From: Pecten maximus
Taxonomy: Eukaryota
Direction: 5' to 3'
DNA: 64,000 nt
Assembly: GCF_902652985.1 (NCBI RefSeq)
Contig: NC_047017.1
Location: forward strand, 5,518,001 to 5,582,000
Shown: positions 1 through 64,000 of the stretch, piece after piece
How positions within the stretch are numbered: position 1 is the stretch's first letter
Layout: each line of letters starts with the position of its first letter
Translations under genes and position numbers: made by a program
The notes under the pieces: generated by a model
Seen by the model: only the letters and a program-made list of their open reading frames with translations
Told to the model about the DNA's origin: nothing
Databases searched by the model: none

Positions 1-209
1 ACCAGATGGTAGCTCCAATTTACAAAATTATAAATTTCGCTTTAAAACAGGCCATAGAAAACAAATCCATATTTTTATTATCTTTAATCAGATCTAGAAA
101 TCACTCTTAAAGGTACAATTTTCAACAAATTAACTATATTTTGTTTTGTGTAACAGACATACATACAACAAAAAGTTTAAAGTCAGATAATCATTAACAA
201 AGAACTGAC

Positions 210-2797
210 CTGTAGATTTTGCTTTTAGTATTTTTTGTGTCTTTGCAGTAGTCCCAGCAGGCATTGTAATTTTGTACTTTCCTTCGTGCTCCGGAAATAC
301 TCGTCGAGATTTCGGAACAGGCACAACTTCATCAAGTTTCTTAGGGTTAATCTTGATTTTATTGATTTTACTCGAGGATGGAACTGGAGAAGATCCTATG
401 TAGAAAATCAAAATATATTTAAACTTAAATCATTTTCAATTACAATATCAGATTCATTTTATAGGTTTTAAAATATTTGACCCATCCAGTAAAGATTATG
501 TTTCAATAATCATATTTGTTTGTGAATTTATGAACAGAATATTACATCCCCATTCCCTTTATTTTGCAAACTGACTTTATATCTAACAAGGTTCAACAAT
601 ATATTAATTTGAGCCGAATGTGATGGCAAGTCTGGTTTTACTTTCATGAAATATCTTAATGTTATATTTTATCTCAACTAAATATCTTCCCAATTCAATC
701 TTAAGCTAAAATTAAGTTATTCTTAAGCTAAAATTAAGTTATGTTTGTTAGTCTTGATGTAGAGTCAGGTGTTTCTTATGAACAGATGATAAGTTAGAAC
801 ATGGAACGGAATATGAGTAAAAACTAGCCGGCTCTAAATTTTGATTGCACTAGAAAGACCTACTGGCTGAGCCTGGAGGAGTTCCCAGTCTTGCTGATAA
901 CTCCCTGGAGATCTTCGGTACATGTACCACAGGAAGATTCATTGGAACTGCATCTGGGTCTTTACCGAGGTAATGATCCACAATCCGACTGGCAGCTGTA
1001 CAAAGTTACCACAAACATACAAATGAATCAGACTGTAAAACATTGATTGAATGATCCTTGCAGATATAATTTGTTATTTCAAGTTCAAAACTTCCACATT
1101 GGAAATGAAATTATCCCATAAATAAATAATGAGCAATTTCGGGAGAAATTCTAATATGTAACTGGTGAAAATATAAAATTATATTTCTACCTGTTGATCT
1201 TCTCGGGGTTGGTGAAGGCTGTGAAGCTCTTAAAGTTTTTTCTCTTGCCTCCTATAAAATACAAAAAATATTATTTGTAAAAGTATCATAGCACATCAAT
1301 CATGAAACCACTTATATTAAGTTATATCAATCATTAGTTGGCTCAGGAAGATAGAAATGTGTATCTGTCTTCATATAGGAGGAAATTGCAGTACCTAACA
1401 AATATTCACAGGGATTTAGCAAACTATCTACCTGTATGTGTATCTCAACCTTACAATTCAGTCTAATTTTCACCTGTATGTGTAGTTTTTATCTGTACTT
1501 TTGAAGTTGAACTCTATATATCTCTCTGGTGACTTTGATATACTTTTCTGTTTTAACTTTTAAATTATGTACAACATAGACTTCACTCTCTATTTAATTT
1601 TTACCTGTATGTGTAGTTTTTGAAATAATTTGTTTAGCATATCTCTAAAACTTTACTTGCATGATGAATCTATCACACTGATATACATGTAAATGTCTGC
1701 ATAGTTTTGACCACGGTTATCATACGTTACTTTTCACAGTTTTTCAATCTGTGTTTATTTTTACCTGTATATGTACTGTCTTGGCATGTTTGAGGATGTT
1801 GATGACATCACCCAGAATTGTGATTCCCATGCAGTTAAGGTAATCCTTTGTCAGGTCCTGGAGCATGTCACTCTGGATCCTATTGTCTGTAAACGTAACG
1901 GCATAGTTTGCAGCGTCCCCAGCAGGTATACTAGCATCCTTGAAGAATTTCAGCCAGTATGAGGTCTCTGTTCATAAAAAAAAAAATCTTAATAATCAAT
2001 TGAATTTGCACGGCTATAGTTCAAACATTAAACAGGTATATAGTCAATGCATATTTGTACTGAAGTTTTAAGTTGCTGTATGGTGATAGGTTGACATAAG
2101 TGTCTGTGACACTTGTTCCTATTTCCATTATGGTCTTCTTTATTGTATGTATATTGAATATGCTTGAAATGAAAAATAAAAGCAAGTTTAAACTAACGCA
2201 TATTGGATAAGAAATATAAAAAAATTCGGATTTTTATATCTTTCATAAATTTTTGGTTATTCTGGTCTTTGGTCGCCCATATTAATGATGTTTACACATA
2301 CCCCATGAGTTTTTTCCTAGCTGCAGTACTATGTAGCTAAATATACATGTATGTATACAATAAATATACAGACTACTGTATGCCTGGATTCTGTACATGT
2401 ATTCCTTCAAAATTGGTCATATCATGTACCAGCTTGCCTCCCTTGTCTACTAATGTTCACAAAATGTACAGTAAACATTTTCCACAATTTTGACGGTATA
2501 GCTATTTGATAAATGTAACCACCAGAACAACTTAAAAAAATACCAAATAGAAAACACATTTTGGGATTGACATTAAAATCTATTGATTTTCGTGATGTGG
2601 CTTGCATTTTGACGAGAAAACATAGTGAGATTATCTTGCTGTTTCTGATTTTAGTGTCTGTTTGAACAAACTGTTTGCAGGATGAAAGTTAGATTATGAA
2701 AACGTACATAACATTTCATTATTTTCAGTAGCATTTATCAGAAACAACTCTTAAAGTTATCTTCAAAATATATGGTCAAATTACCTGGGAAAGCCAT
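210..2797 (-). CDS. C19orf47: C19orf47-like protein (N-terminal SAM-like DUF5577 domain), 3'-partial. Exons 2797-2785, 1967-1765, 1251-1191, 995-864, 395-210; continues beyond the window start
   Basis: GT-AG exons join in phase to [67 protein letters not shown]...[27 protein letters not shown]. This matches my recall of human C19orf47 (WIQFFKEAGIPPGPAVNYAVMFVDNRIQKSMLLDL...GDIIAILKHAK). Confidence 0.85.
1425..1775 (-). repeat. Degenerate copies of the C19orf47 exon-2 donor junction (ACACATACAG|GT) in the downstream intron
   Basis: ACCTGTATGTGTA occurs at about 1430, 1472 and 1603 on +. The real donor reads TTACCTGTATATGTA at 1761. Confidence 0.5.
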
Positions 2798-2994
2798 CGT
2801 AAACCGCTATTCCAATGTTAAAACCCGAGAGGTACCGGACATAAAAGGTAAGGTCGGGAAAACGTTTAATGTTTTCTCTACCATGATATTAAAGATTTTC
2901 CAAATGTATGATCGGGGTATCGCTAACGCTTCCCTTCAACGGAAAAGTAAACAAAGTTTCAGCAACTAACTTTCCGCGGTGTTTTTAACCGGTT
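2798..2994. promoter_or_regulatory. Bidirectional promoter and 5' UTR interval between the C19orf47-like and profilin-like genes
   Basis: Divergent ATGs at 2797 (-) and 2995 (+) are separated by 197 bp. The interval is visibly richer in CpG than the flanking introns. Confidence 0.7.
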
Positions 2995-5313
2995 ATGAAT
3001 CCTGTTCCAACGTGGGACCAACTCATAACAGGTATATTGTTGCTAACGATGTTAAAAATATATCGTGTTTGATTTTAGATGAAACAGAGAACGTTAATTA
3101 ACGACGATGACATGTACATACCACAATGAGTCAAATGAACAAGTCAGCTGTCTGTTGTTCAGTTTCAACATGCACATCTCCTGAATTATTGCCACCCTGC
3201 GAATTATAAAATGGACAAATTTCTAATATAATTGATTTCAACAAACCAAACAGCAGGCTGAATGTTATAATGAAAATGTTTACCCCTTTTTATGGCAAGT
3301 ATACAATGTATCTAAGCTTGGAAAGAAACATTTATTTAAAGTTTTTAACACATTGCTCTCAACCACATTTTGATGAAAAAATCAGATTGTTTGATGAAGG
3401 TTGTATACACTTTAAATTCAGTCATATCTCTTTCATTCTCTGACTTTTCCAGCTCAACTGTTAAGATACAATTTGGTGAGTGGTGTTCTTCTCTTGACCA
3501 GGCATGGTCAGCCTGCATACACTTATGGAGAACTGGACATCAACCCAACTGTGGTAAATTTATATATATTTGCAGTTACTTTTGCTTGATGTCACCCTGC
3601 TAAATTTTGTTTAATTAGTACTGACTTGGGGTTAAATTTAGCTTATTTGGTATTTTGTCAGGTACATGTAGAAAGAGGGCCAGTGCAGGGTTCAATCCCA
3701 ATTTTAGGGGACCATGATGAAAAAAAATGTTGCACTGAGTAGTGATAAAGCATGCATGATATTTCACAGCTTAGGAGCCCTTATACAATACATTATGTCG
3801 ATGTTCATGTTCAAACTTTATGTATTTTTTTTATATATATATATAACCTGTCCAACGTGACCCCTTTATGACACTCTGTCTTATCTATAATCATTGTTTA
3901 GATTTTGTCATCAATCATCAAGGTTCAAGATCAAAAGTCACGCTTAACCACTTTAAAAATAAAACCTCTGGACCAATTAATGCTATATTGATGAGGGAAT
4001 CAGGGTATATCTATGTGATCATGAGCACACTTTTCTTTTATTGTTGATATTTTTTCTATGAAATTAAATTAATTCAAGCTTTGTGTTGTAGGAGGAATCA
4101 AAACATTTCATCCAGGCATTCAGACTGAGCCAGTCACAACAGACACCTCAGAATGACACATTCATTGTTCAGTTTAAAAATGGACAGAAAGTAAACTTTA
4201 CAGTTTACAAAAGATCTTTCTGCAGGTAATACATGTACTACTACTACTACTACCACCACCACCACCACTAAATTATATTTATATTTATTAATTGTCATTC
4301 CTTATAAGAGTCATTATCATTAACACACAAAAAACACACACACAAAAAAAAAAGATTTAAACTTACATATAGTTTTATGTTAAATTCAAAATGTATCAAT
4401 ATTTTTTCCTGAACATTTAATAGCGATGAAAGTATTTCCATTATCCAGTAACTTCACGTAAAAAAAAAGCCCTTTAAGATTAATTTCAGAAAAAGGCAAT
4501 ACTTATGCTGATTTGACATTCAGTTTGAAATGGTGTTGTGTCTTCTTTATGCATTGTTATAATTAGAATCAATATTAAGATCTGTACATGTTTGTTCATC
4601 TTGTTTGTCTTGTGTCTGTCAATTATTAGTTTGTTCATCTTGTTTGTCTTGTGTCTGTCAATCATCAATCACATTAGTTTTGTGTCTCTCTGCACATTAT
4701 CTTTGTCTTATGTCTATCACCTGTCATGTGTCTGTCTACTTGTCATCTTGGTCTTGTGTCTGTCTGTCCATCATCTTTGTCTTATGTCTGTCTGCCCATC
4801 ATCTTCGTCTTGTGTCTGTTTGTCCATCATCTTTATCTTGTGTCTGCCTGCCATCATCTTGTGTCTGTCTTCTCATCATATTTTTCTTGCGTCTGTCTGT
4901 CCATCACCTTTGTTTTGTGTCTGTCTATTCATCACATTTGTCTTGTGTCTTTCTGTCCATCATCTTTGTCTTGTGTCTTTCTGTCCATCATATTTGTCTT
5001 ATGTCTATCTGTCCATCACCTTTGTTTTGTGACTACTCATCATCTTTGTCTTGTGTCTGTCTTTCCATCATCTTTGTCTTGTATCTGTCTTCTCATTATG
5101 TGATGGAAAAATATCTGTTCATGTGTATTTATGTCATGTGTTACCCAGTCTTTGTCTATTTTCAGTATCTACGCCACATCTAACGGGAACAGGGATGGTC
5201 TGATCATCTGCAATCTACCCCACGGTGTTATGTTGTGTACCTACCATCTCCCCGTCCAGTCAGGGCAGGTTATCACCCTGGTGGAACGTTTCTGTGACGT
5301 ACTCAGGGCGTGA
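2995..5313 (+). CDS. Divergent profilin-fold protein, 139 aa. Exons 2995-3031, 3453-3553, 4092-4225, 5166-5313
   Basis: Four GT-AG exons total 420 nt in phase: MNPVPTWDQLITAQLLRYNLVSGVLLLTRHGQPAYTYGELDINPTVEESKHFIQAF...VNFTVYKRSFCSIYATSNGNRDGLIICNLPHGVMLCTYHLPVQSGQVITLVERFCDVLRA*. Length, the N-terminal W-helix, the G-hydrophobic strands and the C-terminal 'VE..CD.L' helix follow the profilin pattern. AATAAA occurs at 5827 and 5902. Confidence 0.75.
4585..5100. repeat. Degenerate ~28-29 bp T/C-rich minisatellite (TTGTCTTGTGTCTGTCTGTCCATCATCT) in intron 3 of the profilin-like gene
   Basis: Repeat units are directly visible. It accounts for the Cys/Leu-rich pseudo-ORFs at 4538, 4605 and 4726. 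Confidence 0.9.
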
Positions 5314-6164
5314 GGACCAGCGTATATAACACAGGTCATACATATTAAAGAAGAGTAGCAAGTCTGGTGACATGCTCAGGGTGTCAGGACACAGTATATG
5401 TACCTGTCATACATATATTGAAGGAGTGTGATGACATATGCTACGGGTGTTAGGACTACTGCTGTCAGCACCTGTCATTCATATTGAAGGAGAGTGGGGT
5501 GCAGGCCAAATACTAGTATCTGATGACCACTGATCATGATCACAACAGAAGGCTCAGGTAGGCAAGACAAGGCCTGCTGGTTGTTGAATGATAGACAACC
5601 AATATACACGGATAGTCACATGCTAAGACTTTAAGGACAATAAAAAACTGAAACACACAAGGATGTTTAGATGAAGATCGAATGCTGGAAGGAAAAAGGA
5701 AATGGTTGTCTGTTGAGTTATATAATAAAGGAAGCATTCTTAGTACTGAGGCTCACTAATTAAAGCAACTGTTAAATTTATTGGATGATTTTGTCTCTTT
5801 GGGATTGTTCAAGTTATAATGTTTGCAATAAAATTATCATTATATTGTGTATATATTTTTTATATTTTTTATTATATTTTTTAAATATTATTTCTTTAAA
5901 CAATAAACATCAATGCCAGAAAAAAAGCTAGTTGAGGCACATCAGTTCTAAAGACATGAACAGTGTATACAATAATGACATGTAGACAAAAAGCCTTTGA
6001 CAGTCTTTACCACAATAAAGATGCCTTTACCACAAAAGAGTTTCATTTGTTTACAGTATTTATTTATCTTATCATGTACTGCTGATTGTATAGGTTAATA
6101 ATCGCAGTCTCTCAGACTTTCCAATAATTAATTACATTATAGGATAACCTTGGATAATTAATCA

Positions 6165-7495
6165 CGTGTAAGGGAGATAACTAACGCTGATCACAGGTAT
6201 ACTGTATAAGGGAGATAACACTGACATGTACACTTCATAAGGGAGATAACTAGCGTTGATCACAAATTTACTAAGAAAGGGAGATAACTAACACTGATCA
6301 CAGGTATACTGTGTAAGGGAGATAAAACTGATCACAGGTATACTGTATAAGGGAGATAAAACTGATCACAGGTATACTGTATAAGGGAGATAACACTGAT
6401 CACAGGTATACTGTATAAGGGAGATAACACTGATCACAGGTATACTGTATAAGGGAGATAACACTGATCACAGGTATACTATATAAGGGAGATAACACTG
6501 ATCACAGGTATACTGTATAAGGGAGATAACACTGATCACAGGTATACTGTATAAGGGAGATAACACTGATAACAGGTATACTATATAAGGGAGATAACAC
6601 TGATCACAGGTATACTGTGTAACGTAGTTAAGCAACACCAATCACTTGTATACTATGAAAGGGAGATAACTAACATTGATCACATATGTTTTGTGTAAGG
6701 GAGATAACTCACTGACAACAGATATTTTGTAAGGGAAATACCTAACACTTATCACAGGTGTACTACTTCAGGGAGATAACTGACATTGATCACAGGTCCC
6801 CTGTGTAAGGGAGATTACTAACGCTGATCACAGGTATACTGTATAAGGGAGATAACTAATGTTGATCACAAATTTACTAAGTAAGGGAGATAACACTGAT
6901 CACAGGTATACTGTATAAGGGAGATAACTAACGTTGATCACAAATTTACTAAGTAAGGGAGATAACTAACACTGATCACAGGTATACTGTGTAAGGGAGA
7001 TAACCCTGATCACAGGTATACTGTATAAGGGAGATGAAACTGATCACAGGTATACTATATAAGGGAGATAACACTGATCACAGGTATACTGTATAAGGGA
7101 GATAACACTGATCACAGGTATACTGTATAAGGGAGATAACACTGATCACAGGTATACTGTATAAGGGAGATAAAACTGATCACAGGTATACTGTATAAGG
7201 GAGAAATCACTGATCACAGGTATACTGTGTCACGTAGTTAACCAACACCGATCACAGGTATACTATGAAAGGGAGATAACTTACATTGATCACATATGTA
7301 TTGTGTAAGGGAGATAACTCACTGACAACCTTATCACAGGTCCACTGTGTAAGGGCGATAACTGGCACTGTTCACTGGTGTACTGTGTAAGGGAGAAAAC
7401 TGATACTGATAACAAGTATACTGTGAAAGGGAGATAACTGACATTGATCAGTCTGAAATGGAGATTGTTAACACTGATCACAAGTATACTGTGTA
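6165..7495. repeat. 34-bp minisatellite (AAGGGAGATAACACTGATCACAGGTATACTGTAT) with a higher-order duplication, just upstream of PAF1
   Basis: Period of 34 bp measured between 6383 and 6417. A variant block (CGTAGTTAA-CAACACC...TACTATGAAAGGG) appears twice, near 6623 and 7232. Confidence 0.95.
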
Positions 7496-7699
7496 CACGA
7501 CATTTAACCATATTCAACCTAGTAACTGTTTAGCACAATGTGTATTTTCAAATGTACAAGATCATGGTACAAAAACGGGTACCAGTATATTGCTTTATCA
7601 AACAATGTGTAGAAATACAGGTAGAAAAAAATAACAACTGACAGTACTGTATGTTAAAAGACTGAAAATTATATTGGTATATATCAGTAAGATATTCCT

Positions 7700-7869
7700 T
7701 ATCTTTCCTGAAAAAAAATAGGTGCGACCGGTTCCGTTTCCATACAATATCTTTCCGTTTCAGGTTTAGTTATACCAATGGCTCTCACGCATGTGCAGCT
7801 ATTTCCACTACTTCCGGTCTTCTTTCGGTTCGGTTTTGTGTGATGCGATCCTGAAACTTTGGGATAAAG
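7700..7869 (+). promoter_or_regulatory. PAF1 proximal promoter and 5' UTR with an ETS/GABP-type site (ACTTCCGG, ~7810)
   Basis: CpG-rich segment directly before the ATG at 7870. The ETS core is visible in the sequence. Confidence 0.55.
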
Positions 7870-10800
7870 ATGCCACCTACGGTCCAGAAGCCGTCTCACG
7901 ACCGAGATCGGAAGAGAGGAAGTGGAGAGAGAAGGTAATTTGTTAAAAAGTAACGCATAGCACACGCGTTTGACTTATTTAATGTTTTTTGACTCGAGTG
8001 CACATGTTGAAGTTGTTGTTCAGAAAAAAGCTAACAGCAAGGCTTAAAAAAATAATACATGTTTCCGCTATTGGCGCTAACATGCCAGACAAAAATAAGG
8101 TAAGTAGGTAAGAAAATCTTCTTATTTTTTTAATAGAGTTTACTAAGGTTATGAATTTCTGATTCCTATGGTTGTCTTACCATTTAGGCACACTGGTACT
8201 CTACAGTATATGTGCCAAATACATCTTTACAAGCTAGAAAGCTTACAACGATGTCAACTGAGCGAAAATGAGCGAAAATATATGTGCCAAAGTTTATCAA
8301 ACCAAAAAACCCTACTCGGTACATGTACATGTATAATTACTGTACTAGATCTAATGACACTTTTAGATCGAATGACCATGGGTAGATTAGTAACTATGAC
8401 TGTGTTGTCATGAAAGTAATAATAGGTTAATTGTAATTCTTTAAAGGTATATTTCAATTTTGTTATTGTTTAACTTTCTTTTGTTCTTTTTCAGATCTGA
8501 ATTAGTGTGTCGAGTGAAGTACAACAATACATTACCTGATATTCCATTTGATCCCAAGTTTATTACATATCCTTTTGAAACCAACAGGTAAGTGTAACAG
8601 AGCGCATGATTAATTAAATTTAAATCACTGCCTCCGCTAGGAATCAAACCCGGGACCTCTGGCTTACTAGTCTTACGCTCAACCGATCGAGCTAAAGAGA
8701 AGATCTCTCTAGCCGAGCGGTATATTGCGGCTAGTATTTACCAGGGTTACATAAGTACAAAGGATTTACCCATTAATGCTATATATGTTGAGGAATTTAA
8801 AGTGATATTTCAAAACAGAAATGATGTAGTTAGGGAAAAGTTCAATAATAATTTTCAAATGTGTTTAAGCAACAGCAACTGATCATCAAATACTTGCCAA
8901 ATACTGTTTGCACTTATATTACTGAATAACAATTTTGTGTAGAAATATTAGTCTATTACATATTTGACTTGTTTTCTCATACTTGGTGATCTGTTTGTAA
9001 TTCTTACAGATTTATTAACTACAAGCCAACTTCCCTGGAAAGAACTTACAAGTATGACCTCCTTACAGAACATGACCTTGGGGTCACCATCGACCTTATC
9101 AACCCTGACACCTACAAAATTGACCCAGCAGGTCAGTACATGTTATATATGATTACACGAGGAAAAATTCCAACATTCTCAGCAATTACATATATATTTG
9201 TTTAAAAGATGATGTACAGTCTGTTTCTTTAAAAATATTGATATTCATGACATCTCGTGAGTATTATGAAATAGCTATAAGTTTGATACTGAAGCAAAGG
9301 TGATCCTGGGGCCTGTTGGTAAAAACAAGGGTTTGAATTTACATTATACAGGTAATTCAAGACAAAAACACTTGTAATATACGTTTCAGGGATCACTTTG
9401 GGCAGAGATTTGGGGATTTTTACCCATGTTTTTCAAAACAATCTCATTAAAAATTCAAAATTGTACCTCTTTATACAGACAAATCTCATAGAAATTTTGC
9501 TAATCTCATAAAATCTCCCATAGGTTTTAAGAGCCAGAGTTATCCCTGCGTTTGTGTGACTAATTGATTTGTGAAGGATAGAGCAGACATGAAGAACATT
9601 TATGGAATGAATTTGAAGTTGTGCAGATTTACACGTTATGAACCGTTGTTTTTCGTTTTTTCAGTTGAGGAAAAAATAAGCAAGTATTAGCGCATTGTTA
9701 ATGTTAATTACATGTTTGATACCAGTTTTTGAGAGTTATTTCAAAATTTGTTTTTCATACCTTTTTATTTCATGAAGTAAGATCGCTGAGCTATAATGTT
9801 AAAAGGGACACAATAGCAGAGCTTTTTCTGAGGGCTTTTTGGGGCCATTAATGGGTCCCATTCCCAATTGAAATTATTTCATATTTTGAGCCAAATTCCA
9901 AAAATTTGCAGTTTATTCCTGGAAAAATCTTTCCCAATTCAGGAATTTTCTTCCCAAAATGAGACAAAAAGGCCCCATCTCAAACCACTGAGAAATTAAA
10001 GAGCCCTGAATAATGAAATGTATATCATGTATCCAAAATCCATTTTGTTTCAAACTGTATGATGTTAAAGTGTAAACAATGTGAAAGTCTTCTGTTATGG
10101 GAAACATAAATGGGAAAAAATGATATTATTCAAGATTATTCAAGATTAAAATGATGAAAATGGTGTCTGAGGGTAAAGATTTACGAGTCAAAAATGAAAA
10201 TAATAATTGTCTTCAAAGTCTTAATCGACGAATCAGGTAGTCAGTTCTAGAAGAGTTAAGTTTATTGTAAACTCTTGCGAAGGAAACTGAGAGGAAAAGT
10301 GTTTCAGCATGGAGATAGACTTCTTCAAAACACTTGACATTTATATGTATTCATGTTATTGTCCAAATGCTACTCTTTAAGTTAAGGCTATATGGTACCA
10401 GTATGAAGCATATATGTAAACTTTTAACATTCAAGTGACTTTGTACATTTAAATTCAGTGAACAATATTAATAATTTAAATGAATATATGTCCCACTTTT
10501 ATCATGCAATAATTATAAGCATTGAGACCAAAGCTGGCAGCAAAACATAAGCTGTTTGGATCAAAGTCGGAGCTGGGCTTATTACGTACATTTGTCTGTA
10601 ATTTTATGGAACAGCAAATATATATTGATGGGCTTATTACTAGGGTTGGGCTTATTATTAAACACTTCGATCATTTCAATAGTGTAAAGAAATGTACTGG
10701 ACCATATTGTTCTAATATCAATGGTGTAAGTTTATACTGGTTTTCAAGTTTTCATTTTGCTCCAATCAACCATTGTGTCTTATAGTTAAGTTCTGTGATA

Positions 10801-13800
10801 GTTCTTTTCTCCTTATTTTCAGAAGAAAATCCGGGTAAATTCTCTGTTGTTTTATATTGCTTATTGTTAATGTTGGTTACCGTTATCAATTTATTCAAAT
10901 TCAAGTTTGAAAAAAAAATGATATAAAAGATTTTATTTACACAGTTTGAATTGGTTCATAGTTTTATTATTTCAATTGACATTTTTTTTCTTTGTAATTA
11001 AAAAAAAAATCAGATTCAAATGGTTTTTACAGTATTTGACCTAATAAGCAAACCTGCCAATATACCGGTAAGTGCACCTCCAACTTTTTTCAGGAAAAGA
11101 GGATAGGTGCGCTAATTCAAACATTAAATGTTTCTTACCCTACTGATATGATGCGATATAAACTTCAGTGTTTTAACAAAAGTCTCTTACTTAATTTTCA
11201 TGTATAAAGGTATGTAAAAAAATATTCCCAAACAAATATTTTACTCAAAATTTTTTCTCTGTACATAGTTTTGTTAACCATCCCCATTTTGTGTTTTTGC
11301 ACCTACGCTTATTAGGTGGAATACAGTATTCTCTGTAGTTGTTCTGATTCTAGATCATATGGTATTTAGACTACCCTGTAATCCTAATTAAATTTGGCTT
11401 AAACTATGATAGCAGAAATATATGAAGTGTTAGGAGTATAGTTAAATGCACTTCATTTTACATCATGAGACAGGAAGTTGTTTTTATACATATTAAAATT
11501 GTTTTTATACCTATTAAAATCCACCAATAAACTTGAAAAGTGTTACTGAGATGCCTATTTGATAATTTATATTATTAGTGATTTGAATTCAAGTGTTGCT
11601 AAATATTAACTGTTTTGAAGTTTTTGTATTACTATGCCAGTGCATAGATTTTCCTTGAACAGCCCAACATCACCTGAATGTTTTGTTCTTATGGTGGTCT
11701 CACAATATGCAAGGTGGGAGAACAAGCATACAAATGACATTAATTCCTTTCATTTATAGCCATATGGATGCAATGTCTCCTTGTAGAATTTAGACAGGGT
11801 AAATAGATTGTACTTGTAGCAGAAATAATCTATTTATGTAAAGAAATTGTTTCTCTTTTATAGACTACAAAGACCCAGAAGATGAGCGTCTTCTGGAAGA
11901 AGATCTGAATACACCTGCAGATTCTAAAAGGTAAAGGTGTACCCATACAACATGATCAACTGGTACTTACTCATTGACTTGGCAGTAACTTATAGAGTTA
12001 TATTACTGCATGTTAGTTTACCCACGCTTCACGGTTGCATGTATCTGTGGTATACTGAAATCACAATGGCCATAAGAATGAAAATGTGTGTTAATAAGTC
12101 TGCCCAGGTATGTTGCAGTCTAGCAAAAATGTGAAAAAAAATCTTCTGTTGTCATGCAATAAGTCCACTCCTTACTTTCAGTCAAATTATGTGTTGGTAC
12201 ACTGGGCATGTTACCAGTTATACATTATATATATATAAACATGTTTGACCTGAATCCTGATCCATAGCATTACAAAGATATGATGTACAACATATGGCAA
12301 GGAGTGTTGATATTCTGAAACAAAGCCATTGATATTCTGATTGTGTACAAGTATTGATTTAAGAGTGGTTGATTTCTGTTTAATTTCAGATCTCGACATC
12401 ACAATGCAAATGTATCATGGCTCCGAAAAACAGAATACATCTCCACCGAGTACAACAGATTCACACAGAAGTCCGACAACTCAGAACGCAAGTAAGTCAT
12501 CATCAAACTCTTTCATTGGACACTACAGGTTATAATCCTGCTGTAACTATTAGATCCTGTAGAATTACAGCAAGTCTCCATCAGATTCTCCCATTGGGCA
12601 CAAAGGCAATAATCCTGTAGAGTTACAGCATCTCTCCATCAGATTCTCCCATTAGACACTTCAGGTTAAAATCCTGCTGTAACTTAAAGATCCTGTAAAG
12701 TTACAGCAAGTCTCCATCAAATTCGCCTATTGGACACTATAGGTTAATATCCTGCTGTAACTTAAAGATCCTGTAGAATTACAGTGGCGCCGGCATTATA
12801 TCAAAGTTTCACCTCATATACAGCATAAGTGTGATCTACAGTATAAACAAACAATCATTCAAATATTCACTTCTATGAGAAATTATTTGCTGGAGTTGGG
12901 AGAGACAGTTTAGTGACAAATTGACATGAAATATAATGATAAATTGATAATTTCTTTAAATTGTGATTTTAAATGATGAAAGATTTGTTTAATTACAGAG
13001 TGGGCTTCAAGATCAAGCAGATAATGAAGGATGAGGACATGTATAAAGATCGGGACAGTCAGATTGCTGCCATTGAAAAAACATTCGCCAAGGCAAAGGA
13101 ACCGGTAAGGAAGATTTACTGCATGTTTCCTAAATAACAGCAGGGTTATTCACCAATATTTTAGATGTAACATAGTATTTGGTTAGTCAATAAATACAAT
13201 GTGGTTATATGCTGAAAGTGAATTTAATGAAAACAAATCAGTGGTGATATGTAATTATTGGAAAGAAAAGTACTGATGTCTATTCATGCACAGAAAAAGA
13301 AAACAGTCTGACAGGTTTTAATATTTGTTACCAATTTTGAATTTGTTTGTATTTGTTTCAGATCACAAAACACTACAGCAAGCCGGGAGTGGTCCCTGTG
13401 GACATCCTACCAATGTTCCCAGACTTTCCAGTAGGTTTTCATTCCTTCGTTTTAGTATAATGGAGTTTTTGAAAAAAAAAAAGAAAAAAAAGACAAAGGA
13501 ATCTTGTTATCTTCAACTACCATACACTTTTCATAAACGAGAATTCGATAGAGTGGAGAGGATGTTGAATCCCTTAGCTGTGAAACTCATTTAGCAGTGA
13601 GAATGTATTTAAAAAAAAATGTTGATCTACATGTTAATATCTGAACGTTATCCCTGTTTTACAGTTGTGGAAGCACCCCTTTGCTCAAGTTATCTTCGAC
13701 TCAGATCCAGCACCAAGATCTGGTTCAGTGCCTGCTCAGATGGAGGAAATGTCTCAAGCCATGATCAGGTGTGTTGAGGAGTTATCTCCCCTTATTAAAA

Positions 13801-16800
13801 CTTCTATAATCAGTATTCATAGAAAAGTAACCGGAAGTTGTATCCTTTATTTTTTCGTAAAATATCCTTAAATTAAACACAAATGTCATTAACAAAGTGA
13901 TAAGGGCTATTCCATTAAAATATCTACCTGACCCCAGGACTCCACAATAAATCACTTCTATACATGGTTGGATTGCCTTCCTATTACTTCTGTGTAATTC
14001 ATCAAATGAATTCTATAGGTGGTATCCCTTAACCAAACCTGGAGTCCTGGGGTGGGGTAGATGTTTTACTGGAAAAGTCCTAATTGGCCAATTAAACAGA
14101 TTGATAGCCTAAGATTTGAATGACAAATACATTCTCTCACAAACAGGTTGATTGATTAACAAAAAGATTATGATATAATAATAATGTCATAATATAGAAC
14201 TGACTGGAAAGTTATGGTATGTGTATTGAGTCATTTGTTTTATTGATCTGATATTGTTTGTTTACAGAGGAGCTATAGATGAGAGTGGTGAACAATTTGT
14301 GGCCTATTTCCTGCCGACAGAAGAAACTCTTGGCAAACGCAAGCGAGATTCAGAGGAGGGCATCGACTACAATCCGGAGGAAGAGTAAGTAACATTTTTA
14401 TTTCATTTTATTGGTTGAAGCAAACAAACATTGGTGTTTTTGAGGACATGATCTCGGATCATTGGGTGATATTTGGACCTGTAGCATATAAAGCATTGGC
14501 TGTTTATGTGTGGATTTGACAACATAACCAAGAATAATATCAATTATTTTCTAAATCCCTGATAAAGAGACTTGCAGCTTGTATTATTTAATATCTATTT
14601 TGTGTAAATTGTACAGTAATCTGAACTCAACTGATGTTTGTAGGAATGACTTTCTGCCGGCTCGACAGTAAACTTGTGTAATTATCTATCCTGTAAACTG
14701 TACAGTAATCTGAATTCAACTGATGTTTGTAGGAATGACTTTCTGCTGGCTCGACAGTAAACTTGTGTAATTATCTATTTTGTTTAATTGTACAGTAATC
14801 TGAATTCAACTGATGTTAATAGATTTGACTATCTGCTGGCCAGACAGTACAACATGTATAATTATCTTTTTGTGTACACTGTACGATAATCGTAACACTT
14901 CTGATGTTTGTAGATATGACTTACTGCTGACCCGACAGTACAACTTGTATAATTATCTTTTTGTGTAAGCTGTATGGTAATCTGAACTCAACTGGTTTTT
15001 TTTAGGTATGACTATCTGCTGGCCAGACAGTACAACTGGAATGTGAAGAACAAACTGTCGCGTGGTTATGAGGAAACTTACTTCTTCGTCTTCAGGGAGG
15101 ATGGTGTTTACTATGATGAACTGGAAACAAGGTAAGATAAAAAGAAATACGATGATGTATGTATCACTTTTAGGTGACCATTCCTTCCCCTCAGCCATTT
15201 CCCACTGGTTTTAGTCCTGATCTAACTTACCAACTTCTTGGAATTTCTATGCGGGAGATGTCAAGCAACAGAAAAGACGTTTTTAGACCTCTTTCTGACT
15301 GACAAACTGATACCTTTCAAACAACAAAATTTTTAACTGTTTTATTTCTGCTGGGCTAATTGAATTGTTAAAATTATGAATAACAAAAAGCTTCTCTGAT
15401 AATATATGTCTAAGTAACAAGTATGATTGGCAAGAATACCAAGTTAATATCACTATTAGTATTTACTAATTGATCTTTGAAAATTTGGAACTCTTTCGTA
15501 AAGTCTAGATAAACAATTGCCATTCAATATCATATTTTCTTAAGTCACTGTGAATGTCATAACAAAGCAGAATTCATCTTTTTATAAATAAGGTAACATA
15601 TATCCTTAGCAATATGTCTTCACAATATGTCATCACAAATAAGGTAGCATACACCCTTAAGTCTCAATTTAATTTCATTGTAAGGTAACATACATCCTTA
15701 AGTCTCAATTTCATTGTAAGGTAACATACATCCTTAAGTCTCAATTTCATTGTAAGGTAACATACATCCTTAAGTCTCAATTTCATTTTAAGGTAGAATA
15801 TTACCCGAACAAAATCTCTATATCAATAGCATCAATGTTAAAAAACCTTTGATCGTTTGTTGACAGAGTGAGACTGAGTAAGAGGAGAAAGACAGCCGGT
15901 ACTCAGGTGGCCAAGTCCAGACTTGTTGTGAAACATAGGGAACTAACAGAGAAAGAAATTGGAGCTCAGGTACAAAGTTTTGTGAATAACACATCTCTCT
16001 TGATCATTTATTTGAAGCTCTTGGAAGAAACTGACTATTACAGTAACCCGAATGAGAAATAATTTCATATTTTTATAAAAATCACAAAATACAAAGTGAT
16101 TTTCTGATTTTGAAAATAATCTTGTGCTGTCAAAACTTATCAGTATGTAGTTTGATTTTTAAGAAGGATTCATAGTTAGACAGACAAGCTAATATGCTTG
16201 TAATTGATACTTCATACACCATCTTTTCTATCTATTCATCTTTCAGTGTCAAATGTAGATGTAAAAAAAATCAACTACCATATAGTATCAAAGGTTGTTT
16301 GTATTGTAGGATGTACGGATGATGATGCTGGAGCAGGCTCAGGACGAAGAGGAAGAGGAACAGCCAGAGGAGGCACAGAACTCAGGTTAGTGTGACACTG
16401 TCACCCCTAACTTACTTGTAATGGGTCGTACCTCGTTTGATCTGGGTTGTTTGATTGAAATATATAGGGATGAAAAGATTAAAGTCAACAGTACTCTTCC
16501 TTAAAATGAAAAGAAGGAAAAAGAATTGTAGGAATGAAAAGAAGGAAAAAGTAGTGTTCTTTAAATGACAGCATAATCCTTTATTATTAGGCATTAAGAA
16601 GTAGGGAGAATTAAATTTACTAAAAAACGGAATGAAGGAGAACAAATTTCACCAAATATCATTCAGAAATTTTTTATTGATTACATTAATATAACGTGTA
16701 CTTTTATTTGTACCTTTTTGTACATACCTATATCAGTAATCTGCACCACCTTATAAGGAATAGACAAAAAATGCATACTATACTCTAACCTTAACCATTA

Positions 16801-17139
16801 CATCAGAATGTTTGATGACATTTTTGGTGATTTTTTCAAGGATTGGAGGATTTCCGAAGTGGCAGCGAGGCAGGAGACGCCAGCGGAGCCGAGGATGACA
16901 AAGCTAGTAATAGATCCCGAGGAAGCAGCCGTAGTCGAAGTAGGTCAAGCAGTGGCAGTCGCAGTCGTAGTTCAAGCAGAAGTAGGAGTAGGAGTCGAAG
17001 TCGTAGCCGTAGCGGGTCACGCTCCAGGAGTGGCAGCGAACACAGTGGCAGTGAAAGTGAGAGTGAGGCTGAGAATATACAAGGCAAGAAGGACGAGGAA
17101 GAAATCTTCGGCTCATCCAGCAGTTCAGAGGAAGATTAA
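7870..17139 (+). CDS. PAF1: RNA polymerase II-associated factor 1, 482 aa. Exons 7870-7934, 8495-8587, 9010-9131, 11864-11930, 12390-12491, 12999-13104, 13362-13430, 13665-13768, 14268-14384, 15006-15131, 15867-15969, 16310-16385, 16841-17139
   Basis: Thirteen exons join in phase (1449 nt). Hallmark PAF1 segments are present: [79 protein letters not shown], and an RS/acidic tail ending [14 protein letters not shown]. Confidence 0.97.
8593..8751 (-). mobile_element. Solo LTR (159 bp) of a TRIM-like element containing a tRNA-derived A/B box
   Basis: Ends are TGTAAC...GTTACA, with a 4-bp TSD TAAG at 8589-8592 and 8752-8755. The minus strand reads TAGCTCGATCGGTTGAGC...GGTTTGATTCC. It resembles the LTRs at 57153-57598. 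Confidence 0.8.
9387..9548. mobile_element. MITE with CAGGG termini and a 5-bp TSD
   Basis: TIRs CAGGGATCACTTTGG / CCAGAGTTATCCCTG, flanked by CGTTT on both sides. Confidence 0.7.
9817..10008. mobile_element. MITE of the CAGGGCTTTTTCT family, an inverted copy of 61176-61359
   Basis: Similar along its length to the reverse complement of 61176-61359. Ends CAGAGCTTTTTCT / GAGCCCTG, flanks AATAG / AATAA. Confidence 0.75.
10823..10834 (+). CDS. PAF1: Candidate 12-nt alternative microexon of PAF1 (adds EENP)
   Basis: TTCTTTTCTCCTTATTTTCAG|AAGAAAATCCGG|GTAAAT. It is phase 1-1, frame-preserving and has no stop. Confidence 0.45.
11027..11328. mobile_element. MITE-like element with TACAGTA termini
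   Basis: Imperfect TIRs TACAGTATTTGACCTAATAAGC ... GCTTATTAGGTGGAATACAGTA. Confidence 0.55.
12488..12785 (+). repeat. ~75-bp degenerate tandem repeat starting at the PAF1 exon-5 donor
   Basis: About four units of GCAAGT..CATCA(A/G)A(C/T)TC..CATTGGACACTACAGGTTATAATCCTGCTGTAAC..AGATCCTGTAGAATTACA. The first begins at the exon end GCAA|GT. Confidence 0.75.
13902..14083. mobile_element. MITE-like element with ~40-bp imperfect TIRs
   Basis: GGGCTATTCCATTAAAATATCTACCTGACCCCAGGACTCCA pairs with TGGAGTCCTGGGGTGGGGTAGATGTTTTACTGGAAAAGTCC. Confidence 0.65.
14590..15038 (+). repeat. ~90-bp tandem repeat of the PAF1 intron 9/exon 10 acceptor junction (4 extra copies plus the functional one)
   Basis: TAG acceptors end at 14643, 14732, 14822, 14913 and 15005 (real). 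Each is followed by a copy of the first ~30 nt of exon 10 ([10 protein letters not shown] codons). Confidence 0.9.
15588..15797 (+). repeat. 36-bp tandem repeat carrying the donor-like AAG|GTAACAT in PAF1 intron 10
   Basis: Unit AAGGTAACATACATCCTTAAGTCTCAATTTCATTGT at 15682, 15718 and 15754, plus degenerate copies. Confidence 0.85.
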
Positions 17140-17214
17140 TTACTTGTGCTTACAGTGGAAAATACAGAGACTGATCATGGTTAGGGTTTTCCGCGTAGTT
17201 ATCAGTTTTGATAA

Positions 17215-17722
17215 AGGGTGGGTTAGGGGTTAGTGGAGGGGGCTATGGCATGAGGGGGAGGGGTTGTGGTATGAAGGGGGAGAGGGTATGGTGTGAGGGA
17301 GAAGAGGGAGGTGGGTTATTGTATGAGGGGGAGGGGTTATGGCATGGAGGTGGGTTATGGTATGAGGAGGGAGGGGTCAAGCATGAGGGGGGAGGGGGTA
17401 TAGTGTGCGAGAGAAGGGAGGTGGGTTACGGTATGAGGGGGGAGGGGGTTATGGTTTGCGGGGGGAGGGGGTTATGGCATGAGGGGGGAGGGGGTATAGC
17501 GTGAGGGAGAAGGGAGGTGGGCCACGGTATGAGAGGGGAGGGGGTTATGGTTTGAGGGGGGAGGGGGTTATGGCATGAGGGGGTAGGGGGTATAGTGTGA
17601 GGGAGAAGAAGGGAGGTGGGTTATGGTATTGGGGGAGGGGGGTTGGAGGTATGGTATGAGAATAAAGTGTTGTGTGTAGATGGAGTGCAGTCAGGGGGAG
17701 GGATGTTAGGGTAGGGGTGGGT
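17215..17722 (+). repeat. G-rich degenerate minisatellite (GAGGGGGAGGGGGTTATGGCAT-like) downstream of the PAF1 stop; G-quadruplex potential
   Basis: Dense G3-G7 runs on the sense strand, starting about 75 nt after TAA 17139. Confidence 0.9.
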
Positions 17723-18585
17723 AGTATGATACCAGATATACACCTAAGGAGTTTGTGGTCAAGTGTGTGGAGCAGGTGCATATATGTACAAAAATCTACC
17801 ATGTGTCTAGTACATGTGTTATATCTCCATTACCCCAGCAACTGTGTACCAGGTGTGAGACCTATTGGTATGTGTCTACACATATAACAGATGTAACAAC
17901 ATGTAATGCTGTATAATTGTTAAATTCCACGGGGCTAATATTTGGTGGTGGCCCTAGTCAGGATTAGTTTGCAGGTATTAAATTTCATGCAATCATTCGG
18001 GAGTATACACTTTTTTACATTTGTGTATATATATAAATTGTGTATTCAGAAAAAAATAACAAAGTTCAACTACCAACATAAAATTAACTTTTGCCCTTTC
18101 CCATGATCTTGTATATTTACCTACTCCATGTGGACACAAGTTCTTTTCGTAATACATGTATATATATATATTCGCTGGGTTTGCACTTTATCTAATGTTC
18201 TCAAACAGGGGAGTGAAAAAAAAGAGTGAACTGTATAACAGATCAGGTTTGTGTTCAAATCATCATGTCCCTACGAGAACTGTGAAAATTCACTTCTCTT
18301 GTGCTTCATCAGTCAACAAATTTGACATTTTTGTACTCCTGTCAAACTGTTTGTAAGATTTGGTTTGAAAGAAGAATGTGAGTGAAATGTTTGTGAGTGT
18401 GAAATGGTACGGTAGTGAGAACGCCCTGTGTAGGGAATCTCATACTGTATAATTGTACTAATCACTGATAAAAACTACTTATTAATGTTGTATATATATC
18501 ATCAGGAACTCATCAGATTAAAATGTTTCTCAGCTAGATGAATCTTTTTTCTTTTTACAGTTTAATTAAGCTTTTCAAGGTTGAG

Positions 18586-19225
18586 TAGGTCATGATTTTT
18601 TAAAAGAATTACATGTACTTGTACAAAATGATATTTGTTCAAGTTTAAACTATATAAAGAACAAATAAAGTATCCAATCTAGTTTTAACTGTAAGATAGT
18701 GAGAGGTTTTACCGATACAGAAGACAGAAAGGCTTTTGATCAATATTTACCTGTACGATGACAATGCCTTTGATCAAAGTTTACCTGTATGGAGGACAGA
18801 AATGCTTTTGATCAATGTTTACTTGTATGGAGGACAGAAATGCTTTTGATCAATGTTTACCCGTATGGAGGACAGAAATGCTTTTGATCAATGTTTACCT
18901 GTATGGAGGACAGAAATGCTTTGATCAAGATTTACCTGTTTGGAGGACAGAAATGCCTTTGATCAAGATTTACCTATATGGAGGACAAAAATGCCTTTGA
19001 TCAAGATTTCCCTGTTTGGGAGCAAGTCATGATTTTTTTTTGAAATTACTTGTATAGAGGACAAAATGATATTTGTTCAAGTTTAAACTATATAAAGAAC
19101 AAATAAAGTATCCAATCTAGTTTTAACTGTAAGATAGGGAGATGTTTAACTGATACAGAAGCAGAAAGGTTTTTGATCAATATTTACCTGTACGTTGACA
19201 ATGCCTTTGATCAAAGTTCACCTGA
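18586..19225 (+). repeat. ~200-bp direct duplication (18586-18790 and 19024-19225) containing AATAAA; candidate duplicated PAF1 polyadenylation region
   Basis: CAAAATGATATTTGTTCAAGTTTAAACTATATAAAGAACAAATAAAGTATCCAATCTAGTTTTAACTGTAAGATAG occurs twice. AATAAA is at 18664 and 19101. Confidence 0.8.
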
Positions 19226-19770
19226 ACAGAGAAAATAAATTACTTTGATCAAATGTACCTGTATTGAGAGCAGAAATGCCTTTGATCAAGATTACCACTA
19301 CGGATGACAGAAATGCCTTTGATCAATATTTACCTATACGACAGAAATGCCTTTGATCAAGGTTTACCTGTAAAAAGGATAGAAATGCCTTTGATTAAGG
19401 TTTACCTGTACAAAGGACAGAAATGCCTTTGATCAAGGTTTACTTGTACGGAAGAAGAAATGCCTTTGATCAAGATTTACCCGTACGGAGGACAAATGCC
19501 TTTAATCAAGATTTACCTGTACGGAGGACAGAAATGCCTTTGATCAAGATTTACCCGTACGGAGGACAGAAATGCATTTGTTCAATGTTTACCTGTACGG
19601 AGGACAGAAATGCATTTGATCAAGATTTACCTGTGCGGAGGACAGAAAAAACGTTTGATCATTATTTATTTGCAAGGAGAAGAAAAAGCGTGTGATCAAT
19701 GTGTTCCTTTACCTGGATAAGGTTTGATTTCAGAGATGACAGTAGACAGCAAAGCGTTTGATCAAAATGT
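18720..19770. repeat. 38-bp minisatellite (TTACCTGTATGGAGGACAGAAATGCTTTTGATCAATGT) in two blocks
   Basis: Period of 38 bp measured between 18781 and 18819. It accounts for the ORFs at 18815 and 19423. Confidence 0.92.
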
Positions 19771-20242
19771 ACGTGCTGATTTGTGTAGTTGTGGAGAGGA
19801 GACGGCTCTGTTGGTTGCTTTCATACGGGACGGATTTCTGAAATGCTCATCAGAGCACATAGCAAAGACCTCGCCATGTCTTTCGATACAACGAGTATCT
19901 GTTATATTTATTTAACTTTAATGATCATGACAATATAAAGGACACAAGGGACTCCTCAACATCAGCCACTTACATCGATCTTTACTTACAACGTAACCAG
20001 TATGGATAGCTTACCACTTACCTGAATTGACACGGTTTCAGTTTCCCTAATGTGATTTTGTGACTGCTCTATAAGAACACAGTTGCTACAACAATTATTG
20101 TTCCCAATAACATAATTCCCCTCATAGATGCAGACTTGCCAGCCTTTCCGATTGTGTAGTAATCCTTACGATTTCATTTTATCGGAAATACAGGTTCACG
20201 AAGGACAGTACAAAAGACAGTTAGTATCGCCTCTAAATACTT

Positions 20243-20406
20243 TGGTTTGTTTTTGTTTAACGTCCTATTAACAGCCAGGGTCACCTAAGGACGTGCCAGG
20301 TTTTGAGGTGGAGGAAAGCGGAGTACCCGGAGAAAAACCACCGGCCTGGTGGAGGGCTAGTGATAAAGTGTCGGGACATCCCAACCACTCGGCCACCGCC
20401 CCCCCT
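20243..20406 (-). mobile_element. tRNA-derived SINE with V-domain-like core, internally deleted
   Basis: The minus strand has a GGGGGCGGTGGCCGAGTGG head (A box), GGTTTTTCTCCGGGTACTCCGCTTTCCTCC (V-SINE-type core) and an (AAAC)n-like tail. No B box is visible. A short tail-like fragment lies near 38070. Confidence 0.75.
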
Positions 20407-21738
20407 CTAAATATAATATGGTACAGTTGTATGGTCATCATTATGGTCTTTGGATATTCATATGTTGATGTGAAATATGCCTTGTGATTCCGTTGTAACA
20501 TACTCCGATTATAACTTTGATACCATGACATTACCAGGATGTGACCTAAATTTACTTTCTGTATTTGACCTAGATTTACTATATGGATTTGACCTGTAAT
20601 TACTACAATGTATCTGGATTTGATCTAGATTTTACCATTTACTATTTGTATTTGATATAAATTTGCATGATTTTACTGTCCTGTTCAAGGGTTTCTGTGT
20701 GAAACAGTCCAACTTTGTTAATATTCAGATCCTCTTATCGATTTTCAGTAAGAATTGTAGGGTTTTACTCGTCTGAACTCCGTTAATGCTTTTAAAGGGA
20801 TAATTTGTTTGTAGTCCAGTGGAGTTATTGCTATGCCTCTGGCGACGATGTCTTCCGTAGACAGTTAGGTATAAGGTTTATTTTAAACAGGGTTATGTCA
20901 TACTAATGGTGATACAACCTTAGGTATACGTTCTGTATTTGACAAGTGTGTTCCTTGTGACAAGACAGATTATTTGCTATACAAGTTCAACCCACTCGGC
21001 GCGCAATGTTGTCTTCTCCTTTACAGTTAAGTCCAGGAAATGCTATTGTTGAGATATAGAAAGGAGTATTATTTGACAAAAACAAAAAAAACAAAAAAAC
21101 AAAAAAACTAGGACTAGATATATTGCAACTTATCGTTTGAAATACTGGAAGAGAACGAAAGGTGGCCTATATATAGAAACGTGGTTAGTTAGCTTTAGCG
21201 GGCGTAAAACCTGTTAAATAAACTCGAGGAAATATAAACCTTAACTGGAACGGTTTCCGTGTTGGTTTTATTCTGCTTCCAAAAATCTTATACATACCAT
21301 TTAATTTCATATGATGAATGAATTCATTGCAGTAGTACATTTTCAGCATGAAAATCATCCTAACCAATCGTCACCGATGCAATAAAATACAAAATGAATA
21401 TCGATGATGAAAAATAAATTATGATCTGGGAAAAACAAAACAGCTATTGTACGCGGGGGAACAACATCCAACATTCGATAACCTCGGTTTGACACCTGGC
21501 TATATGTCATAAGCGCTGAAATAAATCGTTTGACATTATATATACTCGGTTATAATATTGATCCGAGCGTCCAGACAGCACAAGAGGTACCGCGCAGACA
21601 CGGTCCCAGTGAGAGTCGGGCAGTGGCACATGTGGGATAGCTAATCAGGCCTCTATGTATACAACGGTAATGGGTTGGTAATTAAAGAAACTACCTCGGC
21701 ATTTAAATCCCTATTGATCAACACTCTATACCAGACGA

Positions 21739-21770
21739 GTCACGTGACCAGATCGTCACTAAGGACGCAT
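21739..21770 (+). promoter_or_regulatory. Palindromic E-box GTCACGTGAC plus an imperfect RFX X-box-like palindrome upstream of the STPG4-like ATG
   Basis: GTCACGTGAC at 21739-21748 and CGTCACTAAGGACG at about 21755-21768, 75-100 bp before ATG 21844. Confidence 0.35.
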
Positions 21771-21843
21771 ATAGGACTAACCATTACGTGGAGTCGACAT
21801 GAGGACGTAAAGTTATTAATACTCGATAATATTGGGAATTACA

Positions 21844-24800
21844 ATGGTGGCCCATAAGGGATCCACTGCCCTTACGCCGGTAATGGAGGGGCGGGATCGG
21901 ACCAACTCCACCCTTACGGGACAGAAAAGGGTTTCCGTGAAACTCACCCCAGACAAAAGCCCAGTCCAGTCGACCAAACACCCTTGGAAGGCAAGTATAT
22001 TTTTATAGTAAGAGTGAAATAATGACTGGTAACAGAAATATAATTCGATCCCAAAATCACATAATTATTTATCATGATGTCATTATCTTATTGAAGGGAC
22101 GAGCGGAATGACAACCAGTGGATTATACAAATATATATGATACATGTAGCTCCCTATATCGTATTGAAATACCTGTGTTCTTTTAAAAGTTTGACTGTGT
22201 GTACTTAAGATTTAAATACAACCCACACGTGTATATATATGTACAAGTACATATTGTATATATACCAGTTATATACGCCCGCCATTTAAACCGTCTTGGG
22301 AATATCGTCTTTGTATATTTCTGTAAGACCAAAGTGAGACCTTTTGTACGAATTTTAATAAAATCAAAATCGTTTCCGTTGTCAAATAGCAAACGTAAAC
22401 TTCACGCGCCGGGCCCCAATCCAACGCGTGTTACGGGCTGCACAGAAGTTTGCTACATGTAAAAGAAAAGAAAATCCAAATTATAGCACATAGGGTCTTA
22501 CATTTTGTAATACAGGTTGGATATTTTAACATTTTTCTGCATGGCGAATGAATACATGTTGCAGAGATCTTTTTTTATTCACACTCGACAACATGCCAGA
22601 TATCTCGTAAATGGGACATTTTTCTTCATCTCCATTTAAACTTATGAATCGGCTTATATATTCCATTATATCTTTCGCATGATAATTTCCGTGGGGCTCT
22701 TATTCTCGATACCCCAGGGATTACGTTCACTTGTTGACACAATAACAACACATAAATACACATCTACGTAAAAATAAACAGAGAGCGATCAATAAACAAC
22801 ATTATACTATTCCAGCAGAGTAAAAGTATATGTTACAGTTTTCAGTGTTTCAGCCGAATGTATAAAATTATAGTGTTTTATTTGTCAAACGCGTCAGCTA
22901 TATCTATACAGTCTACGGGTTTGGTTAAATTATTTAGTCATATTGAAGGCTAAAAGACAATAAGTTTGACTTGAAAATAAAATTTAAAAAAAACCAAACT
23001 AACAAAAAAGAGTATTTTTTTGAAATATTGATTTGATGGACATTGTACTCGCATCCATGTTAAAACCCTACACACTTGTACATTTTGTGTGTGTAGGTAT
23101 ACATTTTAATTATATTCGACAGCACACAGAGTTAATGGCAATCAATATTTAACTGTTTACACAGAGTGTCACAAACATTAAATGCTTGTTTGTATATATT
23201 ATAACTTTGTTGACATGTAAACACAGTTGATTACGTTTTTATTCATCTAGAAATAAATTTTCATGGCAGATTTCCGACATACCTAGCACTCTGGGGCGGT
23301 AGTTTGATGACTTACCCGTGATACGATTCGCTAGGTATATTGTATATATAAACTACTTGGCGATTTAACTCCCGTGATGACGAAGTAAATTTATTTATAG
23401 AAGTCAATAGACCGTGAATATGTAGATTAGTATAAAGAGAAAATTACTCACTTAAAAAAGCATGTTATATTGCATAGGTATAGGGCTTTTAAACCTGTCT
23501 GATAGGAAAAGCAGATATCATTGGTTCATATACATTTGTATACCGATACGTAAACCTATACATGTATATACAGTAGTTGTTCACTAAGTGTATATGTTGT
23601 AAATTCTAGTGGTGTTTGGAGAAAATTACTCAACTAAAAGCATGTTTTATGCCACACGTGTCTGTATTGTTGAATTAAGTAGATATATATAAATGACGTA
23701 TTATCTCTAACTTTAGAGATATATAATGATATAAATACATCTTTGTTAGCCATATCACCTTTTCACTCTCTCCCTCTACACTTCAGTAAAATCTCCCCTC
23801 TTATCATAATGGTTTGGTTATATCAATATTATAGCTACTGTTGTAGCGGAAAAGCATTTGACACTTTTGGCTGTCAAATGCCATTTTCCCAGTAGCTACC
23901 AGTGGTGTAGATTTGCCCGATATACAAACAATAGATTTAACATTTCCAAGACTTTTTCCTCTCTAAGATATGAAATTAATACAGTACATGCATTGTCCCG
24001 GAACACATTAACGCGTGGAAAACGTGTGCCTTTTTTGTAGTTGTGTATTTAGTTTTATGTTATGGAGTATTCCACAGAAATATCACGAATGATTGATTAT
24101 TTCTACATACACTCTTTCATTGAAACAGATTATTCGTGATATTTTTTAATGCATCGAGATTTCTTTTTTCGATTGATTTTACTGTCTTGATATGACGCTG
24201 GTTGCCGCGATGATGTATACACAAGCGAACAAACAAACAATGTTTACACTACACATTTTTGAAAACATCAGTCTGGTATAAGAAAAAATATATAGAAATG
24301 AAGCAGTGATCAAAGATCAATCGCAACATTCTGTCAAATCCGGGAAGACTTGGCACGAGTATAAATACATCATGTTGTTTGTCATACTGCAAAACGACAA
24401 TCTAAATAATTTGATTGGCCAATCACCTTTGTCCCAGCAGAGTTTTCTAGACTTTATTCCGATTCTTCACGGGTAATATTAGATCACGGGCATGTAATAT
24501 AAAGTCCCGTGCAAATACAATGTAGCAATGAATCCCACATACATTTTGTAAATGGCGGAATCTGTGCGGTGCGCCTGCCACACCGGGCAGACGACAGTTC
24601 TGCAAAAATACAGGTGCTATTTTATGACAATTCGTTTTGTAGGTTTTAGGTACGTAAATATAAAATCGAGACAGGCAATATGTGACCATATTACCTGCCT
24701 ATATCCTAAAATAACTAATATTTGGATAGCTTCCTGTTGACTGACTCTCACTATTTTCCATACAGGACCGGAAGGCACTTAGTGAAGACTACGAAGGGCA

Positions 24801-27800
24801 TATCAGTGGTCGTGAAGGATGGTGGCGCACCTACATCCGGGTATGTATGCATATTCCCATCAGCTTTATTTGCGATTTTTTAAAACAAATAATACAAGTC
24901 TACAGAACTCTAAAGTGCATAGATATTATATTTGTGGTCCATATTTCACCTAAAATTACGATGGTATAGCAATCTAATTTCTTGCGGAATTAAATTGAAC
25001 ATCCAATTTCAATTAGAATCGATGGAATTGCTTTCGAACAACTGTTACTACTGAGGCGATAAACATCATGGTTTGTTAGTCTTATGCTGTTATGCCAGTC
25101 TATGGTCCACTTGACAAATGAACGTCGACCCAAAAAGACATTCATCACTACTACACCAACCGTTTTCCTTTTACCCTCTCCGTGTGGAAATGAGGCAACA
25201 AATGTGTTAACAACCTTCTGCTTGGGAACACAAGAACGAGTGACTAAAATGAAACCTTTGGTTTCCATTTATACGATTATTTTCGGACTACATGCTTTTC
25301 TTAAGACTACCTTCATAATTCCCCTCTTTTGGCATTAGAGTTGAGTGTCCTCCTAGACGAGGAATGTAAAGGGTTCTGTCCCCGAATGAGACAAAAACGA
25401 GTTTATGAAATTGGCTCTTAAGGCTGTGTATGACGTTCAGCTTACATGAATTATGGTAAGGAGTTGATATTTCTTTGTCAGTATAATGGAACCATTTGGA
25501 GCGTCGTGCTTACTTGTTCGGTAGGCATGATATTCCAGTATGATGACGCTATACAATGCCACTGGAGTAGCCCCATCATCTGTGGATAACATTTTCATAA
25601 CCATATACATACCATTGCCTCGGTGACTATAATAACACATATTTCATTTGTTACAGGAAACACCCTTGCCTGGATCGTACGAGACTGAAGATTTCTTGGT
25701 AGACTTGGACAAACGTCCACACACCTACAGATTCAAGTCGGATGGTAGGAAGATCGATGCCCATCCCCACGGGAAGGGCGCCCTGCTCCTCCCCGGGGCT
25801 TACGAGATGCAACCATTCACGAGGAGGTACGTGTAGATAAACTGAGTCAGTTTCTTAAAAAAAAAATCAAAAAAAAAATCGTGGGCAGTGTTCATTAATG
25901 CTGAATATAGTAGCGTGTGGTTGTTGTTTTTCGCCAAAGAGTTGCAAAACAAAAATGAGGGTTAATGTACCAGAAACACATACAAGACACCAACAATTTA
26001 GAGAGACAATATTGACACTTACTAGATGCTCTCTATCATGTACAACCTATGAATGTTTCATCTGTTTTCGTGTTTGAGATAGATTGTTTACAAGATCTGT
26101 TGAAATAAAAAGAAAAATGATGATACCGGTAATGACAATAAGAACAAAAACATTACGAAAACAATAGGGCTTTCAAACCGAAATGGAAATTCCTAATAAC
26201 AGCAACATCGTTGGCAAAATTATTACTTATAGAGACGGAGCACGGTATAATTTTTTTTTTCGAAATACAAATTGATTAATGAATTTAAATAATTAAAAAT
26301 GAATTTAAATTTAAAACCAGAAGGTTAAACTTTTGGAGGTTGGTAATAACATAAAACATGTATCGTATACAAACGATACAACAACCTGCTCTTGTTTTCA
26401 AAGAATCATAATTCCTTTTTGTCTGTTAAGCAACATCTGTGATAATTGATATAAAAACATATTGTCGCGGATGTCAGTAATACAATAACCTCTCTGTAAG
26501 CGATATTTACTGAAACACATTAACCACCATTGTTTCCTAAACAAACAAACAAACAAGCAAGCAAACAAACACAATTGTTTTCCTTCAATAGATAAATTTG
26601 ACAAATGCTTCTGACTTCATGTTTTCATTATCAAAATTATTTTATTAAAAGTTTTAAAACTGCAAATCAGTAGAACAGTACAGCTACGCCCTATAATGTT
26701 GATATGATAACGTAAGTCTAGCTGTTTGCTGGTTGTTTTTCAAATCAGTAATCTAATCTATTTGTTTGATCAAATTTTCTTTTCAGACTGGAGCAACAGC
26801 CAGCGACTTACAATTTCAAGGCCATAGACAGAGGACAACGAGGTTTTAATTTCGGTCGGAAAGACAAGGTATAGATATATTTATGATTGAAAACAAGATA
26901 GATAAATATTCATGATTAAAAAACAAGGTACAGAAATATCTATGATTGAAAACAAGGTAAAGAAATATCTATGATTTAAAACAAGGTATATAATATTCAT
27001 GATTGAAAACAAGGTATAGACATATTTCTGATTGAAAACAAGGTATAGATACATCTATGATTCAAAACAAGGAATAGAAATATCTATAATTCAAAACATG
27101 GTATAGGAATATCTATAATTGAAAACAAGGTATAGAATTATCTATGATTGAAAACAAGGTATATAAATATCTGATCGAAAACAAGGTATAGAAATATCTG
27201 ATCGAAAACAATTTATAGAGATATCTGTGATCGAAAACAAGGTATTTTAATGTGTATGATTGGAGAAAAACTTAAATTGAATACATCCATTCAAAACCTT
27301 TCAGTACACAGAAAAAATAAAAGCAGCACTAGGCGTTTAAACATATACATACACATAAATATATTTCAAACTTACCGAGAGCTTCCATGGCGACTCTCCA
27401 TCTTCGTCATTATATAGAGCTGGACCCAAAATGGGCTAACTTCACTCGCAGAAGAATACTGCTAAGTTACTCTTTGAATAAGCGATCGTTTGAATATAAA
27501 ATTCCTACCCTCGGTTTCTTCTTCACCCTCAGTACACAATTGAAATGAATATCAGCAATTCATTTTTAAGCCAAAAGGTAGAAGTTAAATTATTTTGCAT
27601 AAGAATGATCTCGCGGAGAAAACTGACCATTATCATAGAGGTCTCAGCATTTATCATTTGACAGGCCTGCCAGGAAACATCTCTATTCAATGGCTTCACT
27701 GGGAATGTATAATATAGATAGTAAATAATACCTTTTCAATGGTTTCACTATAAGGTGTAATGTTACACCTAACCCCATCCCCATCATCGGATACCCACGG

Positions 27801-30800
27801 TGGTTACACAACGCTACTCTGCATTTGCTAATGATCCTCCATAGAAAGGTGTAAAACTATCAGTCCACAAAATATATAAATATGCCAATCAGAACCTTTC
27901 GGTTTGATACATTACCTATGATACAGCATTGAAATACAAACGTATCTGTTCCAGGATATCAACGTCAGTCCTAATGCCTATGAAATGGACAAGTATTTAA
28001 CAGTAGCTGTAGATAAACAACCCTCTAAGTAAGTATATTTTTATTTATATTTAAGCTACCTATATACGTTCAAATGTACGTAGATAGCTCTGTAATTTGG
28101 ATGGGAAAAAGACATTGAAAGGATAAGAAATTGCCTCCGAACGCGATATTCAAGTAAAGGAAATATTGTGTTTTTGCGTTTGTACTCAATACATTGTATT
28201 TTATGATTGCGATATTCTTTCGCCGCCTCTTTTGTCTTTGTCGCTGTTTAATATATTTAACAGATTCCTTGTAGGTAGTTAACTGAATGTTTTCACCCCA
28301 TTTCCCCTGACAGTTTCAAATGCATTTCCCCCAGAGATATTGCGGACGCTTTCATTACAATACGTCATCCAAAAGAAAGACTCTCAAGAGGTTCTAGTTA
28401 CTCAGAAATGTTAGAAAAGTTCGGTTTACCAATAACGGCTTAGATTCTATTAACGCAAGTAAAAAAAATATACTTACGTTCTATGCCACCGTGGCCTATC
28501 TAAGATACTATGCCACTGTATTTCAGATAAATAAGTTCCTTGTTCGTTTCTGAAGTATTTTTTTCTCGACTCCACCCACCTGCTGGAACAGCTGAGCTTT
28601 CAGAATCCTGTTATATATCGAAAAAAATCCTGTTCCAGTAGGTCTCGTAATGACTAGCCATCAATATGAATTACATGTATGTGGTTCTACGTGACAATCT
28701 AATTAAAATCTAGATGATCATTCTCACTACGTTAAATGGACCATCTAGATTTTAATTAGATTGCCTACGTGAGATTCACCTATATTTTCCAAAGTGTCAA
28801 GATATTTCTAACAGGTAATGAAGCCGGTGGATGAAACCGGCAGAGAGTAGGCAAATTAGCCCATGTGAACGATAAAAAATATCAGCTTGGAATCCATTGC
28901 GAAAACGAAGCGAAAGTTTCTGTTACCTTTAACCAACTTCCAAACAAGATTTTTCATGGGAAGCGAATGGTCATATCGGCAGACATGACATCCATTACTC
29001 GTCTGCAAACACTATTAAATTCCTTGCAGGCAAACAGAATCAGACTTGTTTGATAAGGAAACCTTTCTTTTATATTCCTTACTCTAAAATCAGGCACATA
29101 CTCATACTGTATTATTCCAAGAAGCCAAAAATCGAAATCTTTACGGCATTTTAATTTTCCATTGTAATATTGATTGGTTTTGTTTTTCAGACATTCTATG
29201 TTCAAATCACAATCACGGCGATTCCCAACGATGCCGTTTAGACCTGTAAGTATACGATACTATCGGAAGAAGATCTCATTATATTGTGTTACGGACAAAT
29301 GTTAGAAATCAATTTGTACAGGTTCGTTCGAAATAGAAGTCAATTTCGATAATGATTTTTTTGTATTATGAAAATAAGGACAATATTTTTCTCTAGACAT
29401 ATAAATTAGTTTTAATGTTACTTTTCACTTTGTGTAACAGAGAATAGGCCCCGGACCAGGGAACTATGAATATTCTCCGGAAGTGCCACTCCATCCAGTG
29501 TCATCAAGCTTCAAGTCAAAAACACCACGATTCTCTAGTTCACACACGGTATGTCATCATTTTCGTGGCACGGTTATAGATACGTCATTGATATATGTGG
29601 TGTGTTAAGAATGACAAGTTATTTTCGCACGTACCAACAAAATAGGAAACTGCCCAGTCACTTTTCGGGGATATCCATTAACAAAACGTTTAATGTAGAT
29701 TCCTAAGAAACATATTTTTTTTATTGTATTCTTCTTCCATTTCTTCATTTAATGTGAGAACAACAACACATTGCTGAGTGTGAAATTTATTATAGAATAT
29801 TATCCCTGGTACAAACTTGTGTGCTATCAGTATCAGAATAGCGAAGATGTATCAGAATAAACGTCAGCTTTCTTTCTAAATTTACCCTCCTGGATTTATG
29901 TGAACGGTCTGGGCAGCTTCCATGAAATAGTTCAGTTCAAAATGCTATTTTTGTTCCCAACTCACCAAAGATACCGGAAGGCTGAAAAAACGGTTAATAT
30001 TTTGGAGAAAAAAAAACGGATCATATTTTGAACCCGATCCTTTTTACATAATTTGTGAAAAAACTTATAATGAAATATGATGAAAATATAGTAATCGCAA
30101 AAATAGACTGCTTAAACAATTACCATATATGCGGTGCGTCTAATTGTTTCTGAATATTTGGTGAGATTTGGACTAGTTCATTGGTGGGTGTTTTCATTAT
30201 AGTCTTACCCTACATGAGGTCATTCTATTTATTAATTCTTATTCCAGCACCGTGAGAAGGGCACACAATTTCCGTCTTATTTCACAAACACCCTTTACTT
30301 TATGGTATAGTTTGACATTTTAACATGGAAATATAATTTATTCTTCTATTTCAAAATAGAAAATCCAGAATGCAAAAAAGTTCTCCACCGAAATTAATGA
30401 TTTTTTTTTTAAACTTCCGTGAATTTTTCATGAAATAGATAAAGTTTATTAGTGCCATCAACTTTCAAATATCAGTTCGAACAACTGAGTCTTCATGTTT
30501 TCAACACATTTTCTCAAGCGTTTGACAAATTTTGAAAATTTGTTTTTGGAAAATTGTCATTTCGATGAATATTTTGAAAGAAAATACAGTTAATCTAAAG
30601 ATTTCCACTTTATACCTTTCCAAAATGTCCTGGAGGTTTCCATATACATGTACTAAGTTATACAAAATGATATATTTATAATAACGAAACTTTCATAAAA
30701 CGAATATTGTCAAGTACTTGAGTAAACATATGCATAATGTTTTTTTCTTTCTTTTCTTTTTTCATTTTTGCCATGCGTTTGTTTAACATACACAGCGAAA

Positions 30801-33800
30801 GGCAAGTTGGATCGATTCTATCGCTTCTGGGAACCGGTTTTTGCTGGACTCTTACTTATAGGGTTGGGGATATAACCTAACACATGTGGAGGGGTCATCG
30901 CTTTAGTGGTCACTCCTGTGTGAGTGACCACTGGCTGACCACTGTTTAATTATACTAAACTTGCCAATTTCGATTTCGTAAAATCTGGACTGGCTAAATT
31001 TTGTCCATATCTTATTTTTAGGTCTAACATTTTAGTGCTAAATTAAACCTGATAATTATATGACTCTCACATTATTATTCCCTAAAGGTATGCAATTCAA
31101 CTTTTATGAATTGCCATATTTCAAAACAGAATGATAATTAATACCCAGCGCCATATTTAATCTAGACAATGTTATTGAAGAAGGCGCCATCTTAGATTTC
31201 GTAAAAAGTATCGTCAGAATCTCAATGTTAGAAAGATGTGTGTTCTTTGTCTGTCCTACTAGAGTCAATGGCGACAATAAACAAACTGCTTTTTACAGGA
31301 AGTTCTAGAATGGTAAAAGGTTGTGTTGTTATAGTATTTAATTCGGTGGATATATTGTATTCGAAACACGTGTGAAGACTGAATGTGGTACGGGGTTTTG
31401 ATACTTAACTCATTCTGTAGAATATGTGTTATTTACGTATAGTTATCGGCTATGCAGGAAGATTTCGTAATTGTATTGACATTTTCTGGTGGTGGCCCAA
31501 TTTTATAATATATGCATGTCATACAAGTTCTTTTTGGGCATCTTCGGGCCAGAAAGGCATTAGCGAAGATTTCAGATTCAACACTGAAATTTATAAACTA
31601 AGTAAGCTTTCAGATTGCTTTAGATTGGTACCACAAGGTTTTTTTCAAAAGACATGCAGTTAGTTACAGATAAAACTGTGATGGATCATGACTAGTATAA
31701 ATACCGCGTCATAAAGATAATCAGTTCATCCAAGACTCCAAAAGGATCAATTTGGTGGAAACCTGAAGGAAGTTGATCAAATCTATATAGGCCTGAACAA
31801 ATGTTCAAATATGGCAGGGCATGTTCATAAGCCTTATAATGAATTTATGATTTTTTCTGACATTGCAATTACTATACTTACACTGTGTAGTTATGGATTC
31901 TCCAGTATCCATATTAGTCGCATCTATTCGTCAAGACAGTGGTGGTATTAATGTTTCTATAAAAATTTAATGAATTCTTCATTCCAATTTATGCAAGTAT
32001 TTCAGTAACCCTCTGTTCAGATAAATACTAGACTTGTTCACTTTAGACAATGAATAAAGATACACGATATTGTAGGCTATATTGTTATTATAACAGATCA
32101 ATAAATCATTAAAATGTTTTTGAGACAGCTGTATATATTATCAAAAATGCAATAAATAGATGTGTATCAATCTGCTCAACTAACAACCTATGTCAAAAAA
32201 TAGGGTTTCAATTCATATAAAAAAAACCCATTTTTTTGTATTATTTATTACAGTGAACTTTGTATATATTGTTGTGTTTATTAAAAAGAACAATTAAATA
32301 TAATATTTTCTTACGATAAAAGAGTTAGTCGTACTTGTGTAAGAAGTAATGACGTCATATCATCGTTATATGTGTCAAAGATTTCACCTGGAAGTGCTGC
32401 ATATGTAAGTTAATTTGGTCTCGTAGTTGCTTAGCTATCTGTAACACAGCCTTATATTCAAACTGAATTATAAATAATAAAAAAGTATGCATGTCAATGT
32501 ATTTAAAAGTTAATTAATGTAGATGTTGTAGTTACTTAACTAACACAGGTAAACAATCTTCAAATTCTAAAAAAAAACTGCATGTCATTTAATGATGATT
32601 TTTAAAAGTCATTTTATATCTCGTAGCCACTTAACTAAACTAAATACATCATCTCACTGAAAAAGAAATTTATAACTTTTTAATGCATACCTGTCGCTCC
32701 ATTGATAAGTTCATTTTAGGCTCATAGGATTTATTTAACTAAATTCGTTTTAATATTCAAAATGAAGTTAGTCATAAAACATACATATCTTTCAGTTTAA
32801 TTTATAATTAAGTTAGTTACCTAGCACGATTTTGATAATGTTACATTCGATTTGAAAGTGAATTTATTTTATAAGCATGCATTTCCTTCTATTTAATAGT
32901 TGTTGTATTCTCTCTTATATGTTTTTTTGTCAACCAGTTGAATATTGACAAATTGAAGATTGAAAATATTCTTTAGAATTTGAAAATAATAAATAATATA
33001 TGAAAATTATGTACATATTCGAACGGCATTATTATTTTGATTTTTGATTTTTTTTCTCCTACAAATATACCTCACCGCGTTGATTTAATCTGGTAACAGT
33101 CTAACATTATCACCAACTTTATTCAATTGAGATAAATCTGCAGGCTGATGTTTCTAATGGCCTTAAACACAAAACAGGACTTAAGCGAATTCATCGAAAT
33201 GAAGCACTGGTTGAAAATAGTTTTTTATTCCCTAACTCGAATAAGCTGGATTTAATATTTCCCAAGTATATTAGTCGCCGTATTGATGAAGTTTCATGTA
33301 CATGTAATTATTGATTTCATACATTTTTTATAAGTTTAACATCAATTGACACAAAATTATAGTCAAAATAATGTTCAGCAACGTTTAGTTTCAAAATGTC
33401 TGATCAATATGATAAACTTTGAAGGATTTTATCAAGTTGGCATGTATTTTACAGTGAATGTTATTTTCGATAAAAACATTAAACGTTAATGCTATTTGAG
33501 TATATGGATGAGCGACAGACAAATCTAACGCTGTACTCTAACATCTGATAAGTACTTCAATAGTTGACATAGTACTCAATCTGTCACTCTCTCCTTCACT
33601 GATCTTATGATTTATAATTAATCAAATATCTTACTCAGAAAGAAATTACAAATTATTATCTTTTAGCAATTTTCTGTTCACACTCAATAAGTATCATACT
33701 ATGTAGCAGCTAGTAGCGCCATATCACGTGACGTCATACGTTGAATGTGATTTGCTCATAATATGTAGTAGCTAGTGTCATATCATGTGACGTAATACAT

Positions 33801-35172
33801 TGTATCTTTTTCTCATATCACCTTATCTTATACAATTCATATGTTAAATTCAATTATACATTATACAAATACAGACTTTGGTTGAGGGCAAATCACCGGG
33901 AGGTCAATATTACGTTTCGCCAGGTTCATGGAATGTTATATTAACCTCTGCTAAAATACATCTTAGCACAGATGACATAATTTCCATTCTTAAGCAGGGG
34001 TTAATATAAGATTACACGGACCTGACGAAATATCATATTGACTCCTCAGTGATGTCATGAGGTATTTCCAAGGAAATAATTGATGTCATGTGATCTCATT
34101 AGGACCAATGAGCGATGGTGTTACATACCAATGATATAATAATACGTGATATATACTCTTTACCATGCATTGGACACTCAGGCAAGTGCTTCGATCGATA
34201 GAACTGTACCTTTGAATCTTCTTTGGTTCGTGCAAGAAATGCATTGTGAAGTGGCCTTGCTCAAACTCGAGTGTGTTTAGAAAGCAGGACCAATTGATTC
34301 ACTCACACTTGCTTTTGAAAAATCATAAAAATGCGTTGACTAATGTCAAGCACTATTTTGGGCTAAATCTGAATTATTAGTTAACGTATGTTTGTAATTA
34401 TTGCATTTCAATGTTATATTATAAAACTGATTCAATAATTCGTTGAGTTACAGTATAGTTGTGTCTTCTGTTGAATAAACCTCGTTTTCATCTGTCCTCG
34501 CTTGTCTTTATCCTAACCAATTTACACAGTGTAAACATGAATTTTGTAGGAGAAAGTTTATGAAAACTACACTTGTTATCTAAATAAGTAGAAATATTGA
34601 TATCTAAACATTAAATGTTGTTTGTTACAGCAAATTGTTAAAAATATTTTAGAAATGAATTTACAAGGTAGTATTTCGCAAAATAAAACTCAGAGAAGTC
34701 AAAGGTCAATATCATCGCCAATCATTTGCTACCTTTAGGTTGTACAAGCTTGGTTTTGATTTTTTTTATTACTGCAAAAATATCAGTGATGTATAGAATT
34801 CTGCTGAGTTATTTATAGTTCCAAAACATATTTGGAGAATTATATAATAATTTTGAACTGTAGAAGCTTTCCTTTAATTATAGTCTGAATAAAGTGCAAC
34901 ATGTGTAACATCCCAAAAAGATATTCATTAGCGTAGCCTTTCATCATTATGTTATTTTAAAAATATTTCGGCAGAGCTAATGATGCATTCTGCACTGTTG
35001 TATCAAAGTCTGACCTTTTACCTCGTTGGATGACCTTTAACCTCTTTCTGCCAACAGAGAGTACCCGGACCTGGAACATATGCCAAGACTCACCAGTACC
35101 CAATGAACAATAATATTTCAAACATGGGCAGACAAGCATGGCCTCTTCTTCACCAGCGCCTTCCAAGCCTAA
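21844..35172 (+). CDS. STPG4: STPG4 (C2orf61)-like sperm-tail PG-rich repeat protein. Exons 21844-21990 (GC donor), 24766-24840, 25657-25826, 26787-26868, 27955-28028, 29191-29245, 29441-29548, 35058-35172; apparent +1 indel in the last exon
   Basis: GREGWWRTYIRETPLPGSY, TYRFKSDGRK, ATYNFK, FKSQSRRFPT, GPGPGNY, SSFKSKTPRF, VPGPGTY and (frame +1) HGLFF match my recall of human STPG4 (REGWWR..TPIPGTY..TYNFKNEGRK..GPGPGHY..TPGPGAY..MGQEHSLFF). Splice phases agree. Exon 1 is less certain than the rest. Confidence 0.85.
26860..27245 (+). repeat. ~29-bp tandem repeat of the STPG4 exon-4 donor (AAAACAAG|GTATAG), about 13 extra copies
   Basis: Unit GAAAACAAGGTATAGAAATATCTATGATT. The first unit overlaps the real exon end AAAGACAAG|GTATAG. 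Confidence 0.9.
28695..28764. mobile_element. 70-bp foldback or mini-MITE flanked by an 8-bp direct repeat
   Basis: CAATCTAATTAAAATCTAGATG / CATCTAGATTTTAATTAGATTG form a perfect 22-bp inverted repeat. CTACGTGA lies on both sides. Confidence 0.75.
33893..34052. repeat. Long imperfect inverted repeat (~60-bp arms), probably an old MITE
   Basis: TCACCGGGAGGTCAATAT..TTTCGCCAGGT..TTATATTAACC pairs with GGTTAATATAA..ACCTGACGAAA..ATATTGACTCCTCAGTGA. Confidence 0.6.
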
Positions 35173-37122
35173 ACCCAGGGATCAGCATCAATTTCCATCT
35201 TTCCGTGTCTGAATATCGCTCTCGATATCTGATCTTCTTTCTTGGAATATGTCACAACAAAATAAAATGCGCTGTATGAACTTACTAGTAGATGGAAGTA
35301 TTTGACTAGTTTGGAAAATGTGGGCTTCTTTCTTTCGATTAGTACTATAGTACCTTTGTAATATTCAAAGGTCATATACTAGTATGAAAAGTGGTCTGTT
35401 TTGATGTCTGAAACTAAATCAGATAGCATTCGACTTTTGTTGTGACATACGCCAAGAGTGCAGGAAAGATAGTTTTGTCAAGAATTGAACCCTGGATATC
35501 CTACTCCAGCGGAGACGCATCGTGGATGAGTGATATGCCGGTATCATTACAACTACAAACGAACCAAGCGCGCCATGGTATCTCAATGAATCAGAGCGAA
35601 CAACTTTAACTACAAATTGGAACAAAACACTGTTATTCACAAGGTTATAGATTGTGATGTCGATATGGAAATGTATTAACCAGAAAGGAACACTAACCGA
35701 CGTATAAGGCTGAATTGTTAAGCGTTGGTTCAGTTGAATATGTGTCATTGGGTTCCATATTAAGTAATCTAAAATAAATCTGATTAGTACAGAATGAGTG
35801 AGAGAGGGAAGGTCATTACATCGAAGAGAACGTGGGTCGACTTTTCTTAAATTCAGTGGTATATTAGGTTGTGAATAGGAAGGGACAGCCGGACATCAAT
35901 ATTTATTCTTTAATTTACGACAATCTAGTCCTATTTATTGCACAGAGTTTCTAATACTACAGGTAGTGGGGTAGCGTTTTGTCACGTGACTAGGTAAAAC
36001 TTAACTTTCAAATACTGATGGAACCGCAGCGAATTGAGAATTAATTGTGGTGAACAAAATTGTTCTTATCCATAACAACACAATAATAACACTATTCGTA
36101 TGGGTTATCTCGATTAGATATGAACTGGAAATATTGTTATTTTAAACTGTTCATGGCTAGACTTGTTTAAGTGGTTTAACCGTATTATTGCAAAGTGAAA
36201 ATAGAAAATATATAATCAGGACACCTGTTTGAGAATCGATGACGTTTTTGATAATATCCGATAGAAGCATGGATTATGATGCAGTGTCTATATTTTACTT
36301 ATCAGTATTATGTTGATGTATAAACAATTATATTTATTAATAGGGTTCATAAACACCATTGTATCATTGTTTCGTGTGCTCGAATGTTATTATCTACATG
36401 TCCTACTTTATCAGAAATTAAAATATATTTTGTCATCTATTGCGTGTCTTCGTTATTGATTAATTCCACTAAATCGGTGGCATTTTTATTTTGCATATAG
36501 GCCTAATCATGCTCTGTTAAACAATAAATACAAATTGCACTTGTATCATTTACCAAAAAAAACAAACAAACACCGGCAACTGTCAAATGTTCATTATAAA
36601 CTCAAATTTTGGATACTAAAATATTCCATGGTTCCAGTATTGAGTACAAAACGGGACCCTATATCTATCAACACATATCTTAAAACCATAAAGGCGCAAG
36701 AAATTATAATAAGTGATTTGTTAAGTACGAAGAAGAAAACTATTGTGGCACATATTTTGAACTTGTTAAAAGCAAGAAAAAATAGGCAACTCGTTAACAA
36801 TGGACAAAAATAGACAAGCACACTTAAACCAACATATACAAACAGTAAGTTATTACCAGGTAAAGTGAACAACATGGACAGAACACGTGGATTTTACCTG
36901 TAGATGCATTCATATATTTTTCTTCTAGAAAAACAAGATTTTTTTTTTCATAAACTACTATGAAGATACATACGTGCATACATAACACATGAAATTATGT
37001 CTTAGTATTAATACGATCGAGGTAAAATAACCAAATGTTTGTAATTCTCTCAAAACGTGACAGAGTATTACCAAAACGTTTTATTGTAATAATGTGAAAT
37101 GGAAGTAATAATGAAACATCGG

Positions 37123-37222
37123 GTTTATCATAAAACATCAAATTTATCATAAAACATCAAATTTATCATAAAACATCAAATTTATCATAAAACATCAAAT
37201 TTATCATAAAACACCAGGTTTA
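37123..37222. repeat. 19-bp tandem repeat (TTTATCATAAAACATCAAA) x5
   Basis: Directly visible. Confidence 0.95.
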
Positions 37223-39163
37223 TTGTGGTTAAAAGTTTTGATCATCATAATAAATCATATTTTTTAATGGAAGTAGACAAGGCAAGTTACAGATGTTTCA
37301 TCGGCAAAAAGCTGAAATAAAAATTGAAAACAACAGAAGTCATAAAACTGATCTTTGGAGCACACCTGCCCACGCCTGATTGCAAAAATCACTTTCTCGA
37401 ATAATGAAAAATGTTCTTATGTGGTATTGCATAAATTTCTCCATATTCTTTTAATTCCTGATGATATATGGTTTAAATTTTGCAACCAGACGTTTATTCA
37501 ATAGCTCGGGCCTTGCATGCACTGTATTGTTTATAATTCAGATTCCTTTCATATGTAATGTGGTCCTGAAAAACAAAAAAACCTGAGGTCCTTTATTATT
37601 TTCAAATGGCTATAAACGACGGCTAAAACGGAAACTCTGATAGCTGAAAAGGCACTTCTATAAGAGGTTTCACATGTAAAAATACATTGTATCTCATCTT
37701 CGCTAGCCAAGGCTCCTGATTACGTTACACTTCATGGAGTGTGACACGAGGCTTGGCGAGCGAGGATTAAATATAATCGTGTAAAATCAATAATAATAAA
37801 AAGAACATTAAAATAATGTTGAGAAGATGATATGCGTCCCTTTAAAAGCATCGTCGGATACCCACGGTTGATTGCATTACGCTACACTTCACCTGCGCTA
37901 CGCTACAGTTGATTGCAAAACTACGCTACACACCACAATTGATTACACAGCTTCGCGACGCTGCACTAGCGTAGCGTAGTGCAATCTGCAATACGCAAGG
38001 GTTGTACAAAAGACACGAGACAATATCAATGAGAGTTATATGCATCATACAGCAGTTTCGGTCCCCCTTAAACAGCCAGGGTCATTTTGAGATGCCCCAC
38101 CTCTGTATTACAGCAGTCGTTTAGTTACTACATCACTGAAACTGTGAAAAATGACAAATACTTGTACATCTTTTGATAAAAGAATATGTAACTTATAAAG
38201 ACATTATCACGAACCTTTCTAATAATTATCATTTTATGAATCAGACAATATGATTATTTTTTTGTCAGTGGTTTCAGTAACGTTCCTCAACGATTTGAAA
38301 ACATTATTCAATCAAATAAAAACAAACCTTGCTTGAGGAACTAATGTCGTAAATTAAAAAGTTAATGAAACTTGACCTAATGTTGCAGTTCTACAAATAC
38401 GATTGCAGGTTTTTCTCTCAATAGAATGTTTAAGATGCAGTTAATTATGTCAGCTATTGATAAACCTTGATTAGGACATGATCTGATAGTATGAGCCAAA
38501 TGCTTGAACGTGTAGAGGCTGCATAAAATTATCATCCTCATTAGATTATTTGAATCGGTAAATATTATTACCTTCATTACGTGATATGCCACTCCGTTAG
38601 CAAAGGGTAATAGTGAAATCTTCGATGCGTTAATCATATGTATTTACAATGAAATAGAGCATTGTGTTATATATTTGTTATATGAGGCTTACCGGGTACT
38701 TGACCTCGATGGGAGACCGGGGATTTATGGGGAACAAAAACAAATAAATAAATAAATTGTAAATATTTTATTTTATTTATGAATGTTTTTCTAAATTGTA
38801 AGAAATTGACTAAAAAAATGTAATGATATTTCAATTATCAGTAATTTGAATGAAAGCAGTATTTTGGTAAGATATAAATTTTATTTGCCAAACTTTGATA
38901 CTTAAACATTTCAAAACGATCCTTTCGTATAAAATGTCTTTTATTCTGAAATATTTATCGATGGAAAAAAATCGTATTCCGGATACACTATTCGTGATCC
39001 ACATTTATACTATCACAATCGTTTCCGGCGAGTCTCGTTTTCGAGTGGAGGGTGAAATACAACTTCCGTTAAAATGTGACATGAGTACTGTATTTATGAC
39101 AAGCGAAATAGCCCACGTCAAGTCTAGTTGTTACAAGTTTTACACTCAAATGATAATGAAGAC

Positions 39164-42100
39164 ATGAAGAAGAGGTCTGTCAGCGGCAATGAGACGTCGT
39201 CAAGACAGTTACACCGCCGTCAAACTAGGCCCAAAGCCAATTCTATTCAGACACACAACGAAGACGAAAAGGAAACGAGTCAACTGCAAAGCAAACGTCG
39301 AAAAGTTAGACTAGGCCTAACCAATTTATCACCAATTCATGATCAATCACCTGAATCATGTTCGAAAAGTAAGAAGTTGTTAAAATGTGTTTGAAAACTA
39401 ACTAAAGCCTAGGCCTAATTGCCTTTGGCATAATTTGTTTCACATATGCACAATTGTTGAACATTTACATTTTGAACATGCATGCATGCTGTACATAGAG
39501 GTTTAGTTTACGTGTAAAGGAACAGGGGTCGAATTCTCTCAGCATGTTTAAAGATATTTTTATTTATCAAATACCTCTCACTTTTACTTTTAGTTAAGGG
39601 GAGATAACTCTGATAAATAAAACATTAATTTAGGATAAGTTATAACTAGCTATATACATGTATATATATATAGCTACAGCTATGGTGTAGTCTGTAGAGC
39701 CATTCGTTCTTGAAGAGCTGCCCTGGGAACCTCAAAACTAAAATAAAACCCAACGAAATAAACAACAAACAAAATAAATGACAAACAACAAGGGAGAAAC
39801 TCATTATAAAAAGATAATATCAGGAGCATAACCGTTACGCCAATTATCTGAAGATCTGATCATGACTATGCTCAACTGCTGTGACCTGTCTGCTACAGTC
39901 ATATGTATGTGAGGTCTGTCAAAATTTTTGTTTAAAGCTCTAAACTTTGTTTGTACAAACATAAAGGTTGTCATTGACAGTGATAATGGACGGATATTAT
40001 ATGTATATACATCTATGCATTGACATGATGTATATATACATTTAGCAGGATGACAACTTTGTATATGAAAGTCAGAATTTTATTATATTTGATTGATAAC
40101 CATATCCCTTTTACTTATTAGAAACAACTTTTGTCCGAAAAGTTTTTGTTTTTTTTGCTTCATGATTTCCAAGCTTCCGAAATCACCCTTTTTTGGAAGG
40201 TATACATATAAAAAGCAAGAAATTCATTACAATATGAAAACTGTTAAAGCAAAAGTTGGTTGACACAGTAAAGAATGTATATTTGTATATATGTATTCTC
40301 AAAGTATTGACACCAGTCGTATCTTATGATAAAAGCTGGACATAGTCATGATCTGTTTTATTTTTGTTTAATGAATGTTTATAAGAACTTTCAATTTACC
40401 AGTAGTTGGATATATATGCTCACAGAAATGAATGGTTTGACAATTATATTTAATATGAAATTGAGTATGTATGGACATGATTAAAAGTCCCAGTAATGTG
40501 TCATTTAATTTCTATACTAATAGTTTATATCAATAACTCATATCATCATTTTAAAGACATTTTTCCTTCTATGTCGCAATTGATAATCAATGAGTTCACA
40601 TACCTTTAAAAGATCTGGCATGATATTTGCCCCCAAAACTGGTGCATATATATTAGTTGATATATTCCTCATGATATTTTCCTTTCACATTTTACAGGAC
40701 AGGATATTTCAAAGAGGGATTCAAAATTTGAAACACCGAAATCCAACAAGAGCGGTTACTTACATGATAGCACTCCATTTAAGGATGATATTCTGTTGGC
40801 GTCCCAAGGCTACGATGCGCAGTGCGATGTGAGATGGGATTGTACATCACCTGATGCTCTCCGATACATCAGGAAGAGTAAGAATGATTTGTATAAAAGT
40901 CTGTGCAAAAAGAGGGGATGAAAACATTCTCCTTTATGATTACTATATAGTATAAGTAAGATTATGATGTTGAGGGTTGTATAAAAAGACATACAAGTTG
41001 TTATTACGGAAGAATGATTTGTATGAAAGTCTGTGCCAAAAAAAAAAAAAAAACGAGGTGGAAACAATCGCCTTTATGATAACATTATTATATAATAGTA
41101 TAAGTAAGATTATGAAGTTGAGGGTTGTACAAAAAGACATACAAGTTTTGATTTCCTTTAAAAAAAAATTAAGAATTAGATATAGTAGAGCCAAAATTAA
41201 GTTAACTCTATCATATACAGCTCATTTGTCCTTTTGAGTGCTTAAAATGTTGATGATAGAAGCTAAAGACAACCAAAAAACTGGCAATAACGGTAAGTAA
41301 AGAAATGTCAAAATCTGCATGTTGAAGCCATTATTGTAGAAATGAGGGAATATATGTTTCATATATTGTCCCAACAAATAACAAAAAATTACCAAGACTG
41401 AGTGGTGTGTTTGAATCAAGGACAAAATGATGCATTGGATCATTTTAAAGTCATTGTAATCTTAATTGTCTTAGAAATCCAATTTGTCTAAAGTCCAGTC
41501 ATTTTAACTGGGAATGAATCAAATGTGCTAGCTTAAATGGGTCTCTAATCTACATGTATGTAATTGTCACAGTATATAAAATCAAACCTGTATACTACCA
41601 GTATTGGCCTATTTGTGATATTGTTAATAAATTCATATCTTACAGATAGACGACGTCATCATTCCAGTGATGTTGCAGACATTGTCCAACTTCTTATTCC
41701 AAAAGAGGTAAAGTCACTTTATCATTATCTAAAGCTTCGATTCAATGGTACCATTTGAGTTTATACAGTGAAACATTGCGTCATCATCAAACTATCATTT
41801 CTGGATAAGTGATGTTGTCCTTCTTAGTGTTTTTCCTGCTTTTTTATTTTGGGCTGAATCAGACTCATCTCCTGATCATGTATGCCTATTTTCCTAGTGA
41901 AGTTATCAAAATTTCCAAAACTTTACTTGTGGTGATGACAGGAAATCCAGTGATTTTACACTAAGATTTGTTGTACATTCAATTCCCAATTTCCACCAGG
42001 TGGCATTATCCCAGAATGGTCTGGAAAAACACTGCCTTAGGAAACGCTCACATTATACTGACTCAATGTCACATTTTGTCTGATAATTTAATCCTTCTTA

Positions 42101-45100
42101 AATTATATGTATAAAGCTTTTACTTTAAACATCCTATATAATGGATATTCAAAATTGAAATAGATATTTGGATTTATATACAGGTATATGTGATAGTAAA
42201 AGATTGTTTTGGCATATCAAATTATTCAACTCATTCGATGAATTCTTTATGACATAGCCAATCATGTATGATCCTTTATTTATGCTTGAAGGATTCCCCT
42301 TATATCGTAACTTGTTACTTCTAGTCACAGGAGGAGGATGCAGGCTCATCAACGAACACCCCACCTCTACTTGGATTGTGGATGAATTTGTCAAACCAGT
42401 CCACACATGCCAGCAAGGATGATAAATCTGGACACAGTACACACCCAGTGCACTCCAGCAAGCTCGTACGGTGAGGGAAAGCCATACAGTTTGACATAAA
42501 AAGAACATCTGCCATTATACTGTTGATTTTAAAACCAGAAAAACAGAAAAAACTTTATCCGGTAGTTCTTTGCAGGCCTGGACATCAAAGGTCAGGGTCA
42601 CATACTTTAAATAGAAAATCAGTTAATGCACAATTTCTTGTTCTTTTGGGGTGATTGCATTCGATGAATCGTTTGGGATAAACTTTAAATTTAGGCTCAA
42701 AGGTCAGGTGTTGTCAGTGACTATAGATAAAAAAAATCAGTTATGCATATTTTGTTCTGTTGAGCTGATTGTTCTTGACTTTATCCAGTGATTTCCTTAA
42801 GAAAGTGCTTAATTGGAATAAATCTATTAGGATTTAATGTCAAATGTCAAGGTCATACAAATAAAAATAAGTTTATCCCATTTAGTTTTAATCATTGCTA
42901 CACTTGCTTGCTTGGAATAACCATTTAGGCCCAGAGTTTAAAGGTCAAGGTCACTGTTTGCACAGTATCTTTAGCTCTGTTGGGCTGATTTCACTCAGAC
43001 TTTGTCCGTTCCTTTCTCAAAGGAAGTGCTTGCTTGAGATATCTTTAAAGGCTTGAATGTCAAAGGTCAAGGTGACTGTACATTGCTATTAATAGAATAT
43101 TAGTTTAAATTTATGCATTATAGATTGAGTTCTATAAAGCAAATTTCACTCAGAATTTATTAAGTAGTTATATAAAGAAAGTACTAGCTTTGGATAGCTT
43201 TTCAGTCTGAAAGGTCAAAGGTGGTCAAGGTCACTGTTGTTATAAATAGAAAATCAGTTGTATCTTGTGTTCTATAGTGCGATTTGCCATGTAACACTCA
43301 GGTTAAGCTTGGGTTTAGAGGCAGACACCTTGTGTGGTCTGTTGACATTTAATTACTCTAGTTGTTTTTGAAATCACCTTATTAAATGGTGTATTAAACC
43401 TTTCGTCGCTGTCAGTGTGGAATACTCCAAAAATGTCAGAATATTGGTTTAATACATTTTCAGAGGAAAATTAACAGAAATATGACTCATTTATACATAG
43501 TAAAATTTCCATAATGATTGAATTTGAGGAAACATATTTGAAGGAAACATATGATCATCAATGAGGGAAATAGCATGCTCTGACATCACTTCCTTCAGAT
43601 ACATGTACATTATTATACCATCCCATGGTTTCTATTCCTGAAAGTGAAATTAATCAAGATTAGCAAATTTTCTATATATTTATTTGTAGTTTGTAAACCT
43701 GCTCTGAATTTTTAAATTTTGTGTTCCAGGTTCAGGAAAAAGGACAAATTACGTAGTCGTGATGCAAAGATGCCGAGAGAATTGTTGGAAAAACTGAAGT
43801 TGGCTGTAGAAAAATGTGAGAATTATCAATGTTAGGATGGTAAAAAAATCTTTGGTAGCTATATATTGATAAACTACAGAATATGTTTGTACCCATTTAT
43901 AATAACCTCCTTACCTTTAACCTTTCCTGATACATCCGTGGCAACTTCACCTAAAACTTGGTAGACTTTATAATTGTGATATTTTGTCTTGTTTCCTAAA
44001 AAGAATTTTTGATTGGACAGTTTTTGCAAAAGTTGTTGCCCTTTGTTTATTTCAGTATTAATTTTGATTTTTGTCTTGAGATTTCCTTTTTTGGACCAAT
44101 TACTAATAAAGCATAAGAATCATGATATAAAGTTTCGTTTCTCAGAAAAAAATCTGATTCAATTATTTTTCAAAATGTACTGTTGCCAATTTCTGTTGTT
44201 GAAGACTTGAGTACTTGTTTTTATTAAACTGTCAGAAAATTATATATTGACTTTGTAGTGAAAAGTGAGATTTATAGCTTGCCAGATAGCCTCTCTTAAG
44301 AAAATACAAATGCCCAGTTGTTTACATACCTGAGTAAATTGTGGATAATATTTTGCCATTTAGGTGATGGGCAATCCACAACATCGACAGAAGAGGTCGC
44401 TGAAAGTGATAAGTACGATACTTTTATACATTTCTCAATTTGTTTTACATGTTCTGTATTAATAAAATACAATGATAATTTCTGATCAATTGTGTTAATT
44501 TTGTGGTGACTGTTTAAAGCCGGACACAGGGTTATCTTACCCAAGAATGATATTTATTTTTGACTATTGCTAAAGTAATGATAGCTTAATTTTTGGTTCT
44601 ATAAGAAATTACCTTACATACAAAATAATTGTCAACCAATTAACCAATTTTGAATTATAATGTATTCATTAAAATGCTGGTGTAGGTATCCTCATGTTGA
44701 AAAATAATCTTGAAAAAATTTGGTTATGTGAAAGTAATTTTAATATGACATGGATTCCTTTTCTAGGGATACAAAAAAGGATGAAAGTCCAGAAGGTTTT
44801 GACAAATCCAAGGATTTATTTGCAAGTGCAGAAGCGGCCAGATCTGTGTTAATAGAGCGAATGCTTCACCTACTTTGAATTGGAGTGATGATGAAATATT
44901 TGAGAATGAAGATCTCATGAAGGAAACACAGGATCTAGACTTAGAGCCAAAAGACAGAAGGGGCAATAAACGAAAATCTCACGGGATCAAAGAATCAAAA
45001 CCTAAAATGAGTAAAGTTTGCTTAGATACTCATCAAGAACTGCAAAGTAACTTGTCTGATAGCAAGAAACAAACAAAGGGTGTAATATCATATAAAATGT

Positions 45101-48100
45101 TTCAAGGGGGGAAGGAGAGATCCCCATTTAGGAAAGTGAAGAGTTTCAATGACATTGATCATGTGCAAAGCAAACCGACAAATGATCTCCGACAAAGTAA
45201 GGGTCGTAAATGTTTATCACTTAGGAACGTTGACACCGTGACAAAAACTGTTACAACAGCATCTACCTCTAAGTCTGTAGGTAGGATGACTGTCAATCAG
45301 GGTAGTAGTGTTACTTCAAACCAAGCTACTTTCACTTCAAACCAAGTCACTCAAAGTACACATGCCTTAGCAATGGACAAAAAACAGCATTCAAATCGTG
45401 GAAATCCTCCAGCAGAAATCTGCACACCTGTAGATCCAAGTGCTTCAAAAATGCTTAGAAACGTGGCGTCTTCTAGTACTACACATAACTATAATGTTAC
45501 TAGTGGTCGTAGCTCTCTTTCCACAACGAATAGAGCTTCTACTCATCATTCAGGACTTGTTGGTACATGCTCTGAAAGGCCAAACAAAGTCTGTGATAAA
45601 GGTCCCTCTGTTCCTGTACCAGCAACCAATAACAGTCTGAAAAATCAAGTCATCATATCTAGTAGGACATTTGTTGTTGCCAAAACTCAAACTACAGGTT
45701 CTGGTATTGTGAGTACTGGAGTACAGAATCCAAATCCTGTAGTTAGTAAAAGTCAATTCAATAAAATCAACTCTGGATTACAATGTTCAACAGTCCAAAG
45801 TGCTTCTACTACAACCTCAAACTCTAGACGACGCTCCAGTGGAATCTTCGACACAAGTTTGTCTGATGATCTTCTATGCCAGCTAGCTGAACCAGACGAG
45901 CTTTTGGACAGTCAGGCTAGTCAGAACACTAACAGTATTGTTAAGTCTCAAAGTTTAGGTGTAACATTACACGAAGGAAAACCAGTGCAAGGAGTTGGTA
46001 TGACAAAGTGTGTTAGTGTATCTTGTGATAGACCCAAGTCTAGTGTATTGTTTCCTGCGAGTTCAAAAGGACCTGTGAAAACGACAGGATTGAAACAAGT
46101 GCCAATCATTTCTAATTTCAATAAAACTGGATGTGCCAATTATAATATCCCTCTAACTACACAGTCTAGTGTTAGTGGCAATAATAGAATTGGTGCCGAC
46201 TCCATGATAACTCTTAGTCAAGTGTCATCTTCTCAGAGGAGCAAATTCAAATTCAAATCCAAATCTGTGAACAGTGGGATGGGTGTACAAATACCAGTGT
46301 CCACTGTTACTACAAAAATGTCTGCAAATCTGTCCACGTCTGTTAGCGCCCCAGAGATCAGGAAACTCACTACTGTCGCTACCAAGTCAACAGGTAAAAT
46401 TTAAACATGTGTATAGCTAGGTATAACACCAAATTAAATTAACTATAAATACCAGCACCCAAATGTGTATTTTAATGACCACAGTAAATTTCAGTAAAAC
46501 CTGTGAAGCTACCAAATGGTGAAAGAAAATTTCTTAATAGACAGGTAGTTTTTATAGCTTGTTTGATAGACTTTGTAGTTAATATGATTTTGTCCCAAGG
46601 AATTTTTTTAATACATTGTCATCAGATGGTTGGCTATTCAAATCACCTCTTTCCATATAATAGTTATTTATATATGTAAATGTAGCCTTTTCCAACCTCA
46701 CCCCAATCTCCTTAATTTGATGCCTTGTTGCAATTGTCCATGTTCAATTTGCATTCTCTAACTTGCATGCAAAGGCACCATCTTCGATTTTTACTGTTAA
46801 GTAAATTATCACTATTTTTTACAGTGAGCTAGATCTTTCTCCAATTTTAATTCCTATAAGTATATATATAAGAGGTTTTACTGGATGAATGTTTTTCAGG
46901 TTCTTCCCTTACAGACAACAGTGAGGACCTGTTTAACTCGGATGATGACGAGCTGTCTGAACAGCAGATCTTGGCCGTGCTGGACACCGTGGAATGTAAG
47001 ATCAGTACCATATAACATATATGTATTAACACAAACTTGTCGTGATACTCATGGTCATAAATCTTTTTTAAAAAATGTGTTAAAAATGAGAATAGACACT
47101 AAGTAGTGGGCAATTATTTCAAATCCAAAATATTTTTCATTGAAATTTTCAATTTTTTTTCTGACTGCTTGTCATATATACGATAATATACAGGAAGCAA
47201 ACATGAATTTTTATGTACATAATTAACGGTTTCTTGTGTATTATTAACTTGACTTTACCAAAAAATGCTGAAGTTCCTTAAGCTTGTTGAAGTTGTTAAA
47301 TCCAATATCCTGCACATATGTAACACATTCCAAGATAGTACAGTACTAAGATAATAAACATTCAATTTCCTCTTTTCAGTGGAGGCTTCGCAGATGCCAA
47401 TAGCACCACAGAGTCAGCAGTGTCCCAAGACAAGTCCAAGTGCTTTTCCTAGCAAGTGCTCCATGAACGAAATCGAGCAGAAAAAGCATGCAGCAAAAGC
47501 AAAACTTCTGAAGAAGAAGGCCGAAGCTGTTTCTCCAGAGACTCTATCACAGGATACAAGTCCGATAAAATTTAGTCCTACGAAATATACACTGGAGGAG
47601 ATTGAAAGGAAAAAACAGGCCGCTTTAGAAAAAAGACGAGCCAAAAGTAAAGAGACTTTACCTGAAAGTTCAAATGTGTTCAATCAATATAAGCAAGATT
47701 TTATAGTTAAGAAACAGCAAAATGTCAGCACAAAAAATCCTAGTGCAATACAGAGTTGCTCTTCTGGAAGTCCGGACAAGCTTCATCAGGATGATATACA
47801 AAGAAAACGGCTGGCTGCACTTGAAAAACTTAAACTTAGGGAAGACAATGTTAAGAAATGTGCTTCCAGTAGCAGTTCTAGTGATAGAAACAGCTTTAGT
47901 CCAGGAAAATGCTCACAAGAGGAAATTGAGCAAAAAAAACTGGCGGCATTGGAAAGAAAGAAACATGCATCAGGGGATGTTATGAAGGCGCGTCATCATT
48001 CCGACTCTAGTCCCGGATTCTCCAGCAGTCAAAGTGCTGAGAGTAGTCCTTTTAAATGTACCCCGGAAGAAATTGAGAAAAAGAAATTAGCAGCATTAGC

Positions 48101-48155
48101 AAAATTAAAAATAAGGAAGAACTTGAGCAGTCAGATGTCTAGTAAAGGGAATTAG
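39164..48155 (+). CDS. ETAA1: ETAA1-like ATR activator. Exons 39164-39368, 40698-40877, 41646-41707, 42325-42470, 43730-43830, 44364-44412, 44767-46393 (frame break near 44803-44875), 46900-46995, 47380-48155
   Basis: AAD-like ETPK...DVRWDCTSP...SSDVADIVQLLIP...LLGLW compares with recalled human ETPK...DIFWDQNSP...SDEISHIVNRIAP...MLDMW. RBM1-like SDDLLCQ compares with DDDLLYQ. C-terminal KCTPEEIEKKKLAAL compares with KCSPEEIQRKRQEAL. The order of motifs is conserved. Confidence 0.85.
40880..41150 (+). repeat. Two-copy ~135-bp tandem duplication beginning at the ETAA1 exon-2 donor
   Basis: AAGAATGATTTGTAT(A/G)AAAGTCTGTGC...TAGTATAAGTAAGATTATGA.GTTGAGGGTTGTA.AAAAAGACATACAAGTT occurs twice. Confidence 0.85.
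42560..43330. repeat. Degenerate ~120-130-bp array carrying AAAGGTCAAGGTCA motifs
   Basis: The motif recurs near 42587, 42699, 42841, 42940, 43061 and 43210 with similar flanks. Related remnants lie at 49360-49840 and 3920. Confidence 0.65.
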
Positions 48156-51100
48156 TCGAAGAAAATGTGGGACTATATAGGTAAACATTGTAAAATTCAC
48201 GGATGTGTATCTTGAGGTTGTGTTTTATTGACAATGTAACACTGATGCCTAGGGATCTTGGGGTCTTTGTATAAGGAACGTTTGGGTTGTCCATTATGTG
48301 TTTTGCCTAATTTTTTTGAGGCCAGTTAACTAGAAATGATAGTTGGATTTCTTTCTTTGTTTTTGTTAATCTGAATTATTTGAATACTTTTTCTTCCCTT
48401 AGTTTTTCTGAACCAAAAGAAGGGGGACTATTTTTCTATCATAATATATGGTCATGTTTGAAGTATTATAGAGTGCCTGAATACATTGAATTTTACTTGG
48501 GTTATCTATAATCACTTATAGTTTATTCCCTACACATAAGTGGTAGACTATTTGCTTATGTCTCATCTTAAGTTTTAAAAAAATTGAGATAAATATTTCA
48601 AATATATTTATGACAAGATATTGTATGACACAATTTTGACACCCTTATAATTAATATTTTTTACGTTCAAACTTAGGTGTACATATAGAAATAATATACC
48701 TAAATAAATGTGGAAATTCTTAACAAATATCTATGGCAATGTCAAGAAGATAGATCATTTCAACATTCCAAACGTTCACAATATTGACTGGCTAATCCAA
48801 TGGCCTTTCTTTCAAAAAATAATATTGTATTGTCTAATATCACACTGATGTTCCTCCTATAGAGAAATGTACTGCAGGCAGTATTATTTGTGAAGTTTTA
48901 TAGCTTAGATTGTTTAAGTAGTTTAGATTTGTTAATTAGATTTAGATTTATGCACGATAAAAGTTTAAAATGACATTGTTAAATTGTTTCAATAAGTCAG
49001 TACTTTACAATTTTCTAGGGATGCTGAGTTTTTTTGGAGGATATTTGTAGTGTAAACCGTTTTGCTTTGTTTAAATTGTCAGATTTTTATCAAATTCCTT
49101 TAAAACATATATTTTCCTTGTTCTGACCATTTCTGAGATAAGTAACTTCTAGAAAGATCTTTCTCAAACTTTGAACATAGGTCATAGGTAAAATTGTCTT
49201 TGCACCTAGTTGTGCAACATCGCTTTTGTTTGTAGATAATTTTGCCAGCAGATAACCTAGTTTGACTTTGTGTTTATGGTTTGTTGTTGCTAAAGAATCT
49301 TTCTGAATCTGTACACACATATGTACACGTTCCATTATTAATTGGGACCTAGTTATTTAATCATTCAAGGTCACTTTTCACATTTGGTAACTTTAGAAAA
49401 AAATGACCACTTGTTGACCAATATTGATTTTAATAGTCCAAGTTTGTAAGGTTTGCCATCTTGCCAAAGTTTGAATATTTTAATAAATTAATATGTTGTT
49501 TTGATTTATAAAGTTACAATGATTACAGTCAGTTGACATTGCTTGACAATCAAAAATTCAAGGTTAAGGTCAAATTTGAAATATCTTTAATGGTATATAT
49601 TTGATCATGACATAATGAAGTTAAGTTGATCAGCATTAAAGTCAGGTGTTGAAGGTCAAAGTTAAAGGTTCAAAGGTCAAGGTAAAAAATTTCATCTCTT
49701 AAAATGATTTATGAAGGAAAGTTGATAAAAAGATTGGAATATTACTGCAAGTCATTTGTGCTTGCAGGTCAATAAAGTTCAAAGGAATCAAAGAAAGTAA
49801 TTATAAGTGAGCAAAGTTCAAGTCACCAAATTGAAGGTTTATTGTTTTTCCTAATGGTAAAGGATCTCTCTTCCCAATTGTAATTACACAAGTGGTTGGA
49901 GCTAAGATCTCTTTGGGATCTTCTATTCATTTGAGAACAGAATTTTGTTCAACAAAGACACCCAGTGGTGTACTTTCCATTTGTTTTAAAACTGATTAAT
50001 GATATATATGCATTGTTTTGAGCATGTCTGCAATTAATCAGCAGCTGTCATGAACAGAATCTATTGTTTAAGCCGGGAGCTTATTTCTTTAGTATGCATA
50101 GCCATCTTGACATTGATACAAAAATGTACACGATATGTTGAGAAATTGTGTTGGAATGAAAGTGAAATGTTTCCTTGTTGTGTGTCAATAAAGTGGGAAA
50201 TTCATTTGGTGTAGTTTATCTTTTATGTAATGGTAAATCTTTAATTTGTATGTGATATGACATTCTCACATATGAAGACAATGTCCATGAAAACTGAAGA
50301 AGGCTGTATATTACCATCACTCTGAAATGCTGATTGACAAGATAGTGTGCACGTGACACTCCACTCTTATTAAACTGACAATGCCTAACCTGATTTGAAC
50401 GAAATACATCCACATGCTAATGGCAAAAGAACTGCGAATATTTTGTGATTTGTTTTCATGATTCCTGGTTGTCTCGATCAGTTTCATTTGGCCGTGACAT
50501 TGACTTGGACATTTTGATACCAGACAGACAACTATCTGTGAGAATGTCGAAGTCTGGTATCAGGGTCAGAGGAAACTCGGGCTAGATTCCTGGAGGATGC
50601 CTTAAGGTTAAGGGCCTAATTCTTAATGGAATGAATATAAAGCCTGGACATAGTTGCTCACACACCCTACAACTTGCTACATATAATGCTAAATGCGTAA
50701 CAATACAGGTCATTATTATATTATTATAACGTCCTCAAGGAATTAACAAGTGAAGATAAAATTATGTGTACAAGATATTAAAGCTATGACAAATGTCAAA
50801 CTAGACCATAATTGAAATGAAAAGTTTGTCTGAAATCTTATTTGTGAGCCTTCCAACCGATTTAGTAGATCTCTTTATGAGCTGCTGCTTACTTTCTTTT
50901 TTACCGTCCCCGTGATAAGTCGGCTGTATGTGGGTCACCAAATGACATCCTTGCTTTACCAACTTCATTAAAGATCTGATTATCCTTAATCTCCATACAC
51001 TTACTAACAACCATCAAGTCTTTTTGAGGTTGTATTTCAACTGTTACTCTAATATATTTTGACGTCATCTTTACTCCACCTTTTATTGTTTTTTTTTTGT

Positions 51101-52432
51101 CCTGAAATTTCAAACACTAAAAGCCATCAACTCTTTTATGATTTGGCATTTCAACCACCTAGGGTCAAAATTTAGGTCACTGTTTCTATGAATATATTTT
51201 TGACATCCTCACTCCACCGACTTCATTGTGCATCGTAATCATTCTGTGGTAAGTCCATCCCCAAGTTTCCCGTAAGAAGTTACCGTTATGCATTGATCGT
51301 GTTGGTTATTAGAGGATGAATATAACATCAAATATTAGTAACAATTTATTCCATTAAAAGTTAAATCTGGTGGATATTTCTGTCAATCAAAAATCAGTTT
51401 TTGGTGTGAGAAGCCAGGATTTATATCGTCTGTAATGTCTTGTTTCTTTTAAGAATTAGAGCTGTAAATACAGTTCCTCCCTAACTTTATTGCTGAGTCA
51501 GGCATTAGTTTTAACAGTGTCTGAATAAGTTCAAAATGTCTGGAATAATATCTAATAATACTAATTGTAGGACTGTTTTTGTTTGTTTTTCAATTTGTTA
51601 ACAAGCGCTGCATATGTAGTATGTTTAGACACAATTAATCTGTGGGAAAAGGAACAACACAAGATAAATATATCAATAACCAATTGTATCCAATTTTAAT
51701 ACCCAGGGTGAATGAAATAAATTGAACCTACATTTAATATTTAATTGGAATATAATGAGCCACACTGAAACAGTAATAACAGAGTACAGCAATTCTACAT
51801 GGCAAGGTTTCTCAGAATCTGCTACAAACATTACACATATTACTCCTAGATTCTCATTTAACTCCATTGAGTATTGGGTCAAAGCATCACCAATAGTTCA
51901 ATTACTATATTAGTCTAGCTGCACATGGAACCTAGATCATGTTAGCACAGTCAATAAACTTTACACAGACTATTCAATGAATTAATGCACACTCTTAACA
52001 GTTTCTCTCAGAATGAAGGTAAACAAATATGATTTGCTTTTTATCACTAAATTGTTTTTAGTGCAGGAATAGGCTCCTACATTCCTTCTTTGTCCATTAA
52101 GCCACTTACTAGTAATCATACAACTAAGTAAAAATCACCATGAAAACATTTCAAATTTCAACAAATGTATAAAAATAAGCTGTAAAAGAGTTCATCACAG
52201 GCATAGCAATAAGCAAGTCAAGTTTTTTTTTCTGCGGACATTTTACACCCGACAATTTGATTTTAACAGAACATTTGATTACTTTATAAGAGATATCAAA
52301 TTATCACAAAAATACAAGTTGTCTGTCTCTTCATATAAGATCCCACTCTAAATTGTTTCAAAAGTTCCTCTTTGACGGTTTAATCACTTCAACATATTAA
52401 CAAATGAGTTTACCATTCGATTAAGTTGATGT

Positions 52433-55400
52433 CTAGAAGTATTTGACATTCTTTTTGGTCTTTCGCTGGCTCTGCAAAGAAATAGAATGAAACGCACTGC
52501 ATTAATCAAACATTGCTATTTAATAAACTGATATCAGCAACGTATGACTTAACTGTGATGACAACAGTATTTGCATTGAACAAAATTGCTCAAAATATGG
52601 TCCTTTGACAGAAATGTTTAGCTTATTTTCCCCCAAATTCCCATCATACACCACAATTTTTCCCCCTCAATTTTACCCATATATGGAAATGTCCCATATT
52701 TACCAGGAAAACACTGTACTGGTATCACAGAGAAAAAAAATGTTACAGCTTGTACATCTACATACCCTGTGATCATTATAATACATACCCGCCTCAGACC
52801 AATGGGCTGCTTATTGAAAGACTCCTTTCTTTTTTGCCTCATCTTTCTATCTCTTTCTTTCTTTTGTCTCTTGTAAACTAAAGACTCTTCATAATTCACA
52901 GGTTTTGCTCGTCTGCATTTTCTCTTTGTATTCAGCTTATCTGGAGTGTTCTGAAATGTGACATTACAGTAAATTGTCTTTACTAGCCCACCTAATTATT
53001 TTCTTTCCTTGTTTTTGACAAAATATCAAGAAGACTTTTTATTATAAAATCTCATTTTGAGACTGCAAAAAAAAAAAAAAATTAGTATTTTGAATGTTTT
53101 AATTTGATCAGAGAATATCTCTGTTCATAATATTCTCAATAAAAAAATTAAAAGAATAAGAATGAAGAGCATCCAGCTATAAAACAGATCAAGTTATTAT
53201 ATCATGTATGTTCTTTTAAAATTCCAATACGTTTTAATTTTGTGTAACTAACTTGCTGTGAGACTTGTGCTATGGTGGTGATGGTATTGGTTGTAGAATA
53301 GTCTTCTGCAATGTCCAAAAGGTAATCAGCCACATTGAGATCACTCAGCGTCACATCTGTATATCTGTGTAGCTCTTTATCTACCGACTCCACAGGCTTA
53401 GTGTCATCATCTGTAACCACACAAGTTATTCATCATAACCCAACACGACTGATAGACATTAAAATTGTATAGACCGTATTCAACCCATTAAATGCACCTA
53501 CCACACCCTTTTTAAGAAAAGAAGATATACCAGCTGATATAAGCTAATCCAGGGATTTTCCTACAATTTTTCAACTGGGTCCAGGGTCCATTGAATCGGG
53601 AATTTCTACGCAACACAATGTGACATTGGTAAAAACAAAAAATAGTGTAATTCTTAGAAATTTTAGTTTTTCTTTGATGAATATTGCCTTTATATTATTT
53701 TTGATTTCATTTTGTTAACTATAGCTGTTTTTTATTTTTCAAAGGAACCTTAATATAGGTCTTTGTATATAAAACTTACTTAATCATTCAAAAGTGACTT
53801 CAAATTGTGAATATTTCCGTGGCTATTTGGGAATTTTCACAAGATTTTTTTTAGGGGAATGGGTCCTTTTAACGGACCCTGTTTCTATTGTAGAAAAATA
53901 CCTGTAATCAAAACATATAAAGTTCCTTACCTCACTGATCTGCCAATACGATCTTCAGTCTTTATCCAAAGACTCTGGATTGTTTTCACAAAAGTATGTA
54001 AATAAAAAAAAAAGCTATTTTTCCACCCAGATTTCAAGCAAAAACTTTTCCCTGTATGATCATTTGAAGATTTTAACACATTTGAACCCTATCACCTTGG
54101 AAGTATACCAAGATCTTTCATTTAAACCAACTTGTAGCTCTTCATCCCATCCCAGCATACTAATGACCAAATAGCATATGACCCTAAACCTTTTAGTTAT
54201 TGAGAAGAAGTTCCTTAAAAGGACAGGTTGATGCCATACAAACAACAGCAGGATTGCCAAATAATGGATGTACCACAGCACAAGCTCACTTGCTCTTCAT
54301 ACATCATTCAAATTAGTTTTTATGATTAGGAGATCAGAAAATCTTACCAATCATTTGAAGAATATCAAGTGGAAAGATATCTTGATTTCCAGATTTCACC
54401 TCAAATACATTTAATGGATCATTCAACAGAGGAGTCAGGGGTATATCAAAAGTTTGTACAGATGGCCTGCAAAATAAGAAAATATCAATTGTAGTTTATA
54501 AGACAATACATGCAAATTAATAATTATGCACCTAAATGTATGTACATATTATGTATCTATAGTGTTAGGGATTGCTTTATACTGATGTTTAATCATCACA
54601 GTTTTTCTAATGATAAGTCCAATGGTATATAAAGTATATATCAACATATAACTATTTTCAAAACTTATTTCAATGTTGTTCAGTCGTGTAAAATAAACAT
54701 AAATATGAAATTATTAATTTAGTTTCTTTTTTAAATTTTAGGCTCCTCTAAAATTATTGACATTTACTTGAAAACTATCACTTTGTTGGAGGTTACAGTA
54801 CAATCTAGAATTATATCTATGATTGTAGATTATCTACATAGTAGTTTATAACATTAATGAAGAAAAAAGTTGACAAAATGAAAATTTCAATTTGAAATCT
54901 TCCATAAACATGAAATCTATGTTTTATCAAAGACGTATCTATGTAAATCTGCATACTTACCAATTCACATTCCTATTCAACAGGCTTGGTGTCTGATATG
55001 GCATTTGATGTGATTGGTTGAAGTTGATTTTTGGAGTTGAAGGTTGACTGTAGCTCATGTTAATCAATTTGACGTTCTTTATTCTAGGTGTTTGTAATAA
55101 TGATCTGGTGTATTTACGGAACCCTTGACCATCTGATTCTGATGAATTGAATGTACACATAACAGGATCAAAGCGCTTAATAGCTGGGGATCGATTCGTG
55201 TAAACAGGTGATGAACCGTTTGGTGAAGCTGGCTTTTTGAAAGTCTGACAGAGAGGTGTTCTTGGCATAAATGTAGCAAGCTGCTGAGTATTTTTCTTTG
55301 ATTGAGAATCTAGTCTTCTCATTATTTGAGCACGTTTCTTTTTCATTTCGATTTCGTATATTTCCTGAAAAAAAAACAACAAAAAACATACATATATGCC

Positions 55401-55903
55401 CTATATTATACTCTACATTCCTTATAAATGAGAAGGTAGACTCACATTTTTAAATTGCAATAGGCCTATGCACTGCTAAAAGAATTCATTGCTTGTAAAT
55501 TAGATTCTACTTATATCTAAACACGAATTAATAGACTATTAAAAATAATCAATCTAATTAATATCATGTAACGTAGTGATGACCATCCGATTTTAATTAG
55601 ATTGAAAAATAATGAATATAGACCTTCAAGGATCAAGCCATTCAGAACTTTTGTTTCTTTTACAATCTTCATGTTGCAGTGTAAAACGAATGCCATATGC
55701 CTACTGCACAGTGCCCAACAAGGTAACAGATCGTCTCCGTGTCTAGATTTACAGGTTCAGTTTTGGCACGGAGGATGGTGGGTTCTAGAGAAATATAATT
55801 TTGATTTTACCTGAAACGCATTATCAATATCCTTCCCAGTGAATGATTCCAAATCATTATTTGAAAGGGTATTTAAGTAATACTTCGGAGGATGTGTCTT
55901 CAT
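52433..55903 (-). CDS. Uncharacterised 324-aa S/T-P-rich protein with a basic C-terminus. Exons 55903-55811, 55364-54961, 54466-54348, 53410-53253, 52950-52789, 52471-52433
   Basis: Six GT-AG exons join in phase (975 nt) from MKTHPPKYYLN to KRKCRRAKPVNYEESLVYKR...GLRRSQRKTKKNVKYF*. I do not recognise the family. Confidence 0.75.
53550..53904. mobile_element. MITE with CAGG(G) termini and a perfect 5-bp TSD
   Basis: TIRs CAGGGATTTTCCTACAAT / ATTGTAGAAAAATACCTG. TAATC is at 53545-53549 and 53905-53909. Confidence 0.8.
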
Positions 55904-56600
55904 TTTATAAACATCAACAAGTTGGTCGTCTGCCTGACAATAGGGATTGCACTTCCGGTAAACGAAAGAAACGATTGCGGGAATATTTGAAAACATTATT
56001 TTCGAATATTGAGAAAGGGTGCTGATTTTACAGTTTTAATAAAATTATAAAATGGCATTGAAAATGATAAAGTCATAGATACTGTTCAGTGCAGCATGCC
56101 TTCATTATATTACAGTTTAGTATTCTTCAAAAGAGAAACATGCAACGTAGAACCGTTTTTGAAATAGACGGTGTATTAATGACCCCTTAGTTAAAATGAA
56201 AAATATTTATGTATGTTAAAACATATAACTAGCCTATGATATACATGTATTTGTCGCTACATATTTATTTTAAGGTTCGCCGTTGAACAGGTGCGTGGCA
56301 GAAGGAAATTTGTCCGGTGTTGGTTTTATTTTTATTGACAGATTATCAACTTCCGGTTTATCTACTGAGGTAGTTTTGCTTTTGGTTTCACAAGGAAAAC
56401 TTCACTGGTATTCGGTCTGTTGACTTCCTGGAGCATTTGAATTGACATTGACTGTTTAGTCAAACATTTTGATTCCGTAAAAATTTCAGGAAAAATCTTA
56501 CTTTGTTACAATATTCTTTTCCTTTCAAACGCTAACGACATTGACAGAAGCTCAGACCGGGCTATTTCGCCACAAAATTCGTTCGCCTCAAAAACAAGAG
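55904..56600. promoter_or_regulatory. Probable bidirectional promoter (unknown gene / TMEM260) with ETS sites and an E2F-CHR-like pair
   Basis: ACTTCCGG at 55951 and 56349. GCGGG-AATA-TTTGAA at 55977-55991. A possible 5' exon donor (AAGA|GTAATT) lies near 56600. Confidence 0.5.
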
Positions 56601-57152
56601 TAATTTTTATTGAGATTAGCACAGTTTGATATCATGATGGTTATACTTATAAATTGAGAATCATTACTTTGAAAGATTTGTTAAGCTTTGTATTTGTCGT
56701 AAATATATATTATTTGGTAATTACTATGTACATTTTTTAGGTCGAAATGACCTGTAATATTTCGTCCATATATCGTTATAGGCTAGCTATTGTCTGTATA
56801 CATTGCTGTAGATTTTTCAAATAAAGATAGATGAAGAGGGTAAGGTTGGCACGTTTTCAAGACAATGTAATGTATATCATCTTAACTTTTTTGATATATA
56901 AATCAGGACAATTTAATTTATGTTGTCATTTTCTGGATTTCTATAAAATTTAGGTAACTAATAGCTAAATATTTTACAGCACAACTATACAAAGACAATA
57001 AATGAAACCCCAAAAGCAGAAAAATGCAAAAGTACAAAAAAGGAATACTTTTGGACATATTCATGGAAAGAGCGAGAAGGATAACATGCAGTCTGATACA
57101 GATCACAGGTATTTTCACACAAAACAATCATACAATTGTATATATTTACTGA

Positions 57153-57598
57153 TGTTAAAGTTCAAGGAGCAGTAGTGTGCAGCCAGCCGGAATCGAACCC
57201 GCGACCCTCGGCTTACTGGTCCACCGCTCTACCGACTGAGCTAAAGGGAAATTCCCCCTAGCCAGAAGCTAGAAGTCGACCATACAACTATGTACAGTAT
57301 TTACAATTAAAACCCGGCCTGCTACACTACTTCCTCCTTCAAACGTGTTCGCCTCGAACACACCAACCCAGGTTCTCTCTCCAAGGAAGCCTCTTGCTTT
57401 CACTTGGAGTGGTCTGCGGCACCAAGATAAAGTTCAAGGAGTATTAGTGTGCAGCCAGCCGGGATCGAACCCGCGACCCTCGGCTTACAGGTCCGTCGCT
57501 CTACCGACTGATCTAAAGGGAAATTCCCCCTAGTCAGAAGCTAGAAGGCGACCATAAAACTATGTACAGTATTTACAATTAAAACCTGGCTTGCTACA
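57153..57598 (-). mobile_element. Complete TRIM-like miniature LTR retrotransposon (446 bp) with tRNA-derived LTRs
   Basis: Two 174-bp direct repeats (57153-57326 and 57425-57598), outer TG...CA ends and a 4-bp TSD CTGA. On the minus strand the PBS TGGTGCCG follows the 5' LTR and the PPT AAGGAGGAAGTAG precedes the 3' LTR. Each LTR has an A-box-like (TAGCTCAGTCGG / TAGATCAGTCGG) and a B-box (GGTTCGAT(T/C)CC) sequence. Confidence 0.88.
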
Positions 57599-57659
57599 CT
57601 GATAACATATCATAATTTTCTGATGGGTATAAAGGACAATGTCTAAGATATAATACATA

Positions 57660-58108
57660 GTATTGGAACTGGAACTGGACTAGATCGATCATCGGCGACC
57701 AGGTAGCTTAGTTGGTAGAGTGTCCGTCTAGAGTTTGTAGGGCCCAAGCCCATGATTTCTCTGGCCCTGTGACCATGGTGACTGGGCCAGAGAAATCTTA
57801 GCTAGGAGGGCCCCAGGTTCAAACCCTGGTCTTTCTGCTACATTTTCTTCTTCTCCTGTTACATAATGGGTGTACATGTGCTTGCCAACACTTGTTTGAA
57901 GTATTAGGAGTATGCTTAGCAAGGGGATACCTTAAATTGTGGTCTTCAAGTTGAAGTCTTGAAAAAGGAGGAAGGAATGTAGCAAAACTGAACTAAGTTG
58001 ATCAACGGCGACCAGATAGCTCAGTTGATAGGTTGCCTGTCTAGAGTTCAGAGGGTCCCAGGTTCAAACCCTGGTCTGGCTGCTACATTTTCTCTTTCTC
58101 CTGTTATG
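57660..58108 (+). mobile_element. Second, older TRIM-like element of a different family with tRNA-derived LTRs
   Basis: Direct repeats at about 57660-57863 and 57978-58108 (GGCGACCAG.TAGCT.AGTTG...GGTTCAAACCCTGGTCT..CTGCTACATTTTCT..TCTCCTGTTA). The PPT AAAAAGGAGGAAGGAA lies right before TGTAGC. The PBS, TSD and left boundary are degenerate. Confidence 0.7.
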
Positions 58109-58765
58109 CAAACATGTATGTATTGGATTTGGACAAAGTCAGATCAGTGAAACTCCCCATAATCAGTGAAGAGCCTATATCAAGGTAATGTAATTGATTA
58201 GTTGATATTTAAAAAAAAAAATGCTTCAAAGGTTTCAGTTCAGAGATCAATCCAGGATGTAGGGAAACAGCTGGGGTTCCCTAAATGCAACACCTTGGTG
58301 GGGAGTACTTGTCCCAGGGGTGCAAAGCTCTTTTGGCCGAAAAGGATTTTAAACTGTTTAGCTCTCCTGATAACTTTGGAAGTATGAAAGCTTCTTTTCA
58401 AAGAGTCAATTAACAAGGTCCTAAATTTTCTGATGAATTAAAAGAAACAACAATAAAAATGGTGAAATATAAGAAAGTAATTTGAAAAGGGTGAAATTCA
58501 AAGAAAAAAACTATTATTAAGGTATTCTTTACAGCCACATGAAGAGCCATGAGGCTCATTTTGAGACAGAGTCTCATTGTAGTAGCTGGAGGAATCTAAT
58601 GTAGTATACATTGTATGATTTGCTCTACTGACTGAGTGATCATGGTTCCCATCAATAATACTCTTAAATCACTATGTTATGCAGAGTATTGCAGGTGTTG
58701 CAGTTGAATTTTCAGAGATAACATCCCATAAGAATTTTTCTTTACTTGATCTTTTCAGGAGTGAC

Positions 58766-61700
58766 ATGAGAGGGGCACATGATTTGGAGCTGAGTTTGGT
58801 CCTAGGACTTGTGACATTTAGTGTTTATTTCACCACTTTGTACCCATCATTACCAGGAGGTGACTCAGGTATGTTACTGTCCTAACCCCTCCCATCCCAT
58901 CCCTCCCAACCCCTCAAACCCCTCCCATGTATAGGTAACCATTCTAAACAGATCTCTACCAGGAGGAGACTCAGGTATGTTACTGAACCCTGGGCTGCAC
59001 CTCCCAACCCCTCCCAACCCCAACCCCCATCTCAACACCCCTCCCCCTCCCAACCCCTCTCAACCTCTCCCTGGTATCGTGGTAACCATTCTAAACAGAT
59101 CTCTACCAGGAGGAGACTCAGGTATGTTACTGAACCCTGGGCTGCACCTCCCGACCCCTCCCGAGGCCCAACCCCTGACTCCCAACCCCCATCTCAACAC
59201 CCACCCCCCTCCCAACCCCTCTCAACCTCTCCCTGGTATCGTGGTAACCTTTCTGAACAGATCTCTACCAGGAGGAGACTCAGTATGTTACTGAACCCTG
59301 GGCTGCACCTCCCAACCCTTCCCGAACCCCAACCTCCAACTTCCAACCCCCATCTCAACACCCATCCCCCTCCCAACCTCTCCCTGGTATCGTGGTAACC
59401 TTTCTGAACAGATCTCTACCAGGAGGTGAGACTTGGGTATGTTACTGAACCCTGGGCTTCACCTGCCAACCCCTCCCGAGCCCCAACCCCCAACTCCCAA
59501 CCCCTCCCAACACCCATCCCCCTCCCAACCCCTCCAAACCCCTCCCAACCTCTCCCTGGTATCGTGGTAACCTTTCTGAACAGATCTCTACCAGGAGGAG
59601 ATTCAGGTATGTTACTGAACCCTGGGCTGCACCTCCCAACCCCTCCCGAGCCCCAACCCCCAACTCCCAACCCCTCCCAACACCCATCCCCCTCCCAACC
59701 CCTCCCAACCTCTCCCAATCTCTCCCTGGTATCGTGGTAACCTTTCTGAACAGATCTCTACCAGGAGGAGATTCAGGTATGTTACTGAACTCTGGGCTGC
59801 ACCTCCCAACCCTTCCTGAGCCCCAACCCCCTACTCCCAACCCCCATCTCAACACCCATCCCCCTCCCAACCTCTCCCAACCTCTCCCTGGTATCGTGGT
59901 AACCTTTCAGAACAGATCTCTACCAGGAGGTGAGACTTGGGTATGTTACTGAACCCTGGGCTGCACCTCCCAACCCCTCCCGAGCCCCAACCCCTCAAAC
60001 CTCTCCCATGTATTGGTAACCATTCTGAACAGATCTCTATCAGAAGGAGACTCAGTATGTTACTGACATCCACTCTCAACCGAGGCCAATCCCCTGTATT
60101 TTAGATACTATATATATAAAACTCACTGCTACAGTGCTGCTCATTAAAAGTCTAACATTCCAAAAACTGATCATTTTCAACAGTAACTCATTTTGGGAAG
60201 TTTTCTGAGAAATAACACAATTGCATAATTTAAGAAATCGAAAGAAAGAAATTCATATTCAGGATGGCTTTTGAATAAAATGAGGACTTGATGGCAGTGA
60301 ATTCTTAAGTTCTGGATAATAATGCTGGAATTTAAAACTGCTATTCATCATGTACAATAGATTCCTTTAAAAATCTGTAAAATTAATTATTTATGTTACA
60401 TAACATGTATTATTAAGTTTTAGGAAAGAAATATTTCGAAATGTAATTGACAGTAAAACAAGTTTATTGTTATTGATTATCAGGAGAACTTGCTGCTGCA
60501 GCACAGGAACTTGGGGTAAGAAATGCGCTCACAATCTATTTTTTTTTATTCAATGCAGTACTATGGCAAGCCATTATAGAAAAAAAGAGGCATTTATAAA
60601 TATCAATATTTAATAAATCATTTATTGATTTTGGTAATGAATCATGTATCAATATAGGCACTATTTAATTTCTACTACCCTGAACGTGTGTTATTCTGTA
60701 TTGATGTCAGTAAAGCCAATTGTTTGATTATATTTTGAGAATATATAATTAGTACCAGCTGATTCAGGTGTCAATTTCATAAATCAACAATCGATATTGT
60801 GTCCTTGAAAATTTTATAAAATATTATTTTTTGAATGTTGAATAAATTTTCCTCGTATGAAGTGTGCTACAGTCTTAGTCTTAGCTGAAATCTTGCCTGT
60901 CGATATCATGTCTACCAGTATATGTTTTATGTACATTCTGTTTGATATTTTGGTCTGAACAGGTCGCCCACCCTCCTGGCTACCCTGTGTTTACAATGCT
61001 GGCCTGGTTGGCTATACGACTAGTACCGGGTGGAAGTGTGGCGTGGCGAGTCAATCTACAGACGTCCATGTTTGGAGGGGTAGCCATAGTGTTTCTAGCA
61101 CTCACTGTTCTCAGGTACTAGCTGTAGTTCTAAATGTTCCTTCTGACTCTCATTCACCTAGAAGGAAAACAATTTCAGGGCTTTTTCTCACTGGTTTGGG
61201 ATGGAGCCTTTTTGTCTCATTTCGGGAAGAAAATTAGTGAATTGGGAAAGGTTTTCAGGAGTAAACTGCACATTTTGGGAATTTGGCTTTAAAATGAAAT
61301 ATTTCCAATTGGGAATGGGGCCCATTAACAGCCTCAAAAAGCCCTCAGAAAAAGCCCTGAATCTTACGGCATTTTGGTTGGCAATAGGTGGGATTGGGGC
61401 ATAACTTACTGACTAATCCCTTTGTCATTTTTGTATGTCAATAAAATATGTTTAAACTAAACAAAGAAAACTAAACAGGAAGTTAGGTATACGATCCATT
61501 GTTGGTCCGTAACAGAATTTGATGTTTATCAAGAAAGCTATCACTGTGGAGTATGGCATTGATAAAGAAATACATGTCATGGTCTTCAGGGATTCAAGAA
61601 TTTAAAAGCTATGTATGATATATCATATCCAAAATGAAAATTTAGAGCCCTGGAATAACTTAAAACAACAACATCAGTTTTGATGAGGTGAAATAGTTTT

Positions 61701-63867
61701 CAATTTTATTTTGAAGAAAATTGATTGCAAAATCTAATAAAATGTCCAAAGATTTTGATGAATGATTTTTATTTGAAAAAACATACAGTGTATCATCAGA
61801 AGCCAAAGCTATGTTGTTAAATATGACCATGAACAAAAGCCAAGAAATAACATTACTATTATGAAAAGTCAAACCAAAGTTTAACCAGATTTTAAAGACA
61901 TGAATTTACAGCTGATAAGTCCTTGACAAATGGAGAGAACTTAATGATGAGGAGGGATTAAGTATTGTATAATGCTGAATATTCAATTTTAGACTGACCG
62001 GCCGCCCATCAGCAGCTGTGCTAGCAGTAGGTATGTGGGGTTGGTGTAAGCTTACCTGGGCATGGTCCATCACGGCCGAAGTCTTTGGCCTCAACAACAT
62101 GTTCGTGGCTCTGCTCATGTTCCTGGCTCTGAAGTTTGAGGACGCTGATAAGCAGTCACAAATCAAGGTGTGTATACAGGTACAGATGTGGAAGAGTATG
62201 TACATGATAAACTACAAAATATAAATATATATAGGTACTAGCAGGGCCAAAACATATGCCAAGTCGACATGTGCTTTCAAACCCAAGAGTCAAATCTGAT
62301 TTTTGGGGAGTCAAAAACATACTCTCAAGGGTCTACTGGATGCCCTGACAATTTTAACATTAACTAAAAAGTCTTTGATTTAGATATATCTTCATGCAGA
62401 TTGTGACTGTATACATCCTTGATATTTTATATCAGATAAGAGGTCGGAAAACAAAGGATTAATATTAGACAGGATGTGAAAATATTCAGGTGTCTAAATG
62501 CTAAAATGTTGTATTAGATATGATGTCAGAATTTTTGGGGGATTGGTTCAGATAGTAGGTCAGAATACTCAGGTGTCAGAATGCTAAAATGTCATATTTG
62601 GTATGGTGTTAGAATTTTCTGGGGATCGGTTAAGATAGGATGTCAGAATACTCAGGTGTCAGAATACATGTTTTTTCCAGAATCATAACATGTCGGATAA
62701 GACAGGGCATCAGAGTACTCGAGTGTCTTTGTACGAGTTGTCACTCTATTTCTACATGATTTCAGATGTCACTTGTGGGATCATTCATGTGTGCTCTCTC
62801 ACTGTGTAACCAACATACCATGGTCGTCTATGTGTTTTGTCTGGCAGTCTGGGTCATTTATACTCTTCACAAAAAACAGGTAAATGTTTATTTTCATAAT
62901 CGTGCTGTGCTCAGGAAGTCTGTAAACCAATTGTTCCAATCTCTGGTTACCATGGCAACTAAAACAGATGCTCATGTTATTAATATACATAAAAATGGCA
63001 CCTTATCAAAAAAGTTTTTAGTGTAAATTGTATAACAATGATGTTGTATAAAAATCTCAGGAAAATAATACTACCTCAAATATGTTCATAAGATGGCCAT
63101 CCTATACATTAACAACTTAGTGTAGAAAGCTTTACAATAGCTTTTTGTCTGATAAAATTGAAGGTGTGCTTTCTCAAAAAGTAACTCTTAGACTCGTGAA
63201 ACCAGAAGTGTGAACGAAAAATATTATGTAATCCCTATCGCTGTACCGCTTAACCGTTCATGTGTATCAGAAAGGTGTACTGTAACTTTGCTAGGCCAAT
63301 CACATGAGGTGCGTTTGAAACGAGAGCCGTGATTGGTCGGAATTGCAAGTTATGTGTGCAGGAGTGCATCAATATAGTGTTGTCACAGGTAGGCCTACAT
63401 GTCAATAAAGTTACAAGCGTATTCGATAACGGGCGGTCACTAACCTAAATGAAGGTACGGATGCATGATGTGTTTGCAAACATTGTATGAATCTTTCGTT
63501 AAATACACTGGAATATACACACTGGAAGCATTGACTTGTGTTGCAATACAAAACAGTTGTCTGGTAATCTTATGGCAAAACTAGCAAAAATTGGACACAA
63601 GTGCAAAAAAAATCAATAAAAGAAAGTCAATTTTACTATTTTATTTAATCCAGTGTATCACTACAATCTCAAATATTTTTGTTTTAGATTCTATCTTTCA
63701 GCGTGTTGATGAAGATTGGTCTGTCCTTTCTGACTGGCCTTTTGCCTTACCTATATCTACCTCTGTCCAGCTGGTTTTTACGGTCAAGGTGGACGTGGGG
63801 TGACCAGAGGTCACTGGCTGGACTGCTAACTCACCTGCTGAGGAGGGAGTATGGCACATTTGATCTG
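58766..63867 (+). CDS. TMEM260: TMEM260 protein O-mannosyltransferase, 3'-partial. Exons 58766(or 58759)-58868, 60484-60515, 60963-61114, 61993-62167, 62766-62879, 63688-63867
   Basis: [63 protein letters not shown] and [19 protein letters not shown] match recalled TMEM260. Phases agree. The start codon is uncertain because coding could begin in an upstream exon. Confidence 0.95.
58845..60070 (+). repeat. C-rich tandem array (106-170-bp units) amplifying the 3' end and donor of the first visible TMEM260 coding exon, 8 extra copies
   Basis: TCTCTACCAGGAGGAGACTCAG|GTATGTTACTG-like junctions near 58974, 59122, 59283, 59437, 59606, 59776, 59940 and 60055, separated by CCCAACCCCT tracts. Confidence 0.95.
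61176..61359. mobile_element. MITE with 13-bp perfect TIRs CAGGGCTTTTTCT
   Basis: CAGGGCTTTTTCT...AGAAAAAGCCCTG with flanks AATTT / AATCT. A second copy lies at 9817-10008. Confidence 0.8.
62430..62730. repeat. Degenerate tandem repeat (GATGTCAGAATACTCAGGTGTCAGAAT) before a TMEM260 acceptor
   Basis: GTCAGAAT and TCAGGTGTC motifs recur through the interval. Confidence 0.6.
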
Positions 63868-64000
63868 GTAAGCTGATAAATAAACCAAAGTGTAACTCTT
63901 TTTTTTTAATTACCTGTCAGGGTTAGCAGACTTTGAAAAGGCATTAAAACAAGGATTTGCCCTATAAAAAGCCTTATAATTTATAAAAAAAGAAAGGCTC

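What the first reader, a model, noticed from the sequence alone, without database searches (positions are those of the whole stretch)
47380..48155. ETAA1 tail has five RPA32-binding-type motifs, four preceded by a full CDK site
Seen: KCSMNEIEQKKHAAKAKL, KYTLEEIERKKQAALEKR, KLHQDDIQRKRLAALEKL, KCSQEEIEQKKLAALERK and KCTPEEIEKKKLAALAKL. Copies 2-5 begin with SPTK, SPDK, SPGK and SPFK. Established: human ETAA1 has one C-terminal RPA32C-binding motif of the SMARCAL1/XPA/TIPIN/UNG2 type, and S-P-x-K is the full CDK consensus. Inference: this is a multivalent RPA reader that could span several RPA molecules, sensing ssDNA length or promoting clustering, with cell-cycle phosphorylation gating each module. 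The spacers have diverged while the motifs and SPxK sites persist, which suggests selection.
Basis: partly seen in the sequence, partly recalled or inferred. Interest (0 to 1): 0.72.

Follow-up and report, generated by a model that had tools for sequence, protein, structure and literature searches.

The report
Scallop ETAA1 with five RPA-binding helices
This scallop gene, likely the DNA-damage signalling protein ETAA1, ends in five copies of a short helix that the human protein has once; the copies likely grip several RPA molecules on single-stranded DNA and are likely loosened by cell-cycle phosphorylation, and such repeats occur in the scallops, mussel and oysters checked but not in the other molluscs checked.

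Summary
Observation confirmed. The last exon (47380-48155) of a nine-exon Pecten maximus gene encodes five helix copies, four preceded by S-P-x-K. RNA contigs join it to the upstream exons; an apparent frameshift is an assembly error. The gene is very likely ETAA1: its N-terminal profile ranks human ETAA1 first in the PDB, and a tail profile ranks TIPIN's RPA32-binding helix first, but E-values are weak (0.01-0.03). Across three scallops 80% of helix columns and 12 of 12 S/P/K columns are identical, against 44% of spacer columns. New here: 7 of 7 pteriomorph bivalves have 3-7 copies, whereas 11 of 12 other spiralians have one scored copy; a weevil has six. The upstream site is S/T-Q (ATR-type) in 8 of 11 single copies and S/T-P-x-K/R (CDK-type) in 24 of 33 pteriomorph copies. 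Multivalent RPA reading (BTR complex) and CDK weakening of an RPA32-binding helix (UNG2) are both known separately. RPA binding, phosphorylation and length sensing are inferred. Verdict: new variant of a known kind.

The parts
39164..39368 (+). Coding exon 1 (start codon at 39164)
   Evidence: P0004 maps here exactly; GT donor; orthologous N-termini in two other scallops. Joint not tested with reads.
40698..40877 (+). Exon 2: core of the likely ATR-activation domain (ETPK ... W-D-C-T-S-P; Trp at 40835-40837)
   Evidence: Profile A4 aligns collinearly with human ETAA1, top PDB hits E=0.024 and 0.027; human W107 and S111-P from PMC6891097. Joint to exon 3 not tested with reads.
41646..41707 (+). 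Exon 3: S-D-V-A-D-I-V stretch of the activation domain
   Evidence: Joint to exon 4 in 3 of 3 RNA-type runs; aligns with human ETAA1
42325..42470 (+). Exon 4: P-L-L-G-L-W stretch
   Evidence: Joints in 3 of 3 RNA-type runs; aligns with human ETAA1
43730..43815 (+). Exon 5
   Evidence: Joints in 3 of 3 RNA-type runs
44364..44412 (+). Exon 6
   Evidence: Joints in 3 of 3 RNA-type runs
44767..46393 (+). Exon 7, long Ser/Thr-rich exon; the assembly lacks one base behind 44848, which splits the database model into P0004 and P0001
   Evidence: 4 of 4 runs carry the extra base; with it the exons sum to 3228 nt = 1075 aa
45847..45906 (+). Acidic-hydrophobic motif (F-D-T-S-L-S-D-D-L-L-C-Q-L), candidate RPA70N-binding motif (RBM1-like)
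   Evidence: 14 invariant columns in 5 sequences; resembles the human W600/D606/D607/L609/L610 pattern in PMC10479964; no PDB hit, so a candidate only
46900..46995 (+). Exon 8: second conserved acidic-hydrophobic motif
   Evidence: Joints; conserved in scallops and seen in Mytilus, Lottia and Lineus
47380..48155 (+). Exon 9, last coding exon with the five-helix array and stop codon
   Evidence: model with five separate helices and disordered linkers
47445..47510 (+). Copy 1 (F-P-S-K, no CDK site; Lys at +8)
   Evidence: same deviations in 3 of 3 scallops
47559..47570 (+). Extra S-P-I-K site before copy 2
   Evidence: S-P-I-K in Argopecten, S-Q-T-K in Mizuhopecten
47574..47639 (+). Copy 2 with S-P-T-K; most like the single copy of other bivalves
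   Evidence: score 57 against 30-48 for the other four
47769..47834 (+). Copy 3 with S-P-D-K
47898..47963 (+). Copy 4 with S-P-G-K
48045..48110 (+). Copy 5 with S-P-F-K and T-P at the helix cap

Best explanation
The exon encodes five short helices on flexible linkers at the end of what is likely the scallop ETAA1; most of the helices likely each bind the RPA32 winged-helix domain of a separate RPA molecule, and CDK phosphorylation of the S-P-x-K site before a helix would likely weaken that grip. Shown: the array, its splicing to the upstream exons, its conservation, and its spread across taxa. Predicted: five separate helices with no shared fold. Inferred: (1) one RPA heterotrimer has one RPA32C, so several helices mean several RPAs; (2) weak single contacts add up, so ETAA1 would stay longer on long RPA-coated ssDNA and activate ATR there; (3) the phospho-serine sits 9 residues before the invariant Ile, within one residue of UNG2 S64, whose CDK phosphorylation lowers RPA32 binding by repulsion from an acidic patch that scallop RPA32 largely keeps; progressive phosphorylation would lower the effective valency and release ETAA1 in late S/G2. 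The ancestral single module likely carried S/T-Q, an ATR/ATM-type site, that became S-P before or during the expansion.
For: Tail profile A5 ranks TIPIN's helix first among 177,635 PDB sequences (E=0.011) and also finds the SMARCAL1 peptide of the RPA32C complex 4MQV (E=1.2). The tail and 7 tail fragments of relatives match the C-terminal end of Pfam ETAA1, 1 of them over the cut-off. N-terminal profile ranks human ETAA1 first and second. Identical columns in three scallops: helices 72 of 90, S/P/K 12 of 12, x 1 of 4, spacers 66 of 151. Each Pecten copy is closest to the same-position copy in both other scallops. Model: five helices, linkers mostly under pLDDT 60, pTM 0.23. All five copies keep a basic residue at +10, the position of UNG2 R84. 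Scallop RPA32 has D-E-D at human D260-D262. UNG2 T60/S64 phosphorylation lowers RPA binding (PMC8053108; PMC2147998). The BTR complex uses three motifs for three RPAs (PMC7838300). Copy counts and S-Q/S-P split.
Against: Homology scores to ETAA1 are weak: 0 of 3 full-length scallop models match Pfam ETAA1, 8 of 34 relatives match it at all and 1 passes the cut-off, and a genome search with the family did not list this locus. A profile of the five Pecten copies alone ranks stathmin-4 first and lists no RPA partner. All five copies have Lys at +3 where TIPIN and SMARCAL1 have Asn and UNG2 N77 is needed for binding. Copy 1 lacks S-P and has Lys at +8. Human RPA32 E223 of the acidic patch is Gln in scallop. 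Copies do not map one-to-one between scallop, mussel and oyster, so no fixed valency is kept. The weevil array has 0 of 6 S-P-x-K/R sites, oysters 1 of 3 to 3 of 4. The S-Q to S-P change and the expansion may be a single event in bivalves, so their link is not statistically testable. Human ETAA1 oligomerises (PMC7994790), so multivalency can be had without repeats. Lineus has a second motif-like stretch right after its scored copy.
Confidence: 0.58

Rival explanations
1. Redundant array: the copies bind RPA32C one or two at a time and only raise local concentration; number drifts by duplication and loss, with no length sensing.
For: Copy number varies from 3 to 7 among 7 pteriomorphs, with no one-to-one match between families; two Mytilus models differ by a 267-residue stretch with three copies. 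Copy 1 is deviant.
Against: All five copies keep their own identity in three scallops, 80% identical columns against 44% in spacers; spare copies would be expected to decay.
Confidence: 0.2
2. The helices bind RPA, but the S-P-x-K sites do something other than weaken binding: phosphodegron, docking for another reader, control of nuclear import by the Lys-rich helices, or a gain in binding.
For: UNG2 T60/S64 also form a phosphodegron, and S23 phosphorylation raises RPA association (PMC2147998 abstract). CDK sites in the human activation domain switch ETAA1 on, not off (PMC6891097).
Against: The site keeps a fixed distance from each helix, was copied with it (same Ser codon type in 4 of 4), and matches the UNG2 S64 position to within one residue.
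Confidence: 0.15
3. The helices are stathmin-like tubulin-binding repeats under CDK control, serving a mitotic role.
For: Stathmin-4 is the top PDB hit of the five-copy profile, E=0.028. A mitotic role of human ETAA1 is reported (PMC6446857, search listing only).
Against: The deeper profile loses stathmin and finds TIPIN and SMARCAL1. The helices are 18-27 residues and separate, whereas stathmin uses one long helix (recalled). The motif is at the place of ETAA1's RPA32 motif.
Confidence: 0.03
4. The gene is not ETAA1 but another disordered RPA partner with a convergent helix.
For: Weak E-values; no PDB match for the RBM1-like motif; Arg in place of human F106.
Against: Four N-terminal motifs align in order with human ETAA1; the C-terminal match falls at the end of the Pfam model; size 1075 aa and layout fit; one relative is named ETAA1 by UniRef; the only other family match in the genome is chance-level (E=1.3), has a stop, and has no ETAA1-like exons within 10 kb either side.
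Confidence: 0.04

Closest known systems
Human/Xenopus ETAA1 (ATR activator; RBM1 binds RPA70N, RBM2 binds RPA32C)
   Same: N-terminal W-D-x-x-S-P activation core, long low-complexity middle, acidic RBM1-like motif, C-terminal basic helix.
   Different: Five C-terminal helices instead of one; an S-P-x-K site nine residues before the Ile of four of them. The human phosphosite S894-P lies in the motif itself (PMC8053108); in Pecten only copy 5 has a T-P at the helix cap.
RPA32C-binding helices of TIPIN, SMARCAL1, UNG2, XPA
   Same: I-E-x-[KN]-[KR]-x-x-A-L-x-[KR] helix; TIPIN and SMARCAL1 found by the tail profile.
   Different: These are described as single motifs; Asn at +3 in TIPIN, SMARCAL1 and UNG2, Lys here.
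UNG2 T60/S64 phospho-switch
   Same: CDK sites just upstream of an RPA32C-binding helix, at -10 and -14 against -9 here (and -14 for the extra site of copy 2).
   Different: One helix in UNG2 with a two-fold or somewhat larger effect; here the site-plus-helix unit is repeated. Phosphorylation here is not measured.
BTR complex (BLM/RMI1) multivalent RPA reader
   Same: Several motifs for the same RPA domain, proposed to need several RPAs for stable recruitment (PMC7838300).
   Different: BTR uses three acidic motifs for RPA70N on two proteins; here basic helices for RPA32C lie in tandem on one chain.

Membership tests
ETAA1 | N-terminal ATR-activation domain with essential Trp and following S-P CDK site (human F106/W107/S111) | tested here: met
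   W-D-C-T-S-P aligned on human W107/S111, top PDB hits E=0.024 and 0.027; F106 is Arg here; score weak
ETAA1 | Match to Pfam PF15350 above the curated cut-off | tested here: not met
   Tail 14.6 bits, cut-off 27; 0 of 3 long scallop models; 1 of 34 relatives passes. The model appears poorly suited to invertebrates (inference).
ETAA1 | Central acidic RPA70N-binding motif (RBM1) | tested here: inconclusive
   Conserved D-D-L-L motif resembles the human pattern; no PDB hit with a long, diluted profile
ETAA1 | C-terminal RPA32C-type motif (RBM2) | tested here: met
   Matches the end of the Pfam model and TIPIN/SMARCAL1 helices; present five times
ETAA1 | Single best candidate in the genome | tested here: met
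   Tail search finds this locus only, 8 candidates scored; the other family match rejected. Searches score only top candidates.
ETAA1 | Stimulates ATR-ATRIP kinase | not testable with these tools
   Needs a kinase assay
RPA32C-binding helix (TIPIN/SMARCAL1/UNG2/XPA type) | About 20-residue helix in a disordered region | tested here: met
   Five separate helices in the model
RPA32C-binding helix (TIPIN/SMARCAL1/UNG2/XPA type) | Ile at 0, Ala at +7, hydrophobic at +8, basic at +10 | tested here: met
   Copies 2-5 meet all four; copy 1 has Lys at +8
RPA32C-binding helix (TIPIN/SMARCAL1/UNG2/XPA type) | Asn at +3 (UNG2 N77) | tested here: inconclusive
   Lys in 5 of 5 copies and 48 of 49 copies of named relatives; that XPA and human ETAA1 also have Lys here is recalled, not checked
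RPA32C-binding helix (TIPIN/SMARCAL1/UNG2/XPA type) | Measured binding to RPA32C | not testable with these tools
   Needs ITC, NMR or pull-down
CDK substrate sites | [ST]-P-x-[KR] in a disordered region, with S, P, K conserved and x free | tested here: met
   12 of 12 S/P/K columns identical, 1 of 4 x columns; consensus itself is established knowledge
CDK substrate sites | Phosphorylated in cells in a cell-cycle pattern | not testable with these tools
   Needs phosphoproteomics
Stathmin | One long tubulin-binding helix | tested here: not met
   Short separate helices; hit lost with deeper profile

The most novel reading that the evidence does not exclude
ETAA1's RPA32-binding valency is an evolvable dial on the replication checkpoint. 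In pteriomorph bivalves a single helix gated by an ATR-type S/T-Q site was rewired to a CDK site and multiplied, giving a ruler for the length of RPA-coated ssDNA whose threshold is set by how many modules CDK has phosphorylated and, in mussels, by alternative splicing; beetles multiplied the helix independently.
Probability: 0.22. Interest if true: 0.75.

Novelty: new variant of a known kind. Interest (0 to 1): 0.52.

Why it matters
How ATR activators tell normal replication forks from long stretches of RPA-coated ssDNA is open, and so is how ETAA1 leaves RPA. Natural ETAA1 tails with 1, 3, 4, 5, 6 and 7 helices form a ready-made valency series that can be grafted onto human mini-ETAA1 to test whether valency sets the ATR threshold. 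The S/T-Q versus S/T-P split points to a phosphosite beside the RPA32 motif that may also matter in single-copy ETAA1. The result also identifies likely ETAA1 genes in molluscs, nemerteans, an annelid and a beetle, where most database names do not recognise them.

Tried and rejected
Complex prediction of four scallop RPA32C domains with the whole tail: no verdict (scores 0.11 and 0.12, mark 0.34; controls not folded; alignments not used; the tool is untested for peptides and disordered chains). ESM Atlas: no usable hit. PDB search with the tail alone: only chance-level hits. Word-based homologue search with the N-terminal region found only the two other scallops. PDB search for the RBM1-like motif: nothing. 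Second Pfam ETAA1 match on contig C10: rejected as chance. A real frameshift or a split gene: rejected, 4 of 4 runs carry the missing base. A recent tandem duplication or assembly artefact for the array: rejected. Paper search did not require ETAA1 and told nothing. Earlier findings of this scan: nothing in three look-ups. The three 2016 ETAA1 papers tried and the SMARCAL1-RPA32C structure paper are not held, and the supplement of PMC8053108 could not be read. No tree of the copies was built: 22 residues are too few. No fold search was run on the tail model (pTM 0.23).

Full report
What is there. The five peptides lie in one frame of the last coding exon, 47380-48155 (+). The exon's product is identical to the end of a Pecten maximus database protein and 72-73% identical to proteins of Argopecten irradians and Mizuhopecten yessoensis. 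The gene has nine coding exons from 39164. Six joints, from exon 3 to exon 9, are seen in 3 of 3 contig sets guessed to be RNA and not in the DNA run; the first two joints were not tested with reads. All 4 runs carry one base behind 44848 that the assembly lacks. With it the exons sum to 1075 codons plus stop; without it the database splits the protein into an N-terminal part (P0004) and a C-terminal part (P0001).

Is it ETAA1? Likely, on weak but concordant evidence. A profile of 8 N-terminal sequences ranks two human ETAA1 chains first among 177,635 PDB sequences (E=0.024, 0.027) and aligns ETPK, W-D-x-x-S-P, the D/E-V/I-x-x-I-V stretch and the L-x-x-W stretch in order. The Trp and S-P match human W107 and S111, but F106 is Arg (PMC6891097 passages). 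The tail matches the last 60 positions of Pfam ETAA1 at E=0.01, under the cut-off. Of 34 relatives, 8 match the family and 1 passes the cut-off; 0 of 3 long scallop models match. A genome search with the family did not list this locus and gave one chance-level match elsewhere, with a stop and no ETAA1-like exons around it. The tail has no second locus among 8 candidates scored. An acidic D-D-L-L motif in exon 7 resembles RBM1 but found no PDB match.

Is the helix of the RPA32C type? A profile from 17 tails ranks TIPIN first (E=0.011) on its I-E-R-N-K-Q-L-A-L-E-R-R helix and lists the SMARCAL1 peptide of the RPA32C complex (E=1.2) among 6 hits. A profile of the five Pecten copies alone ranks stathmin-4 first (E=0.028) and lists no RPA partner. 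AlphaFold2 gives five separate helices on low-confidence linkers, pTM 0.23. Copies 2-5 have Ile at 0, Ala at +7, Leu at +8 and a basic residue at +10; copy 1 has Lys at +8 and no S-P, in all three scallops. All have Lys at +3, where TIPIN and SMARCAL1 have Asn. The scallop has an ordinary RPA32 with its winged helix.

Selection. In three scallops, identical columns are 72 of 90 in the helices, 12 of 12 for S, P and K, 1 of 4 for x, 66 of 151 in spacers and 205 of 525 upstream. Each Pecten copy is closest to the same-position copy in both other scallops, so the array predates their split and is not homogenised. Copies are 48-68% alike in DNA. Ile-to-Ile spacing is 43, 65, 43 and 49 residues, at most 11-19 nm each when stretched; one RPA covers about 30 nt (PMC10479964 passage), so neighbouring RPAs are within reach (inference).

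Spread. A profile of the three scallop proteins found 52 relatives among 1.84 billion representatives. I looked up 30 of them; with the scallops this gave 20 named taxa, one protein each (the longer Mytilus isoform, one of two Saccostrea models, one of two Biomphalaria species). Counts come from a matrix that omits the S-P-x-K positions, threshold 20 bits, shuffled maximum 5.2; degenerate copies are missed, and 18 of these proteins supplied its seeds. Pteriomorphia (scallops, mussels, oysters): 7 of 7 species have several copies (5, 5, 5, 7, 4, 3, 4). Other bivalves, including the protobranch Solemya, 4 of 4 have one; gastropods 4 of 5 have one, and the Lottia model ends before the tail; two nemerteans and one annelid have one, though Lineus has a second motif-like stretch just behind. 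The weevil Ceutorhynchus has six, and unnamed proteins with a similar tail end have four. The five-copy profile favours multi-copy fragments, so only named, near full-length proteins were tallied. Parsimony suggests expansion in pteriomorphs with later turnover, since copies do not map one-to-one between families, and a separate expansion in beetles; insect single-copy outgroups were not seen. Two Mytilus models differ by 267 residues holding three copies (7 versus 4).

The site before the helix. [ST]-P-x-[KR] precedes 24 of 33 pteriomorph copies and 0 of 11 single copies; [ST]-Q precedes 8 of 11 single copies (7 in exact register) and 1 of 33 pteriomorph copies (shifted). S/T-Q is the ATR/ATM consensus and S/T-P-x-K/R the CDK consensus (established knowledge); Gln to Pro needs one base change. 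The weevil has 0 of 6 full sites. This may be one event in bivalves, so it is a pattern, not a tested correlation.

Mechanism. Most likely several helices bind separate RPA32C domains, raising residence on long RPA-ssDNA and so ATR activation; RPA-ssDNA stimulates ETAA1-dependent ATR activity in vitro (PMC6527274 passages). Taking TIPIN K207 as +4 and its stated equivalence to UNG2 K78 (PMC8053108 passages), UNG2 S64 is at -10 and T60 at -14; the scallop serine is at -9. UNG2 phosphorylation there lowers RPA binding, ascribed to an acidic patch E223/D260/D261/D262; scallop has Q and D-E-D. So phosphorylation likely weakens each module. These steps are inferred.

What is known. Human ETAA1 has one RPA70N and one RPA32C motif (PMC10479964 passages) and oligomerises (PMC7994790 passages). 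BTR reads three RPAs through RPA70N motifs (PMC7838300 passages). RPA32C motifs are treated as single motifs in PMC11387677 (passages). CDK control at UNG2: PMC2147998 (abstract). I found no report of repeated RPA32C motifs in ETAA1 or of molluscan ETAA1: ETAA1 with 'mollus' gave 0 papers, and the listings of searches showed no such title or abstract start. The 2016 discovery papers and their supplementary alignments could not be read and may show invertebrate sequences.

Verdict. Real, conserved and apparently undescribed, but built from known parts: a new variant of a known kind, interest 0.52.

Noticed in passing
window 44848: The assembly lacks one base here (seen in 4 of 4 runs), which splits the database gene model and hides the activation domain from the C-terminal model.
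   Followed up: yes
window 46900-46995 and about 44878-44930: Two further conserved acidic-hydrophobic motifs (exon 8; W-S-D-D-E-I-F-E near the start of exon 7) besides the RBM1-like one; the protein may have several RPA70N-type sites too.
   Followed up: no
window 43754: A 9-base in-frame insertion allele in exon 5 in 3 of 4 runs, and a 6-base deletion allele at 45745 in 1 of 4.
   Followed up: no
P0054 versus P0006 (Mytilus trossulus): Two annotated isoforms differ by 267 residues with three motif copies, so valency may be set by splicing.
   Followed up: partly
P0045, P0038, P0037, P0046, P0052: A weevil protein and four unnamed proteins have 4-6 copies, the last two fused in one helix; the weevil protein is only 488 aa and has a W-D-Y-N-S-P core.
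   Followed up: partly
window 40800-40805: An S-Q conserved in 8 of 8 N-terminal sequences lies 11 residues before the Trp, near human S95-P: an S-Q/S-P difference in the activation domain as well.
   Followed up: no
L004 (G000:C10:40061632-40061787): A chance-level match (E=1.3) to Pfam ETAA1 positions 71-120 with an internal stop; no supporting exons within 10 kb either side.
   Followed up: yes
window 54960-55400 (-): A 147-codon open frame with a basic helix-like stretch and several S/T-P sites; no Pfam match. May be an exon of a neighbouring gene.
   Followed up: partly
window about 58900-59950 and 4500-5200: Degenerate tandem repeats that give long open frames in several phases.
   Followed up: no
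L002 (G000:C4 about 40300550-40304670, -): The scallop RPA32 gene, found from its last exon.
   Followed up: yes

What the first reader, a model, noticed from the sequence alone, without database searches (positions are those of the whole stretch)
57153..57598. Miniature LTR retrotransposon whose LTRs are built around a tRNA-type Pol III promoter
Seen: two 174-bp LTRs, a 98-bp non-coding interior, a PBS (TGGTGCCG), a PPT abutting the 3' LTR and a 4-bp TSD (CTGA). Each LTR carries a tRNA-like segment with A and B boxes but no paired acceptor stem. Established: TRIMs are non-autonomous LTR elements, TRIMs have been reported in bivalves, and plant Cassandra TRIMs carry a 5S-derived Pol III promoter in their LTRs. 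The PBS matches the 3' end (CGGCACCA) of tRNAs such as His or Phe over 8 nt. Inference: this is a tRNA analogue of Cassandra, transcribed by Pol III and mobilised by an LTR-retrotransposon integrase. A casual look would call it two tandem SINEs. I cannot tell whether this family is already catalogued.
Basis: partly seen in the sequence, partly recalled or inferred. Interest (0 to 1): 0.8.

Follow-up and report, generated by a model that had tools for sequence, protein, structure and literature searches.

The report
Known tRNA-like miniature LTR retrotransposon (Helenus)

Summary
Window 57153-57598 is a 446-bp LTR-interior-LTR element whose sense strand is the minus strand. It has two ~174-bp LTRs about 93% alike, TG..CA ends, a tRNA-His-type PBS, a PPT and a 4-bp duplication (CTGA). 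Each LTR carries a tRNA-like segment with A and B boxes but no acceptor stem.

The family behaves as an integrase-inserted TRIM, not as a SINE:
- At least 46 full-length copies in the genome.
- Perfect 4-bp duplications in 19 of 27 copies.
- Solo LTRs that carry their own 4-bp duplications.
- Tandem LTR-interior arrays inside a single duplication.
- Paired LTRs that share private variants.

The assembly statistics identify the genome as Pecten maximus xPecMax1.1. Kojima (2024, PMC10886601) described exactly this family from that assembly as Helenus-3_PeMa (LTR 174, interior 100, total 448, TSD 4, tRNA-His primer). That paper also proposed the Cassandra analogy ("TRIMp3"). The finding is therefore already known.

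Pol III transcription remains untested, both here and in the literature. Only assembled RNA contigs were available. Two T4 runs in each LTR complicate the simple Pol III model.

I add a few things. Ty3/Gypsy elements in this genome have a perfect tRNA-His PBS, 4-bp duplications and a CTTTTACA LTR end like Helenus-3. I also found some Helenus/His-primed chimeras, and a second Helenus-type element next door.

The parts
57149..57152 (.). Target-site duplication, left copy (ctga on + strand)
   Evidence: Identical to 57599-57602. The family-wide TSD length is 4 bp.
57153..57326 (-). 3' LTR (174 bp; TGTAGCAGG...CTTTAACA on the minus strand)
   Evidence: By eye it differs at 6 of 174 positions from the published Helenus-3_PeMa LTR consensus.
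57186..57243 (-). tRNA-like segment of the 3' LTR. A box TAGCTCAGTCGGTAGAGC at 57226-57243; B box GGTTCGATTCC at 57189-57199.
   Evidence: Rfam RF00005, 24.4 bits (below the gathering score of 29), model positions 8-63 only; no tRNA gene called.
57327..57340 (-). Polypurine tract GAAGGAGGAAGTAG abutting the 3' LTR
   Evidence: The family form TTGAAGGAGGGAGTAG is present in 28 of 33 interiors.
57327..57424 (-). Non-coding interior (98 nt)
   Evidence: By eye it shows 3 differences from the published 100-nt Helenus-3_PeMa interior.
57410..57424 (-). Primer-binding site TGGTGCCGCAGACCA (tRNA-His type), preceded by spacer T at 57425
   Evidence: TGGTGCCGCAGACCAC starts 24 of 33 family interiors. 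Kojima's Fig. S2 places this family under tRNA-His. A family variant carries the perfect His PBS (L033).
57425..57598 (-). 5' LTR (173 bp plus spacer). Its inner end has decayed to CTTTATC.
57458..57515 (-). tRNA-like segment of the 5' LTR. The A box has mutated to TAGATCAG...; the B box is GGTTCGATCCC.
   Evidence: Rfam RF00005, 20.7 bits, model positions 8-63.
57599..57602 (.). Target-site duplication, right copy (ctga)

Best explanation
The element is an old, inactive copy of Helenus-3_PeMa. [quoted passage not shown]

Shown:
- It is a non-coding LTR-PBS-interior-PPT-LTR unit.
- It was inserted by an LTR-retrotransposon integrase (TG..CA ends, 4-bp duplication).
- The two LTRs of a new copy are made from a single template, as in LTR-type reverse transcription.
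- After insertion, copies decay, collapse to solo LTRs or expand into LTR-interior arrays.

Inferred:
- Reverse transcription is primed by tRNA-His.
- The enzymes come in trans from a Ty3/Gypsy element that uses the same primer. Candidates exist in this genome.
- The tRNA-like segment acts as an internal Pol III promoter. Transcription would start near LTR position ~80 and end at a T run in the 3' LTR, as Kojima proposes for 'TRIMp3' by analogy with Cassandra. I put this last step at roughly even odds.

This particular copy lies 44 bp inside an intron, antisense to the host gene. Its LTRs are about 7% diverged.
For: Identity of the genome and family:
- The genome is 918,306,378 bp in 3,983 contigs. 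Contig lengths 60,076,705 and 44,824,366 equal the published P. maximus maximum scaffold and N50.
- Kojima's Table S1 lists Helenus-3_PeMa from xPecMax1.1 with LTR 174, interior 100, total 448, TSD 4.
- By eye, the published consensus differs from the window's 3' LTR at 6 of 174 positions and from the interior at 3 of 100.

LTR-type mobility:
- 46 full-length hits at 91-94% identity, from 884 first-look candidates.
- Every copy has the same LTR-interior-LTR layout.
- 19 of 27 copies have a perfect 4-bp duplication and 6 more have one mismatch; chance expectation is about 1 in 256 per copy.
- 60 of 60 LTRs start TG and 58 of 60 end CA.
- An LTR's partner is its nearest relative in 14 of 54 tests, against about 1 expected.
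- Solo LTRs carry their own 4-bp duplications (L056, L063, L067, L070, L072).
- The LTR marker has 535 hits against 127 for the interior marker.
- A 5-LTR/4-interior array lies inside one ctat duplication.

Promoter motif: across four different TRIM families in hand, conservation is concentrated on the A and B boxes, as in Kojima's Fig. 2.

Candidate partners: Ty3/Gypsy elements L052 and L053 have PBS TGGTGCCGTGACCAGGAT, LTRs TGTAGAAG...CTTTTACA, 4-bp duplications and PR-RT-RNaseH-IN.
Against: - No direct evidence of Pol III transcription. Only assembled contigs were available; they show family pieces in RNA libraries but no starts, ends or strand.
- Each LTR has T4 runs at positions ~13-17 (60 of 60 LTRs) and ~167-170 (54 of 60). 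A Pol III transcript from the 5' LTR would have to read through two of these before stopping at the third to yield an RNA with a terminal repeat.
- The terminal CTTTTACA is shared with Gypsy LTR ends. It may therefore be an integrase site rather than a terminator.
- No sequence similarity to the candidate Gypsy partners exists beyond the termini, PBS and PPT, so the partner assignment is circumstantial.
- The comparison with the published consensus was made by eye, not computed.
Confidence: 0.9

Rival explanations
1. It is the same Helenus-3 TRIM, but its template RNA is made by Pol II (from the ~80 nt upstream of the tRNA-like segment) or by read-through from host genes. On this view the tRNA-like segment is a relic of an ancient SINE insertion into an LTR, or it serves another role such as TFIIIC binding or RNA structure and packaging.
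For: - T4 runs sit at LTR positions ~13 and ~167 in nearly all copies, so a Pol III transcript would be prone to stop about 90 nt after its start, before the PBS.
- Family pieces in RNA-library contigs often run on into unrelated sequence (share 0.14-0.32), as expected for co-transcription within host RNAs.
- Many individual copies have mutated boxes: the exact A box is present in 38 of 60 LTRs.
- Kojima states that the promoter is not experimentally validated.
Against: - Across distinct families the A and B boxes are the best-conserved part of otherwise dissimilar LTRs. This argues for selection on the boxes in master copies.
- T4 is only a weak Pol III terminator in many eukaryotes (general knowledge).
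- Cassandra shows that the analogous 5S arrangement is transcribed from the internal promoter (as cited).
Confidence: 0.08
2. Two tRNA-derived SINEs that inserted side by side, or one SINE that duplicated in tandem, with LINE-mediated mobility.
For: Each repeat contains a tRNA-like head with A and B boxes. SINEs are abundant in this genome.
Against: - About 77 nt precede the tRNA-like segment inside the repeat, and there is no A-rich or simple-repeat tail.
- The whole LTR-interior-LTR unit recurs at many loci with the same ends and a fixed 4-bp duplication.
- The PBS and PPT lie exactly at the LTR borders.
- Solo LTRs have their own 4-bp duplications.
Confidence: 0.01
3. A short local tandem duplication or satellite unit (period 272) with no mobility of its own.
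For: Arrays with a ~274-bp period exist, for example at C19:27797484-27798744.
Against: The dispersed copies lie on at least 16 of the 19 chromosome-scale contigs, each with its own 4-bp duplication. The arrays themselves are bounded by a single duplication, so they are secondary.
Confidence: 0.01

Closest known systems
Helenus-3_PeMa (Kojima 2024, Biology 13:119, PMC10886601; Data S1 and Table S1)
   Same: Same species and same assembly (xPecMax1.1). Same dimensions (LTR 174, interior 100, total 448, TSD 4). Same tRNA-His-type PBS, PPT and tRNA-like segment. By eye the window copy is about 97% identical to the published consensus.
   Different: Nothing of substance. The window copy is simply a mutated member, with 7% LTR-LTR divergence, a decayed inner end of the 5' LTR and an A-box mutation in the 5' LTR.
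Other bivalve Helenus families (51 families in Pteriomorphia, e.g. Helenus-4_ArIr, Helenus-4/5_PeMa)
   Same: TRIM architecture, tRNA-like LTR segment, 4-bp TSD, and a His-type PBS followed by GACCACTCCAAGTG in several families.
   Different: LTR sequences outside the tRNA-like part are not alignable, and the interior lengths differ.
Cassandra (plant TRIM with a 5S rRNA-derived LTR segment; Kalendar et al. 2008)
   Same: A TRIM whose LTRs embed a small-RNA gene fragment with an internal Pol III promoter. It forms tandem arrays and solo LTRs.
   Different: The promoter is 5S-derived, not tRNA-derived. Cassandra is found in plants and makes 5-bp duplications. Its Pol III transcription has experimental support, whereas Helenus has none.
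biv-TRIM (Satovic et al. 2019, PMC6934838)
   Same: A TRIM in bivalves, with solo repeats and TDRx_I(x-1) tandem arrays.
   Different: biv-TRIM has no identifiable canonical PBS, and no tRNA-like LTR segment is reported. It is a different lineage.
tRNA-derived SINEs (SINE2)
   Same: A tRNA-like head with A and B boxes. Kojima proposes that a SINE2 insertion into an LTR is the origin of Helenus.
   Different: SINEs are single units with the head at the 5' end, a tail, and variable LINE-type duplications. None of these applies here.

Membership tests
[quoted passage not shown] | Two direct LTRs flanking a short non-coding interior; whole element within the TRIM size range | tested here: met
   173/174-bp LTRs and a 98-nt interior, 446 bp in total. 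The same layout is seen in 29 other loci.
[quoted passage not shown] | tRNA-like sequence with box A (TRGCY..YGG) and box B (GGTTC) inside each LTR | tested here: met
   Rfam tRNA local hits of 24.4 and 20.7 bits over model positions 8-63. The boxes are conserved across families.
[quoted passage not shown] | PBS next to the 5' LTR and PPT next to the 3' LTR | tested here: met
   TGGTGCCGCAGACC lies one base after the 5' LTR, and GAAGGAGGAAGTAG abuts the 3' LTR.
[quoted passage not shown] | 4-bp target-site duplication (animal Helenus) | tested here: met
   ctga/ctga in the window. 19 of 27 family copies are perfect and 6 have one mismatch. Solo LTRs also carry 4-bp duplications.
Helenus-3_PeMa specifically | Sequence identity to the published LTR and interior consensus | tested here: met
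   Compared by eye with Data S1 as printed: 6 of 174 LTR differences and 3 of 100 interior differences.
TRIMp3 (TRIMs transcribed by Pol III) | Transcription initiates from the internal small-RNA promoter | not testable with these tools
   Only assembled contigs were available, and they show no starts or strand. The T4 runs in the LTR raise a mechanistic question.
Cassandra | 5S rRNA-derived segment in the LTR | tested here: not met
   The segment matches tRNA, not 5S, in the Rfam scan.
tRNA-derived SINE (SINE2) | tRNA head at the 5' end, a 3' tail, and variable-length LINE-type duplications | tested here: not met
   77 nt precede the head, there is no tail, and the duplication is a fixed 4 bp at TG..CA ends.

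The most novel reading that the evidence does not exclude
The autonomous partner of a bivalve Helenus may be identifiable in this genome as a His-primed Ty3/Gypsy lineage. That lineage shares the CTTTTACA LTR end, the spacer-plus-TGG junction, the PPT type and the 4-bp duplication with Helenus-3. It includes copies whose LTRs are 99.5-100% alike.

Recurrent chimeras may be footprints of template switching at the shared PBS inside common particles. In them, a Helenus LTR runs straight into a His PBS plus a Gypsy-type leader. This junction occurs at three loci (L021, C8:22637515, C16:31017484), with an analogous structure in L054. No partner has been pinned down for any animal Helenus.
Probability: 0.3. 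Interest if true: 0.3.

Novelty: already known. Interest (0 to 1): 0.12.

Why it matters
It matters little as a discovery. The class (Helenus/TRIMp3), its presence in scallops and this exact family were published in 2024 from the same assembly.

It has some practical value. Elements of this kind can be mistaken for SINE pairs or tRNA pseudogenes, which may inflate SINE counts and deflate LTR counts in bivalve repeat tables; this is speculation. The window also shows two such elements side by side in an intron.

The open questions remain real but modest: is the tRNA-like segment truly a working Pol III promoter despite the T4 runs, and which Gypsy lineage supplies the enzymes?

Tried and rejected
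1. RNA evidence for a Pol III start. All 24 runs offered were assembled contigs. Laying four of them showed family fragments and LTR/interior junctions in RNA-type libraries, but no starts, ends or strand. It is not informative for the promoter question.
2. Similarity between Helenus-3 and the candidate Gypsy elements. Sensitive blastn found nothing beyond a 26-nt stretch at the PPT/LTR junction.
3. The element that hosts a Helenus-2-like TRIM in L054. Its 330-aa ORF has no Pfam hit and no similarity to the group A gag, so it gives no link to a coding partner.
4. The L021 chimera. Upstream of the Helenus-3 copy lies a Gypsy pol fragment (~70% identical to L052 4197-5293). Downstream lies a His PBS plus leader, with no long ORF in 10 kb. 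The structure is a rearrangement that I could not resolve.
6. Earlier notes of this scan: none near this place.
The comparison was made by eye.

Full report
**What is in the sequence.**
Searches confirm a 173-nt direct repeat at 57156-57328 and 57428-57600, 93% identical and 272 bp apart. Read on the minus strand, the anatomy is that of a miniature LTR retrotransposon:
- a 5' LTR starting TGTAGC (57598 down to 57426);
- one spacer T;
- a primer-binding site TGGTGCCGCAGACCA (57424-57410);
- a 98-nt interior with no coding capacity;
- a polypurine tract GAAGGAGGAAGTAG (57340-57327);
- a 3' LTR (57326-57153) ending in CA.

The four bases ctga flank both ends. Each LTR holds a tRNA-like stretch on the same (minus) strand. 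Rfam's tRNA model aligns to it locally at 24.4 and 20.7 bits. Both scores are below the gathering score of 29 and cover only model positions 8-63, that is, the D arm, anticodon arm and T arm without the acceptor stem. ARAGORN calls no tRNA.

**Is it a mobile LTR element or two SINEs?**
A search of the window's own genome found 884 first-look candidates. Of the 40 that were scored, these yielded 46 full-length matches at 91-94% identity on at least 16 of the 19 chromosome-scale contigs. In all 30 fetched loci the parts lie in the same order with the same borders.

The evidence for LTR-type insertion is as follows:
- Of 27 independent copies, 19 have a perfect 4-bp duplication and 6 more differ at one base. 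One copy has 5 bp. Chance would give about 1 in 256 per copy.
- All 60 LTRs begin TG and 58 end CA.
- The PBS TGGTGCCGCAGACCAC opens 24 of 33 interiors, and the PPT closes 28 of 33.
- Within two-LTR elements, the partner LTR is the nearest relative among 59 candidates in 14 of 54 tests (about 1 expected). Thirty minority states are shared by both LTRs of a single element. This is the signature of both LTRs being copied from one template at insertion.
- A CpG-free 26-mer from the LTR occurs 535 times, against 127 for a 26-mer from the interior, allowing up to 2 mismatches. The ratio is 4.2.
- Among ten single LTRs examined, five have perfect 4-bp duplications of their own. These are solo LTRs left by LTR-LTR recombination.
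- Tandem arrays occur. One has five LTRs and four interiors and still lies inside a single ctat duplication.

None of this fits SINEs. SINEs would have the tRNA head at the 5' end, a tail, and variable duplications.

**Which genome, and is the family known?**
The genome has 918,306,378 bases in 3,983 contigs. Its contig lengths of 60,076,705 and 44,824,366 equal the published total, scaffold count, longest scaffold and N50 of the Pecten maximus assembly.

Kojima (2024, PMC10886601) defined Helenus as TRIMs with a tRNA-derived sequence in the LTRs, explicitly as the twin of Cassandra. That paper reports 4-bp duplications for animal members and 51 families in pteriomorph bivalves, including P. 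maximus. Its Table S1 lists Helenus-3_PeMa from xPecMax1.1 with LTR 174, interior 100, total 448 and TSD 4. The consensus printed from Data S1 matches the window element: by eye I count 6 differences in the 174-nt 3' LTR and 3 in the interior. Fig. S2 of that paper places this family's PBS under tRNA-His. The finding is thus a copy of an already catalogued family, and the Cassandra analogy is already in print as "TRIMp3". The earlier biv-TRIM of Satovic et al. is a different lineage without a canonical PBS.

**How it most likely works.**
Shown: integrase-type insertion and LTR-type replication, as set out above.

Inferred:
- *Priming by tRNA-His.* The common PBS matches the tRNA-His complement over TGGTGCCG and again over GACCA. 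A family variant (L033) carries the perfect TGGTGCCGTGACCAGGAT directly after a Helenus-3 LTR.
- *Enzymes supplied in trans.* A pattern search for an LTR end plus the perfect His PBS found 18 sites. Among them are Ty3/Gypsy elements (L052, L053; a second group is L051). They have LTRs of 762-773 bp that are 99.5-100% alike, a gag, a pol with protease, RT, RNase H and integrase in Gypsy order, and 4-bp duplications in the L052/L053 group (the L051 flanks do not match). Their LTRs start TGTAGAAG or TGTAAAAG and end CTTTTACA, against TGTAGCAG...CTTTTACA in Helenus-3. Beyond these termini, the PBS and the PPT there is no similarity, so the partnership is circumstantial. It does agree with Kojima's inference that animal Helenus depends on Gypsy.
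- *Pol III transcription.* In its favour, when LTRs of four different TRIM families from this genome are aligned, conservation is concentrated on the A and B boxes. Against a simple version, T4 runs lie at LTR positions ~13-17 (60 of 60 LTRs) and ~167-170 (54 of 60). A transcript starting at the tRNA-like segment of the 5' LTR would need to read through two T4 runs and stop at the third to carry a terminal repeat. The last run is also part of the terminal motif shared with Gypsy LTRs, so it may be an integrase site rather than a terminator.

The RNA data could not settle the Pol III question. All runs offered were assembled contigs. They contain family fragments, often continuing into unrelated sequence, and give no starts, ends or strand. 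I put the Pol III step at about even odds. Kojima likewise states that it is not validated.

**This copy.**
Its LTRs differ by about 7%. The A box of the 5' LTR and the inner LTR end are mutated, so it is an old, dead insertion. I give no date, since I have no calibrated substitution rate. Two RNA-library contigs match the flank up to 57109 and then leave the window at CAG|GTATTT. The element therefore lies 44 bp inside an intron of a gene on the + strand, in antisense orientation.

**Extras.**
- About 60 bp to the right (57659-58107, + strand) lies a second, older TRIM. Its ~129-bp LTRs resemble Helenus-2_PeMa, and its 3' LTR reaches 30.6 bits on the tRNA model.
- In L021 a Helenus-3 LTR-interior-LTR is followed directly by C+TGGTGCCGTGAACC and a Gypsy-type leader. 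The same junction recurs at two more loci.
- In L054 a Helenus-2-like TRIM lies between a larger element's 5' LTR/PBS and its PBS/leader.
- These structures could be footprints of template switching at a shared PBS, but I could not resolve them, and further fetching was blocked.

**Verdict.**
The novelty is none: this is the exact family, from the same assembly, published in 2024.

Noticed in passing
window 57659-58107 (+): A second, older Helenus-type TRIM lies about 60 bp from the first, in the opposite orientation. Its ~129-bp LTRs resemble the published Helenus-2_PeMa, and its PPT is GAAAAAGGAGGAAGGAA. The 3' LTR (57979-58107) scores 30.6 bits on Rfam tRNA, above the gathering score. The genome search gave 1,259 first-look candidates at 78-82% identity.
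   Followed up: partly
window 57754-57797: A 44-nt perfect-ish palindrome (22-nt arms, 91% complementary) is inserted in the tRNA-like part of the second TRIM's 5' LTR. Other copies and RNA-library contigs skip it (joints 57712/57735/57742 to 57805-57840).
   Followed up: partly
window 56917-57109 (+): This is probably an exon of an expressed gene. Two contigs from RNA-type libraries match up to 57109 and then leave the window at CAG|GTATTT, a splice-donor context. The Helenus-3 copy therefore lies 44 bp into the intron, antisense.
   Followed up: partly
L052:746-9511, L053:707-9469, L051:717-8868: These are Ty3/Gypsy elements with a perfect tRNA-His PBS, LTRs 99.5-100% alike and long open gag and pol frames; L052 and L053 also have 4-bp duplications. 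The L052/L053 group carries an extra 198-aa ORF with C2H2 zinc-finger hits downstream of pol. Described only; none is singled out.
   Followed up: partly
L021:1360-2010 (-); also G000 C8:22637515 and C16:31017484: A Helenus-3 LTR-interior-LTR is followed directly by C+TGGTGCCGTGAACC and a Gypsy-type leader, and is preceded by a Gypsy pol fragment, with no target duplication. The same LTR/PBS junction occurs at three loci. It may be a recombinant formed at the shared PBS.
   Followed up: partly
L054:672-2040: A larger LTR element has a Helenus-2-like TRIM (with a His-type PBS) lying exactly between its 5' LTR+PBS and a second PBS+leader. The first junction joins the PBS to the 3' half of the TRIM interior at a GGAT microhomology.
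   Followed up: partly
G000 C10:7732420-7738470; C7:20639029-20647226: Two tandem arrays have a period of about 2.0 kb. In one, each unit contains an LTR end plus the perfect His PBS. In the other, each unit contains a Helenus-3 LTR marker.
   Followed up: no
L009:1976-2428 (-): A diverged relative of the Helenus-3 LTR (69-77% identity), one copy carrying a long G run, lies next to a Helenus-3 copy. It is probably a sister family.
   Followed up: no
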